Origin: Methanothermobacter marburgensis str. Marburg
GTDB taxonomy: Archaea; Methanobacteriota; Methanobacteria; Methanobacteriales; Methanothermobacteraceae
DNA: 32,000 nt
Assembly: GCF_000145295.1 (NCBI RefSeq)
Contig: NC_014408.1
Coordinates: forward strand, 1,290,001 to 1,322,000
Direction: 5' to 3'
Notes under the pieces: model-generated
Told to the model about the DNA's origin: nothing
Database searches by the model: none
The model's input: the letters and a program-made list of their open reading frames with translations, nothing else
Program-made: the position numbers and the translations under genes
In this document: in pieces, positions 1 through 32,000 of the stretch
How the letters are laid out: every line of letters begins with the position of its first letter
Numbering within the stretch: the stretch's first letter is position 1

Positions 1-371
1 TAGAGGGCAAATGTCCTCTGGAGCATTATGGCTATTCTTCTCCTGACGGCGGCGAAGGTCTTCTTGTCACAGTTCCAGAAGTCCACCTCCCGGACTGAAA
101 ATTTTGAGCCGCATCCACATACCTTACCCTCAAAGGAGGGGGGTTCAACTCTGAGGCATTCAGGGCAGATTGCCACATTGTAGATGACACGGCCGCTGTC
201 GGGCTTGTATTCCTTCATACCCCTCAGCATGTTTATGAGAACAGATTTTCCTGCCCCACTTCTTCCCAGTATCCCCAGGACCTTGCCCTCATCGATTTCA
301 ACGCTGATGTTTTTTAGAACCTCGACACCCTTAAACTTCTTTGTGACGTTTTCCAGCTTTATGAAAGACAT
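1..371 (-). CDS. atwA: ABC-type ATPase, N-terminal part (gene runs off the left edge); resembles methyl-coenzyme M reductase system component A2
   Basis: Absent from the ORF track because there is no stop codon inside the window. Reverse-strand translation from the ATG (complement of 369-371) gives [49 protein letters not shown]... with Walker [10 protein letters not shown] Cys-rich insert follows (ICPEC...VCGCG), as in A2-type proteins. A GAGGGTGA Shine-Dalgarno lies 4 nt upstream. The 184..417 + ORF is its antisense shadow. Confidence 0.65.
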
Positions 372-465
372 ATGCTCACCCTCAGTTGCTAAAATTAACG
401 TTACCAGTGAAAGATGAATCTGTATTATTCTTTTGATAAAGGGACTATTAAAATTTTCTAAATTT

Positions 466-1227
466 TTAGTCTGGGTTAAATCTGAGTTCCCTGAGATTGA
501 AGTCTATCCTGCCAGATATGGCGGCCCTTGCAATTGATACAGCATCTGCACCTGCAGCAAGCATTGCAGCGGCGGATTCAGGGTCTCTCACTGAATTGTT
601 ACCTATCATGACAGCATTCCTTAAACTCTGTGAAACTTCACTTACAAGTTCAAGGTCAGCCCTATCCTCCCCTGGTTTCATGGCGTCCAGGTGAATGTAG
701 CCTACCCCAAGGTCATCAAGCATTCCTGCAATGTCAGCCGTATCAACTCCAGGCACATTTCCCCGTATCTTGACAGAGACCTCTGCATTGGCACCCTTCA
801 CAACCTCAGATGTGAAGTCCTTCAGAAAATCAGGGTCATGGAGCATCGCCTGTCCGGCACCCAGAGAGGTTATCTCTGGCTGTCTGCAGTGTGCATTTAT
901 CTCAACAATATCCACTTCCTCAATGGATGATATCTCCATGATGGGTTCAGGGTCAAGGGCCCTGAGGTTCACAGAGACCAGCACATCAAAACTGTCCTTT
1001 ATCCTTGATGCCTCAGATTCTACTATGGATTTAAGTTCAGAAGAGTCAAAATCAAATTCAGGTCTGCCCCTCTGGGCTATTAGCCTTCCAGCCCTGGATG
1101 TTTCCTCATCTGCATTGTAACCGCCCAGTGTAACAGCATCGAAACCATAGGGGATAAGTTTCATGCAGAATTCTGCATCGGTTATACCTGCCATTGGGGC
1201 CAGGACAATTATGCTATCAGCAACCAT
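466..1227 (-). CDS. Archaeal NifR3/Dus-related TIM-barrel protein (putative flavin-dependent oxidoreductase), function unknown
   Basis: 253 aa. The N-terminal LAPMAGITD motif is like the dihydrouridine synthase/NifR3 family. The short length fits the archaea-only relatives of that family. It lies 44 nt downstream of arfA on the same strand. Confidence 0.6.
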
Positions 1228-1271
1228 AGGTTTTTGGTTAGAAAATCTTGATAATGCAGGACCTCATCCAC

Positions 1272-2021
1272 CTATTCCTTCATCACATGGACCAGGTCAT
1301 ATGTGAAGCCGCCCCTTATCTCCTCGAGGGCCAGGTCTGCCAGGTTGGCAGCCTTCTCAGCTGTTGGTGCCTTCCCGATACCTGCCTTGAGTGCAACGTT
1401 TATCTCGTCATCTATTTCATTGAGTATGCGAAGCAGACCCTGCGGTTCAAGGCCGTTACAGGGGGACATGAAGTTATCTCCACCTATGAAGAATAGAAGG
1501 GCGCCCTCCTTTATGAGTTTCTTCATCAGAAAGTGCTGGACCCGGTTAACAATGAATGATGTGTCATAGGCCGGCACAATGTCGGTCATGGTCTCTGTGA
1601 TGCCATTTATATCAATATGTGCAATCTGCACATAACCCTCATCCACAAGACCATCTATGGCAAGGACCTCCTTCCTGTCCTCTGATTGGGCTCCCCCATG
1701 GCTCTGAAGAGCCCTTGAAGCGTTTCTCTGGGCATCATAGGGTGTCTCAGCGGCTCCTACACCCATACTCACGGTTATGGGGTAACGGTTACCTATGGAC
1801 CTCTGTATCCTTCTGTGGTCCTCCACTCCTATACCATTGGTGATGGCAAGCATGTTATCGAATCTTGTGAAGAAAACAAGTCCCTGACGGGCAGCAAACT
1901 GGCGCTGAAGGTCAGCGTAAAGTTCTGCCTGGAGTATCTGAAGATCAGCCTCATTACGTGGGGCTGGTGTGACTGTCCATGGCCCATAATTGTCTATCTG
2001 AATTAAGGTCATCTGTATCAT
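1272..2021 (-). CDS. arfA: GTP cyclohydrolase III (FAPy-forming, riboflavin/F420 precursor pathway)
   Basis: 249 aa starting [19 protein letters not shown], the hallmark N-terminus of the MJ0145 family. Its start overlaps the cofD stop by 4 nt. Confidence 0.88.
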
Positions 2022-2923
2022 AATATTTCACCCAAAAGTATTCTGGCCAACATTATTTTATCCCCTGTGTTTTCCATGATGGTCTTTGTTATCGTTACCT
2101 CTTTTATTAGTTTTTCTATTTCCATCTTGAGGTTTGAGTCGGCCTCATCAATCACCAGCATGTCAAGAAAATCACTGTACATCTCTGCAAGGCCCAGACT
2201 TGAGGTCTCATAGCCTTTAGCTTCCATGAATTTCCCTGCTGGCCCGCTGAATGGTCTACTTCCGAGAAATGGGGATACTGCAGATACCTCTGCATCTCTG
2301 AGGGCATCCCTCACACCCTCTGTTCTGAGGATGGGCCCTATGGATGTCACAGGATTGGATGGTCCCACTATGACCCTTTCGGCAGATTCAATCGCCTCTA
2401 AAACCCCTGGTGCTGGTTTAACCCTGCTGAACTGAACATCCAGGACCTCGGGCTCTGACCTCCTCTCCACAAGGAACTCGTGGAACCCCATCTCACCCTC
2501 ATCTGTAATTATCCTGATATCGGATTCCTGGTTGCTCATGGGGATAACCCTTGATTTCACACCCAGGGCCCTGCACTGGTGTTCCACAACCCTGTGGAGT
2601 GGCATGTCCCTTAAAAGAAGGGTTTTCTGTATCTTGAATGCCCGGTCAAGGTCGCCTATCCTCAGGAGCTCCGGGCATCCAAGTTCATGGAGCCTCTCAT
2701 GGGTTATGAATGTGTCATCCCGGACCCCATACCATGTCTCCTCGTTTATCATCCCTGCCAGGGTGTAGATAACCGTGTCTATGTCAGGTGCAACGTAGAC
2801 TCCTGAGAAATAATCGTTCTCAACGGTGTTAACTATCACCGTAACCTCAGAGGGGTCCACAACCCTCACAATGCCCTGCAGGAGTTTCGGTGTGCCTGTA
2901 CCCCCAGAGAGGACTGTTATCAT
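2018..2923 (-). CDS. cofD: 2-phospho-L-lactate transferase (LPPG:FO transferase)
   Basis: 301 aa. N-terminus [16 protein letters not shown] and overall CofD-like sequence. Adjacent to cofE. Confidence 0.9.
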
Positions 2924-2931
2924 TGAACCAC

Positions 2932-3690
2932 CTAATCCCTGAAGACGTCAAGTTCCCGGGGCCTTAAGAGTTCCCTTGCGCTGCCAGTGGCGCGGAGGTG
3001 CCCCCATGGGTAACCCCTTACTATGACAGCGGGTACGCCCTCATCTGCCTGTCCCATCACAAGGGAAGCTGCCGCTGCCAGTTCATCTGCAACCGCCACC
3101 CTGGTTGTCTGGAGGCTCCTGCCATAAAGGTCCAGTTCACCCTTCCTGTCCCACACCGGTGAAATGCCAGCGACTCCAACTGCAACACCGACAGCACCCT
3201 CCCTGAAGGGCCTTCCCTGTGTATCGGAGATTATGACAGCCATTTCCCTCCCTGTGAGTTCCTGAAGAGCCCCAAGTATCCTCCTGGCGCTTCCATCAGG
3301 GTCCTCCGGGAGTGGAGTTGCCAGTCCCTCCTCAACATTTGACTCGTCAATACCCGCATTGGCGCATACAAAGCCGTGCCGGGTTTCAGATACTATGAAG
3401 TCATGGCCAACCTTCAGTATCTCACTGGACTCCTCAAGGATTGCCTCAACTAGCCTGGGGTCCTTACCTGTCCTTGATGCTATTTCAAGTGCCTTGCTGG
3501 ATGGCTCAATTCTCCTAAGGTCAACGGTGTTTCCCTCTGCCTTTGCCACCAGTGTTTCAGCGATTACTACTATGTCACCATCAAGGAGTTCCATGTTCGA
3601 GGATTTCAGGGCGTCCACTATGAGGGCTGCTATGTCATCACCCTCTGAGACAAGTGGTAGGCCCTCCACTCCAGTTAGGGTTATCTCCAT
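2932..3690 (-). CDS. cofE: Coenzyme F420-0:L-glutamate ligase
   Basis: 252 aa. CofE-like motifs [31 protein letters not shown] and [12 protein letters not shown]. Confidence 0.88.
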
Positions 3691-3704
3691 TTAAGCACCG
3701 GAAT

Positions 3705-4316
3705 TCATTTTTCTCCTGTCGCCAGCTTCCAGCCGTCTCCTGTGTTGAATGCCGCTGCCGAGGTAACAGGGTGTGTGAATGCCGCAAAATCTCCACCGCC
3801 CAGTATGAACTCTGCCGCCTCCTCTGCATTTCCGGCTTCAAAGGTGGTTTCTGCTGGTTCTGTCTGCTCATAGGTTGATATGTACATTGAAACGCCTTCA
3901 GGGACCCTTCTGACGTTTATCCCATCATCTGTAACTATTCCTATGAATGCATCCGAGTCATTGATTGCCGCCGCGATTCTTGGGGTGTTGAGTTCATCCT
4001 TCTCATAGTCCATTGTAAGGAGCGAGAAACCCAGGGCGTCCTTCAGGTTCATCCCCAGGGATATCTTATCTGCAATGGTATCGGTATGGGAACCGTTGGA
4101 TACAACCGCAGTCCCATCAACTATCCTTATGCAGTTGTATGCTATGTAGGGGTTTTTGAATACGTCGCCCTCACAGCCCTCAACTGGTACAATCGCAACC
4201 CTCTCATCAAGGAGCCTTGCCGTCCTGTTTGGGAAGGATCTGCTTGAGACGCGGTATGCCACGAAGGATCCGCTGCTGTTTCTTCCAACTGCCAGTATTC
4301 TTCCAAGATACATCAT
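3705..4316 (-). CDS. purO: Archaeal IMP cyclohydrolase
   Basis: 203 aa starting [13 protein letters not shown]. This is the PurO (MJ0626/MTH1020) family pattern. Confidence 0.88.
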
Positions 4317-4329
4317 ATCACCTGCAAAA

Positions 4330-4725
4330 TTATGATGGTGTTTTAACCGCCTTATCGACCGGAAGGTCTGGGGGTGCCGTTATGATTATTGCCCCCTCCC
4401 TGGGCCTTATTATTATTTCACCCTCATCTATGACCCTGGTGTGGACTGCCACCGCACTGTTCTTTATGTGGCTGGACATGTCAATGCCATTAACCGTTAC
4501 CCGCCTCAGGCCTGCGACAGGTATGAGGTAGTACTCTGATGGCCCGGTGTTTTCACTTATCTGGGGCTTTCCTGATGCCTCACCTGCCCCCCCTGAAAAG
4601 GTGGTTGTCACCACAAGGAAAATCAGTATTGTGAAGAGTATATCGATGAAGGGAACCATGTTGAACCTTGGCCTTCCATGGACCTTGTTCCTGTACCTCT
4701 CTGTATCCAGGACCATTTTTATCAC
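4330..4725 (-). CDS. ExbD/TolR-family biopolymer transport protein
   Basis: 131 aa. Single N-terminal TM with the ExbD-like core [19 protein letters not shown]. Its start overlaps the stop of the upstream ExbB-like gene by 4 nt (ATGA). Confidence 0.75.
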
Positions 4726-5561
4726 TGCCGCAGCTTACTCTCAATGATCTCGGCGCTCTTACCGCACCTTTCGAGTATTATATTGTTTATGCTCTTCTCA
4801 AGCATGCTGGGCTTGAATGCCACCACAAGGTTTGCCTCAGGGTCATCAACCGTCCTCACGCTGACAACACCATCCGATTCCATGAGGGCCTCGACCACAT
4901 CATCAACGTCTCCATCAACCCTTATCCTCATGATGGCGTACCCCCAGTTTGTCATCTTCTTTATGAGTTCAATCTTGTCTATCTCATCGTCTATCCTGCC
5001 TGTTATGTAGGAGTAGAGGGGCATGAGGATTATGGCAACTGCCAGTCCAAGTATTGTGGTTATCAGTGCAACATAGATCCCCTCAGCCATTGCAGCGGGG
5101 TCAGCGTTAACACCTAGGGCCCTGAATGTGTACCATATCCCTATGACGGTCCCTATAAGACCCAGCATTGGGGCGACCTCTATTATTGTCCTCAGCGTCC
5201 CAAGACCCTTTGTCATGTTGCTCATCTCAACAATGAAAACACGCTCCATCGCATCCTCAACCTCTGAACGGTTCCTGTAGCCTATCTTGAGGGCCTCTGA
5301 TATTATCTTTGATACTGGATTCTGGTACTGCCCTATCTCCCTGAGTGCCTCAAGTGCTCCGCCCTTCTCCATGGATTCATTGACCTTACCTATTATCTGG
5401 GGTGTGCTAACACGTGAAATCTTTCTTAGGTAGTGTATCTTCTCAATGGACGTGATAAAACCATAGACACCTGTGATTGCTATTATGTATGTTATTACAC
5501 CGCCGCTGCGGAACATTTCAAGTACTGTGCCAAAGAAGTTGAAAACTGGTTCGAGAAACAT
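4722..5561 (-). CDS. MotA/TolQ/ExbB-family proton channel protein with an extra C-terminal soluble domain
   Basis: 279 aa with three TM segments in ExbB-like spacing (APMLGLIGTVIGI..., EGIYVALITTILGLAVAI). About 85 residues follow the last TM, which canonical ExbB lacks. AGGTGAGG Shine-Dalgarno upstream. Confidence 0.78.
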   Translation of the reverse strand: MFLEPVFNFFGTVLEMFRSGGVITYIIAITGVYGFITSIEKIHYLRKISRVSTPQIIGKVNESMEKGGALEALREIGQYQNPVSKIISEALKIGYRNRSEVEDAMERVFIVEMSNMTKGLGTLRTIIEVAPMLGLIGTVIGIWYTFRALGVNADPAAMAEGIYVALITTILGLAVAIILMPLYSYITGRIDDEIDKIELIKKMTNWGYAIMRIRVDGDVDDVVEALMESDGVVSVRTVDDPEANLVVAFKPSMLEKSINNIILERCGKSAEIIESKLRQ

Positions 5562-5597
5562 TTTTCTGCCTCACCTGATGGGTATTTACCGGAGAGG

Positions 5598-5612
5598 ATA
5601 TATTTAAAAATA
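5598..5612 (-). promoter_or_regulatory. TATA-box-like element upstream of the exbB-like gene
   Basis: The minus strand reads TATTTTTAAATATAT about 40 nt upstream of the ATG at 5561. It sits in the only sizeable gap (78 nt) of the minus-strand gene array. Confidence 0.4.
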
Positions 5613-5639
5613 GTGGTCTGGCTGTATTAAATAATTAAA

Positions 5640-6263
5640 TCAGTTTTTCCTCCTCTTCTGGACCGTGGCCCATGACTTCCTCACGAAGTCCGGGAGTTCA
5701 TCGTAGCTGAATGATTCCAGAAAAGCCCTTGTGCGTGGGTCGCTGGGATAGCCAGAGCCGATGTCCCCAAGTTTCCTGTTCCTCTTCTGTATCCTCTCTA
5801 TTTCAAGGTCCCTTTCGACCTTGGCTATTATTGACGCTGCTGCAACGGGGTAATACTTTGCATCTGCACCGTGCTCGGCCTTCACCTCGATGTCGCCGAA
5901 ATGAGACCTTATCTCCTCAGTCAGCCTCTCTGGTTTAACATCCACCGAATCTATTATGACGGAGTCCGGCTGTGCCTCTGCTATTATCCTCTTTATTGCT
6001 ATCTTCTCTATCTCATTAAGGTTGAAGCCCTTCTCACGCATCCTGTCAATATCCGATGCAGATATCTTAACCGTGAACACCCTTGAGATCCTTCTTATCT
6101 TCCGGGCGAGAAATTTTCTCCTCTCGGGTGTGAGCTTCTTTGAGTCCCTTATACCCATTTTCCGGAGTATCGAGAACTTCCTCTCAGGGACCATAACACC
6201 CGCCACGACAAGGGGGCCTATTACAGGACCCCTCCCCGCCTCATCAATTCCAAGAACCTTCAT
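5640..6263 (-). CDS. rnhB: Ribonuclease HII
   Basis: 207 aa. N-terminus MKVLGIDEAGRGPVIGPLVVAGV and SASIIAKVERD are typical of RNase HII. Confidence 0.92.
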   Translation of the reverse strand: MKVLGIDEAGRGPVIGPLVVAGVMVPERKFSILRKMGIRDSKKLTPERRKFLARKIRRISRVFTVKISASDIDRMREKGFNLNEIEKIAIKRIIAEAQPDSVIIDSVDVKPERLTEEIRSHFGDIEVKAEHGADAKYYPVAAASIIAKVERDLEIERIQKRNRKLGDIGSGYPSDPRTRAFLESFSYDELPDFVRKSWATVQKRRKN

Positions 6264-6281
6264 CAGATCAGAAAAAAATAA

Positions 6282-7355
6282 TTATTTCATTGCCTTGAGC
6301 CTTACCTCAGGTTCAAGTGCCCTTGGTTCTGCAGCAACTATTGCGGCTCCCTTGGCAACCACTGTCATGGGGTCATCTGATATCTCGGCAGGAATGCCAA
6401 CCTCATCCAGTATCCTCTCCCTGAGGCCCCTGAGCTGTGAGGTTCCACCCACAACAACAGTCTTGTTGTAGACCCCTGAGATGAGTTCAGGTGAGAGCCT
6501 TTCAAGTACCGCTGCTATGGAATCCACTATACCCTTTACAACGGGCTCAGCAGCCTCTGCAACCATTTCAGAGTCAATTTCAACCTTTTTAGGTTTGTTT
6601 GTCTCCATGCATTTACCTATAACCACTGTTTTGAGGTTTTCAAGATCCTCCTTACACTTGACCATCCCAACCTCTATCTTTGCCTTCTCTGCCTCATGGA
6701 TGCCTATCTCAACATTGTACTTCTCCTTCACCAGTTCAACAAGGTTGGTGTCAATATCATCCCCGCCGACCCGGATTGTCTCAATGTCGGTTATGCCTCC
6801 AAGGGATATCACGACAATGTCACTGGAACCGGCCCCTATGTCAACAACCATGGTCCCTGACGCCTCTGCTATGGGCAGCCCGGCCCCTATGGCAGCTGCA
6901 AGGCCCTCACTTATAACCAGGACATAATTTGCCCCGGCCTTCCTTCCTATCTCCTCAACGGCATTTCTTTCAACCTCTGAGGCATCCCCTGGTATACCTA
7001 TAACTATCCTGTCAATGGACTCAGAATCTCCTGCCCCCATCTCCATTGCATATACAAGGAGGGCCTCTGCCTGTGCAACGCTCTCAATAACACCCTTCCT
7101 CAGTGGTCTCACAGCGATTATGTCCTCAGGGGTTCTTCCGAGCATCATCTTTGCCTCTTCACCCACTGCAAGGACATATGATGGGTCCTCCTTCTTGACG
7201 GCCACCACAGAGGGAATCTTGTAGATATCAAATTTATCCCCTGCTGGTTTGGCAACCACGGTGTTGAGGGTACCCAGGTCTATTCCGAGTGTATTGGTGA
7301 TTGCACTCTTCCTTTCCGGTTTCTCTTCAGATTTTTTCTTTCCAAATGAAAACAT
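6282..7355 (-). CDS. mreB: MreB-like actin-family cell-shape protein
   Basis: Motifs LGIDLGTLNTVVA, AVGEEAKMMLGRTPEDIIAVRPLRKGVI and VVDIGAGSSD. The ORF track extends it to 7394. The ATG at 7355 (MFSFGKKK) has a GGAGGAG Shine-Dalgarno 4-5 nt upstream and avoids overlapping the upstream gene, so I prefer it. Confidence 0.85.
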   Translation of the reverse strand: MFSFGKKKSEEKPERKSAITNTLGIDLGTLNTVVAKPAGDKFDIYKIPSVVAVKKEDPSYVLAVGEEAKMMLGRTPEDIIAVRPLRKGVIESVAQAEALLVYAMEMGAGDSESIDRIVIGIPGDASEVERNAVEEIGRKAGANYVLVISEGLAAAIGAGLPIAEASGTMVVDIGAGSSDIVVISLGGITDIETIRVGGDDIDTNLVELVKEKYNVEIGIHEAEKAKIEVGMVKCKEDLENLKTVVIGKCMETNKPKKVEIDSEMVAEAAEPVVKGIVDSIAAVLERLSPELISGVYNKTVVVGGTSQLRGLRERILDEVGIPAEISDDPMTVVAKGAAIVAAEPRALEPEVRLKAMK

Positions 7356-7356
7356 G

Positions 7357-7998
7357 CTACTCCTCCTCAAATATGTCTCTAAAGTCAACTGCAAATATGT
7401 TGTTGCGGGATGCTATCTCATTTATCCTCTCAACATCACCTGATTCATGAACAGATATCAGCAGTGTTACCAGGACAACGTCTGTAACCTTGAAGAGGGG
7501 GTCGATTATATTTCTTATAAATCCCGGAAGCCTCTCTGTAAGGTAGACGTCTGTCTCTATAAACCCGCTCGTTCTGTCCTCAAGGATGAAGGAAAAACCT
7601 ATTTTATTCTTTTCAGCCTCCCCTGCAAACCTTTTCATATAGTTCTCAGGGGCGACAAGAAGCACAAGGTTGGGTTCGTTCTCAACGTAATATGGGGCTA
7701 TCTTTATATAGGCCCCTCCCTTTTCCTTGCAGATAAGTGAAAGATCTCTTATTTTGTTGCTTTCGCCATAAAGCATTATTAAATCAAAGCGTTTTCTTAA
7801 AAAGGAATCCTTGATGGTAACGTGTTCCCTGAAGAGTATCTTTACAAGATCCCTTGAGGTGATTGCCTCGTAGGCCACAGAGTTGACCATTTCCTCATTA
7901 CCCGCAATCACACACCACAGCCTGTCTGAACTCTGGGCTGTTGAAACCTGTGCTGCCTTTCTGAGAACCTTTATCTTACTCTCTATCATCACCATCAC
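7357..7998 (-). CDS. Hypothetical cytoplasmic protein, translationally coupled to mreB
   Basis: 213-aa ORF with no TM segment and no family motif I recognise. Its stop (7357-7359) is 1 nt from the mreB ATG. Start uncertain (a GTG/ATG cluster at 7987-7998). Confidence 0.6.
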   Translation of the reverse strand: MMVMIESKIKVLRKAAQVSTAQSSDRLWCVIAGNEEMVNSVAYEAITSRDLVKILFREHVTIKDSFLRKRFDLIMLYGESNKIRDLSLICKEKGGAYIKIAPYYVENEPNLVLLVAPENYMKRFAGEAEKNKIGFSFILEDRTSGFIETDVYLTERLPGFIRNIIDPLFKVTDVVLVTLLISVHESGDVERINEIASRNNIFAVDFRDIFEEE

Positions 7999-8094
7999 AT
8001 CTACTCTAAAAGGAACTTAAAAGAAAGTTCCTCTGCTCCAGAGGAAAACACATGCATATCAATCACAGATTACATTTAATCTTCAGCACATGAC

Positions 8095-8103
8095 TATATA
8101 TAT
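8095..8103. promoter_or_regulatory. Palindromic TATATATAT element in a divergent intergenic region; candidate bidirectional TATA box
   Basis: An AT-rich 253-bp gap lies between the divergent hyp-mreB and psd operons. The element is about 30 nt upstream of the first psd-leader repeat and about 100 nt upstream of the minus-strand start. Confidence 0.4.
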
Positions 8104-8132
8104 GTTTCACTAATATTATTCAACATCCAGTG

Positions 8133-8193
8133 AGGTGCTGATGAGTGAAAGACTGCATCCCTAGGTTAATATACAGGTGCTGATGAGTGAAAG
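8133..8193 (+). repeat. Perfect 19-bp direct repeat AGGTGCTGATGAGTGAAAG x2 (8133-8151 and 8175-8193) in the psd leader
   Basis: Read directly from the sequence. Each copy carries an SD-like AGGTG plus an ATG, opening a mini-ORF. Confidence 0.9.
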
Positions 8194-8251
8194 CCAGGTG
8201 TTACTCTTCAAGAGGGTCTTCATGTGCCTCTACCTTACAATATTAGAATAG

Positions 8252-8941
8252 GTGAATTGTGTGTTTGTTAAGGGCGTTGCAAAAAGAGCCAGTTTTCTCA
8301 TAAGTGTGGCCACCATCCCATTTCTCCTAGGCTACCACGCGGTCAGTATACTCATGTTCAGCCTCATAGCATTCATGATGCAGTTCTTCAGGGACCCTGA
8401 AAGAAATATTCCCTCTGAAGATAATATCATCGTTGCCCCCGCAGATGGTAGGCGTTTATCCGGCAAGATAGACCGTATAAAAAGGGTAGGGTCCGATTAT
8501 CCCCTCATTGACAGGATATTTCCCAATGGTGGTGAGGCTATTCTCATAAGCACCTTCATGTCACCATTTGATGTCCACGTAAACCGGGCCCCTGTTTCGG
8601 GAAGGGTGATATACACAGAGCATACTGACGGTAAATTCAGGGTTGCACGTTCACGTGTCCTCACCGAAAATGAAAGGAACCTGATCGTGATAGAAACAGA
8701 GCATGGCAATGTTGGTGTGGTGCAGATAGCAGGGTTCATTGCACGGAGGATCGTTCAGTACGTCAATGAGGGAGACTATGTTGAGCGGGGGAGCCGTATA
8801 GGTATGATAAGGTTCGGCTCAAGGGTCGACCTCATACTGCCAGAAAACTGTGAGGTGCTTGTGAAGACCGGTTCAAGGTCTGTTGCCGGGGAGACTGTTG
8901 TAGCAAGGTTCGTAAAGCCTAAATCAGACCGCAAAAATTAA
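8252..8941 (+). CDS. psd: Archaetidylserine (phosphatidylserine) decarboxylase proenzyme
   Basis: 229 aa. Motifs FFRDPERN, APADGR, FMSPFDVHVNRAP and the self-cleavage-type FGSRVD. GTG start immediately after an in-frame TAG. Confidence 0.85.
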   Translation: MNCVFVKGVAKRASFLISVATIPFLLGYHAVSILMFSLIAFMMQFFRDPERNIPSEDNIIVAPADGRRLSGKIDRIKRVGSDYPLIDRIFPNGGEAILISTFMSPFDVHVNRAPVSGRVIYTEHTDGKFRVARSRVLTENERNLIVIETEHGNVGVVQIAGFIARRIVQYVNEGDYVERGSRIGMIRFGSRVDLILPENCEVLVKTGSRSVAGETVVARFVKPKSDRKN

Positions 8942-8982
8942 TTAGTCAGACACAACCATATACAACTCTGCAGGTGGCGCTG

Positions 8983-9666
8983 ATGAATGACAAAAAAATA
9001 ACATCCTTCATATCATTACCTGATGTTTTATCGATTTTAAATGCTTCTTCAGGCTATTTTTCCATTTTAATGTCCATTCAAGGGTATTTTAGTGCTGCAT
9101 CTATTCTGATGCTTCTGGCTGTCGTTTTCGATTCACTTGATGGGTGGGTTGCACGCCGAACTGGTAGAGTTGATATTCATGGATTTGGCAAAAACATGGA
9201 CTCCCTTTCAGATGTAATCTCATTTGGTGTTGCTCCAGCCATTTTTATCTACCTAACAAGTGCCCATTTTCGATATATTAATATATTAGTAGGTCTCTTA
9301 ATAGTAATATGTGGCATACTGAGACTCTCAAGGTTCAATGTTCTCACAGGGGGTGGGAAGAACTTCACGGGACTTCCAATACCCGTGGTGGCGGTTGTTG
9401 TATCATCATTTTATCTCACAGGATTCTACAGTGAGAAGGTTGTGGGGGCAATGCTGCTCGCTGTCGGTATCCTCATGGTCAGTAGCATTGAATACCCTCG
9501 TGTGGGGGGTAAAATGGCATCTATTGCTTTCATACTCATAACAGCAGCAATTGTAACAGGCATAACTGGAATTCTCACTGTTCCCACAGCAATCATACTT
9601 TTTATGGCCACTGTGGCATACATTGCAGTGCCTATAACACCAATGAGACGTGATCTGAATGCTTGA
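8983..9666 (+). CDS. pssA: CDP-alcohol phosphatidyltransferase; archaetidylserine synthase
   Basis: Motif DSLDGWVAR-x10-GKNMDSLSD matches D-x2-DG-x2-AR...G-x3-D-x3-D. Multi-TM protein. The ORF track starts at GTG 8974. The ATG at 8983 is preceded by AGGTGG with 5-nt spacing. Confidence 0.88.
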   Translation: MNDKKITSFISLPDVLSILNASSGYFSILMSIQGYFSAASILMLLAVVFDSLDGWVARRTGRVDIHGFGKNMDSLSDVISFGVAPAIFIYLTSAHFRYINILVGLLIVICGILRLSRFNVLTGGGKNFTGLPIPVVAVVVSSFYLTGFYSEKVVGAMLLAVGILMVSSIEYPRVGGKMASIAFILITAAIVTGITGILTVPTAIILFMATVAYIAVPITPMRRDLNA

Positions 9667-10969
9667 TAAGATTAAAGGTAATGAAAAGGGGAATAAGAAT
9701 AATCCTCCTGATCTCCGGAAAAACAACAGAAAAGGTGACTCGAAAATTGGAGACAAACTCAAGGGACTTGTGGGTAAATTCGGTGGCGGTGAGGGCTCGG
9801 ATAAGAAAAAACCCAGGCCCATGCCAAAACCCCGGCCCCGGCTGAAAACCCCTGAAGAGCCAAAGGCCAGAAAAGCCCCTGAAAAACCTCTCAGGGGTGG
9901 TGAACAGCCTAAGCCCAGACTTACACCACCACCCAAACGACCTGGAGGCCCATCAGGAGGTATAGGTCGGAAAATTCCAGATGAGGACCAGAAAACCCTC
10001 GTTGGTGCCCTTGTCTTTGGTGTTATTCTAATGGTCCTTGCTGGTGCAGGCTACTACTTCTTAGTCTACCAGCCATACCAGGAGGTGCTGCAGAACGCCA
10101 AGGCCACAAAGATCGCTGAGGTGGACGCACTCTTCAAGGGCCCCCTTGCAACCGACCCCCAGAAGCAGGCCATACTTGCACAGATAGATGCCGCTGTTAC
10201 ACCCGAGGAGGCCCTGGCGGTTGATGTTGTGGGTCCCGCAACACAGTCATGGCGTACCTATCAGAACCAGCAAATAAATATAAAAAAGGACCGTGTTGGC
10301 AGGGTCATGGTTAATTACACAGATAACGACCAGCAGAAGCGTGTGATAATGAAGGTTGCTGATGCAAAGAAATTTGTGAGCCAGGCCGATGCAACCGTGC
10401 TTGCAAATACACAGATCCAGACCCCTGATACCGTTGCTGTGCCAATAATGATCACGAGACTGCAGGCGGCAGGCGGCCTTATAAGTGTGGGTAACATGGT
10501 CGACGTCTACCTCAACCAGAACGCCACCGAGAACAATACATCAGCTGCAGCATCAACACCAAGAATAAGCGGGGCTACTGTACTTGCAATTCTTAGATCC
10601 AAGGACAGCGGTACAGTGGACGCGCGCATACTAAACACTCAGCGGTTAACACTAAACACAATAACCTCACAGAGCGAAAATGAAAGAACATCATCAACAG
10701 ATGTGGAGCAGCTCCTGCGGGCGGCTGCCTCAGGTGGTCTGAATGAAGCCGAGATCAATGCTATACTCCAGAACTACGGTATAAGGCTGTCCAACTATGA
10801 GAGGTCATCAAATCTGGGAGAGCTTGATGCCAACTACCTCATAATACTCGAGGTCCCAAGGGAGGATGTCCTCTTCCTGATACAGAACATGAACAGCATC
10901 GTTCTGACTGTGCCAACACAGAACGCCCCTGACTGGATGATCAGGGAGCTTCAGAGCATATACGGCTGA
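9659..10969 (+). CDS. Bitopic membrane protein: K/P/R/G-rich disordered N-terminus, one TM, large external domain with weak CpaB/RcpC-like features
   Basis: 436 aa. Residues 1-110 are low complexity (KKPRPMPKPRPRLKTPEEPKARKAPEKP). TM at about residues 113-137. The start overlaps the pssA stop by 8 nt. Confidence 0.7.
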   Translation: MLDKIKGNEKGNKNNPPDLRKNNRKGDSKIGDKLKGLVGKFGGGEGSDKKKPRPMPKPRPRLKTPEEPKARKAPEKPLRGGEQPKPRLTPPPKRPGGPSGGIGRKIPDEDQKTLVGALVFGVILMVLAGAGYYFLVYQPYQEVLQNAKATKIAEVDALFKGPLATDPQKQAILAQIDAAVTPEEALAVDVVGPATQSWRTYQNQQINIKKDRVGRVMVNYTDNDQQKRVIMKVADAKKFVSQADATVLANTQIQTPDTVAVPIMITRLQAAGGLISVGNMVDVYLNQNATENNTSAAASTPRISGATVLAILRSKDSGTVDARILNTQRLTLNTITSQSENERTSSTDVEQLLRAAASGGLNEAEINAILQNYGIRLSNYERSSNLGELDANYLIILEVPREDVLFLIQNMNSIVLTVPTQNAPDWMIRELQSIYG

Positions 10970-11022
10970 CTAAGCCAAAAAATTTATTAAATTTTTATTT
11001 AATATTCTAGGTGGGGATGTTT

Positions 11023-11949
11023 ATGAAAAAATGGGTGTATGTTGTTATAGCTGCTGTGTTCATGCTTTCCATTCTGGGAGTCTCTGATACAGGGTCAGCT
11101 GCCAAGGAGACATGGGTTTCTGAAAAACCATCTGCAACCAGTTTCAGGTTGAAGGACCTGACCGCTGTTATAACCGTAAAGATAAAGAACAATGACAACA
11201 ACGTCCAGTACTTCAAGATAGGGCAGGTATACCAGGGAAGCCTTTCAGAGAACAGTACAATTAAATGGCTCATCCAGTGGACGAATCCAGCGGCGGTTAA
11301 AATGGTCAAGTCAAGGACGCCTGAACTGGGGGGTGACTACGGCTGGAAGGTGAAACCTGGGGAGACAAAAACAGTGTCATTTGGCCTCAGGGCCACGGGG
11401 GATATGGGTGAGATACCCAGTTACATCGTTAATGTTGAGTCAGATAACAGCAATTACTGGCCACTTATAAATGAGCCTGGCCTCATGTCCTCATGGTTCA
11501 TGCCCAATGAGATAGAGGTCCTAAACCCATCACTGGATCTCAGATACTGGAAGGGGACCTTTGGGTTCACTCTGATCAACATCGATGAAGAGAAGGTTTC
11601 AGGTATCGTGAGGGCCCCCATTGCCCCTGCAAACTCAAAACTAGTGTACAGTTCACCCAAGGCATTTGTGGATGATGACCTCTTTGTGAGCACACAGGTT
11701 GCTGCATGGGATGTCACAATGGACCCGGAGACCTCACAGAGGTTCGTATACACCTACGAATGGCCCGCTAAGGTAAGCGGAGGTAACGGTTCAACCAGTG
11801 GTGGAGGCTATTACCCGCCAGGCACTCTTCAGGGGACAACCGGTTCATCATCTGTTCCAGGTGCTAAGACAGGTGCCCCCTACGGTCCACTGGTGATAGG
11901 TGTGCTTGTGACTGCAGCCGCAGTTGCCTACACAAAGATCATACGTTAA
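11023..11949 (+). CDS. Secreted surface protein with a C-terminal sortase-type sorting signal
   Basis: Signal peptide MKKWVYVVIAAVFMLSILGVSDTGSAA. G/S/T-rich linker. C-terminus SSVPGAKTG-APYGPLVIGVLVTAAAVAY-TKIIR. The ORF track starts at GTG 11011. The ATG at 11023 has better spacing to AGGTGGGG. Confidence 0.75.
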   Translation: MKKWVYVVIAAVFMLSILGVSDTGSAAKETWVSEKPSATSFRLKDLTAVITVKIKNNDNNVQYFKIGQVYQGSLSENSTIKWLIQWTNPAAVKMVKSRTPELGGDYGWKVKPGETKTVSFGLRATGDMGEIPSYIVNVESDNSNYWPLINEPGLMSSWFMPNEIEVLNPSLDLRYWKGTFGFTLINIDEEKVSGIVRAPIAPANSKLVYSSPKAFVDDDLFVSTQVAAWDVTMDPETSQRFVYTYEWPAKVSGGNGSTSGGGYYPPGTLQGTTGSSSVPGAKTGAPYGPLVIGVLVTAAAVAYTKIIR

Positions 11950-11970
11950 TCATCCCACCTTAACTTTTTT

Positions 11971-12705
11971 ATGGGGACATTCATGAGGCTGGCAACTTTT
12001 CTGATAATTGCAGGCATGTTCATAGTGTCGCTCTACGCCCTTCTTGAGGTGAGTTTCTATTCCTCACAGGTAATTGTTCAGAACCCTGACATCAGGGCTC
12101 CGGTCATTGAGATACCATCCATTAACCTTGAGGAGACCATCAACAACCGATCCGTTTTCTATGGAGTCTACCATGAACCCATGTCCTACCTCCCTGGTAA
12201 CAGAACCGTCATACTCTTCGGACACAGGACACTCTACGGCTCACCCTTCCTGAACCTTGATAAGTTGAAGCCGGGGGATGAGGTCAACCTTAACTGGCCA
12301 GGGGTTGGCCTTGCGACTTACAGGGTTAATCGATCATTCATCGTGCCAGCATCCTACCAGATATCCGTGAATCAGGGGGCGAGGCTATTTCTCATCACAT
12401 GCCACCCCCTTGGATCAACAAGGGAGAGACTGATAGTTGAGTGTAAACTTGAAGGCATAAAGCCCTACCAGAGAAACCTCAAGGTTGAGAACCCCAAGAG
12501 GTACTATGCGCTACTCATAATACTCGGATTCCTTGGGGCTGGTCTTCTGATCACCAGACTCTATCCTGTTTATGAAGATAGGAGACTTCTCCTTGCAGCG
12601 GTAATCAGCCTCACACTCTTCCTGCTGCTGGGTTACATCTTCCCGATCCCCCCAGAGTTCATATCAGAGAAACTCATTGAATTCAACAGCATATTTGGAC
12701 TTTAG
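11971..12705 (+). CDS. Sortase-family cysteine transpeptidase
   Basis: 244 aa with an N-terminal TM anchor. Sortase core: IEIPSINLEE..., PGNRTVILFGHR (His85), LFLITCHP (Cys144, codon 12400-12402) and STRERLIV (Arg151/153). Two further TM segments at the C-terminus. Confidence 0.82.
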   Translation: MGTFMRLATFLIIAGMFIVSLYALLEVSFYSSQVIVQNPDIRAPVIEIPSINLEETINNRSVFYGVYHEPMSYLPGNRTVILFGHRTLYGSPFLNLDKLKPGDEVNLNWPGVGLATYRVNRSFIVPASYQISVNQGARLFLITCHPLGSTRERLIVECKLEGIKPYQRNLKVENPKRYYALLIILGFLGAGLLITRLYPVYEDRRLLLAAVISLTLFLLLGYIFPIPPEFISEKLIEFNSIFGL

Positions 12706-12725
12706 TGAAGCTTAAGGTGTTTAAA

Positions 12726-13091
12726 ATGAGAGAACCTGGAGAAGAGTACTTTTCAAATCTGTCAGACAGGGAAAGGGCCATATTTGAGGGCGGCATAAGT
12801 ATGGGTGCCCTCTTCCACCAGTTCGTTGGAACCCCTGTTAACCTTGAAACCGTTGAAGTCCTTGAGGGTGCAATTGCCGAATCAATAAAGCTCCAGCCGG
12901 CAATCAGGGATGCAGAGGTCCATATAGACAGAGGCATGGTAAGGGAGGCTGCTGGAGAATTTGGTTATGTCTCCCTCACCGGTGAGATGCTAAGGGTGAG
13001 GTTAGACGTTGAATATGGTTCATCAAGGATAACGATCTGCCTCGAGTACCTCGATGAACTGAGGTATCCCCTCATGTATGTGAAGGATTGA
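12726..13091 (+). CDS. mptD: Archaeal dihydroneopterin aldolase-like protein (MptD family)
   Basis: About 121 aa. The ERAIFEGGISMGALFHQFVGTPV pattern is as I remember it for the archaeal DHNA/MJ0408 family. The ORF track starts at GTG 12705. The ATG at 12726 follows AAGGTG with 6-nt spacing. Confidence 0.55.
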   Translation: MREPGEEYFSNLSDRERAIFEGGISMGALFHQFVGTPVNLETVEVLEGAIAESIKLQPAIRDAEVHIDRGMVREAAGEFGYVSLTGEMLRVRLDVEYGSSRITICLEYLDELRYPLMYVKD

Positions 13092-13157
13092 TGTTGTAAT
13101 GGCTGCGAATCTGCATCCAGCTGCATGAGGTGTCCCTCATGTATATAAAGGATTGAT
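13060..13157 (+). repeat. Imperfect direct duplication of the mptD 3' end (13060-13092 versus 13126-13157)
   Basis: tgaggtatcccctcatgtatgtgaaggattgat versus tgaggtgtccctcatgtatataaaggattgat. Three substitutions and one indel. Confidence 0.85.
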
Positions 13158-13261
13158 AGTGAAACTTCAGGGTCCGCACTGATGGACCAAAAAATCTATC
13201 TTGATTAATTATTTAAATTCTGAAAGCAAAGCTATGATAAGAACATTGATGGAAGATTACC

Positions 13262-13465
13262 ATGATAAAGATAGATTCAGATCTCTGTAAGGGATGTGAC
13301 ATATGCAGGGAGTTCTGCCCTGAAGGTGTCTATGTCAGGTCAGAGGAACTCAACAGGAAGGGAGTGCATGAACCCATCCCTAAAAATCTGGATAAATGTA
13401 CGGGATGCAAGATATGCATGCTGATGTGTCCTGATCAGGCGATAGTGGTGTATGACGATGACTGA
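13262..13465 (+). CDS. korD: 2-oxoglutarate:ferredoxin oxidoreductase, delta (2x[4Fe-4S] ferredoxin) subunit
   Basis: 67 aa with two CxxCxxCxxxCP motifs (CKGCDICREFCP, CTGCKICMLMCP). First gene of the KOR cluster. Confidence 0.82.
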   Translation: MIKIDSDLCKGCDICREFCPEGVYVRSEELNRKGVHEPIPKNLDKCTGCKICMLMCPDQAIVVYDDD

Positions 13466-14585
13466 GGAGTACTTTATTCAGGGAAACGATGCCTGCGCCC
13501 GTGGTGCCATAAGTGCCGGCTGCAGGTTCTTTGCAGGTTATCCCATCACACCATCAACAGAGATAGCTGAAGAAATGGCTGTTCTCCTTCCAGGGGAAGG
13601 TGGAGTCTTTGTTCAGATGGAGGATGAGATAGGTGCCCTCGGGGCAGTTATAGGTGCTGTGTGGGGTGGTGTTAAGGGAATGACCGCCACCTCAGGGCCG
13701 GGCTTTTCCCTCATGCAGGAACATGTGGGATACGCTGCCATGACAGAAACCCCCCTTGTGATCGTTGATGTCCAGAGGGGTTCACCCTCAACAGGACAGC
13801 CAACAATGGCATCCCAGAGTGATATGATGCAGGCACGGTGGGGTTCACATGGGGACTATGAAATAATAGCCCTCTCACCATCCTCTGTGCAGGAGTGCTT
13901 CGATTTCACTGTGAGGGCATTCAACCTTGCAGAGGAATACAGGGTGCCTGTGGTGGTCCTCAGCGACGAAATAGTTGGCCATATGAGGGAGAAGATAACC
14001 ATACCCGACAAGGTGGAGATCAGAAAGAGAAAGTCGCCCACAAGTCCCCCCGGTGAGTTCATCCCATTCAAACCCCAGGGAGACTTCGTCCCTGAGATGC
14101 CAGCCTTTGGGGATGGTTACAGAGTACCTGTGACGGGACTCACGCATGATGAGAGGGGTTACCCTGATGCTTCAAACCCTGAGGGCCATGAGAAACTCGT
14201 GAAGAGACTCTGTGACAAGATACTGAATCACAGAGATAAAATAGTGGATGTCCAGAAGGGCTGGACAGATGATGCAGATATAACAGTCATCTCATATGGT
14301 GCCCCCTCACGTTCAGTTGCAACCGCAGTTAAGATGGCAAGGTCCGAGGGTGTGAGGGCAGGTTACATCAAGATAAACACGCCATGGCCGTTCCCTGAGA
14401 CTGAAATTCGGGAAGCCGCTGAATCATCAAGGAAGCTTCTGGTTGTTGAAATGAACCTGGGGCAGATGTTCTATGAGGTTCAGAGAGTTGCCTCAGGCAT
14501 GGCCGAGGTGGAACTGCTTCCAAAGATTGGTGGTGAGATCCACCGCCCCGATGAGATCCTAAACAAGATTATGGGGATGAAATGA
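13452..14585 (+). CDS. korA: 2-oxoglutarate:ferredoxin oxidoreductase, alpha subunit
   Basis: 377 aa with 2-oxoacid:Fd oxidoreductase alpha features (GNDACARGAISAGCRFFAGYPITPSTEI). Overlaps korD by 14 nt. Confidence 0.88.
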   Translation: MTMTEEYFIQGNDACARGAISAGCRFFAGYPITPSTEIAEEMAVLLPGEGGVFVQMEDEIGALGAVIGAVWGGVKGMTATSGPGFSLMQEHVGYAAMTETPLVIVDVQRGSPSTGQPTMASQSDMMQARWGSHGDYEIIALSPSSVQECFDFTVRAFNLAEEYRVPVVVLSDEIVGHMREKITIPDKVEIRKRKSPTSPPGEFIPFKPQGDFVPEMPAFGDGYRVPVTGLTHDERGYPDASNPEGHEKLVKRLCDKILNHRDKIVDVQKGWTDDADITVISYGAPSRSVATAVKMARSEGVRAGYIKINTPWPFPETEIREAAESSRKLLVVEMNLGQMFYEVQRVASGMAEVELLPKIGGEIHRPDEILNKIMGMK

Positions 14586-14665
14586 AGGGTGCGCAGATGA
14601 ATGTAAGAAACAAGCCCACCACTATAATGATGAAATGAAGGAGTGTCCAGATGAATGTAAAGGAA
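14576..14665 (+). repeat. Diverged tandem duplication (period 53 bp) of the korA-stop/korB-start junction
   Basis: gatgaaatgaagggtgcgcagatgaatgtaagaaa (14576-14610) versus gatgaaatgaaggagtgtccagatgaatgtaaaggaaa (14629-14666). Confidence 0.85.
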
Positions 14666-15508
14666 AACCCATACCTCAAGTACCTCAGAAGGGACAGGCT
14701 CCCCCACATATTCTGTGCAGGCTGCGGTAACGGGATAGTGCTCAACACTTTCTTTAAGGGCATGGAAATGGCTGGAGTTGACTTTGACAGCATTGCAATG
14801 GTTTCAGGTATAGGCTGCTCATCAAGGATCCCTGGTTATGTTAAATGCGACTCGCTCCACACAACCCATGGTCGGCCCATAGCCTTCGCAACCGGACTCA
14901 AACTTGCCAACCCCTCCCTGAATGTTGTGGTGTTCACAGGGGATGGTGACGCCGCAGCCATCGGCGGAAACCATCTCATACATGGGGCAAGAAAGAATAT
15001 TGACCTCACAGTGATCTGCATAAACAACAGCATATACGGAATGACCGGGGGGCAGATAAGCCCCACATCCCCGGAGGGGAGTTTCGGTACCACAGCCCCA
15101 TACGGTGCACTTGAGGACCCATTTGATCTCTCTGAACTCGTCAGGGCCGCAGGTGCAAGTTACGTTGCAAGGTGGACAGCTGCCCACCCGCTGCAGCTTG
15201 CAAACTCCATAAAGAAGGGACTCAAGAACAGGGGTTTCTCATTCATAGAGGCTGTTTCACAGTGCCCAACCTACTTCGGAAGAAAGAACAGGATGCGTTC
15301 CCCGGTTGAGATGATGAAATTCATGAAGGAAAACAGCATAAACCGGCGGAAAGCCCTCAAAATGGATCCCGAAGAGGTCGAGGGAAAACTCATCATCGGT
15401 GAATTTGCTGATGCCCCACGCCCTGAACTATGCGACAGGATCTATGGAATGATTGAAGAGAAATCAGGAAAAATTGATATAATCAAATCAGCCTACAGAG
15501 ATGATTGA
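14651..15508 (+). CDS. korB: 2-oxoglutarate:ferredoxin oxidoreductase, beta (TPP-binding) subunit
   Basis: 285 aa. Motifs FCAGCGNG and the TPP motif GDGDAAAIGGNH. Confidence 0.88.
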   Translation: MNVKENPYLKYLRRDRLPHIFCAGCGNGIVLNTFFKGMEMAGVDFDSIAMVSGIGCSSRIPGYVKCDSLHTTHGRPIAFATGLKLANPSLNVVVFTGDGDAAAIGGNHLIHGARKNIDLTVICINNSIYGMTGGQISPTSPEGSFGTTAPYGALEDPFDLSELVRAAGASYVARWTAAHPLQLANSIKKGLKNRGFSFIEAVSQCPTYFGRKNRMRSPVEMMKFMKENSINRRKALKMDPEEVEGKLIIGEFADAPRPELCDRIYGMIEEKSGKIDIIKSAYRDD

Positions 15509-16070
15509 AGTGAGGAAGGAAATCAGAATTGCTGGATTCGGTGGTCAGGGGGTCATACTTGCAGGAATAGTTCTGGGTAAAGCTGCAAGTTTATATGATG
15601 GCCTTTACGCTGTACAGACCCAGTCCTATGGACCCGAGGCAAGGGGTGGCGCCTCAAGGGCTGAGGTTGTTATAAGTGACGAGGAGATAGACTACCCCAA
15701 GGTCCAGAGCCCTGACATACTCGTTGCAATGTCACACCAGGCACTTCTGACCTACATGGATGATCTCAAAGCCGGCGGAACCCTCATCGTCGACCCTGAC
15801 ATGGTCATCGAGAATGAAATCCAGGACTTCGTGGAGGAGAGGAACATCAGTTACTTCCGTGCACCTGCCACTAGGACAGCCGAGGAAAAGGTCGGTATAA
15901 CCATCGTGGCCAATATGGTGATGATAGGGGCCCTCACAGAGGCCACCGGAGTTGTAAGTGTCAGGGCAGCTGAGGAGGCCATAAAGAACAGTGTGCCTCC
16001 AGGTACTGAGGAGAAGAACATCATGGCATTCCAGGCAGGTCGTGAACTCATCATGGAGGGACAGAAATGA
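15501..16070 (+). CDS. korC: 2-oxoglutarate:ferredoxin oxidoreductase, gamma subunit
   Basis: 189 aa. IRIAGFGGQGVILAG and SYGPEARGG are typical of gamma subunits. Overlaps korB by 8 nt and sucC by 4 nt. Confidence 0.88.
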   Translation: MIEVRKEIRIAGFGGQGVILAGIVLGKAASLYDGLYAVQTQSYGPEARGGASRAEVVISDEEIDYPKVQSPDILVAMSHQALLTYMDDLKAGGTLIVDPDMVIENEIQDFVEERNISYFRAPATRTAEEKVGITIVANMVMIGALTEATGVVSVRAAEEAIKNSVPPGTEEKNIMAFQAGRELIMEGQK

Positions 16071-17167
16071 AGTTTTACGAGTACAGCGCCAAGGAACTCT
16101 TCAGGAGTGAGGGCATACCCGTCCCAGAGGGATCCGTTGCCAGGACCCCCCAGGAGGCATCGGAGGTCGCTGAGAATATTGACTCAGAGGTGGCCATTAA
16201 GGCACAGGTCCTAACCGGTGGCCGGGGAAAGGCGGGGGGTATAAGATTTGCAAAACCAGAAACTGCGGCTGATGTTGCTTCTGATCTCCTCGCATCCCGG
16301 GTTAAGGGTGAGGAGGTTAAATCTGTCCTGGTTGAAAGGAAGATTTCCATCGACAGGGAATTCTATGTGAGCGTCGTTATTGATAGGGCGGCCAGGATGC
16401 CCCTTATAATGGCAAGCAGTGAGGGCGGGGTTGATATTGAGGAGCTTGCAGCAGAATCCCCCGATAAGATAGTGCGTTACCATGTAAACCCCCTTGACGA
16501 GTTCCTCCCCTACGAGGCAAGGGAGATCGCAAGGAAGATGGGTCTTGAAAGTGAACTCATACCAAAGGTGGGGGCTGTGATATGGAAGCTCTACCATCTC
16601 TTCAGGAAGTACGATGCGAGGCTTGCCGAGATAAACCCTCTTGTACTTTCAGGTGATGATGTTATTGCAGCAGATGCAAAGCTTGAGGTGGATGATGACT
16701 CCATCTACCGTCACCGTGAATTCATGGAACTGGATGAGTATGAACCGGAGGAATTCGCCTTTGTTAAACTTGACGGTGATATTGCAGTGATAGGGAATGG
16801 TGCTGGCCTTACCCTCACCGCCATGGACCTCATAAAACTGAAGGGGGGTGAACCCGCCACCTTCCTTGATATAGGTGGTGGTGCCTCAGAGGACATCATA
16901 AGGAGGGCCATAAACCTGGTAATATCCCACCCTGATGTGAAGGTGGTGTTCCTGAATGTGCTTGGCGGTATAACAAGGGCAGATGATGTTGCAAGGGGTG
17001 TTGTGAATGCCCTGAAGGATGCCGAGAGGGATGTGCCCCTTGTAATAAGGCTCACAGGAACCAATGAGGAGGAGGGTCAGAGGATACTCAAGGATGCGGG
17101 GATTCCCTTTGAGACTTCCCTTGAGAGGGCCGCTGAGAAGGCTGTTGAAATATCAAAGGCCCTCTGA
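16067..17167 (+). CDS. sucC: Succinyl-CoA synthetase (ADP-forming), beta subunit
   Basis: 366 aa. MKFYEYSAKELFRSEGIPVP with an ATP-grasp N-terminal half and a CoA-ligase C-terminal half. Confidence 0.9.
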   Translation: MKFYEYSAKELFRSEGIPVPEGSVARTPQEASEVAENIDSEVAIKAQVLTGGRGKAGGIRFAKPETAADVASDLLASRVKGEEVKSVLVERKISIDREFYVSVVIDRAARMPLIMASSEGGVDIEELAAESPDKIVRYHVNPLDEFLPYEAREIARKMGLESELIPKVGAVIWKLYHLFRKYDARLAEINPLVLSGDDVIAADAKLEVDDDSIYRHREFMELDEYEPEEFAFVKLDGDIAVIGNGAGLTLTAMDLIKLKGGEPATFLDIGGGASEDIIRRAINLVISHPDVKVVFLNVLGGITRADDVARGVVNALKDAERDVPLVIRLTGTNEEEGQRILKDAGIPFETSLERAAEKAVEISKAL

Positions 17168-17235
17168 AAGAATATTTAATTTTTCATGACCAGGCTGCAA
17201 TATTCAGATACACCATCTAATTTAATTTCCATGAG

Positions 17236-17745
17236 CTACTGCTCCAGGGCATCTATGAGTTCATCGAGCCATCTGAGCCATTCTGTGTACTTCATGCTGG
17301 GGTATGAGATGTCTGCATTTGGATGCATGTACCTGCAGAGGGTCACTGTTTTAAGGTGTGGTGCAAAGGCCTTGAGGGTTGAAAGGCCCTGTGAACCTAT
17401 GTAATATGGGACACCTATGAAGCATACAAGGTCATAGTTGCCATTTCCATCGAAGCCCTCCCAGTCAGGATTTTTGAGGTTGTTTACAAGTTCGATTACC
17501 CCTATTATGTTTTTTCTTTCCAGTTTAGTTAACCTGAGACCTGATCCTCCGGTTAGGGCAACCTCCATTTTCCCTTTTTTTATTATTTTAACTATCCTAT
17601 CCACTATATCTTGTGGAAGGTCATTTAACAGCGACCCTACCACCATGAGTGGTCTTTCAGACTTTTTTATGGCCGATGCAACCATTTCAGGGGGCATGAC
17701 GGTTGCATTCCTTATTGATGTTAGAGCTGGGTTCCATGCGGTCAT
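17236..17745 (-). CDS. cdhB: CO dehydrogenase/acetyl-CoA decarbonylase-synthase complex, epsilon subunit
   Basis: 169 aa. NPDWEGFDGNGNYDLV and the C-terminal LDELIDAL match the CdhB pattern (DPNWPGLDGNGNYD in Methanosarcina, from memory). Confidence 0.85.
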   Translation of the reverse strand: MTAWNPALTSIRNATVMPPEMVASAIKKSERPLMVVGSLLNDLPQDIVDRIVKIIKKGKMEVALTGGSGLRLTKLERKNIIGVIELVNNLKNPDWEGFDGNGNYDLVCFIGVPYYIGSQGLSTLKAFAPHLKTVTLCRYMHPNADISYPSMKYTEWLRWLDELIDALEQ

Positions 17746-17805
17746 GCTTTCACAACATTTAAATACTTCCTTTACAATTATAATGATTAATAATGATATT
17801 TATAG

Positions 17806-20180
17806 TTGATGGCATATGGTGACAGCATGCCCAGAGCATCAAAGGATATAATAAATGTTAAGGGATTTCACCTTGAATTCGGTGAAATTGACGAATACCT
17901 CAAAAGAAAATCATGTGAGAGTAAGAGGGTATCTGTGGATTACGATGAGCTTAGAAAATGGGACCTTAATCTCCTATCCTATTTCAAGCCATTCTATGCA
18001 CCCCTCTGTGACCTATGCTGCATGTGCACCTACGGCAAATGCGACCTTCTAGGTAAGAAGGGTGCCTGCGGTATAAACCTCGAGAAACAGCAGGCAAGGG
18101 AGGCCCTATCAACTGCAGTTATAGGTGCATCGGCCCATGCAGCCCATGCAAGGCACCTCGTTGACACCCTTATCGAGAAAAAGCCCACATCAGAACTCCA
18201 TTATGATAGTTCAATAGACATAAAGACACCAATATCCACCACAGTAACCGGTATAGAGCCTGAAACACCAGAGGACCTCGACAGGATAATGACATACATA
18301 GAACGGGAGCTCACAAATCTCATTGCCTCAGTTCATACCGGCCAGGAGGCTGAAGTAACCGATTTCGAGTCAAAGGCCCTCCATGCTGGTATGTTAGATA
18401 CCATGGCGCTTGAACTGGCCGATATAGCACAGATAAACCAGTATGGACTCCCCACAGGTAAAGCAGATACACACATGCTGGAAATTGGAATGGACGTTAT
18501 AGACAGCACAAAACCTGTCATACTCTGCATAGGACACAACATAGCGCCCTCAGCTGAGATAATAGACTACGCAGAGGATATCGGTGCTGAGGAGGAAATA
18601 GAGATCTGTGGCCTCTGCTGCACAGCCATGGAGATGGGAAGGTACTCAAAATCATCGAAAATAGTTGGGCCCATATCAAGGCAGCTCACCTTCCTCAGAT
18701 CAGGCATTCCAGATGTGGTTGTACTGGATGAACAGTGCATACGCTCAGATGTATATGAGGTGTGCGGTGAAATGGGGATGGTTGTGATCGCAACAGGTGA
18801 CAAGTGCAGTATGGGCCTTGAGGATATGAGTGAAGAGAACCCCTACAGGATAATAAACCGGATACTGCAGGAAAAAATACCAGGGGTTCTTATAAAGGAT
18901 GGAAAAAAAGGTTGCCATGGTCGCTGTGAACCTTGCACTTCAGCTTACCCGTGGCAGGGACCCCGAAACATCAGGCCGTTTCAGGGTGAACTGTGTGAGG
19001 TGCTCGCCCTGTGATTCAAACTGCACGCCATCCAGGAAACCCGAAAAACAGAAAGATATTGACCTGAATTCAGTGCTGGGATACTGTGAACTCTGTGGGG
19101 AATGCAACCGTGTCTGTCCGGCAATGCTGCCCATCATGGAGGCAATAGATGATGCAAAGAATGGTGGCCTCCGCGCCATAGGGACCCTCTATGAAAGCTG
19201 CAGTGGCTGCGGCCGGTGCATGGAGGTATGCCCTGTGGGAGTGCCAATCCTGGATATCATAAGAGAATCACGTGGAGAAACCCCTGAAAGATTCCTCATA
19301 AGGGCCGGCAGGGGGCCGGTACAAGATATAGAAATAAGGAGGGTTGGTGCCCCTATAGTTTTCGGTGATATACCCGGCGTCATATCACTTGCAGGATGCT
19401 CCAACTACCCCTCAGGTGAAAGGGATGTGCAGATAATCGCTGAGGAGTTTCTTAAGAGGGGCTATATAGTACTTGCAGCAGGATGTGCGGCCATGGATAT
19501 AGCCCTCACACATGATGATGAGGGCAGGACACTCTATGAAAAATACCCTGGAGACTTCGACAGGGGAGGGCTCCTCAACCTCGGCCCATGTGTCGGGAAC
19601 TCCCATGCCATTGGAAGCGCCATAAAGATAGCCAATATATTTGCAAGGGTGCCCATGAAGGGGAACGCCGTTGAAATAGCAGATTACATACTAAACCGGA
19701 TAGGTGTCTGTGTGATAGGATGGGGTGCCATGTCACAGAAGGCATTTGCAATAGTCACAGGTGCAAACAGGTGGGGGTATACCTGCAGTTCTTGGGCCCC
19801 ACGCATCAAAGTATCGCAGGCTTTACCTGGGTGAATCCAGCCCAAGGGTGATAAGGGACAGGGCTGATGACAGCATTGTCCCCTCTGAACCGGCGCCACC
19901 CCACCTAACCTACGCGGCTGAGAGTATCAATGAATGCCTTGTAATGGCTTCAAAGATGTGCATAAGACCCAACGACACACCCCGAGGGCGAATGGTGAAG
20001 CTCAGCAACTACGTTGACCTGCACCTGAAATATTACGGCGATCTACCTGCGGATATTGACCTCTTCGTAAGGAATGAGAAGGAGATCCCCTACAAGCATA
20101 AAGATGATATAATGGAGATACTGAGGGAAAAGAACTGGAAGCCACGTGACCCGGTAAAGGAGCCCACGATCATCAGGTGA
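17806..20180 (+). pseudogene. cdhA: CO dehydrogenase alpha subunit (CdhA) interrupted by two +1 frame changes, at an A7 run (18903-18909) and a G5 run (19773-19777)
   Basis: Three consecutive ORFs in frames 1, 2 and 3 (17806-19014, 18899-19834, 19761-20180) together encode about 790 aa. Features: the N-terminal Cys cluster PLCDLCCMCTYGKCDLLGKKGACGI, an internal 2x[4Fe-4S] insert ([24 protein letters not shown]) and a C-terminal CODH domain. Removing one A and one G restores [12 protein letters not shown] and [13 protein letters not shown]. The exact start is unclear (TTG 17806, ATG 17809 or ATG 17827). Confidence 0.75.
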
Positions 20181-20185
20181 ATCCC

Positions 20186-20572
20186 ATGGGTGGAATAGTA
20201 ATCAAGAACGAACTGATGTGTTCAGGCTGTGGCCTCTGTGTCAGGGCCTGCCAGCAGGTTCATGGCAAGAAAAAAATGAAGTACGCAGAAAAACCCGTGT
20301 TCTGCAGACAGTGCAGCGACGCCCCCTGTTTAAGGGCCTGCAGGGTTGGCGCCTTTAAGATAATAAATAAGATTCCTGTCATTGACCCTGAAAGGTGTGT
20401 TGGCTGCAGGCTCTGCCTTGAGGCCTGTCCTGAAGGATGCATAATATTTGAAGATCTGATGGCAGACAAGTGCGTCCTGTGCCTTGATGCTGACGTTCTG
20501 ATTCCGGCATGTATTGAGGCATGCCCCAGCAGTCTTCTCAGATTCAGAGTGGAAATCAGCAAACACCACTGA
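20186..20572 (+). CDS. CooF/HycB-like polyferredoxin (four Cys-cluster motifs)
   Basis: Motifs CSGCGLCVRAC, CRQCSDAPCLRAC, CVGCRLCLEACP and CVLC...ACIEACP. AGGTGA Shine-Dalgarno 5 nt before ATG 20186 (the ORF track starts at GTG 20177, overlapping the cdhA stop). Confidence 0.8.
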   Translation: MGGIVIKNELMCSGCGLCVRACQQVHGKKKMKYAEKPVFCRQCSDAPCLRACRVGAFKIINKIPVIDPERCVGCRLCLEACPEGCIIFEDLMADKCVLCLDADVLIPACIEACPSSLLRFRVEISKHH

Positions 20573-20655
20573 ATGGTCCTCTTCACAGCCCCACTGGACT
20601 TAAATGATAGGGGGACCATGTCATCGCAAACATCACTGAATGGTCCTCTTCACAG
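20559..20655. repeat. 30-bp direct repeat with 1 mismatch (20559-20588 and 20626-20655) covering the stops of two convergent genes
   Basis: gcaaacaCcactgaatggtcctcttcacag versus gcaaacaTcactgaatggtcctcttcacag. Confidence 0.9.
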
Positions 20656-21718
20656 TGACGGTATGTGCCATTACAAGGGCGGATATTATTATATAGGTGA
20701 GCAGGGCCGATGAGTTAAAGGATCTGTTGAATATGAAAAGGCCCACCAGGCTCTGTGAGAGGAACGCCGCCAGTGAACCTATGAGCAGGGCCTCCCTTCC
20801 CAGGTACATTCTGCTCCCATTAAGCCTCTGCTCCTGATATTTTTTAAGAACCCTGAGTCCAGAGAAGGTGACTATCATGACCCATGCAAGGAGGAAGAGC
20901 AGGCCAAAGAAACCTGCATCAAATGCCACCGCAAATATCCCTGGCAGCATGTAGTCTATGTAGTCCTTCTTTACAACCAGAACACCATAGAATATGTGGT
21001 AGGGGAGGCCAAGGTTCTGTATCATGGTAACTGGAAGTGTGATGTAACCATCGGCGCCACCAAGGCAGGCTGATTTCCAGTAGCATGACCCCTGGACATG
21101 GCCCCAGAATGTGGTATTCTTAAGTACCAGCGAAAGGCTTGGGATGGTGTTCTCCTCAAGCCTTGTGATCCTGAGCATGGGGCTTAGAACACTTTTATGG
21201 AGAACCTTTGATAGGAACTCCATGAGTGCAAATGCTCCTGCACCTGCAAGGACGAATGATAGAACCGATTTTTTTGTTATCCTTGTGCTCCTCCTGAAAC
21301 TCTTTGACATGAGCAAGTACCCGAAAGCCCACCCAAGGAGCCATAAAACCAGGAAGGAACGGTGCATGAGTCCTCCTGCAATTGCTATTATGAAGAAGAG
21401 AAGCAGGGAGAGTTTTTTAACCGATGTAGACCTTATACCCGCCTCTGTGAGGAGATTTGATGATGCCACCATTGTAACCCAGAATAGAACCGCAAATGGG
21501 CCAAAGGGGTGTGTGAACTCGTGGTGTGAGAGGAATGGTAGGAGGAGAAAGGCGGCATCAAATGAGAATATTAGAGCCAGTATAACCGTTATTACCGTTC
21601 CAAGAAACATCACAAGACTCAGAGGTACTGCAACCACATTGAAGAGGAGTATTATGCCAACGTGGATTATCACTGCAACTTCAAGTATGAACTGAAGGTT
21701 ATTCTGAGCTATAAACAT
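20633..21718 (-). CDS. Polytopic integral membrane protein (about 10 TM) with one large external loop; function unknown
   Basis: 361-aa hydrophobic ORF. A loop of about 70 aa contains two Cys (GSCYWKSACLGG). There is a faint resemblance to polymerase/ligase-type (Wzy/SEDS-like) membrane proteins, not enough for a call. Confidence 0.65.
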   Translation of the reverse strand: MFIAQNNLQFILEVAVIIHVGIILLFNVVAVPLSLVMFLGTVITVILALIFSFDAAFLLLPFLSHHEFTHPFGPFAVLFWVTMVASSNLLTEAGIRSTSVKKLSLLLFFIIAIAGGLMHRSFLVLWLLGWAFGYLLMSKSFRRSTRITKKSVLSFVLAGAGAFALMEFLSKVLHKSVLSPMLRITRLEENTIPSLSLVLKNTTFWGHVQGSCYWKSACLGGADGYITLPVTMIQNLGLPYHIFYGVLVVKKDYIDYMLPGIFAVAFDAGFFGLLFLLAWVMIVTFSGLRVLKKYQEQRLNGSRMYLGREALLIGSLAAFLSQSLVGLFIFNRSFNSSALLTYIIISALVMAHTVTVKRTIQ

Positions 21719-21848
21719 GATATGGATATTGTATTAACCTACAATATATATCATTCTCCGATGCGGCCATCTGAATTGATGGATCACTAGGCCATGGACA
21801 GAGAAAGTAACTGAAAGGATGCCATCCCATTGATCAGTGAGCATGAAC

Positions 21849-21854
21849 AAAAAA
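21849..21854 (-). terminator. Oligo-T tract just after the DUF1002-like gene stop
   Basis: The minus strand reads TAA-AACCC-TTTTTT. Archaeal termination typically uses oligo-T. Confidence 0.45.
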
Positions 21855-21858
21855 GGGT

Positions 21859-22719
21859 TTATGGGGACGTCATCCCCACAATGTAGTCATAGATGCTCTG
21901 GAGAAATGCATAGATCTGATCAAGGATACCTGAGCCCCCAAACTGCTGACTCACACTTTCAAGCCTTTGTTTAAATTCCGTGAGGTTTCCCTGGGCCCTC
22001 TGGGATGCTGAAACCGAATCTGCAACCTGCTGAACCTGATTTTCTGTTAGGTTGATATTCATCTGCTGTGAAACATCAACGACAATGTTCTTTATCTCAT
22101 CAGGGTTCTGAAGGTTCTGATCCTGTGTTCTGTTCTTGACCTCATCAAAGAGCTGTGCCACCTCACCACCGGTTGCATTGGTTTCATTCACAAGCCTGCT
22201 CTGGAGGTAGATCTCCTCAACAGATGCCTTCTTGGCCTCTTCAGGTATTTTTTCACCCACAGCAACCTCATATGACTTCAGGACACCTGCAAGGGCTGCC
22301 TCCCCTGAGGCAGGTACCGGGGATGTTACAACCACGTAGCCGCGGTCAATACCAGATGACCTTAGGGCACTGGCATACATCTCAGGGGTCACGACCCTTA
22401 TTTTACTGGTATCCACAGAAACCTTGATTCCCTCTGAGTATGAGAGGTCAACCATGGCACAGGAGAGTATCTGTGATGGCGAATATACACGACCCGTAAC
22501 TCCCCTGGAGACCTCATTTACCTCAGATGCTGTTACAATCTTTATATTTGCGCTATTGATATCCTTATCGGTCTTTGACTTGAAGTAGTCCATCACCGCG
22601 TTCCGGTATGATGGGTTGCTGTCTGTTGCCTCCCCGAGTGTCACAGAGAACCCTGAGACCGCGAACACCGGTGCGGTTACCATGAATGCAACCAAAAGCG
22701 CAATGATAAGTCGCCTCAT
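21859..22719 (-). CDS. Secreted DUF1002-like protein
   Basis: 286 aa with signal peptide MRRLIIALLVAFMVTAPVFA. The central VTPEMYASALRSSGIDRGYVVVTSPVPASGEAALAGVLKSYE matches my memory of the DUF1002 (YpuA-like) core. Q/N-rich C-terminal half. Confidence 0.65.
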   Translation of the reverse strand: MRRLIIALLVAFMVTAPVFAVSGFSVTLGEATDSNPSYRNAVMDYFKSKTDKDINSANIKIVTASEVNEVSRGVTGRVYSPSQILSCAMVDLSYSEGIKVSVDTSKIRVVTPEMYASALRSSGIDRGYVVVTSPVPASGEAALAGVLKSYEVAVGEKIPEEAKKASVEEIYLQSRLVNETNATGGEVAQLFDEVKNRTQDQNLQNPDEIKNIVVDVSQQMNINLTENQVQQVADSVSASQRAQGNLTEFKQRLESVSQQFGGSGILDQIYAFLQSIYDYIVGMTSP

Positions 22720-22871
22720 AACAATACCTCCATTTATTAATTAATACATGAGGAGATATTTATATGTATTAATCTGTGGCCACGGAAACAAAATTTCTAC
22801 ATGAGGAGTGCCAAACAAAGCAAAAAACAAAAAAAGCTCTTACATTATAAGCGCCATATAAGCCACATAAC

Positions 22872-22878
22872 AAAAAAA
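22872..22878 (-). terminator. Oligo-T tract just after the taw1 stop
   Basis: The minus strand reads GTTGTTTTTTTGTT immediately downstream of the stop at 22882. A second T-run lies about 30 nt further on. Confidence 0.45.
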
Positions 22879-22881
22879 CAA

Positions 22882-23799
22882 CTATGCCAGGAGAACAACC
22901 CTGCTCTCCCTTGACTCATCAACGATCTCCATTCCACAGCTATCTGCAATGCTATCTGCAAATTCATGAACCTCATAGAAGAGGGGCATGTTGTCAATTT
23001 CAAGTCTTTTCCTTGAGTACCCGATGTACATGTAGGCCTTGACCTCAACAAAATCTGGCTGGGCCCTTTCTATCATCCTGGCGAACATTTCAGGTTTCTT
23101 CATGTTGATGTCCCTGACAGCTGTTATGCGCAGAACCTTCCTGCAGTTAAAGGATGGCATGATCTCAAGGGACCTGTTGAGAAGATCCCATGCGTCAGGT
23201 ATCTGGGGTCTGCAGAGTTTCTCATAGGTTTCCCTGTCAGGGGCATCAAGTGATATGTAGAGCTGTGTTGGCTCAACAGAGAGTGCCTCAAGATTGCTGG
23301 ATGCAAGGCCGTTTGTTACAAGAAACGTTGTGAAGTTCCTCTTATGGAACTCTGCAAGGAGCCCATCCATGTCAGGGTAGAGGAGGGGTTCACCTGCAAG
23401 GGATATTGCAGCGTTCGTGGGATCCTGCGCCTCAAGGACCTTTATCTTATCTGCCCTTTCATTGCCAAAGTAACCGCAGAGAAGTTTCCTCTGGGCCTCA
23501 ATCGCCCCCTCAATTATATCCGCCGGCTCATCATGGGGGCCATTCCATGCCGTTTCTGTTGAAGAGAGATCCCTCCAGCAGAAAAGACATTTTTGCTGGC
23601 AGAAAGGTACGCTGGGAGACATCTGAAGGCACCTGTGGCTCCTGATACCATAGAACTTCTCCTTGTAACAGAAGCCCTCATTGATTATGCTTTTCTTTGT
23701 CCAGAGGCAGGTTTTAACTGCTGAATGCCTGTTCTCACCTACAAAACGGTATCCCATTCTTTCCATTCTTCTCTGAGATTTTTCCGCATACATTGCCAA
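22882..23799 (-). CDS. taw1: Radical-SAM tRNA 4-demethylwyosine synthase (Taw1/TYW1 homologue)
   Basis: 305 aa. Motifs HSAVKTCLWTKKS and CQQKCLFCWR (radical SAM cluster), and AISLAGEPLLYP. The track start is TTG 23799; ATG 23793 is an alternative. Confidence 0.85.
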   Translation of the reverse strand: MAMYAEKSQRRMERMGYRFVGENRHSAVKTCLWTKKSIINEGFCYKEKFYGIRSHRCLQMSPSVPFCQQKCLFCWRDLSSTETAWNGPHDEPADIIEGAIEAQRKLLCGYFGNERADKIKVLEAQDPTNAAISLAGEPLLYPDMDGLLAEFHKRNFTTFLVTNGLASSNLEALSVEPTQLYISLDAPDRETYEKLCRPQIPDAWDLLNRSLEIMPSFNCRKVLRITAVRDINMKKPEMFARMIERAQPDFVEVKAYMYIGYSRKRLEIDNMPLFYEVHEFADSIADSCGMEIVDESRESRVVLLA

Positions 23800-24226
23800 C
23801 CCATCTCAAACTATCCTTGCTGATACACTGTTAATTTTCGTTGTGATTTATGTAATATAATATTATAAGATTGATCCTGGATGTGGGTCACATGAACTGA
23901 TAGACAAATGCTTCATAACTTAATACCTGTGCCCACATCAATATTAAATATCTGTGATCTTTAACGGTATCTTAAAATTCCATTCATACATATACGCCTT
24001 TTTAAGCCGTTTTAAGAGTACTGAAGGGTTTAAAAGAAGCATATTTCATCTAAAATTATTGAACAGATTTAAAAGCCATTCAATTATTTTTAAGCCATCA
24101 GAATTCCTTTTTGGATGAAATAAAACATTTAAAAAAAGAATTGGAGACCCGCAATCAATTCTTTACCAGATGCTCCCAAATCCAGAAATAAGCCATATAT
24201 AAGCCTTTTTGTCTTATTCGGGAAAC

Positions 24227-24242
24227 AAAAGTTTATATATAT
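24227..24242 (+). promoter_or_regulatory. BRE/TATA-like promoter AAAAGTTTATATATAT
   Basis: Close to the methanogen promoter consensus (A-rich BRE plus TTTATATA). It lies about 55 nt upstream of the GGAGG at 24298-24302. Confidence 0.55.
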
Positions 24243-24309
24243 GCTTGATGTGATTAAGGTCCATGGTAAGGTCCGGCGGGTATAGCCTGCCATTATCGGA
24301 GGCGGTAAA

Positions 24310-25020
24310 ATTAAGAGACACTCGCGTTATCTCGCTCTACTTGCACTTGCAGTAGCAGTGAGTACCATACCATTTGGACAGATGGAATTTCTGGAATCCG
24401 GTGGCGAAAAGATAAAGACAAAGTCAGCATCCACCCCAAAGGTTGATGCGGCCTCAAAGTACAGGAAATACAGTAAGGTCTACGCCAAATCAAAGAAAAA
24501 GATAAAGAAGAAGTACAGGACAAAGGCAACCTACACCACAACAACAAGGAAAAAGTACAGGACAAGGGCAACCTATAAAACCACAAGTCACAAGAGGTAT
24601 CGTACAAAGGCAACCTACACCACAACAACAAAGAGGGCATACACAAGGGCGGCGAGTTCCGAAGATCTGGATGATCTGCAGGGCGATGAGGGACTTGAAA
24701 AACTTGCATCATACATCAACAGAAACTTCAACCATCGATCTGGAGGTCCTCACACCGCTGAGGGTGTTGAAAGGACAGGATACGGAGACTGCTGGGGACT
24801 ATCTGACTGGTCAGCAAAGAAACTTGCTGCAAACGGCTACAAGGTGAAGGTAGTCCAGGGAGCCACATCTGCATCATCAAGACACAGATGGTTGCACGTA
24901 TACTCTGAGGGAAGGTGGACAAGCTTTGAACCGTCACTGGTAACCAAACGTTATGGAAGTAAACATTATACTGCAACCTGTGGGCGCGCAACGACTGTTG
25001 TGAAAACCTACAACATGTAG
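24310..25020 (+). CDS. Secreted transglutaminase-fold (cysteine-protease-like) protein with basic K/R/T/Y tandem repeats; start codon uncertain
   Basis: The C-terminal domain GYGDCWGLSDWSAKKLAANGYKVKVVQG...HRWLHVYSEGRWTSFEPS fits the transglutaminase-core pattern (Cys145 codon at 24790-24792, then His). The only canonical start is GTG 24358. The in-frame upstream codons encode IKRHSRYLALLALAVAV, a signal-peptide-like segment, after GGAGG plus a 7-nt spacer plus ATT at 24310. Confidence 0.65.
   Translation: MKRHSRYLALLALAVAVSTIPFGQMEFLESGGEKIKTKSASTPKVDAASKYRKYSKVYAKSKKKIKKKYRTKATYTTTTRKKYRTRATYKTTSHKRYRTKATYTTTTKRAYTRAASSEDLDDLQGDEGLEKLASYINRNFNHRSGGPHTAEGVERTGYGDCWGLSDWSAKKLAANGYKVKVVQGATSASSRHRWLHVYSEGRWTSFEPSLVTKRYGSKHYTATCGRATTVVKTYNM
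24511..24636 (+). repeat. 3 x 42-bp tandem repeat encoding K-(K/R)-Y-R-T-(K/R)-A-T-Y-(T/K)-T-T-(T/S)-x
   Basis: Units at 24511-24552, 24553-24594 and 24595-24636, read directly. A partial fourth unit (RAYTRAA) follows. Confidence 0.85.
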
Positions 25021-25036
25021 TATAATGTTTACTACC

Positions 25037-25043
25037 TTTTTTT
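25037..25043 (+). terminator. T7 tract 17 nt after the stop of the transglutaminase-fold gene
   Basis: The sequence actaccTTTTTTTatt follows the stop. Confidence 0.45.
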
Positions 25044-25228
25044 ATTCCCACCAACGATCTTCTAACCAAATTATACACCATGCCTCTTTTATTCTCAGCA
25101 ACAATTTCTCTGAAAACCTAAAAAAAATTCATTTATATGCTTTACCCTGCTCTTTCATTCCATAACAGAAGTTCCCAGCAAACAATCAAGAATGGCATAT
25201 TTTTATAAAACATCAACCATACCTATGA

Positions 25229-25930
<702 letters not shown>

Positions 25931-25940
25931 CGGTGATCCC

Positions 25941-27161
25941 GTGTCCTTCAAATTCAGAACCATGGATGACCTTGAGGTTGAGGGGAAAACTGTGCTTGTG
26001 CGTGTTGACATAAACTCGCCGGTGGATCCCCAGAGCGGCGCAATACTCGATGACACAAGGATGAGACTCCATGCAGAGACCATAAGGGAGCTTTCAGATA
26101 GGGGTGCCAGGACAGTCATAATGGCCCACCAGAGCAGGCCAGGAAAGAAGGACTTCACAACCCTTGAACAGCACTCCCATAAACTCTCAGAGATACTTGG
26201 AAGGCCTGTCAGGTACGTGGAGGACATATTCGGATCCGCCGCAAGGGAGAACATCAGAGAGCTCAGGAACGGCGAGATACTCCTCCTGGAGAATGTGAGG
26301 TTCTACTCAGAGGAGGTGCTTAAGAGGGACCCTGAGGAACAGGCAGAGACACACCTTGTGAGGAAACTCACACCCCTCATTGATTACTTCATCAACGACG
26401 CCTTTGCAGCTGCCCACAGATCCCAGCCATCACTGGTGGGCTTTGCCCTGCGGGTACCCTCAGCGGCGGGCAGAGTCATGGAGCGTGAACTCAGAACACT
26501 AAGGAGTGCCCTTGAAAATGTTGAAAGGCCCTGTGTCTATGTACTGGGTGGTGTGAAGGTGGATGACTCCATCATGGTCATGAAGAACGTCCTTGAGAAT
26601 GGCAGCGCAGACCTTGTACTCACAACGGGCCTTGTTGCCAACATATTCCTTGCAGGCTGTGGTGTTAAAATCGGAAAGGTGAACATGGAGTTCATCAAAA
26701 ACAGGGGCTACTGTGACTTCATAAAGGTGGCGAAGAAGCTGAAAAAGAGGTTCCCTGAGAAAATACTGGTTCCCATTGATGTTGCAATCAGCCAGGATGG
26801 AAAAAGGGTGGATGTGCCTGTGAAAAAGATACCCAACCATCCCATCCAGGATATAGGTATGGAGACAATAAAACTTTATGCTGAGAGGATACGTGAGGCC
26901 AGAACCCTGTTTGCAAATGGTCCTGCAGGTGTATTTGAAAACCCTGACTTCAGCATAGGGACCGAGGATATACTCAATGCCATCTCCTCATCTGAGAGTT
27001 TCTCAATAATAGGTGGGGGTCACCTTGCCGCTGCGGCTGCCAAAATGGGATTTGAGGATAAAATAGGTCACATAAGCAGTGGGGGTGGTGCCAGTATAAG
27101 TCTCCTCGCAGGTGAGGAGCTGCCTGCTGTGAGGGTACTTGAGGAGTCCGCACCCCACTAA
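25941..27161 (+). CDS. pgk: Phosphoglycerate kinase
   Basis: 406 aa. GKTVLVRVDINSPVD, MAHQSRPG and ISSGGGASI are PGK motifs. GTG start after GGTGAT. Confidence 0.92.
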   Translation: MSFKFRTMDDLEVEGKTVLVRVDINSPVDPQSGAILDDTRMRLHAETIRELSDRGARTVIMAHQSRPGKKDFTTLEQHSHKLSEILGRPVRYVEDIFGSAARENIRELRNGEILLLENVRFYSEEVLKRDPEEQAETHLVRKLTPLIDYFINDAFAAAHRSQPSLVGFALRVPSAAGRVMERELRTLRSALENVERPCVYVLGGVKVDDSIMVMKNVLENGSADLVLTTGLVANIFLAGCGVKIGKVNMEFIKNRGYCDFIKVAKKLKKRFPEKILVPIDVAISQDGKRVDVPVKKIPNHPIQDIGMETIKLYAERIREARTLFANGPAGVFENPDFSIGTEDILNAISSSESFSIIGGGHLAAAAAKMGFEDKIGHISSGGGASISLLAGEELPAVRVLEESAPH

Positions 27162-27170
27162 CCCCATATT

Positions 27171-27189
27171 GGGAGGTGCTGAACCTCCC
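27171..27189 (+). other. Perfect hairpin GGGAGGT-gctga-ACCTCCC 10 nt after the pgk stop
   Basis: 7-bp stem and 5-nt loop, read directly. No adjacent oligo-T, so a terminator role is uncertain. Confidence 0.3.
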
Positions 27190-27221
27190 CTCCATGGTGC
27201 CCGCAGAAATCAACCACAAAC

Positions 27222-27229
27222 TATATAAA
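27222..27229 (+). promoter_or_regulatory. TATA box TATATAAA for the tRNA-Thr/Pro unit
   Basis: Ends 25 nt upstream of the first tRNA nucleotide (27254). Confidence 0.6.
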
Positions 27230-27249
27230 TGAGTAGTTACTAACATTGG

Positions 27250-27327
<78 letters not shown>

Positions 27328-27334
27328 TCCTAAG

Positions 27335-27409
<75 letters not shown>

Positions 27410-27419
27410 TCCAAAAAGC

Positions 27420-27428
27420 TTAAATATA
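27420..27428 (+). promoter_or_regulatory. TATA box (AAAAAGC-TTAAATATA) for tRNA-Tyr
   Basis: Ends 25 nt upstream of tRNA-Tyr position 1 (27454). Preceded by an A-rich BRE-like run. Confidence 0.55.
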
Positions 27429-27453
27429 CATCACCCCCAATGATGTATATCAA

Positions 27454-27529
<76 letters not shown>

Positions 27530-27653
27530 CACCAACAGTGTGAAAGTTTTAAATACTAGAAAAATAGAACTCATAACATGTATGTCATACAGCAATAGTA
27601 AAGTATATAAGCAGGTAACGAGAGAACACAGTAATGCTCTCATTCTGAAGACC

Positions 27654-27729
<76 letters not shown>

Positions 27730-27733
27730 CTTC

Positions 27734-27808
<75 letters not shown>

Positions 27809-27850
27809 CTATCTAATTTTACGGTGACTTTTTATCTGGAGGACTAAATT

Positions 27851-28084
27851 GTGAAGAGGGAAATCTTGAAACACCATCTGGTTCCGGAACACGTGGTTTT
27901 AAATGATTCTGAAGCAAAAAGGGTGCTGAAAGAACTGGATGCCCATCCAGAACAGCTTCCAAAAATAAAAACAACAGACCCTGTGGTGAAGGCCATAGGT
28001 GCTAAAAGGGGGGATATCGTGAAAATAATCCGTAAGAGTCCAACTGCCGAAGAATTCATTACATATAGGCTCGTGCAGGACTAA
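27851..28084 (+). CDS. rpoH: DNA-directed RNA polymerase subunit H (Rpo5)
   Basis: 77 aa. HHLVPEHVVLNDSEAKRVLKEL...LPKIKTTDPVVKAIGAKRGDIVKIIRKSPTA is the RpoH pattern. GTG start after GGAGG. Confidence 0.9.
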   Translation: MKREILKHHLVPEHVVLNDSEAKRVLKELDAHPEQLPKIKTTDPVVKAIGAKRGDIVKIIRKSPTAEEFITYRLVQD

Positions 28085-28144
28085 TTTTTCGGGTAAAACC
28101 GTAAGCTCATAATTCAATCATCTAATTTGTTTTGGAGGAAGTCC

Positions 28145-29689
28145 ATGAAAAAAAGTGCATGGGGATTGGTAGACGCGTTTTTTGATAAATACGACCTTGT
28201 GGACCACCACATACATTCCTACAATGACTTCGTGAGTAACCGTATACAGGAGATAATAGACACAAGCGAACCCATAGAACTGGAACAGGGAAAGTACCGT
28301 GTGGAGACAGGGAAGGTAAGCATAGAAAAACCCTTCATCAAGGAGGCGGACGGCTCAAAGAGCAAGATATACCCGACAGAGGCCAGGCTCAGAAATTTAA
28401 CCTACTCGGCCCACATGAGCCTGGAGATGAGACTCATAAATGAGGGGGGTCCAGAAACAGAATTTGAAAAGGTCTACATCGGTGAACTGCCTGTTATGCT
28501 GAAATCAGAGATATGCCACCTGCATGGCCTCAGCAGAAATGAACTCATTGAAAAGGGCGAGGACCCTGCAGACCCCGGTGGCTACTTCATCGTCAACGGT
28601 TCAGAGAGATCAATCGTCACCATGGAGGAAATAGCCCCAAACAAGATAATACTTGAAAGGATAGGGGAAGAGGATGAAAACAGGGCCAGGGCAATAGTCA
28701 CCTCTATAAGAAGTGGTTTCAGGGCCAGGATATCCCTTGAATACAGGAAGCCAAGGAAGAGCGGGGTGTTCCTCAGGATATCATTCCCCTACGTACCAGG
28801 AGAACTCCCGCTGGTGATACTGCTAAGGGCCCTTGGACTTGCAACTGACCAGGACATCATAACAAGCATATCAGATGACTTCAACTACCAGATGATCGCA
28901 GCCGACGACATACAGGTCTCACTGGACAAGCTGAACCTCAAAAAGGATGAAATGGAGAAACTTGACGAGGAGGAGAGAAGGGAGTACCTTGTAAGGAGCG
29001 CCATAAGATACATCGGTAACCGGGTCGCCAAGGGCATGACCGAGGACTACCGGATAAAAAGGGCTGAGGATGTCATAGACCGCTACCTTCTCCCCCACAT
29101 AGGAACAGAACCAGATAAGAGGCTGGAGAAGGCAATATACCTGGCTGAGATGACCGAAATGCTCCTCCAGGTTATATCCGGTGAGCGAAAGCCCCACGAT
29201 AAGGACCACTACACCAACAAAAGGCTCAGGGTTTCAGGTGACCTGATGGAGGACCTCCTGAGGGTGGCCTTCACAAGTCTCAGCAGGGACATGAGCTACC
29301 AGCTTGAGAGGAGCCTTGCAAGGGGTAAGGAGCCCTCAGTCAAGCAGGCTGTGAGGTCAGACGTCCTCACAGAGAACCTCAAGCACGCCATCGCGACAGG
29401 TAACTGGGTTGGTGGAAGGGCAGGTGTGAGTCAGCTCCTGGACAGGACAAGTTACATGGGTACACTATCCCACATGAGAAGGGTTGTCTCCCCCCTCAGC
29501 AGGAGCCAGCCACACTTTGAGGCAAGGGACCTTCACCCGACACAGTTCGGTAAGATCTGCCCCAACGAGACCCCTGAGGGTCCAAACTGTGGTCTTGTTA
29601 AGAACCTCGCCCTCCTTGCAAAGATATCCGAGGGTTCAGATGGCAGGGAGGTTGAGGAGGTAATCAAAAAAATGGGGGTTCTGAACTAA
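28145..29689 (+). CDS. rpoB2: DNA-directed RNA polymerase subunit B'' (N-terminal half of split RpoB)
   Basis: HHIHSYNDFV, GYFIVNGSERSIV and RSQPHFEARDLHPTQFGKICPNETPEGPNCGLVKNLAL. The ORF track starts at TTG 28127. The ATG at 28145 follows GGAGG with 6-nt spacing. Confidence 0.92.
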   Translation: MKKSAWGLVDAFFDKYDLVDHHIHSYNDFVSNRIQEIIDTSEPIELEQGKYRVETGKVSIEKPFIKEADGSKSKIYPTEARLRNLTYSAHMSLEMRLINEGGPETEFEKVYIGELPVMLKSEICHLHGLSRNELIEKGEDPADPGGYFIVNGSERSIVTMEEIAPNKIILERIGEEDENRARAIVTSIRSGFRARISLEYRKPRKSGVFLRISFPYVPGELPLVILLRALGLATDQDIITSISDDFNYQMIAADDIQVSLDKLNLKKDEMEKLDEEERREYLVRSAIRYIGNRVAKGMTEDYRIKRAEDVIDRYLLPHIGTEPDKRLEKAIYLAEMTEMLLQVISGERKPHDKDHYTNKRLRVSGDLMEDLLRVAFTSLSRDMSYQLERSLARGKEPSVKQAVRSDVLTENLKHAIATGNWVGGRAGVSQLLDRTSYMGTLSHMRRVVSPLSRSQPHFEARDLHPTQFGKICPNETPEGPNCGLVKNLALLAKISEGSDGREVEEVIKKMGVLN

Positions 29690-29712
29690 TTTTTCCACCG
29701 GGAGGCTGTTAA

Positions 29713-31524
29713 GTGAGTAAAACCAAGATTTACATTAACGGGAAGCTTATAGGGACCTGTGAAAACCCTGAAGAATTTGTGCAGGAGATGAGGGAGAAGA
29801 GGAGATCCGGAGAGGTCTCCCCTGAGATGAACATAACCCATTACCCTGAAAACCATGAGATATACATATTCACAGACCCTGGAAGGGCCAGAAGACCCCT
29901 GATCATTGTGAAGGACGGAGAACCTCTTTTAAAGGAGGAGCACCTTGAAAAGCTTGAATCAGGGGAAATGGAATGGGATGACCTCATAAATGAGGGTATA
30001 ATAGAGTATCTGGATGCAGAGGAAGAGGAAAACGCCTACATAGCAATGAGTCCAGAGGACCTCACAGATGAACACACCCACCTTGAGATAGACCCCTCCA
30101 CCATGCTGGGGATATGTGCAGGTATCATTCCATTCGCAAACCACAACTCATCACCAAGGAACACCATGGAGGCAGGGATGACAAAGCAGGCCCTTGGTCT
30201 CTATGCATCCAACTATGACCTCAGGACAGATACGCGTGCACACCTCCTCCACCACCCCCAGGTCCCCATAGTGAAGACAAGGATAATAGATGTGACCGGC
30301 TACGATGAGAGGCCATCAGGCCAGAACTTCGTTGTGGCCGTAATGTCCTATGAGGGCTACAACATGGAGGACGCGCTGATACTCAACAAGGCATCCCTTG
30401 AGAGGGGACTTGCAAGGTCATCATTCTTCAGATCCTACGAAGCCGCAGAGCGAAGATACCCCGGTGGTCAGGAGGACCGCTTCGAGATACCTGAGAAGGG
30501 GGTCAGGGGCTACAGGTCAGAGAGCGACTACAGGCACCTTGACGAGGACGGTATAATAAACCCTGAGGCAGTTGTATCATCAGGTGACGTCCTCATAGGT
30601 AAAACATCACCACCAAGGTTCCTGGAGGAAATCGATGAATTTGGAACAGTGGCGGAGCGTAGAAGAGAAACCTCAGTAACAGTGCGGCACGGGGAGAAGG
30701 GTATAGTTGACGCTGTTCTCCTAACAGAAACCGTTGAGGGCAGCAGACTCGCCAAGATAAGGGTGCGGGAACAGAGACAGCCAGAGCTCGGTGACAAATT
30801 CGCATCAAGGCACGGTCAGAAGGGTGTTGTGGGCCTCATAGTATCACAGGAGGACATGCCCTTCACAGAGGACGGTGTTGTGCCCGACCTCATAGTAAAC
30901 CCCCACGCCATACCATCAAGGATGTCGGTTGGGCAGGTCCTTGAGATGCTTGCAGGTAAGGCCGCATGCATGGAGGGCCGCCGGGTGGACGGAACACCAT
31001 TCACCGGAGAGGACGAGAGGGACATAAAGAAGGCCCTCAGGGCCAATGGATTTGAAAGTGCGGGTGTGGAATCACTCTACAACGGAATAACCGGTGAAAG
31101 GATAGAAGCTGAGATATTCATAGGAGTGGCCTATTACCAGAAACTCCACCACATGACAACAGACAAGGTATACGCAAGATCAAGGGGTCCTGTGCAGGTC
31201 CTCACAAGACAGCCAACCGAGGGAAGGGCCAGGGAAGGAGGTCTCAGATTCGGTGAAATGGAAAGAGACTGTCTGATTGCCCATGGAGCAGCGCTCGCAC
31301 TGAAGGAAAGGCTTCTTGATGAATCAGATAAATACGAGGCACTGGTATGTACCGAGTGCGGTATGATAGCAATATACGACAAGATAAGGGATAAGAAGTA
31401 CTGTCCAATATGTGAGGACTCAGAGTCATTCCCTGTGGAGATATCATACGCCTTCAAATTACTCCTTGATGAACTTAAGAGTCTATGCATCTTCCCGAAA
31501 CTCATACTGGAAGATAAGGCATGA
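29713..31524 (+). CDS. rpoB1: DNA-directed RNA polymerase subunit B' (C-terminal half of split RpoB)
   Basis: 603 aa. Motifs [40 protein letters not shown] and a C-terminal zinc ribbon CTECG...CPIC. Confidence 0.94.
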
Positions 31525-31562
31525 TTACGGATTTGAGGGAATAAATCAAAGGAGAGAATACC

Positions 31563-32000
31563 TTGAGAGGAATTTTAAAGAAAATTTCCCGGATAAATTT
31601 TGGTCTCATGTCCCCTGAGGATATAAGGAAGATGTCCGTTACCCAGGTGGTGACACCGGACACCTATGATGAGGACGGGTACCCCATCGAGAACGGGCTC
31701 ATGGACCCGAGGCTTGGTGTCATAGACCCGAGCCTCAGGTGCAGGACATGCGGGGCCAAGGGCGGTGAGTGCCCCGGACACTTTGGAAGCATAAACCTTG
31801 CAAGACCCGTTATACACGTGGGATTCGCGGATACAATACACAAGATCCTCAGGTCAATCTGCTGGAAATGCGGCAGGGTCCTGCTCACAGAGGTGGAGAT
31901 TGAAGAGTACAGACAGCGGATACTCGAGGCGATGGAGAAGGAGGAGAGCCTCACACCCATAATAAAGGAGATATACGCAGAGGCCAGACGTGAGGAGTGC
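31563..32000 (+). CDS. rpoA1: DNA-directed RNA polymerase subunit A' (N-terminal part; runs off the right edge)
   Basis: Not in the track because there is no stop in the window. A TTG start follows AGGAG. The translation LRGILKKISRINFGLMSPEDIRKMSVTQVVTPDTYDEDGYPIENGLMDPRLGVIDPSLRCRTCGAKGGECPGHFGSINLARPVIHVGF is the conserved RpoA' N-terminus with its zinc motif. Confidence 0.9.
   Translation, partial: MRGILKKISRINFGLMSPEDIRKMSVTQVVTPDTYDEDGYPIENGLMDPRLGVIDPSLRCRTCGAKGGECPGHFGSINLARPVIHVGFADTIHKILRSICWKCGRVLLTEVEIEEYRQRILEAMEKEESLTPIIKEIYAEARREEC

What the first reader, a model, noticed from the sequence alone, without database searches (positions are those of the whole stretch)
8252..12705. 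Aminophospholipid genes (psd-pssA) packed into one unit with a sortase and its candidate substrate: possible sortase-based lipid or wall anchoring in an archaeon
Seen in the sequence: five same-strand genes with minimal spacing. psd ends at 8941 and pssA starts at 8983. The pssA stop overlaps the next start by 8 nt. Gaps of about 41-53 nt and 21 nt then lead to the sorting-signal protein and the sortase.
Established knowledge: sortases resolve their acyl-enzyme intermediate with a primary-amine nucleophile. The products of PssA and Psd are archaetidylserine and archaetidylethanolamine, both amine-headgroup lipids. In Haloferax volcanii, C-terminal processing and lipidation of substrates of the unrelated archaeosortase ArtA depend on PssA and PssD homologues.
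Inference: this cassette may be a convergent sortase version of that system. The acceptor would be archaetidylethanolamine or archaetidylserine, or alternatively a pseudomurein peptide amine. I know of no experimental description of such a pathway.
Basis: partly seen in the sequence, partly recalled or inferred. Interest (0 to 1): 0.85.

Follow-up and report, generated by a model that had tools for sequence, protein, structure and literature searches.

The report
Archaeal sortase operon with aminolipid genes
In methanogens with a pseudomurein wall, a true sortase, its own secreted target protein and a membrane protein of unknown function lie in one conserved gene unit with the two enzymes that make amine-headgroup membrane lipids; this makes sortase-driven lipid anchoring testable, but classical wall anchoring is still the more likely function.

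Summary
The sortase has an intact His-Cys-Arg triad.

The 312-aa protein ends in a strongly conserved tripartite signal, [ST]VP[TS]xxTG[VLI]P[YFW]GL, then a TM helix, then YAKFxR. T-G is invariant in 63 of 63 orthologues. This signal differs from LPXTG.

The five-gene order holds in about 60 Methanobacteriaceae loci and in a Methanopyraceae contig. In that contig, only these genes plus MreB and its 213-aa partner are shared with the window. The pssA stop overlaps the DUF515 start almost everywhere. The linkage is therefore ancestral to pseudomurein archaea, not local synteny.

Four points count against a direct lipid-acceptor role:
- psd and pssA are the general housekeeping type, not the sorting-system paralogues.
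- The sortase stop overlaps an unrelated gene (mptD-like DHNA) just as tightly.
- Methanothermus fervidus has the sortase elsewhere.
- Methanobrevibacter loci lose psd, DUF515 and the substrate but keep pssA-sortase.

My estimates: pseudomurein acceptor about 0.45, aminolipid acceptor about 0.27. I found no publication on the idea. It parallels the artA-pssD-pssA synteny of Methanosarcina.

The parts
6282..7394 (-). MreB-type actin homologue. It is divergently oriented to the cassette and belongs to the conserved block.
   Evidence: PF06723, 348 bits. 64% identical homologue in Methanopyraceae L083, in the same relative position. Part of 'cluster C' of Lupo et al. 2025.
7357..7998 (-). 213-aa cytoplasmic protein with no Pfam family, always upstream of MreB. 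It corresponds by position to Lupo's OG0001176, the 'coiled coil protein'.
   Evidence: No Pfam or NCBIfam hit. Conserved in all loci with enough flank. 23% identical to the L083 206-aa protein, E=4e-9.
7999..8251 (.). Divergent intergenic region. It is AT-rich and holds a perfect 19-nt direct repeat, AGGTGCTGATGAGTGAAAG, at 8133-8151 and 8175-8193.
   Evidence: No Rfam family matches here. Function not tested.
8252..8941 (+). psd, archaetidylserine decarboxylase of the general type.
   Evidence: TIGR00164, 321.6 bits against a cutoff of 230. anchor_synt_D NF038088, 142 bits against a cutoff of 240, so not met.
8974..9666 (+). pssA, archaetidylserine synthase of the general type. Its stop overlaps the next gene's start by 8 nt.
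   Evidence: NF038087, 268 bits against a cutoff of 240. anchor_synt_A NF038086, 92.9 bits against a cutoff of 200, so not met. The overlap with DUF515 is conserved: median -11 nt, and 64 of 67 loci have a gap of 60 nt or less. The overlap is 16 nt in Methanopyraceae.
9659..10969 (+). DUF515/CpaB-like single-pass membrane protein. Residues 1-100 form a Lys/Pro/Arg-rich tail before the TM helix. The TM helix spans residues 113-137. After the TM helix comes a DUF515 region and an RcpC/CpaB beta-clip domain.
   Evidence: PF04415, 86 bits; PF16976, 32.8 bits. TM segment. 38% identical over the TM and juxtamembrane region to the L083 orthologue. A profile search of PDB sequences found nothing.
11011..11949 (+). 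The 312-aa candidate sortase substrate ('p312'). It has an N-terminal signal peptide, two beta-sandwich domains (about residues 45-130 and 160-251), a disordered Ser/Gly/Thr linker (256-290) and a C-terminal sorting signal.
   Evidence: No Pfam, NCBIfam or PDB sequence match. AF2 model with a 49-sequence alignment, mean pLDDT 82.1. No significant Foldseek match in PDB. 144 homologues; those with a source name are 'hypothetical protein' and none has a precomputed Pfam domain.
11854..11946 (+). Sorting signal of p312. In the window it reads V282-P-G-A-K-T287-G288-A-P-Y-G, followed by TM helix 292-311 and the basic tail K-I-I-R. The predicted cleavage site is T287|G288.
   Evidence: Family profile: [ST][VIL]P[TS]xxTG[VLI]P[YFW][GA]L...G...Y[AS][KR]F[LFM]R. 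T and G are invariant in 63 of 63. Exactly 24 residues follow TG in 58 of 63. A tail HMM finds only this gene, one per locus, in 1.45 Mb of loci.
11971..12705 (+). Membrane-embedded sortase with an N-terminal TM helix (7-25), a catalytic beta-barrel (about 40-165) and two C-terminal TM helices (178-195 and 206-224). Catalytic residues are H85 (codon at 12223), C144 (12400) and R153 (12427).
   Evidence: PF04203, 64.3 bits. H85, C144 and R153 are invariant in A1. AF2 model, pLDDT 82.3. Foldseek E about 2e-10 to T. fusca SrtE, GBS SrtA and SrtC1. NCBIfam class E 35.8 bits and class C 34.1 bits, each against a cutoff of 160.
12705..13091 (+). mptD-like dihydroneopterin aldolase. Its start overlaps the sortase stop. 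It serves as a control neighbour: tightly packed but functionally unrelated, and not linked in Methanopyraceae.
   Evidence: PF04038, 141.5 bits. Junction median 10 nt across 80 loci. Absent from L083.

Best explanation
This is an ancestral cell-envelope gene block of the pseudomurein-walled methanogens. It combines the housekeeping archaetidylserine and archaetidylethanolamine pathway (pssA, psd) with a dedicated sortase system.

Shown:
- The sortase is a genuine, probably active Cys transpeptidase, held at the membrane by TM helices on both sides of its catalytic domain.
- The gene just upstream encodes a Sec-exported two-beta-sandwich protein with a flexible Ser/Gly/Thr stalk. It ends in a classic tripartite sorting signal whose motif is VPTxxTG rather than LPXTG.

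Inferred:
- The sortase cleaves between the invariant Thr and Gly (T287|G288) and forms a thioester on C144.
- It then passes the protein's new C-terminus to a primary amine at the membrane-wall interface.
- The most likely acceptor is the free amine of a lipid-linked pseudomurein precursor peptide. That would be classical wall anchoring, as with bacterial lipid II.
- The CpaB-like DUF515 protein acts as an extracytoplasmic partner.
- On this reading, the linkage to pssA/psd and the divergent MreB pair reflects co-expression of envelope-growth functions, not supply of the acceptor.
For: Enzyme: sortase fold and invariant H85/C144/R153.

Substrate:
- Signal peptide, two confident beta-sandwich domains, a disordered stalk and a TM tail.
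- The sorting signal is conserved more strongly than the rest of the protein, with invariant TG.
- There is exactly one such gene per locus, always directly upstream of the sortase. p312 to sortase gap has a median of 25 nt and is a 4-nt overlap in Methanopyraceae.

Wall link:
- Sortase, DUF515 and the 213-aa protein were recovered independently as genes specific to pseudomurein-containing archaea (PMC11915815). pssA and psd were not in that set.
- The profile search shows a small, discrete archaeal family, with only 15 representatives below 1e-30.

Housekeeping nature of psd/pssA:
- They pass the general models and fail the sorting-system models.
- The M. thermautotrophicus orthologue MTH_1027 is the characterised archaetidylserine synthase (cited in PMC7157517).

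Packing is not function here: the sortase/DHNA junction is equally tight.

Sortase survives without psd: M. fervidus; Methanobrevibacter-type loci.
Against: - No wall-synthesis gene (Mur ligase, MraY-like) is in the block, whereas pssA and psd are.
- The psd-pssA-DUF515-substrate-sortase order survives between two classes of archaea although every other flanking gene differs. The pssA stop/DUF515 start overlap is nearly universal. That is what a direct functional tie would predict.
- The same kind of neighbourhood (artA-pssD-pssA in Methanosarcina) did mark a real dependence of a C-terminal sorting enzyme on these lipid enzymes (PMC7157517).
- No biochemical datum exists for any pseudomurein-anchored protein. 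None appears in the papers these searches returned.
Confidence: 0.45

Rival explanations
1. Sortase-mediated lipid anchoring. The thioester intermediate is resolved by the headgroup amine of archaetidylethanolamine or archaetidylserine, made by the co-encoded Psd and PssA. p312 would then be left with a C-terminal lipid anchor. This would be a convergent, true-sortase version of the ArtA/PssA/PssD system. DUF515 is translationally coupled to pssA and might present the lipid or organise the complex.
For: - The five-gene order is conserved in Methanobacteriaceae and Methanopyraceae against unrelated flanks.
- The pssA/DUF515 start/stop overlap is conserved: median -11 nt, and 16 nt in Methanopyraceae.
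- When DUF515 and p312 are deleted in Methanobrevibacter-type loci, pssA and the sortase end up directly adjacent, with gaps of 36-40 nt.
- There is an independent precedent. The unrelated archaeosortase gene is juxtaposed with pssA and pssD in Methanosarcina, and ArtA processing and lipidation in H. volcanii need PssA and PssD (PMC7157517).
- Sortase and PTDSS (the paper's abbreviation, taken here to mean phosphatidylserine synthase) were both reported as more abundant after cold shock in M. thermautotrophicus proteomics (PMC6528648).
Against: - psd and pssA are the general clade and fail NF038086 and NF038088. They are most likely the organism's only source of these bulk lipids (from memory, not checked), so their presence needs no sortase-related reason.
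- The sortase, DUF515 and p213 are confined to pseudomurein lineages, while aminolipids are widespread in archaea (PMC11915815).
- The M. fervidus sortase is unlinked.
- psd is missing from the locus in several Methanobacterium loci that keep p312 (L049, L070, L071, L074, L077).
- The unrelated DHNA gene is as tightly coupled to the sortase as any cassette gene.
Confidence: 0.27
2. Pilus-like or fibre assembly. The sortase acts like a class C pilin polymerase and joins the Thr287 carboxyl of one p312 to a lysine of the next. The CpaB-like DUF515 protein would act as an assembly factor.
For: - The best PDB sequence hit is a class C sortase (8t28, E=5e-7).
- TM segments lie C-terminal to the catalytic domain. 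From memory, a C-terminal TM helix is usual in class C sortases.
- p312 has two beta-sandwich domains and invariant or near-invariant lysines K59, K69 and K120.
- DUF515 carries an RcpC/CpaB 'Flp pilus assembly' domain. Lupo et al. filed the pair under pilus or surface proteins.
Against: - There is no DP[FWY] lid motif in the sortase sequence (read directly).
- NCBIfam class C scores 34 bits against a cutoff of 160.
- There is a single substrate gene and no tip or base pilins. p312 matches no pilin or Cna-type fold in PDB.
- The structural match is equally good to classes A, C, E and F.
Confidence: 0.1
3. No functional tie and no transpeptidation of p312. The block is a retained ancestral operon of unrelated envelope genes. 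p312 stays a C-terminally TM-anchored membrane protein, or is merely released by hydrolysis. The sortase serves other substrates encoded elsewhere.
For: - p312 is missing, fragmented or undetected upstream of a retained sortase in several loci (L010, L013, L015, L025, L031, L035, L046, L055, L078, L080, L084-L086).
- LPxTG-like adhesin-like proteins encoded elsewhere are reported in Methanobrevibacter (PMC2812497).
- The TM helix and tail of p312 are conserved in length and sequence (G at +17, Y at +20), which could mean a functional permanent anchor.
Against: - Invariant TG sits at a fixed distance from a TM helix and basic tail, directly upstream of, and sometimes overlapping, a sortase gene with an intact triad. 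This holds in two archaeal classes, even though the Methanopyraceae ectodomain is not detectably homologous. That is the signature of a cognate pair.
Confidence: 0.12
4. The sortase is the missing pseudomurein cross-linking transpeptidase, and p312 is incidental.
For: - The sortase is a pseudomurein-lineage-specific Cys transpeptidase, found next to MreB.
- Its chemistry resembles that of Cys-based L,D-transpeptidases, and no pseudomurein transpeptidase has been identified (both from memory, not checked).
Against: - A dedicated protein substrate with a sorting signal is conserved next to it.
- Methanosphaera stadtmanae, which has pseudomurein, was reported to have no sortase (table in PMC2812497; an annotation count that I did not re-verify).
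- Lupo et al. judged cluster C unrelated to pseudomurein synthesis.
Confidence: 0.04

Closest known systems
Bacterial housekeeping sortases (class A and class E) with LPXTG or LAXTG substrates anchored to lipid II / peptidoglycan
   Same: Same fold and His-Cys-Arg triad. Both have an N-terminal membrane anchor. The substrate has a Sec signal peptide, a low-complexity stalk and a tripartite C-terminal signal with an invariant T-G.
   Different: - The motif is VPTxxTG, with two extra residues between Pro and Thr and no Leu.
- The enzyme has two additional C-terminal TM helices in Methanobacteriaceae.
- It fails the curated class E, C and D NCBIfam cutoffs.
- The host wall is pseudomurein, not murein.
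- The gene sits in an operon with aminolipid synthesis genes.
Archaeosortase ArtA with PssA/PssD (Haloferax volcanii; artA-pssD-pssA synteny in Methanosarcina)
   Same: A C-terminal sorting transpeptidase is genomically juxtaposed with archaetidylserine synthase and decarboxylase. The substrate has a motif, a TM helix and a basic tail. Both are linked to cell-growth machinery: midcell localisation in Haloferax, a divergent MreB here (PMC7157517).
   Different: - The enzyme is a true sortase (PF04203), not an exosortase/archaeosortase-family polytopic protease.
- The motif is not PGF-CTERM.
- pssA and psd are the general clade, not the sorting-system clades NF038086 and NF038088.
[quoted passage not shown]
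'Cluster C' of pseudomurein-specific genes (Lupo et al. 2025, mSystems, PMC11915815)
   Same: These are the same genes: MreB/DnaK-like, coiled-coil protein, RcpC/CpaB-DUF515 protein and 'sortase E'. The M. thermautotrophicus Delta H accessions are spaced as in this window.
   Different: - That study listed only lineage-specific orthologous groups, so it did not include psd, pssA or the 312-aa substrate that lie between them.
- It set the cluster aside as unrelated to pseudomurein.
- In the passages and supplement entries I read, it defines no sorting signal and raises no lipid link.
Dedicated one-sortase/one-target systems (for example the class GN 'marine' sortase TIGR03784 with an adjacent single target)
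   Same: A sortase is encoded next to a single cognate target with a family-specific variant motif. The window sortase gives a weak hit to TIGR03784, 29.7 bits.
   Different: The score is far below the cutoff of 158. The target domain is different, and the lineage is archaeal. The comparison to that system rests partly on my memory of its description.

Membership tests
Sortase superfamily (PF04203 / peptidase C60) | Sortase beta-barrel domain | tested here: met
   PF04203, 64.3 bits against a cutoff of 26.6. AF2 model matches SrtE, SrtA and SrtC structures at E about 2e-10, TMt 0.55-0.73.
Sortase superfamily (PF04203 / peptidase C60) | Catalytic His, Cys (TLxTC-like) and Arg | tested here: met
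   H85 (FGHRT), C144 (LITCHP) and R153 are invariant in 13 diverse family members. They align to the corresponding motifs of class C sortase 8t28.
Sortase superfamily (PF04203 / peptidase C60) | Cognate substrate with a tripartite C-terminal sorting signal | tested here: met
   The adjacent p312 gene has the motif, a roughly 17-residue hydrophobic helix and a K/R tail. It is conserved in 63 orthologues.
Sortase superfamily (PF04203 / peptidase C60) | Transpeptidation to an amine acceptor | not testable with these tools
   Needs biochemistry or mass spectrometry.
Class E sortase (NF033747; the name NCBI and CDD give these proteins) | Score at or above the curated cutoff, and a LAXTG-type substrate motif | tested here: not met
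   35.8 bits against a cutoff of 160; the Methanopyraceae orthologue scores 55.8. The substrate motif is VPTxxTG. The structural match does not separate class E from A, C or F.
Class C (pilin-polymerising) sortase | Curated model score, a lid with a DP[FWY] motif, and pilin substrates | tested here: not met
   34.1 bits against a cutoff of 160. No DP[FWY] in the aligned sequences. p312 has no pilin or Cna-like match. The C-terminal TM segments are the only class-C-like trait.
ArtA-PssA-PssD lipid-anchoring system | Archaeosortase (exosortase-family) enzyme and a PGF-CTERM signal | tested here: not met
   The enzyme is PF04203 sortase. The signal is VPTxxTG.
ArtA-PssA-PssD lipid-anchoring system | Sorting-enzyme gene juxtaposed with pssA and pssD | tested here: met
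   The Methanosarcina precedent is described in PMC7157517.
ArtA-PssA-PssD lipid-anchoring system | pssA and psd belong to the 'protein sorting system' clades (NF038086, NF038088) | tested here: not met
   92.9 bits against 200 and 142 bits against 240 in the window. 74 and 139 bits in Methanopyraceae.
ArtA-PssA-PssD lipid-anchoring system | Substrate processing and lipidation depend on PssA and PssD | not testable with these tools
   Needs genetics or biochemistry in a pseudomurein methanogen.
Archaetidylserine synthase / decarboxylase (general) | Curated equivalog or exception model cutoffs | tested here: met
   NF038087, 268 bits against 240. TIGR00164, 321.6 bits against 230.
Pseudomurein-lineage 'cluster C' (Lupo et al. 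2025) | MreB, coiled-coil protein, DUF515/CpaB protein and sortase clustered bidirectionally | tested here: met
   Also present in Methanopyraceae L083, with four extra genes inserted between the two arms.

The most novel reading that the evidence does not exclude
A bona fide sortase of pseudomurein archaea resolves its acyl-enzyme with the headgroup amine of archaetidylethanolamine or archaetidylserine made by the co-transcribed Psd and PssA. This would give a C-terminally lipid-anchored surface protein. Two unrelated sorting enzymes, sortase and archaeosortase, would then have converged on the same aminolipid acceptor. DUF515 would act as the coupling factor, and the divergent MreB module would place the reaction at growth zones.
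Probability: 0.27. Interest if true: 0.85.

Novelty: new variant of a known kind. Interest (0 to 1): 0.62.

Why it matters
No true sortase of an archaeon has been characterised in any paper these searches returned. Nothing is known about how proteins are fixed to a pseudomurein wall.

This locus supplies three things:
- A defined enzyme-substrate pair.
- A new signal motif (VPTxxTG) with a predicted cleavage site.
- A sharply posed either/or question, wall peptide or aminolipid acceptor, that a single C-terminal peptide MS experiment could settle.

If the acceptor is the lipid, the ArtA model gains an independent convergent example, and sortase chemistry extends to membrane lipids in vivo. If it is pseudomurein, this would be the first covalent protein-pseudomurein linkage. 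It would also show that the sortase pathway was co-opted along with the bacterial-type wall.

Methanobrevibacter sortases have also been proposed as targets for controlling gut and rumen methanogens (PMC2812497).

Tried and rejected
2. Tried to model DUF515 with an alignment built from the loci. A profile search of PDB sequences was empty.
3. Profile comparison of the Methanopyraceae 321-aa protein with the p312 family gave only a marginal hint at the last domain (E=0.095). I treat the two as positional analogues, not proven homologues.
4. Searched all six-frame ORFs of 87 sequences (1.45 Mb) with a tail HMM for further substrates. None was found beyond the one per locus. Whole genomes could not be scanned.
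5. Tried to learn whether M. fervidus lacks pssA or aminolipids.
6. Looked for a conserved archaeal TATA box upstream of p312. A lenient pattern hit only 15 of 61 loci. What is conserved is a strong GGGGG-type ribosome-binding site. Co-transcription is therefore neither shown nor excluded.
7. Rfam scan of the window found only five tRNAs at 27254-27808 and nothing in the cassette. I considered the CUGAUGA-containing 19-nt repeat as a C/D-box or hammerhead element and rejected both: there are no D boxes or stem II, and no Rfam hit.
8. The second homologue search, with the sortase alignment, listed only the top 120 Methanobacteriaceae hits and did not reach Methanopyrus. I reached Methanopyraceae instead through the representative search and a contig look-up.
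9. Checked the short sortase paralogue against phage and viral collections. No match.

Full report
**1. The observation**

The window is from a Methanothermobacter. The best protein matches are 96-98% identical to Methanothermobacter sequences.

- psd (8252-8941) passes the archaetidylserine decarboxylase equivalog, 321.6 bits against a cutoff of 230.
- pssA (8974/8983-9666) passes the archaetidylserine synthase model, 268 bits against 240.
- The third gene (9659-10969) is a DUF515 protein with an RcpC/CpaB domain.
- The fourth (11011-11949, 'p312') matches no family.
- The fifth (11971-12705) is a sortase, PF04203 at 64.3 bits.

The spacing is as reported. Two things were left out. The sortase stop overlaps the start of an mptD-like dihydroneopterin aldolase at 12705. 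The unit is also divergently paired with a 213-aa protein and MreB (6282-7998, - strand).

**2. The enzyme and its substrate**

An alignment of 13 diverse family members shows invariant H85, C144 and R153. It also shows a conserved N-terminal TM helix and two conserved C-terminal TM helices. The AF2 model has pLDDT 82. It matches solved class E, A, C and F sortases about equally, at E about 2e-10. The curated NCBIfam class models are all missed by a wide margin. An exhaustive profile search shows a small, discrete archaeal clade, with 15 representatives below 1e-30 and then a drop to bacterial sortases near 80 bits.

The ORF immediately upstream of the sortase in the related loci ends with the same signal in 63 sequences. 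The signal reads [ST][VIL]P[TS]xxTG[VLI]P[YFW][GA]L, a hydrophobic helix with conserved Gly and Tyr, then [KR]F[LFM]R and the stop codon. T and G are invariant, and exactly 24 residues follow TG in 58 of 63. In the window this is V282-P-G-A-K-T287-G288.

The AF2 model of p312 (49-sequence alignment, pLDDT 82) shows:
- a signal-peptide helix;
- two confident beta-sandwich domains;
- a disordered Ser/Gly/Thr stalk (256-290);
- a TM helix (292-311).

It has no significant structural neighbour in the PDB. An HMM of the tail finds one such gene per locus and nothing else in 1.45 Mb. This is a cognate sortase-substrate pair with a new motif variant.

**3. Is the link to psd and pssA more than local synteny?**

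Within Methanobacteriaceae the order is RNase HII, MreB, p213 | psd, pssA, DUF515, p312, sortase, DHNA, kor. It is conserved in essentially every locus with enough flank: 45 of 60 have p213 and all six following genes, and three more lack only p213. The unrelated flanking genes are conserved too, so this alone proves little.

The decisive comparison is with a Methanopyraceae contig, L083. Its proteins cluster at 90% identity or more with proteins named 'Methanopyrus sp.' and 'Methanopyraceae archaeon'. There the order is psd, pssA, DUF515, a 321-aa protein, sortase. The start/stop overlaps are 17, 16 and 4 nt. Of the 34 window genes, only MreB, p213, psd, pssA, DUF515 and the sortase have any homologue in the 20-kb locus, and they are in the same order and orientation.

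The 321-aa protein is not detectably homologous to p312. It has the same build, though: an N-terminal hydrophobic segment, a long Gly/Ala stalk, then ...KYRTGESLFLITAAVIGALVGAYLVYRGLSR.

Across Methanobacteriaceae the pssA/DUF515 junction is an overlap almost everywhere, with median -11 nt and 64 of 67 loci at 60 nt or less. The block is therefore ancestral to the two pseudomurein lineages and has been kept as a unit.

**4. Limits of the linkage**

- In Methanothermus fervidus the sortase lies between a glycosyltransferase cluster and nrdD, with none of the partners nearby. The accession numbers in Lupo et al.'s supplement also place its DUF515 and coiled-coil genes far apart.
- In Methanobrevibacter-type loci the wider synteny is intact, but psd, DUF515 and p312 (L084, L085), or psd and p312 (L086), have been removed. 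That leaves pssA directly followed by the sortase.
- Five Methanobacterium loci lack psd but keep p312.
- Several loci have missing, fragmented or undetected p312.
- psd and pssA fail the NCBIfam models built for the sorting-system paralogues.
- The M. thermautotrophicus orthologue of this pssA is the biochemically characterised archaetidylserine synthase (cited in PMC7157517).
- The sortase/DHNA junction is as tight as any in the cassette, with median 10 nt. DHNA is a cytoplasmic cofactor enzyme and is not linked in Methanopyraceae. So tight packing is not evidence of shared function here.

**5. What is known**

Lupo et al. 2025 (PMC11915815) found MreB, the coiled-coil protein, the DUF515/CpaB protein and 'sortase E' as 'cluster C'. 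Apart from MreB, which was added for its conserved position, these were recovered as genes specific to pseudomurein archaea. The authors set the cluster aside as probably unrelated to pseudomurein synthesis. Their method lists only lineage-specific groups, so psd, pssA and the substrate were not part of it.

Abdul-Halim et al. 2020 (PMC7157517) started from the artA-pssD-pssA juxtaposition in Methanosarcina. They showed that H. volcanii ArtA-dependent processing and lipidation need PssA and PssD. They also proposed archaetidylethanolamine as the nucleophile.

Searches for sortase with archaetidylethanolamine, for DUF515, and for MTH1027-1030 found no work on the present cassette. One proteomics paper reports sortase and PTDSS (taken here to mean phosphatidylserine synthase) both rising after cold shock. 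The M. ruminantium genome paper counts one or two sortases in most Methanobacteriales and none in Methanosphaera.

**6. Mechanism**

Shown: an apparently active sortase, and a Sec-exported cognate substrate with an invariant TG ahead of a TM helix and basic tail.

Inferred: cleavage at T287|G288, a thioester on C144, and resolution by a primary amine close to the membrane surface.

For the acceptor I weigh two candidates.

Pseudomurein precursor amine (about 0.45). In favour:
- homology with enzymes that use lipid II;
- the restriction of sortase, DUF515 and p213 to pseudomurein lineages;
- the housekeeping nature of psd and pssA;
- survival of the sortase where the link is broken.

Aminolipid headgroup (about 0.27). 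In favour:
- the deep conservation of the five-gene unit against changing flanks;
- the near-universal pssA/DUF515 overlap;
- retention of pssA-sortase adjacency after internal deletions;
- the independent ArtA precedent.

Minor rivals are pilus-like polymerisation, no processing at all, and a role in pseudomurein cross-linking.

**7. Verdict**

The sortase-substrate pair and its new signal are solid. The lipid-acceptor reading is a legitimate, apparently unpublished and testable hypothesis, but it is not the most probable one on present evidence. I class the system as a new variant of a known kind: a sortase system with a new motif, a new partner protein and an unusual conserved genomic tie to aminolipid synthesis.

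Noticed in passing
window 8133-8151 and 8175-8193: A perfect 19-nt direct repeat, AGGTGCTGATGAGTGAAAG, spaced 42 nt apart. It lies in the divergent intergenic region between the 213-aa/MreB arm and psd. It contains a UGAUGA (box-C-like) core but has no D boxes and no Rfam match. It may be a regulator binding site.
   Followed up: partly
window 12705: The sortase stop codon overlaps the start of an mptD-like dihydroneopterin aldolase (PF04038). The junction is tight in most Methanobacteriaceae loci (median 10 nt) but absent in Methanopyraceae. It is a useful control showing that packing does not mean shared function.
   Followed up: yes
L087:985-1392 (also L088 and L089): Short sortases of 135-160 aa (N-terminal TM helix plus catalytic domain only) match the archaeal family profile. 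One sits on an 11-kb contig among many tiny ORFs. That contig also carries a PF27228 'MTBMA_p00010' protein and a Peptidase_C71 protein (with a faint PMBR hit) resembling a pseudomurein endoisopeptidase. It looks like a virus or plasmid of Methanobacteriales carrying its own sortase. No match in the phage or IMG/VR collections.
   Followed up: partly
L083:4642-5950: In Methanopyraceae, four genes are inserted between the MreB/206-aa arm and the psd-sortase arm: OapC, OapB and a small GTPase on the - strand, and a methyltransferase on the + strand.
   Followed up: no
window 4330-5561 (-): An ExbB/MotA-like and ExbD-like pair lies next to RNase HII and MreB. It is conserved in the same place in Methanobrevibacter-type loci. 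A MotA/TolQ/ExbB label appears in a header row of Lupo et al.'s supplement, next to the candidate orthologous groups.
   Followed up: no
window 24358-25020 (+): A 220-aa protein with a transglutaminase-core domain (PF01841, 29.8 bits). The supplement of Lupo et al. carries a 'psm-binding repeat / transglutaminase' label for one candidate group, so it could be relevant to the unknown pseudomurein cross-linking step.
   Followed up: no
window 9659-9960: The first 100 or so residues of the DUF515 protein form a Lys/Pro/Arg-rich, probably disordered tail before the TM helix. The tail is conserved in Methanobacteriaceae but absent from the Methanopyraceae orthologue, which aligns from window residue 102.
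   Followed up: partly
L010, L025, L035, L055, L078 (region between DUF515 and the sortase): In several MAG loci the p312 gene is split into fragments or carries a degenerate tail. The cause is either assembly frameshifts or real pseudogenisation. In L013 and L015 it is deleted, with only about 180-270 nt left between DUF515 and the sortase.
   Followed up: partly
window 17806-19834 (+): Two overlapping ORFs (17806-19014 and 18899-19834) both match the Prismane/CO dehydrogenase family, at consecutive parts of the profile. This may be a frameshifted or split gene.
   Followed up: no
window 27254-27808 (+): A cluster of five tRNA genes upstream of rpoB.
   Followed up: no

Follow-up and report, generated by a model that had tools for sequence, protein, structure and literature searches.

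A conserved VPxxxTG-type tail on a predicted exported protein of Methanothermobacter marburgensis: a putative sorting signal for the adjacent three-TM sortase

Within a stretch of 32,000 nucleotides of the Methanothermobacter marburgensis genome (the window), a gene here called X (11023..11949, + strand) encodes a putative sortase substrate that ends in a conserved tripartite tail, and the gene for a sortase follows 21 bp downstream. We propose, with a probability of roughly 60%, that X is a Sec-exported surface protein and that its tail is the sorting signal for this neighboring sortase. Overall, the X-sortase pair seems to be a largely dedicated system in which one enzyme serves one target. 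In these organisms a substrate of non-canonical type could be anticipated, because a survey found two sortases and zero LPxTG proteins in M. thermautotrophicus (PMC2812497).

The open reading frame of X as listed covers 11011..11949 (+), with a GTG start and 312 codons for amino acids. The real start is probably the ATG at 11023 (MKKWVY..., 308 aa), which we read from the sequence and favor because GGTG is found at 11010-13, 9 nt upstream, and because the nearest relative in a database search, a hypothetical protein of Methanothermobacter sp. K4 with 98% identity, is also 308 aa long. The sequence-only reading had described a secreted protein of 312 residues; the signal peptide is indeed visible, and the length is probably to be shortened to 308. 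The N-terminus contains KK and a hydrophobic core, followed by GSA|A, so that a Sec signal peptide, MKKWVYVVIAAVFMLSILGVSDTGSA|A, is predicted from the sequence at 11023..11100 (+), with a putative cleavage site at GSA|A. In the AlphaFold model this signal peptide is a helix formed by residues 2-18. The globular part (11110..11772, +) is modeled as two beta-sandwich domains, with pLDDT mostly >90 across residues 30-250. The alignment of orthologues showed invariant W, P and G columns in the globular part, a very conserved aromatic-rich stretch between the domains (YWPLI.EPGL..SWF.PNE...LNP.LD...W.G.F) and conserved lysines at K55, K65 (in YFK) and K116. All 144 homologues of X are of the Methanobacteriaceae type. 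Profile searches of Pfam and NCBIfam assigned X to no family, and no relative in the PDB was found either by Foldseek (best E 7.7e-3, TM <=0.2) or by a sequence profile search. The globular part is followed by a disordered G/S/T-rich linker (11773..11853, +; pLDDT <50 for residues 251-286), which varies freely in length and sequence among orthologues.

The C-terminal end of X as read is ...WPAKVSGGNGSTSGGGYYPPGTLQGTTGSSSVPGAKTGAPYGPLVIGVLVTAAAVAYTKIIR*. Its elements are those that the sequence-only reading had reported, with coordinates and sequence confirmed: the G/S/T-rich linker, VPGAKTG, a hydrophobic helix and TKIIR. The conserved motif, here VPGAKTG-APYGP, occupies 11854..11889 (+), with V encoded at 11854-56, P at 11857-59 and GAKTG at 11860-11874. 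The hydrophobic membrane segment APYGPLVIGVLVTAAAVAY extends over 11875..11931 (+) and corresponds to the helix at residues 288-307 in the model; it is followed by the short basic tail TKIIR (11932..11946, +) and the stop codon (11947-49). To describe the family, we used 158 distinct orthologue tails together with the alignment, which gave the consensus [VI]P[TS]xxTG[VLA]P[YF]G[LP], then the helix, then a [KR]xx[KR] end. Position -1 is T in 150 of the 158 tails, position -5 is P in 142, position -6 is V, I or L in 146, and position +4 is Y, F or W in 149; two or three basic residues are present within the last six positions in 154. When 48 full-length X proteins were aligned with MAFFT without an anchor, the glycine of TG never varied, and both the T and the P that follows were conserved at 90% or more. 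A tyrosine near the end of the helix (Y303) was nearly invariant, also at 90% or more. Because the motif is conserved while the linker before it varies freely, the tail pattern goes beyond chance. The G of TG is kept in every intact X orthologue; the outcome named beforehand as speaking against a sorting signal, namely loss of the motif with retention of the membrane segment, is thus not what the orthologues show.

The identity of the motif differs from the one first given. The sequence-only reading had likened GAKTG to LAxTG, yet the "G" and "A" positions vary among orthologues: the residue at the "L" position is T or S in 140 of the 158 tails and G in only 8, and at the "A" position K occurs in 70, S in 21, Q in 19, R in 18, P in 12 and A in only 10. 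Since the conserved V-P lies two residues further out, the motif shared by the family reads VPxxxTG-xP(Y/F)G and is not an LPXTG or LAXTG pentapeptide. By analogy with LPXT|G, we propose T|G (11869-11874) as the scissile bond; the peptide of X that spans the motif is SSSVPGAKTGAPYG, and its Methanobacterium form is SVPTKETGVPYG. In Methanobacterium, N-x-S/T sites occur in the linker directly ahead of VPT. The first Thr of VPT was also considered as the scissile residue, as in QVPT|GV, and was rejected: several lineages, this window among them, have G, N or S there, whereas T(-1)G(+1) hardly varies.

Next to this conservation, none of the curated sorting-signal models in Pfam and NCBIfam fits the tail motif of X. 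The LPXTG-type anchor model did not match X at E<=0.1. Against 52 orthologue tails, LPXTG_anchor (TIGR01167) gave three weak matches (best E 0.051), TIGR03065 for the QVPTGV-class signal gave three non-significant ones (best E 0.45), and PF00746 gave none. The PGF-, PEF- and VPXXXP-CTERM models matched neither X nor the 52 tails, even at E<=10, which agrees with the initial statement that the signal is not of the archaeosortase type. A profile of the tail searched against 1.84 billion proteins returned 23 matches, nearly all of them X or fragments of X. Two unrelated proteins, P0236 and P0248, carry the same tail; P0244 and P0247 were rejected as false positives driven by repeats.

The enzyme encoded next to X is a true sortase (PF04203, MEROPS C60), as judged from its domain, catalytic triad and fold, and its activity is predicted. 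The gene (11971..12705, +; probable start ATG 11983, 240 aa) matches the Pfam Sortase family PF04203 with E 1.2e-17 and 64.3 bits against a cut-off of 26.6. In the protein, one TM at the N-terminus leads into the catalytic barrel (about residues 30-170), after which come two additional TM helices and a last helix at the C-terminal end. The catalytic residues His85 (12223-25, in FGHRT), Cys144 (12400-02, in LITC, a motif of the TLxTC type) and Arg153 (12427-29) do not vary in two sets of orthologues, of 13 and 51 sequences. The model shows the sortase beta-barrel fold (pLDDT 82.6), and Foldseek found 108 PDB matches for it at E<=1e-3, of which the best 50 listed are all sortases. The class E label, to which the first reading had linked the motif and which some databases use for the enzyme, was not retained, as NCBIfam, the PDB profile search and Foldseek give no class separation. 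The NCBIfam score for class E (NF033747) is 35.8 bits against a cut-off of 160, that for class C is about equal (34.1 against 160), and class D reaches 30.4; TIGR01076 gives 31.5 bits with a cut-off of 39.35. The sortase is below the cut-off of every NCBIfam sortase model that it matched (classes E, C, D and GN), with no class B model among the matches, and classes A, C, D, E and F were not separated by the PDB profile search or by Foldseek.

The best PDB sequence matches of the enzyme are class C sortases (8t28, E 6.7e-10). Class C sortases have C-terminal membrane helices, as this sortase does. These likenesses, the pairing of one enzyme with one substrate and the conserved lysines of X are what would be seen if X were a pilin-like subunit polymerized head-to-tail in the class C manner, with the DUF515/CpaB protein encoded upstream as an assembly factor, and the accessible part of PMC11915815 places the DUF515/CpaB and sortase genes among "pilus assembly/surface proteins". 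We regard a class C (pilus) sortase with a pilin substrate as highly improbable, because no lid-like segment is seen between the TM and the barrel, a region of ~15 residues, and because X has no structural match to a solved pilin or to a Cna-type domain. In addition, minor-pilin genes are absent from the cluster, and the class C model stays at 34 bits against its cut-off of 160.

X and the sortase are part of a larger co-directional cluster. It begins with psd, of the phosphatidylserine-decarboxylase family (8252-8941, +; Pfam PS_Dcarbxylase, E 1.8e-49), and pssA, encoding archaetidylserine synthase (8974-9666, +; NCBIfam arch_ser_synth, 268 bits against a cut-off of 240). The latter overlaps by 8 nt the start of a gene (9659..10969, +) for a DUF515 protein with an RcpC/CpaB (SAF-like) domain (DUF515 86 bits; RcpC 32.8 bits against a cut-off of 28.8), which has a K/P/G-rich N-terminus followed by one TM. 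Divergent from the cluster are an MreB-like gene (6282-7394, -; Pfam MreB_Mbl, E 4e-104) and, beside it, a gene for a 213-aa protein without a Pfam match (7357-7998, -); the position of this pair is conserved in the compared loci. By position, they appear to be the MreB/coiled-coil pair of "cluster C", described in the accessible part of PMC11915815 (mSystems 2025) as a group of pseudomurein-specific genes that includes RcpC/CpaB and "Sortase E". A promoter and terminator scan gave counts at the level of shuffled sequence (the host is archaeal), and a literature search under the locus tags MTH1028-1030 found no paper.

To examine the linkage, we compared 80 species-level loci of Methanobacteriaceae. 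The order psd-pssA-DUF515/CpaB-X-sortase-DHNA is kept in nearly all of them, and X directly abuts the three-TM sortase in ~70, so the arrangement first noticed in the window is seen in many species. The most constant neighbor of the sortase is the DUF515 gene, which lies beside it in almost every locus, even where X is absent. In 6 of the 80 loci the sortase lacks an intact adjacent X, which is missing, interrupted or decayed, and the catalytic residues are kept; in one locus (L053) a 93-aa remnant of X still has the tail. In a seventh case (L083; 27% GC, sortase 40% identical), DUF515 directly precedes the sortase and there is no X, the order being DUF515-sortase-DHNA without pssA upstream. 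Because the sortase persists in loci without X, it must have another job or other targets. The argument from adjacency is also weakened because gene order is kept well beyond functional units, with DHNA and the kor genes showing the same degree of synteny. On the other side, the near-exclusive X matches of the tail profile fit the "dedicated system" pattern of Haft, in which we also place the position of the target directly before the enzyme in most of the 80 loci; that pattern further calls for a signal restricted to one target family and for no genome with the enzyme but not the signal, and here the tail profile found almost only X, with two other carriers, and the six exceptions are counted at the level of the locus.

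Synteny that spans unrelated genes over the whole region, and a sortase that outlives X, are also what a plain membrane anchor would leave: the tail would never be cleaved, the adjacent sortase would reflect coincidental gene order, and TG-xP(Y/F)G would cap the helix, serve in glycosylation or packing, or make contact with DUF515. Pro and Gly are commonly conserved at the membrane interface in ordinary anchors, and the motif of X lies outside every known sortase signal model. We nevertheless regard an uncleaved anchor as unlikely. An invariant T-G set at constant spacing ahead of a helix with a basic end is the exact layout of a sortase signal, the presence of the same tail on the unrelated P0236 and P0248 is as expected for a portable signal, and the 93-aa remnant has kept the tail. 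Furthermore, neither sortase of these genomes has another reported substrate (PMC2812497 survey).

The second of these sortases is a short paralogue, Srt2 (192-206 aa, one TM), conserved in the same genomes. This raises the alternative that the signal is real but is processed by Srt2 or another peptidase, while the three-TM sortase and DUF515 act on something else. The adjacency of DUF515 and the sortase, which is more constant than that of X and the sortase, is consistent with this, as is the situation in Methanothermus fervidus. There, X, carrying TVPTKETGAP..., and the three-TM sortase co-occur unlinked, which in itself speaks for their pairing; the sortase sits among glycosyltransferases, and X, distant from the three-TM enzyme, has Srt2 at 5 kb. 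However, the 5-kb gap holds unrelated genes on both strands, in neither Methanothermobacter nor Methanobacterium does the neighborhood of Srt2, with Lactamase_B and MscS, connect it with X, and X directly abuts the three-TM sortase in the ~70 loci mentioned above. Srt2 has no secreted neighbor: the protein of 303 aa encoded beside it is cytoplasmic and lacks a tail. Processing by Srt2 or another peptidase therefore seems to us quite improbable. Separately, a distant sortase match, P0226, lies in an unrelated context with amine oxidase neighbors.

Beyond sequence, conservation, linkage and fold, we infer the following course for the X-sortase pair. The exported X would be held in the membrane by its hydrophobic helix and basic end, which would offer VPxxxTG-xP(Y/F)G to the extracellular barrel of the sortase, and the conserved helix of X may be recognized by the extra membrane helices of the enzyme. 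With the help of His85 and Arg153, Cys144 would cut between T and G and form a thioester with the Thr; an amine of the envelope would then resolve the thioester, leaving X covalently fixed and without its helix. Recognition of VPxxxTG by the sortase is an extrapolation, because the motif is unlike every characterized signal in having its Pro four, and not two, residues before the Thr. The sortase probably works together with the DUF515/CpaB-like membrane protein. The tail was originally interpreted as a Gram-positive cell-wall sorting signal; the host is the archaeon Methanothermobacter, which has a pseudomurein wall, and therefore lipid II or peptidoglycan cannot be the acceptor. The acceptor would most likely be pseudomurein or its lipid-linked precursor, with archaetidylethanolamine less likely.

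The lipid alternative deserves separate consideration, since an amine lipid serving as acceptor could come from psd and pssA, although these may be neighbors and no more. After cleavage at VPxxxT|G, the sortase would transfer the Thr of X to archaetidylethanolamine (or archaetidylserine), the products of psd and pssA, and X would become lipid-anchored, with DUF515/CpaB and the two extra sortase helices holding substrate and lipid together. Resolution of a sortase thioester by an amine nucleophile is established chemistry. The five genes from psd through pssA, DUF515 and X to the sortase are tightly packed in one direction, and this block is kept in nearly all of the Methanobacteriaceae loci, and a comparable synteny, artA-pssA-pssD in Methanosarcina, led to the proof in Haloferax that ArtA-dependent cleavage and lipidation need PssA and PssD (PMC7157517). 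Against this, psd and pssA are housekeeping aminolipid genes, and MTH_1027 is the characterized archaetidylserine synthase; the pssA product fits the general model NF038087 and scores only 92.9 against a cut-off of 200 with the sorting-associated NF038086. Moreover, L083 has no pssA upstream, the M. fervidus sortase is found among glycosyltransferases, and the linkage may only mirror gene order, DHNA and the kor genes being just as syntenic. We conclude that attachment to such a lipid has a low probability.

If the proposed pairing of X and the sortase is correct, X is the first plausible target for a long-orphaned archaeal sortase. Sortase genes of methanogens with pseudomurein walls appear in genome surveys (PMC2812497 among them), and an adjacent conserved target with a defined motif makes the question of their substrates directly testable. 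The pairing also bears on how, or whether, proteins become covalently fixed to pseudomurein. We know of no established mechanism for such fixing. With an amine lipid as acceptor, the same anchoring chemistry would have been reached by two unrelated enzyme families, in convergence with what is proposed for the archaeosortase ArtA. Finally, Methanothermobacter grows at about 65 C, and a sortase with non-LPXTG recognition would be a candidate heat-stable, orthogonal tool for protein ligation.

The "cluster C" of PMC11915815 is the same locus, comprising in the accessible part of that paper the MreB-like, coiled-coil, RcpC/CpaB and "Sortase E" groups of pseudomurein archaea; in that part the cluster is set aside as unrelated to wall synthesis, and X and its sorting signal are not reported. 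Among characterized systems, the LPXTG/sortase A system of Gram-positive bacteria (TIGR01167 / PF00746) has the same layout of signal peptide, motif ending in T-G, helix and basic end, and a partner enzyme with sortase fold and His/Cys/Arg triad. The motif of X differs in being a heptapeptide, VPxxxTG, whose Pro stands at -5 relative to the Gly (-3 in LPXTG) and whose Gly is followed by a conserved xP(Y/F)G; the basic end is only four residues long, the archaeal pseudomurein host offers no lipid II or peptidoglycan acceptor, and there is essentially one target here as opposed to many. The likeness to the class E/LAxTG system of Actinobacteria (NF033747; PDB 5CUW/5GO5/9IOK) comes from the local GAKTG, which has Ala at its second position by chance, as only 10 of the 158 orthologues do, and the sortase here has two extra C-terminal TM helices. 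Class E sortases are housekeeping enzymes with many substrates, in contrast to the dedicated-looking sortase next to X.

Two further systems resemble this one in other respects. Archaeosortase A/PGF-CTERM of Haloferax and Methanosarcina also uses an archaeal tripartite signal with Pro-aromatic-Gly at the start of the helix, and the linkage of pssA and psd here parallels artA-pssA-pssD in Methanosarcina. The enzyme in the window is, however, a PF04203 sortase and no homologue of exosortase or archaeosortase, and lipid attachment is hypothetical here. In the "boutique" pairs, such as SrtB-type enzymes with NPQTN and the QVPTGV class (TIGR03065), the hosts differ from the archaeal one of X, and compared with QVPTGV the motif of X has three residues inserted between VPT and G. 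These pairs share with the X-sortase pair the combination of one enzyme, one adjacent target and a private non-LPXTG motif, and V-P-T...G-V is common to QVPTGV and SVPTxxTGV.

The open reading frame of X, the putative sortase substrate, spans 11011-11949 on the plus strand, and its encoded C-terminus is ...VSGGNGSTSGGGYYPPGTLQGTTGSSSVPGAKTGAPYGPLVIGVLVTAAAVAYTKIIR, with GAKTG at 11860-11874, where it had been placed by the sequence-only reading. The ATG at 11023, giving a 308-aa protein, is the likely start, because GGTG stands 9 nt upstream and the closest database protein, from Methanothermobacter sp. K4 (98% identity), also has 308 aa; the N-terminus resembles a Sec signal peptide. The 41-bp spacer ahead of X (10970-11022) has a strongly AT-rich sequence (TTTATTAAATTTTTATTTAATATT), with the GGTG after it. 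The two together resemble a TATA-type promoter and a ribosome-binding site of the archaeal kind, and X may thus be transcribed from a strong promoter of its own within the block. As previously claimed, the sortase lies directly downstream (gap of 21 bp), with a Pfam sortase domain at E 1.2e-17, well over the cut-off. The plus-strand order is psd, a phosphatidylserine-decarboxylase homologue (8252-8941); pssA, for archaetidylserine synthase (8974-9666); the gene for the DUF515 protein, with its RcpC/CpaB domain (9659-10969); X; the sortase; the dihydroneopterin aldolase gene (DHNA); and the kor genes. Both psd and pssA (8252-9666) are co-directional with, and tightly packed against, DUF515-X-sortase, pssA overlapping DUF515 at 9659. 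An RNase HII gene, an MreB-like gene and, beside the latter, a gene without Pfam assignment lie near X on the minus strand. A few kb from the MreB-like gene, on the same strand (4330-5561), a MotA/TolQ/ExbB-family gene (4722-5561) is paired with an ExbD/TolR-like gene (4330-4725).

X has 144 homologues, all of about 300 aa and none with a family assignment; those that are named come nearly all from Methanobacteriaceae. Pooling them with 80 species-level loci from a sortase-seeded genome scan gave 158 distinct C-terminal tails, which were numbered from the invariant Gly (+1) and counted with the G(+1) and P(+3) columns as anchors. Position −6 (V in the window) is V in 121 tails, I in 19 and L in 6; −5 (P) is P in 142; −4 (G) is T in 112, S in 28 and G in 8; −3 (A) is K in 70, S in 21, Q in 19, R in 18, P in 12 and A in 10; −2 (K) is E in 56, N in 28 and T in 24, among others; and −1 (T) is T in 150. 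Beyond the Gly, +2 (A) is V, L, A or I in 149, the anchor column +3 is P in the window too, +4 (Y) is Y in 112, F in 29 and W in 8, and +5 (G) is G in 131 and A in 19. In an independent, unanchored MAFFT alignment of 48 full-length X proteins, the Gly never changes and conservation of both the Thr and the Pro is 90% or more, next to a linker before the motif that is free to vary in length and sequence. Two or three of the last six residues are basic in 154 of the 158 tails. From the position counts, the alignment and the basic ends, the family signal is [V/I]P[T/S]xxTG[V/L/A]P[Y/F]G, a helix, and then [K/R]xx[K/R]. The proposed likeness of GAKTG to LAxTG fails, because its G and A fall on the two least conserved positions. 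A helix and basic end could also serve as a plain membrane anchor that is never cleaved, for which loss of the motif with retention of the helix had been named as the mark; the TG motif is instead conserved among X orthologues, and we consider this explanation unlikely. Of 152 distinct tails (from P0001-P0120 and L001-L080), 89 carry an N-x-S/T glycosylation sequon in the 12 residues that precede VP (as in NATTVPT and NASVPT; 3-5 residues ahead of the V of VPT); the globular part of X has about one per 100 residues, and X of the window has none in the stretch upstream of VP.

X matched nothing in NCBIfam or Pfam at E≤0.1. When 52 tails were scanned at E≤10, LPXTG_anchor was touched by three (best E 0.051), the QVPTGV sortase-B signal by three (best E 0.45) and GVDTG-CTERM by one (E 0.021). 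No tail matched the PGF-, PEF- or VPXXXP-CTERM models or Pfam Gram_pos_anchor, in agreement with the earlier view that the signal is not of PGF-CTERM type. The tail is thus recognised by no curated signal model. A 33-position tail profile, searched against 1.84 billion representative proteins at E≤1e-3, gave only 23 matches, at limited sensitivity, since in a library of this size a short profile must score about 37 bits to register a match; all but four (19 of 23) are X or X fragments. The matches P0244 and P0247 were rejected as repeat artefacts. Two proteins unrelated to X, P0236 (118 aa, secreted, repetitive), with the same tail ending SVPVQNTGVPYGLF..., and P0248 (351 aa, Methanobacterium; WP_319373424.1, L089:6001-7056), ending TIPMQTTGAPIGLL..., may serve as further substrates in certain Methanobacterium lineages; no sortase lies near the P0248 gene in its locus.

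In sets of 13 and 51 sortase orthologues, His85 (FGHRT), Cys144 (LITC) and Arg153 are invariant. The AlphaFold model of the sortase (pLDDT 82.6) has an N-terminal membrane helix, a barrel (residues 30-170), two further membrane helices (175-194 and 198-220) and a terminal helix. Its C-terminal third (12490-12705) bears, after the barrel and with the extra helices, a conserved YPV.ED(K/R) loop and an FPIPP motif; we know of no characterised sortase class that combines these motifs with two extra C-terminal membrane helices. Foldseek matched the model to 108 PDB entries at E≤1e-3; the best 50 of the 108 are all sortases, and among these 50 classes A, C, D, E and F all lie near 1e-9. Scores against the NCBIfam models were 35.8 for class E (cut-off 160), 34.1 for class C (cut-off 160), 30.4 for class D (cut-off 140) and 31.5 for the general TIGR01076 (cut-off 39.35), and a PDB sequence profile search placed class C (8t28, 6.7e-10) just ahead of D and E. 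The enzyme is a genuine sortase that fits none of the curated classes. The name "class E" used by some sources is unsupported, given this class E score and the absence of a class E preference in the fold and profile searches.

Two sortases have been reported in Methanothermobacter (Kaster 2011; Leahy 2010). A shorter paralogue, Srt2 (192-206 aa, one TM segment, about 38% identical to the sortase in the barrel), is kept in the same genomes of Methanothermus, Methanothermobacter and Methanobacterium (L086:12912-13490, L087:6001-6588, L088:6001-6621), always after a metallo-β-lactamase-fold gene and an MscS channel gene, and no obvious secreted protein gene adjoins it in these loci. Processing of X by Srt2, or by another enzyme, is in our judgement very unlikely.

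Wherever the contigs of the 80 loci extend far enough to show it, the arrangement psd-pssA-DUF515-X-sortase-DHNA is almost always retained, and there the signal is borne by the ORF ending just before the sortase; the same is true of the more distant X protein P0242 and of L012, a MAG labelled Methanobrevibacter. As evidence, adjacency by itself counts for less than it seems to, because gene order is conserved throughout this region, DHNA and the kor genes included. In Methanothermus fervidus, glycosyltransferase genes surround the sortase, neither X nor DUF515 occurs within 7 kb of it, and the X homologue, ending TVPTKETGAPLAPLLLG...AKFFRP, is elsewhere in the genome; enzyme and signal thus co-occur even without linkage. 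X is cleanly absent between DUF515 and the sortase in L013 and L015, has given way in L031 to an IS-like ORF of 542 aa that runs on the opposite strand, leaves no ORF at all in L046, is reduced to a 93-aa remnant retaining only the tail in L053, and survives in L078 as broken pieces in which TG has become IG. The sortase Cys motif is intact in all six of these scan loci, as are the His and Arg motifs where the pattern test could score them. In L083, found separately through a 40%-identical sortase, DUF515 is followed directly by the sortase, without X. DUF515-sortase is the most constant gene pair. By this gene content, a minority of lineages have lost X or are losing it and yet keep an intact sortase, and X cannot be all that the sortase serves.

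The model of X (pLDDT 81.7; above 90 over most of residues 30-250) consists of two β-sandwich domains with a highly conserved aromatic stretch between them, followed by a disordered linker (251-286) and a terminal helix. Neither its fold (best E 7.7e-3, TM ≤0.2) nor its sequence profile matched a solved structure, and no pilin or Cna-type domain was matched by either route; pilus-type polymerisation of X is very improbable. The C-terminus of the DUF515 protein (10900-10966) carries a conserved L[T/V]VPTQxAPxWMxxEL, here LTVPTQNAPDWMIRELQSIYG, at the same position in 44 distinct orthologues, resembling the X signal TVPTQxTGxPYG minus the TG. The likeness may be due to chance, or the element may be a pseudo-substrate or docking site for the sortase.

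We favour, with a probability of roughly 0.6, a pathway whose chemistry we infer throughout: X would be exported and then retained in the membrane through its helix and basic tail, the neighbouring sortase would cut it at T|G through Cys144, and the Thr would be handed to an envelope amine. The X helix has conserved residues within it and at either end, and the enzyme has its unusual extra helices; taken together, these suggest that recognition may take place within the membrane. Methanothermobacter is a pseudomurein-walled archaeon, and pseudomurein or its precursor is the favoured acceptor because a 2025 pangenome study reports both the RcpC/CpaB protein and "Sortase E" as specific to archaea that contain pseudomurein (PMC11915815). 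That study groups the two with MreB-like and coiled-coil genes as "cluster C", sets the cluster aside as pilus or surface related, and contains no mention that we found of X or a sorting signal. Alternatively, the same processing would join the Thr to archaetidylethanolamine. [quoted passage not shown] However, psd and pssA are housekeeping lipid genes, L083 has no pssA upstream of DUF515, and the linkage is broken in M. fervidus, which leaves a lipid acceptor improbable.

No LPxTG proteins were counted in M. thermautotrophicus (Leahy 2010; PMC2812497), reviews of archaeal surface biogenesis cover archaeosortases and not true-sortase substrates, and we found no literature naming MTH1028-1030; the X-sortase pairing appears undescribed in the literature searched, with subscription journals mostly outside its coverage. 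The original observation is confirmed, and its interpretation is supported in part. A long-orphaned archaeal sortase now has a testable candidate substrate, which raises the question of covalent protein attachment to pseudomurein. Overall, this is a putative archaeal sortase-type sorting system with a heptapeptide VPxxxTG signal, an atypical three-TM sortase and what looks like a largely dedicated target. The distribution of the tail has the pattern expected of a portable signal mostly used by one target, and one mostly private target per signal is, in Haft's terms, a "dedicated system".

Follow-up and report, generated by a model that had tools for sequence, protein, structure and literature searches.

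Sortases are predominantly bacterial enzymes. In the Staphylococcus aureus SrtA/LPXTG system, the substrates carry a tripartite C-terminal signal, a cysteine thioacyl intermediate is formed at the Thr-Gly bond, and this intermediate is resolved by an amine of the wall precursor. The same chemistry is proposed here for an archaeal enzyme, which differs from SrtA in facing a pseudomurein wall, in the spacing of the recognition motif, in being polytopic and in apparently serving a single substrate family, where SrtA serves many. The class GN ('marine') sortases (TIGR03784) are encoded beside their single LPXTG-type target. With this class, the archaeal locus shares the arrangement of one sortase gene beside one substrate gene, a tripartite signal and the restriction to essentially one protein family. 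However, the archaeal sortase scores 29.7 bits with the class GN model against a cut-off of 158, it has an archaeal host with a pseudomurein wall and two extra C-terminal helices, and the motif is P-x-x-x-T-G instead of LPXTG.

Class E sortases act on LAXTG substrates in Actinobacteria. They have the sortase fold and triad in common with the archaeal enzyme, and class E structures are among its top Foldseek matches, whereas they are devoid of the two C-terminal helices. The class C (pilus) sortases, too, have hydrophobic anchors at both termini; here, the archaeal enzyme has two helices and a conserved tail as compared to one helix, and a pilin cluster was not found. For archaea, the ArtA, PGF-CTERM and PssA-PssD system of Haloferax is similar in that a C-terminal helix is removed after a short motif and the surface protein is re-anchored. 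ArtA is, however, unrelated to sortases in sequence and fold (PMC6098224). Further, the signal at the locus described here matches no CTERM model, and the enzyme encoded next to it has a sortase fold and is not of the polytopic EpsH type.

The presence of sortase genes in pseudomurein methanogens has been on record for more than two decades, and such genes are routinely annotated. A literature search revealed no substrate, motif or role for the sortases of these methanogens, and a search on MTH1028-1030, the RefSeq accessions and DUF515 gave nothing relevant. The window analyzed here is a stretch of 32,000 nucleotides of the Methanothermobacter marburgensis genome. Taken as a whole, we consider the following explanation of its sortase locus somewhat more probable than its denial: the open reading frame codes for a sortase predicted to be active and embedded in the membrane, the clade to which it belongs is restricted, among archaea, to those with a pseudomurein wall, and the enzyme anchors the protein encoded directly upstream, designated P312, to this wall via a conserved C-terminal signal. 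The features of the sortase gene are the following.

11971..12705, plus strand: sortase gene; longest open reading frame, 244 amino acids
11986..12054, plus strand: N-terminal signal-anchor helix TM1 (about residues 6-28; hydropathy peak 7-25, AF2 helix 7-31)
12091..12486, plus strand: predicted extracellular sortase beta-barrel (about residues 41-172; Pfam match 41-160, AF2 strands 34-172, Foldseek)
12223..12225, plus strand: codon (CAC) of catalytic His85 in LFGHR; invariant motif G-H-R-T, aligned to the GHR of SrtC2 (8t28)
12400..12402, plus strand: codon (TGC) of catalytic Cys144 in LITCHP; invariant motif T-C-x-P-x-G-S, aligned with the cysteine of TLxTC in solved sortases
12427..12429, plus strand: codon (AGA) of catalytic Arg153
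12502..12642, plus strand: pair of additional transmembrane helices at the C-terminus (about residues 178-197 and 205-224; hydropathy and AF2)
12643..12702, plus strand: conserved C-terminal tail (F-P-I-P-P-x-F-I-S...), predicted to be extracellular; P225 nearly invariant, AF2 helix 228-242

The start of the sortase is probably ATG 11983 (240 amino acids) rather than 11971, since the orthologues begin at the residue matching Met5. With this start, the residue numbers shift by -4.

The open reading frame is a genuine sortase with an intact and conserved His/Cys/Arg triad. In the Pfam search, PF04203 matched residues 41-160 with 64.3 bits (gathering score 26.6, E=1.2e-17). With the generic model TIGR01076, the sortase of the window obtained 31.5 against a cut-off of 39.35, which the orthologues P0034 and P0232 pass. 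His85, Cys144 and Arg153 all aligned with the catalytic His, Cys and Arg of solved sortases in a PDB sequence search, and among 174 distinct orthologues His85 was identified in 172 of 172 (two sequences being incomplete there) and Cys144 and Arg153 in all 174. An earlier note on this DNA had listed Arg151 together with Arg153 for the triad; position 151 is mostly Lys in the orthologues, so that His85, Cys144 and Arg153 stand and Arg151 does not. The two checks proposed in that note, a profile search that aligns the triad and conservation of the catalytic residues in orthologues, both came out in favor of a sortase. Its description of an N-terminal membrane anchor followed by a beta-barrel core also holds on the structural level: the AlphaFold (AF2) model has a mean pLDDT of 84 and contains the eight-stranded beta-barrel, and Foldseek matched it to PDB sortases of classes A, C, D, E and F with E of about 1e-8 to 1e-9 and TM-scores to the target of 0.5-0.75. 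A sortase protein was detected in the proteome of M. thermautotrophicus, without assignment to either of the two annotated sortases (PMC6528648).

The two hydrophobic segments noticed earlier behind the catalytic domain were recovered at 179-197 and 206-224 by hydropathy and as helices 178-197 and 201-223 in the AF2 model. Since both are kept in 174 of 174 orthologues, these extra transmembrane segments are a defining feature of this sortase family. They are joined by a conserved loop, Y-P-x-x-E-D-[KR], which is cytoplasmic by the predicted layout, and Y198, P199, D203 and L218 are invariant or nearly so in the orthologues. In the AF2 model, TM1 and the first barrel strand are only about 12 residues apart; on either side, the barrel is tethered to the membrane by a very short linker. 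The DP[FWY] lid motif was not found when the sequence of the sortase was read directly. The enzyme would thus have a cytoplasmic N-terminus, TM1, a compact lid-less barrel outside and TM2 and TM3 pinning the barrel to the membrane surface.

NCBI and CDD (cd05830) name many of the orthologues class E. However, with the NCBIfam models for classes C, D, E and GN the sortase scored 30-36 bits against cut-offs of 140-160. For class E (NF033747), the value for the sortase of the window was 35.8 bits with a cut-off of 160, and for class C (NF033745) it was 34.1 bits with a cut-off of 160, the orthologues reaching 39-57 bits. The best-scoring class varies between members of the family, some of which score higher with the class C or D models. 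By these model scores, the archaeal sortase belongs to no defined bacterial class. Membership in class C or class E was ruled out, the scores being far below the cut-offs.

More than 100 full-length orthologues with a conserved gene order were identified across the Methanobacteriales, and all matches named to genus belong to this order. A pangenome study reported the orthologous group for five of five pseudomurein archaea tested, including Methanopyrus, and for no other archaea (PMC11915815). A profile search of 1.84 billion proteins gave about eight clusters with at least 187 bits, whose alignment takes in the C-terminal helices and spans the length entirely or for the most part; shorter matches, with scores as low as about 120 bits, come from fragments of the sortase family, and bacterial-type sortases match in the core only (profile positions about 35-160) with no more than about 90 bits. 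The nearest bacterial proteins share with the sortase only 35-39% identity across the catalytic core; of the four nearest, three score best with class E, below threshold, while the fourth ties between C and E.

These data bear on an origin along the lines of the earlier note, namely a class C-like bacterial sortase taken recently from Firmicutes and isolated in Methanothermobacter. For such an origin speak the predominantly bacterial occurrence of sortases, the hydrophobic segments at the C-terminus and the fact that class C 8t28 is the best single match in the PDB sequence search (E=5e-7). We nevertheless regard it as extremely unlikely. The resemblance to class C did not hold, with 34 bits against 160, no lid motif, two C-terminal helices in place of one, no pilin-type neighbor and a best class that differs from member to member. 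The enzyme is not isolated either, being syntenic across the Methanobacteriales and reported also in Methanopyrus (PMC11915815), with matches across all or most of the length confined to the eight or so clusters and bacterial sortases aligning in the core only. The G+C content of the sortase gene is 0.48-0.50, the same as in its neighbors, so that nothing in the base composition points to recent transfer, and the nearest bacterial proteins mostly lean to class E. Recent horizontal transfer was rejected on the native composition.

Immediately upstream of the sortase gene, the gene for P312 was identified, which has the following features.

11011..11949, plus strand: P312, predicted to be an exported surface protein and the dedicated substrate, 312 amino acids; probable start ATG 11023
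11767..11847, plus strand: hypervariable Ser/Thr/Gly/Asn-rich linker (residues 253-279; pLDDT <50)
11848..11889, plus strand: sorting motif (residues 280-293), SSVPGAKTGAPYGP
11869..11874, plus strand: codons (ACA GGT) of Thr287-Gly288, candidate scissile bond by analogy with the Thr-Gly bond of LPXTG
11890..11946, plus strand: hydrophobic helix and basic tail of the signal, LVIGVLVTAAAVAYTKIIR (hydropathy; AF2 helix 292-311)

The homologues of P312, among them WP_010876660 as the orthologue in M. thermautotrophicus, are all named 'hypothetical protein', and Pfam and NCBIfam searches of P312 gave no family match. In the AF2 model, a signal helix is followed by two beta-sandwich domains, then by a disordered linker and finally by a C-terminal helix. 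PDB sequence searches with P312 and with the DUF515 protein encoded upstream of it found nothing. In the linker, a candidate for a wall-spanning segment, the top residue has a mean frequency of 0.36, whereas the folded domains reach 0.66-0.71.

At the extreme C-terminus of P312, which also has an N-terminal signal sequence, a tripartite signal is present, with a helix at 294-308 and the tail KIIR. The family consensus is [ST]-[VIL]-P-[TS]-x-x-T-G-x-P-[YFW]-G-L, followed by a membrane helix and by Y-A-[KR]-F-x-R. The core pattern P-x3-[TA]-G-x-P fits 172 of 185 sequences. Among 138 distinct tails preselected on the pattern, Thr precedes Gly in 133 and Ala in 5, and of the later positions Y, F or W is kept in 131 and Gly in 121. 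The unfiltered alignment A2 shows G288 and P290 without exception, P283 conserved to at least 90% and, at position 287, Thr in at least 90% of the sequences and Ala in the others. In a few orthologues, Ser replaces the motif Pro. Conserved in the tails are Tyr at -6, Lys or Arg at -4 and the terminal Arg. With top-residue frequencies of 0.70 (motif), 0.61 (helix) and 0.72 (tail), the signal is comparable to the folded domains.

This C-terminal sorting signal is previously undescribed. Four representative tails matched no sorting-signal or CTERM model of Pfam/NCBIfam at E<=10, and a profile of the 44-residue signal retrieved from a set of 5.8 billion proteins only three short fragments, which are tail ends of the P312 family. 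The spacing P-x-x-x-T-G differs from the L-P-x-T-G pentapeptide, and as [ST]VP[TS]xxTG the signal adjacent to the sortase is also not the LAXTG of class E substrates. Assignment to a known CTERM type (PGF-CTERM, PEP-CTERM or related) was rejected, no model having matched. In the form of a peptide, the predicted target of the sortase would be SVPTKETGVPYGL or SSVPTKETGVPYGL.

The gene for P312 lies directly upstream of the sortase gene in 73 of 80 genome loci, with a median gap of 36 nt. However, since the whole region is syntenic, unrelated Kor genes included, this adjacency alone is weak evidence. For a reverse test, metagenome DNA was scanned with the back-translated motif alone. This gave 115 matches, 38 of which encode a complete signal; all of the 30 complete signals with at least 100 amino acids of upstream sequence are on P312 homologues, and the sortase gene follows immediately downstream of 37 of the 38, the exception having 79 nt of contig left. 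The genomic link between signal and enzyme is therefore reciprocal, and it is the reverse test and the signal that carry most of the weight. By this sequence evidence, P312 is a strong candidate for a single dedicated substrate of the sortase. The question of the substrate, which the earlier note had left open, thus has a strong candidate in the upstream gene.

In some lineages the sortase is kept without an adjacent P312, namely at loci L013, L015, L047 and L079, at the divergent L082, in M. smithii and in M. fervidus, where the sortase is at a different genome position. Since it is conserved there, P312 cannot be the only reason for the sortase to exist. This retention without the neighbor would also agree with a P312 that is not processed at all, but remains a C-tail-anchored membrane protein, the sortase acting elsewhere, for example on LPxTG-like adhesins of Methanobrevibacter. 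LPxTG-like proteins were indeed described for M. ruminantium and M. smithii (PMC2812497), the motif of P312 is not LPXTG and matches no sorting-signal model, and the helix and the residues past the putative cut are unusually conserved. We judge a P312 without processing to be unlikely, because M. thermautotrophicus was reported to have two sortases and no LPxTG protein (PMC2812497), the motif-first scan placed the sortase beside every testable complete signal, the signal is confined to one protein family, and sortase signals are typified by a conserved Thr-Gly that closely precedes a helix and a basic tail.

For the favored anchoring of P312 to the wall, the following sequence of events is proposed. 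P312 would be exported by Sec, exposing two beta-sandwich domains on a flexible Ser/Thr-rich stalk that ends in the tripartite signal, and the signal helix would hold the exported protein in the membrane beside the enzyme. TM2 and TM3 may help to bind the helix of the substrate or an acceptor that is linked to a lipid. Cys144, together with His85 and Arg153, would then attack the Thr287-Gly288 bond, a position assigned by analogy to LPXTG signals, releasing the helix and forming the thioacyl intermediate. An amine would resolve this intermediate, most likely one present as a free amino group on a pseudomurein stem peptide or on its lipid-linked precursor, and P312 would be covalently fixed to the wall. 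Pseudomurein is suggested as the acceptor by the distribution of the sortase group, which covers each of the five pseudomurein archaea tested and does not extend to other archaea (PMC11915815). Two observations fit this scheme less well. The signal departs from LPXTG in having three residues between Pro and Thr-Gly, and the residues past the proposed cut (G-x-P-[YFW]-G-L and the Gly and Tyr of the helix) are over-conserved for a sorting peptide that is discarded; their conservation would equally fit a permanent membrane anchor.

As a conserved pair of one enzyme and one substrate with a defined motif, the locus makes the role of the sortase directly testable, and the question of covalent protein attachment to pseudomurein is opened to direct experiment. 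The pair would give a first handle on the extracellular chemistry at the pseudomurein wall. It would offer a route for surface display and anchoring and a possible inhibitor target in rumen and gut methanogens. It also points to a naturally thermostable sortase with non-LPXTG recognition, which could serve protein ligation.

Upstream of P312, on the same strand, the following features were identified.

8252-8941, plus strand: PssD (PF02666)
8974-9666, plus strand: PssA (NF038087, 268 bits), overlapping the start of the DUF515 gene
9659..10969, plus strand: DUF515/RcpC-CpaB-domain single-pass membrane protein (PF04415, E=2.5e-24; PF16976, E=7e-8; one transmembrane segment, 113-131)
10970..11022, plus strand: AT-rich spacer preceding P312, with a ribosome-binding site (GGTGGGG)

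The spacer has an AT content of 0.62-0.79, as compared to 0.52 for the window, and possibly contains a separate promoter for the P312-sortase unit. The order PssD-PssA-DUF515 is conserved in most loci. This arrangement suggests another nucleophile: after cleavage of the signal by the sortase, the amine of archaetidylethanolamine or archaetidylserine could resolve the intermediate, giving P312 a C-terminal lipid anchor in convergence with ArtA/PssA/PssD of Haloferax. PssD and PssA, the makers of these lipids, are encoded directly upstream, ArtA-dependent processing in Haloferax requires both, with archaetidylethanolamine as the proposed nucleophile (PMC7157517), and in the AF2 model helices on both sides hold the barrel at the membrane surface. 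However, the PssA of the window is of the housekeeping archaetidylserine synthase type and not of the 'protein sorting system' subtype (NF038086, 93 bits against 200). The synteny reaches the unrelated Kor genes equally, the AT-rich spacer lies between DUF515 and P312, and the sortase of M. fervidus is located elsewhere in the genome. Moreover, archaetidylethanolamine and archaetidylserine are expected beyond the pseudomurein archaea, to which the sortase is confined. Lipid anchoring is thus considered distinctly improbable.

The domain of the DUF515 protein named after pilus assembly, in turn, leads to the idea that copies of P312 are joined head-to-tail into a covalent fiber, each link running from the carboxyl group of Thr to a conserved Lys, with the RcpC/CpaB protein as assembly factor. 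P312 would provide two beta-sandwich domains and the invariant Lys59 and Lys120, the C-terminal membrane helices of the sortase recall class C enzymes, and class C structures rank high among the matches in the PDB. Yet such a polymerization appears very unlikely. To the class C score of 34 bits against 160 and the missing DP[FWY] lid motif is added that P312 is without a recognizable pilin motif, because the conserved Y-x-Y-x-W-P stretch is followed by Lys in some orthologues only. Foldseek with the P312 model against the PDB gave a best E of 0.009, with generic beta-sandwich or CBM-like domains and no pilin or adhesin fold. Only one structural gene is present instead of a set of major, minor and tip pilins, and the RcpC domain match is weak and merely a beta-clip module.

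The DUF515 gene is the most widely conserved neighbor of the sortase, being located upstream of it in 76 of 80 loci. Where P312 is absent, it directly adjoins the sortase gene, and in M. smithii the accessions of the DUF515 protein and the sortase are consecutive. In addition, a bona fide MreB (PF06723, 348 bits) is encoded divergently, adjoining the cluster. Two related roles in the envelope were considered on this basis. In the first, the sortase cross-links or remodels stem peptides in a complex of MreB, the coiled-coil protein and DUF515, with P312 as an accessory or a secondary substrate. This would account for a DUF515-sortase adjacency that is wider than that of P312 and for a sortase that persists without adjacent P312; moreover, sortase, coiled-coil protein and pseudomurein co-occur, and other archaea lack these genes. 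An enzyme that cross-links pseudomurein has yet to be demonstrated, a transglutaminase having so far only been nominated (PMC11915815). A conserved protein signal beside the gene argues, however, for a protein substrate, and we know of no sortase that cross-links wall peptides. The authors of the pangenome study judged the cluster 'probably not' to be involved in pseudomurein synthesis (PMC11915815), and the linkage to MreB may reflect inheritance and not function, as the whole region is syntenic. Wall-building is therefore rated as rather improbable. The second and broader role, likewise unlikely, is that of the extracellular transpeptidase of a pseudomurein-specific MreB/coiled-coil/DUF515 envelope machine, with stem peptides as acceptors and possibly donors. 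If true, such a sortase would couple proteins to the archaeal wall, or even cross-link it, and would be a Cys-transpeptidase counterpart of the bacterial PBPs and L,D-transpeptidases for a polymer with unknown extracellular assembly enzymes. The conserved C-terminus of the DUF515 protein contains 'VPT', which may be a candidate for a second sortase-recognition site.

The sortase finding is real, and the enzyme as such is already known, being annotated and discussed in the literature. Apparently new are the three-helix architecture defining this sortase family, its misfit to all sortase classes and, foremost, a dedicated candidate substrate with a novel sorting motif, the protein P312 encoded by the 312-residue reading frame directly upstream. 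This candidate pair opens a long-standing loose end to experiment.

The sortase is encoded in the window by an open reading frame of 244 amino acids at 11971..12705 on the forward strand. A profile search bore out its assignment in the earlier note, the match to the Pfam family Sortase (PF04203) scoring 64.3 bits (E=1.2e-17; gathering score 26.6). In pairwise alignments, His85, Cys144 and Arg153 align with the GHR histidine, the T-C cysteine and the downstream arginine of solved sortases. Their codons, which the earlier note had placed correctly, are read from the sequence at 12223-12225, 12400-12402 and 12427-12429 on the forward strand. Across 174 distinct orthologues, Cys144 and Arg153 never vary (174/174 each), nor does His85 in those that include this position (172/172; two others are truncated there); of the two arginines considered as catalytic, 151 and 153, only the latter stood, since position 151 is usually Lys. 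The longest-frame start is probably too far upstream, translation more likely beginning at ATG 11983 (MRLATF...) than at 11971, because the orthologues begin where Met5 lies. In an AlphaFold model based on 18 orthologues (mean pLDDT 84), the beta-barrel at 34-172 is preceded by a helix at 7-31 and followed by three more, at 178-197, 201-223 and 228-242. The two C-terminal hydrophobic segments noticed before were recovered as helices in all 174 orthologues, and the loop between them, Y-P-x-x-E-D-[KR], is conserved, as is an F-P-I-P-P tail after the helices.

With Foldseek, the barrel matched classes E, C, A, D and F near-equally (~4e-9 to 8e-8). The scores of the window sortase with the NCBIfam class models were 35.8 bits for class E (cut-off 160), 30.4 bits for the LPxTATN-specific class D (cut-off 140) and 29.7 bits for class GN (cut-off 158). 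The likeness to class C proposed in the earlier note was not upheld, the score being 34.1 bits against a cut-off of 160 and the enzyme having no lid. Since all these scores are below cut-off and the best-scoring class varies among family members, the family is a sortase family outside every curated class.

A search of 5.8 billion proteins identified 102 full-length relatives of ~240 amino acids. Those with a genus name all belong to Methanothermobacter, Methanobacterium or Methanothermus, and the remaining ones are named Methanobacteriaceae or belong to unresolved metagenome bins. In a pangenome study, the orthologous group OG0001178 ('Sortase E') was present in 5/5 pseudomurein-containing archaea examined, including Methanopyrus, and absent from other archaea, with homologues listed in Firmicutes and Actinobacteria (PMC11915815). 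The enzyme is thus not the isolated Methanothermobacter homologue it had been taken for. Earlier genome papers merely count sortases, with two in M. thermautotrophicus and no LPxTG protein reported (PMC3087415, PMC2812497). A profile search run without filters on 1.84 billion cluster representatives gave 6,893 hits, of which about 8 clusters match most or all of the profile including the C-terminal helices (at least 187 bits); shorter hits, reaching down to ~120 bits, represent family fragments, and bacterial-type sortases match profile positions ~35-160 only, with ~90 bits or less. The closest bacterial proteins, in which the extra helices are missing, share 35-39% identity in the core. The G+C content of the sortase gene (0.48-0.50) is the same as that of its neighbours. 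Two divergent three-helix members have lost the catalytic cysteine and may be pseudo-enzymes or Ser-based variants: P0233 reads LISANEIG, with Ala at the Cys position, and P0238, a fusion protein with a DnaJ-like J domain at its N-terminus and a zinc-ribbon-like segment, reads LITSHPIG, with Ser. A Methanobacteriales-type protein is labelled 'Firmicutes bacterium ADurb.Bin419' (P0199) and a Methanobacteriales-type locus 'Methanomicrobiales archaeon' (L008); both labels look like binning errors.

Genes surrounding the sortase gene in the window
6282-7394, reverse strand: MreB (PF06723, 348 bits)
7357-7998, reverse strand: 213-aa protein (no Pfam hit, no family match)
8252-8941, forward strand: phosphatidylserine-decarboxylase-like PssD (PF02666)
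8974-9666, forward strand: archaetidylserine synthase PssA (NF038087)
9659-10969, forward strand: DUF515 protein with one TM and an RcpC/CpaB domain (PF04415, PF16976)
11011-11949, forward strand: P312 (no family match)
11971-12705, forward strand: sortase (PF04203)
12705-13091, forward strand: dihydroneopterin aldolase (PF04038)
from 13262, forward strand: 2-oxoglutarate:ferredoxin oxidoreductase (Kor) genes (Fer4 domains in the first subunit; remaining subunits assigned by order)

This gene order is kept in almost all of 80 genome loci, and since this holds even for the Kor genes, the long-range synteny is largely inherited and by itself weak proof. The sortase-to-aldolase gap has a median of 12 nt across loci, which suggests co-transcription with this cofactor-biosynthesis gene; in the window, a GTG that may start the aldolase overlaps the sortase stop TAG 12703-12705, with an alternative ATG 21 nt on. 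PssD and PssA (8252-9666) immediately precede the DUF515 gene in the same orientation, the end of PssA running 8 nt into the start of DUF515. The genes for MreB and the 213-aa protein (6282-7998, reverse strand) are divergent from the row PssD-PssA-DUF515-substrate-sortase. Both are part of the published 'cluster C', in which the 213-aa group is pseudomurein-specific and MreB, which occurs in other archaea and bacteria too, was added solely for its conserved position (PMC11915815). A direct role of the sortase in wall cross-linking together with MreB and DUF515 is considered quite unlikely. The extracellular C-terminus of the DUF515/CpaB protein (10897-10966 in the window, also in loci L001-L082) carries a highly conserved L-[TV]-V-[PS]-T-Q-x-A-P-x-W-M-x-x-E-L-x-x-I-Y-G, whose opening 'VPT[QK]x' is similar to the P312 sorting motif; the stretch may serve the sortase as another recognition site or as a docking peptide, or the similarity may be coincidental.

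For P312, homologues are confined to the Methanobacteriales-type group, all labelled 'hypothetical protein', and neither P312 nor its homologues match Pfam or NCBIfam. Its start is probably ATG 11023 (MKKW...), preceded by GGTGGGG, as orthologues point there and not to the earlier longest-frame start at 11011; an AT-rich spacer with this GGTGGGG ribosome-binding site separates it from DUF515. The AlphaFold model from 25 sequences shows an N-terminal signal helix, two beta-sandwich domains (pLDDT >90), a disordered stretch at 255-290 and a C-terminal helix at 292-311; no solved relative was found by Foldseek or sequence search. A hypervariable Ser/Thr/Gly/Asn-rich linker is followed by the motif [ST]-[VIL]-P-[TS]-x-x-T-G-[VLA]-P-[YFW]-G-L-[FL], ~13 hydrophobic residues and a terminal Y-[AST]-[KR]-F-x-R; in the window the signal reads SSVPGAKTGAPYGPLVIGVLVTAAAVAYTKIIR. 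The core P-x3-[TA]-G-x-P is fitted by 172/185 family sequences. In the 138 distinct canonical tails derived from these, the fixed core positions are invariant because the tails were preselected on this pattern; Gly is preceded by Thr in 133 tails and by Ala in 5, and 131 tails have Tyr, Phe or Trp. An unfiltered alignment of 25 sequences shows no variation at G288 and P290 and at least 90% conservation at P283. By mean top-residue frequency, the motif (0.70), helix (0.61) and tail (0.72) are comparable to the folded domains (0.66-0.71), and the linker scores 0.36. Four representative tails had no match, even at E<=10, to curated sorting-signal models (LPXTG anchor, PGF-CTERM, PEP-CTERM and others). 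Some metagenome-assembled substrate genes (L077 5012-5962, L056 5041-5952, L010, L026, L036) are frameshift-split or lack the VPTxxTG core, the L077 copy ending ...SSDPPASNNGGIPFGLL...; these may be assembly errors or real decay.

The P312 gene lies directly upstream of the sortase gene in 73/80 loci (median gap 36 nt). In reverse, a scan of a metagenome collection used only the motif P-T-x-x-T-G-x-P-[YF]-G-L, back-translated into a DNA pattern. Of 115 matches, 77 were chance matches without helix or basic tail, and 38 encode the complete signal with a stop codon ~30 residues on. All 30 complete-signal matches preceded by 100 or more encoded residues were homologues of the P312 body, and a sortase gene follows just downstream in 37/38; in the lone exception, the contig runs on for only 79 nt. 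In the window, no other reading frame has a P312-type C-terminus. Both tests together thus show that signal, P312 family and sortase travel together, and that, for this form of the motif, the signal is confined to the P312 family. That P312 is a plain tail-anchored protein with an incidental sortase neighbour is contradicted by the reverse test and is unlikely.

In four Methanobacteriaceae loci (L013, L015, L047, L079), DUF515 and sortase are separated by a short gap only, without P312, and in one divergent lineage and M. smithii the sortase directly follows DUF515. The DUF515-sortase pairing is therefore the more widespread one. In M. fervidus, the sortase lies among glycosyltransferase genes. 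In organisms lacking an adjacent P312, the sortase must have another substrate or role.

For P312, a processing scheme modelled on LPXT|G sortases is proposed: the C-terminal helix would retain the exported protein, Cys144 would attack the Thr287-Gly288 bond, and an amine would resolve the acyl-enzyme. That residues beyond the proposed cut are conserved is a real caveat to this cleavage. Since the tethers on both sides of the barrel are very short, the modelled active site would lie at the membrane surface, near a motif a few residues from its own helix, and a possible role of the conserved extra sortase helices is to bind the helix of the substrate or an acceptor attached to a lipid. Pilus-like polymerisation of P312 is very unlikely, as lid, pilin motif and pilin fold are all missing. 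Lipid anchoring through the products of the adjacent PssA and PssD is attractive, as it parallels archaeosortase ArtA of Haloferax, which needs PssA/PssD (PMC7157517), but is judged quite improbable: PssA here is of the housekeeping subtype, the synteny is non-specific, and the enzyme is confined to pseudomurein archaea. A pseudomurein stem-peptide amine is favoured as the acceptor, because the phyletic pattern of the enzyme tracks the pseudomurein wall and nothing else, and because the substrate bears a stalk-like linker, as in wall-anchored bacterial proteins.

Elsewhere in the window, a CdhA-like gene seems to be frameshifted or split at 17806-19834, where two forward-strand reading frames overlap by ~115 nt and jointly span a Prismane/CO-dehydrogenase domain that contains an inserted ferredoxin; a CdhB-like gene is encoded in reverse orientation at 17236-17745. 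A protein of DUF1002, mainly a Firmicutes family (21859-22719, reverse), adjoins a 361-aa hydrophobic protein without family match (20633-21718, reverse). Five tRNA genes (Thr-TGT, Pro-TGG, Tyr-GTA, Asp-GTC and Lys-TTT) are located at 27254-27809, between pgk and the split rpoB genes.
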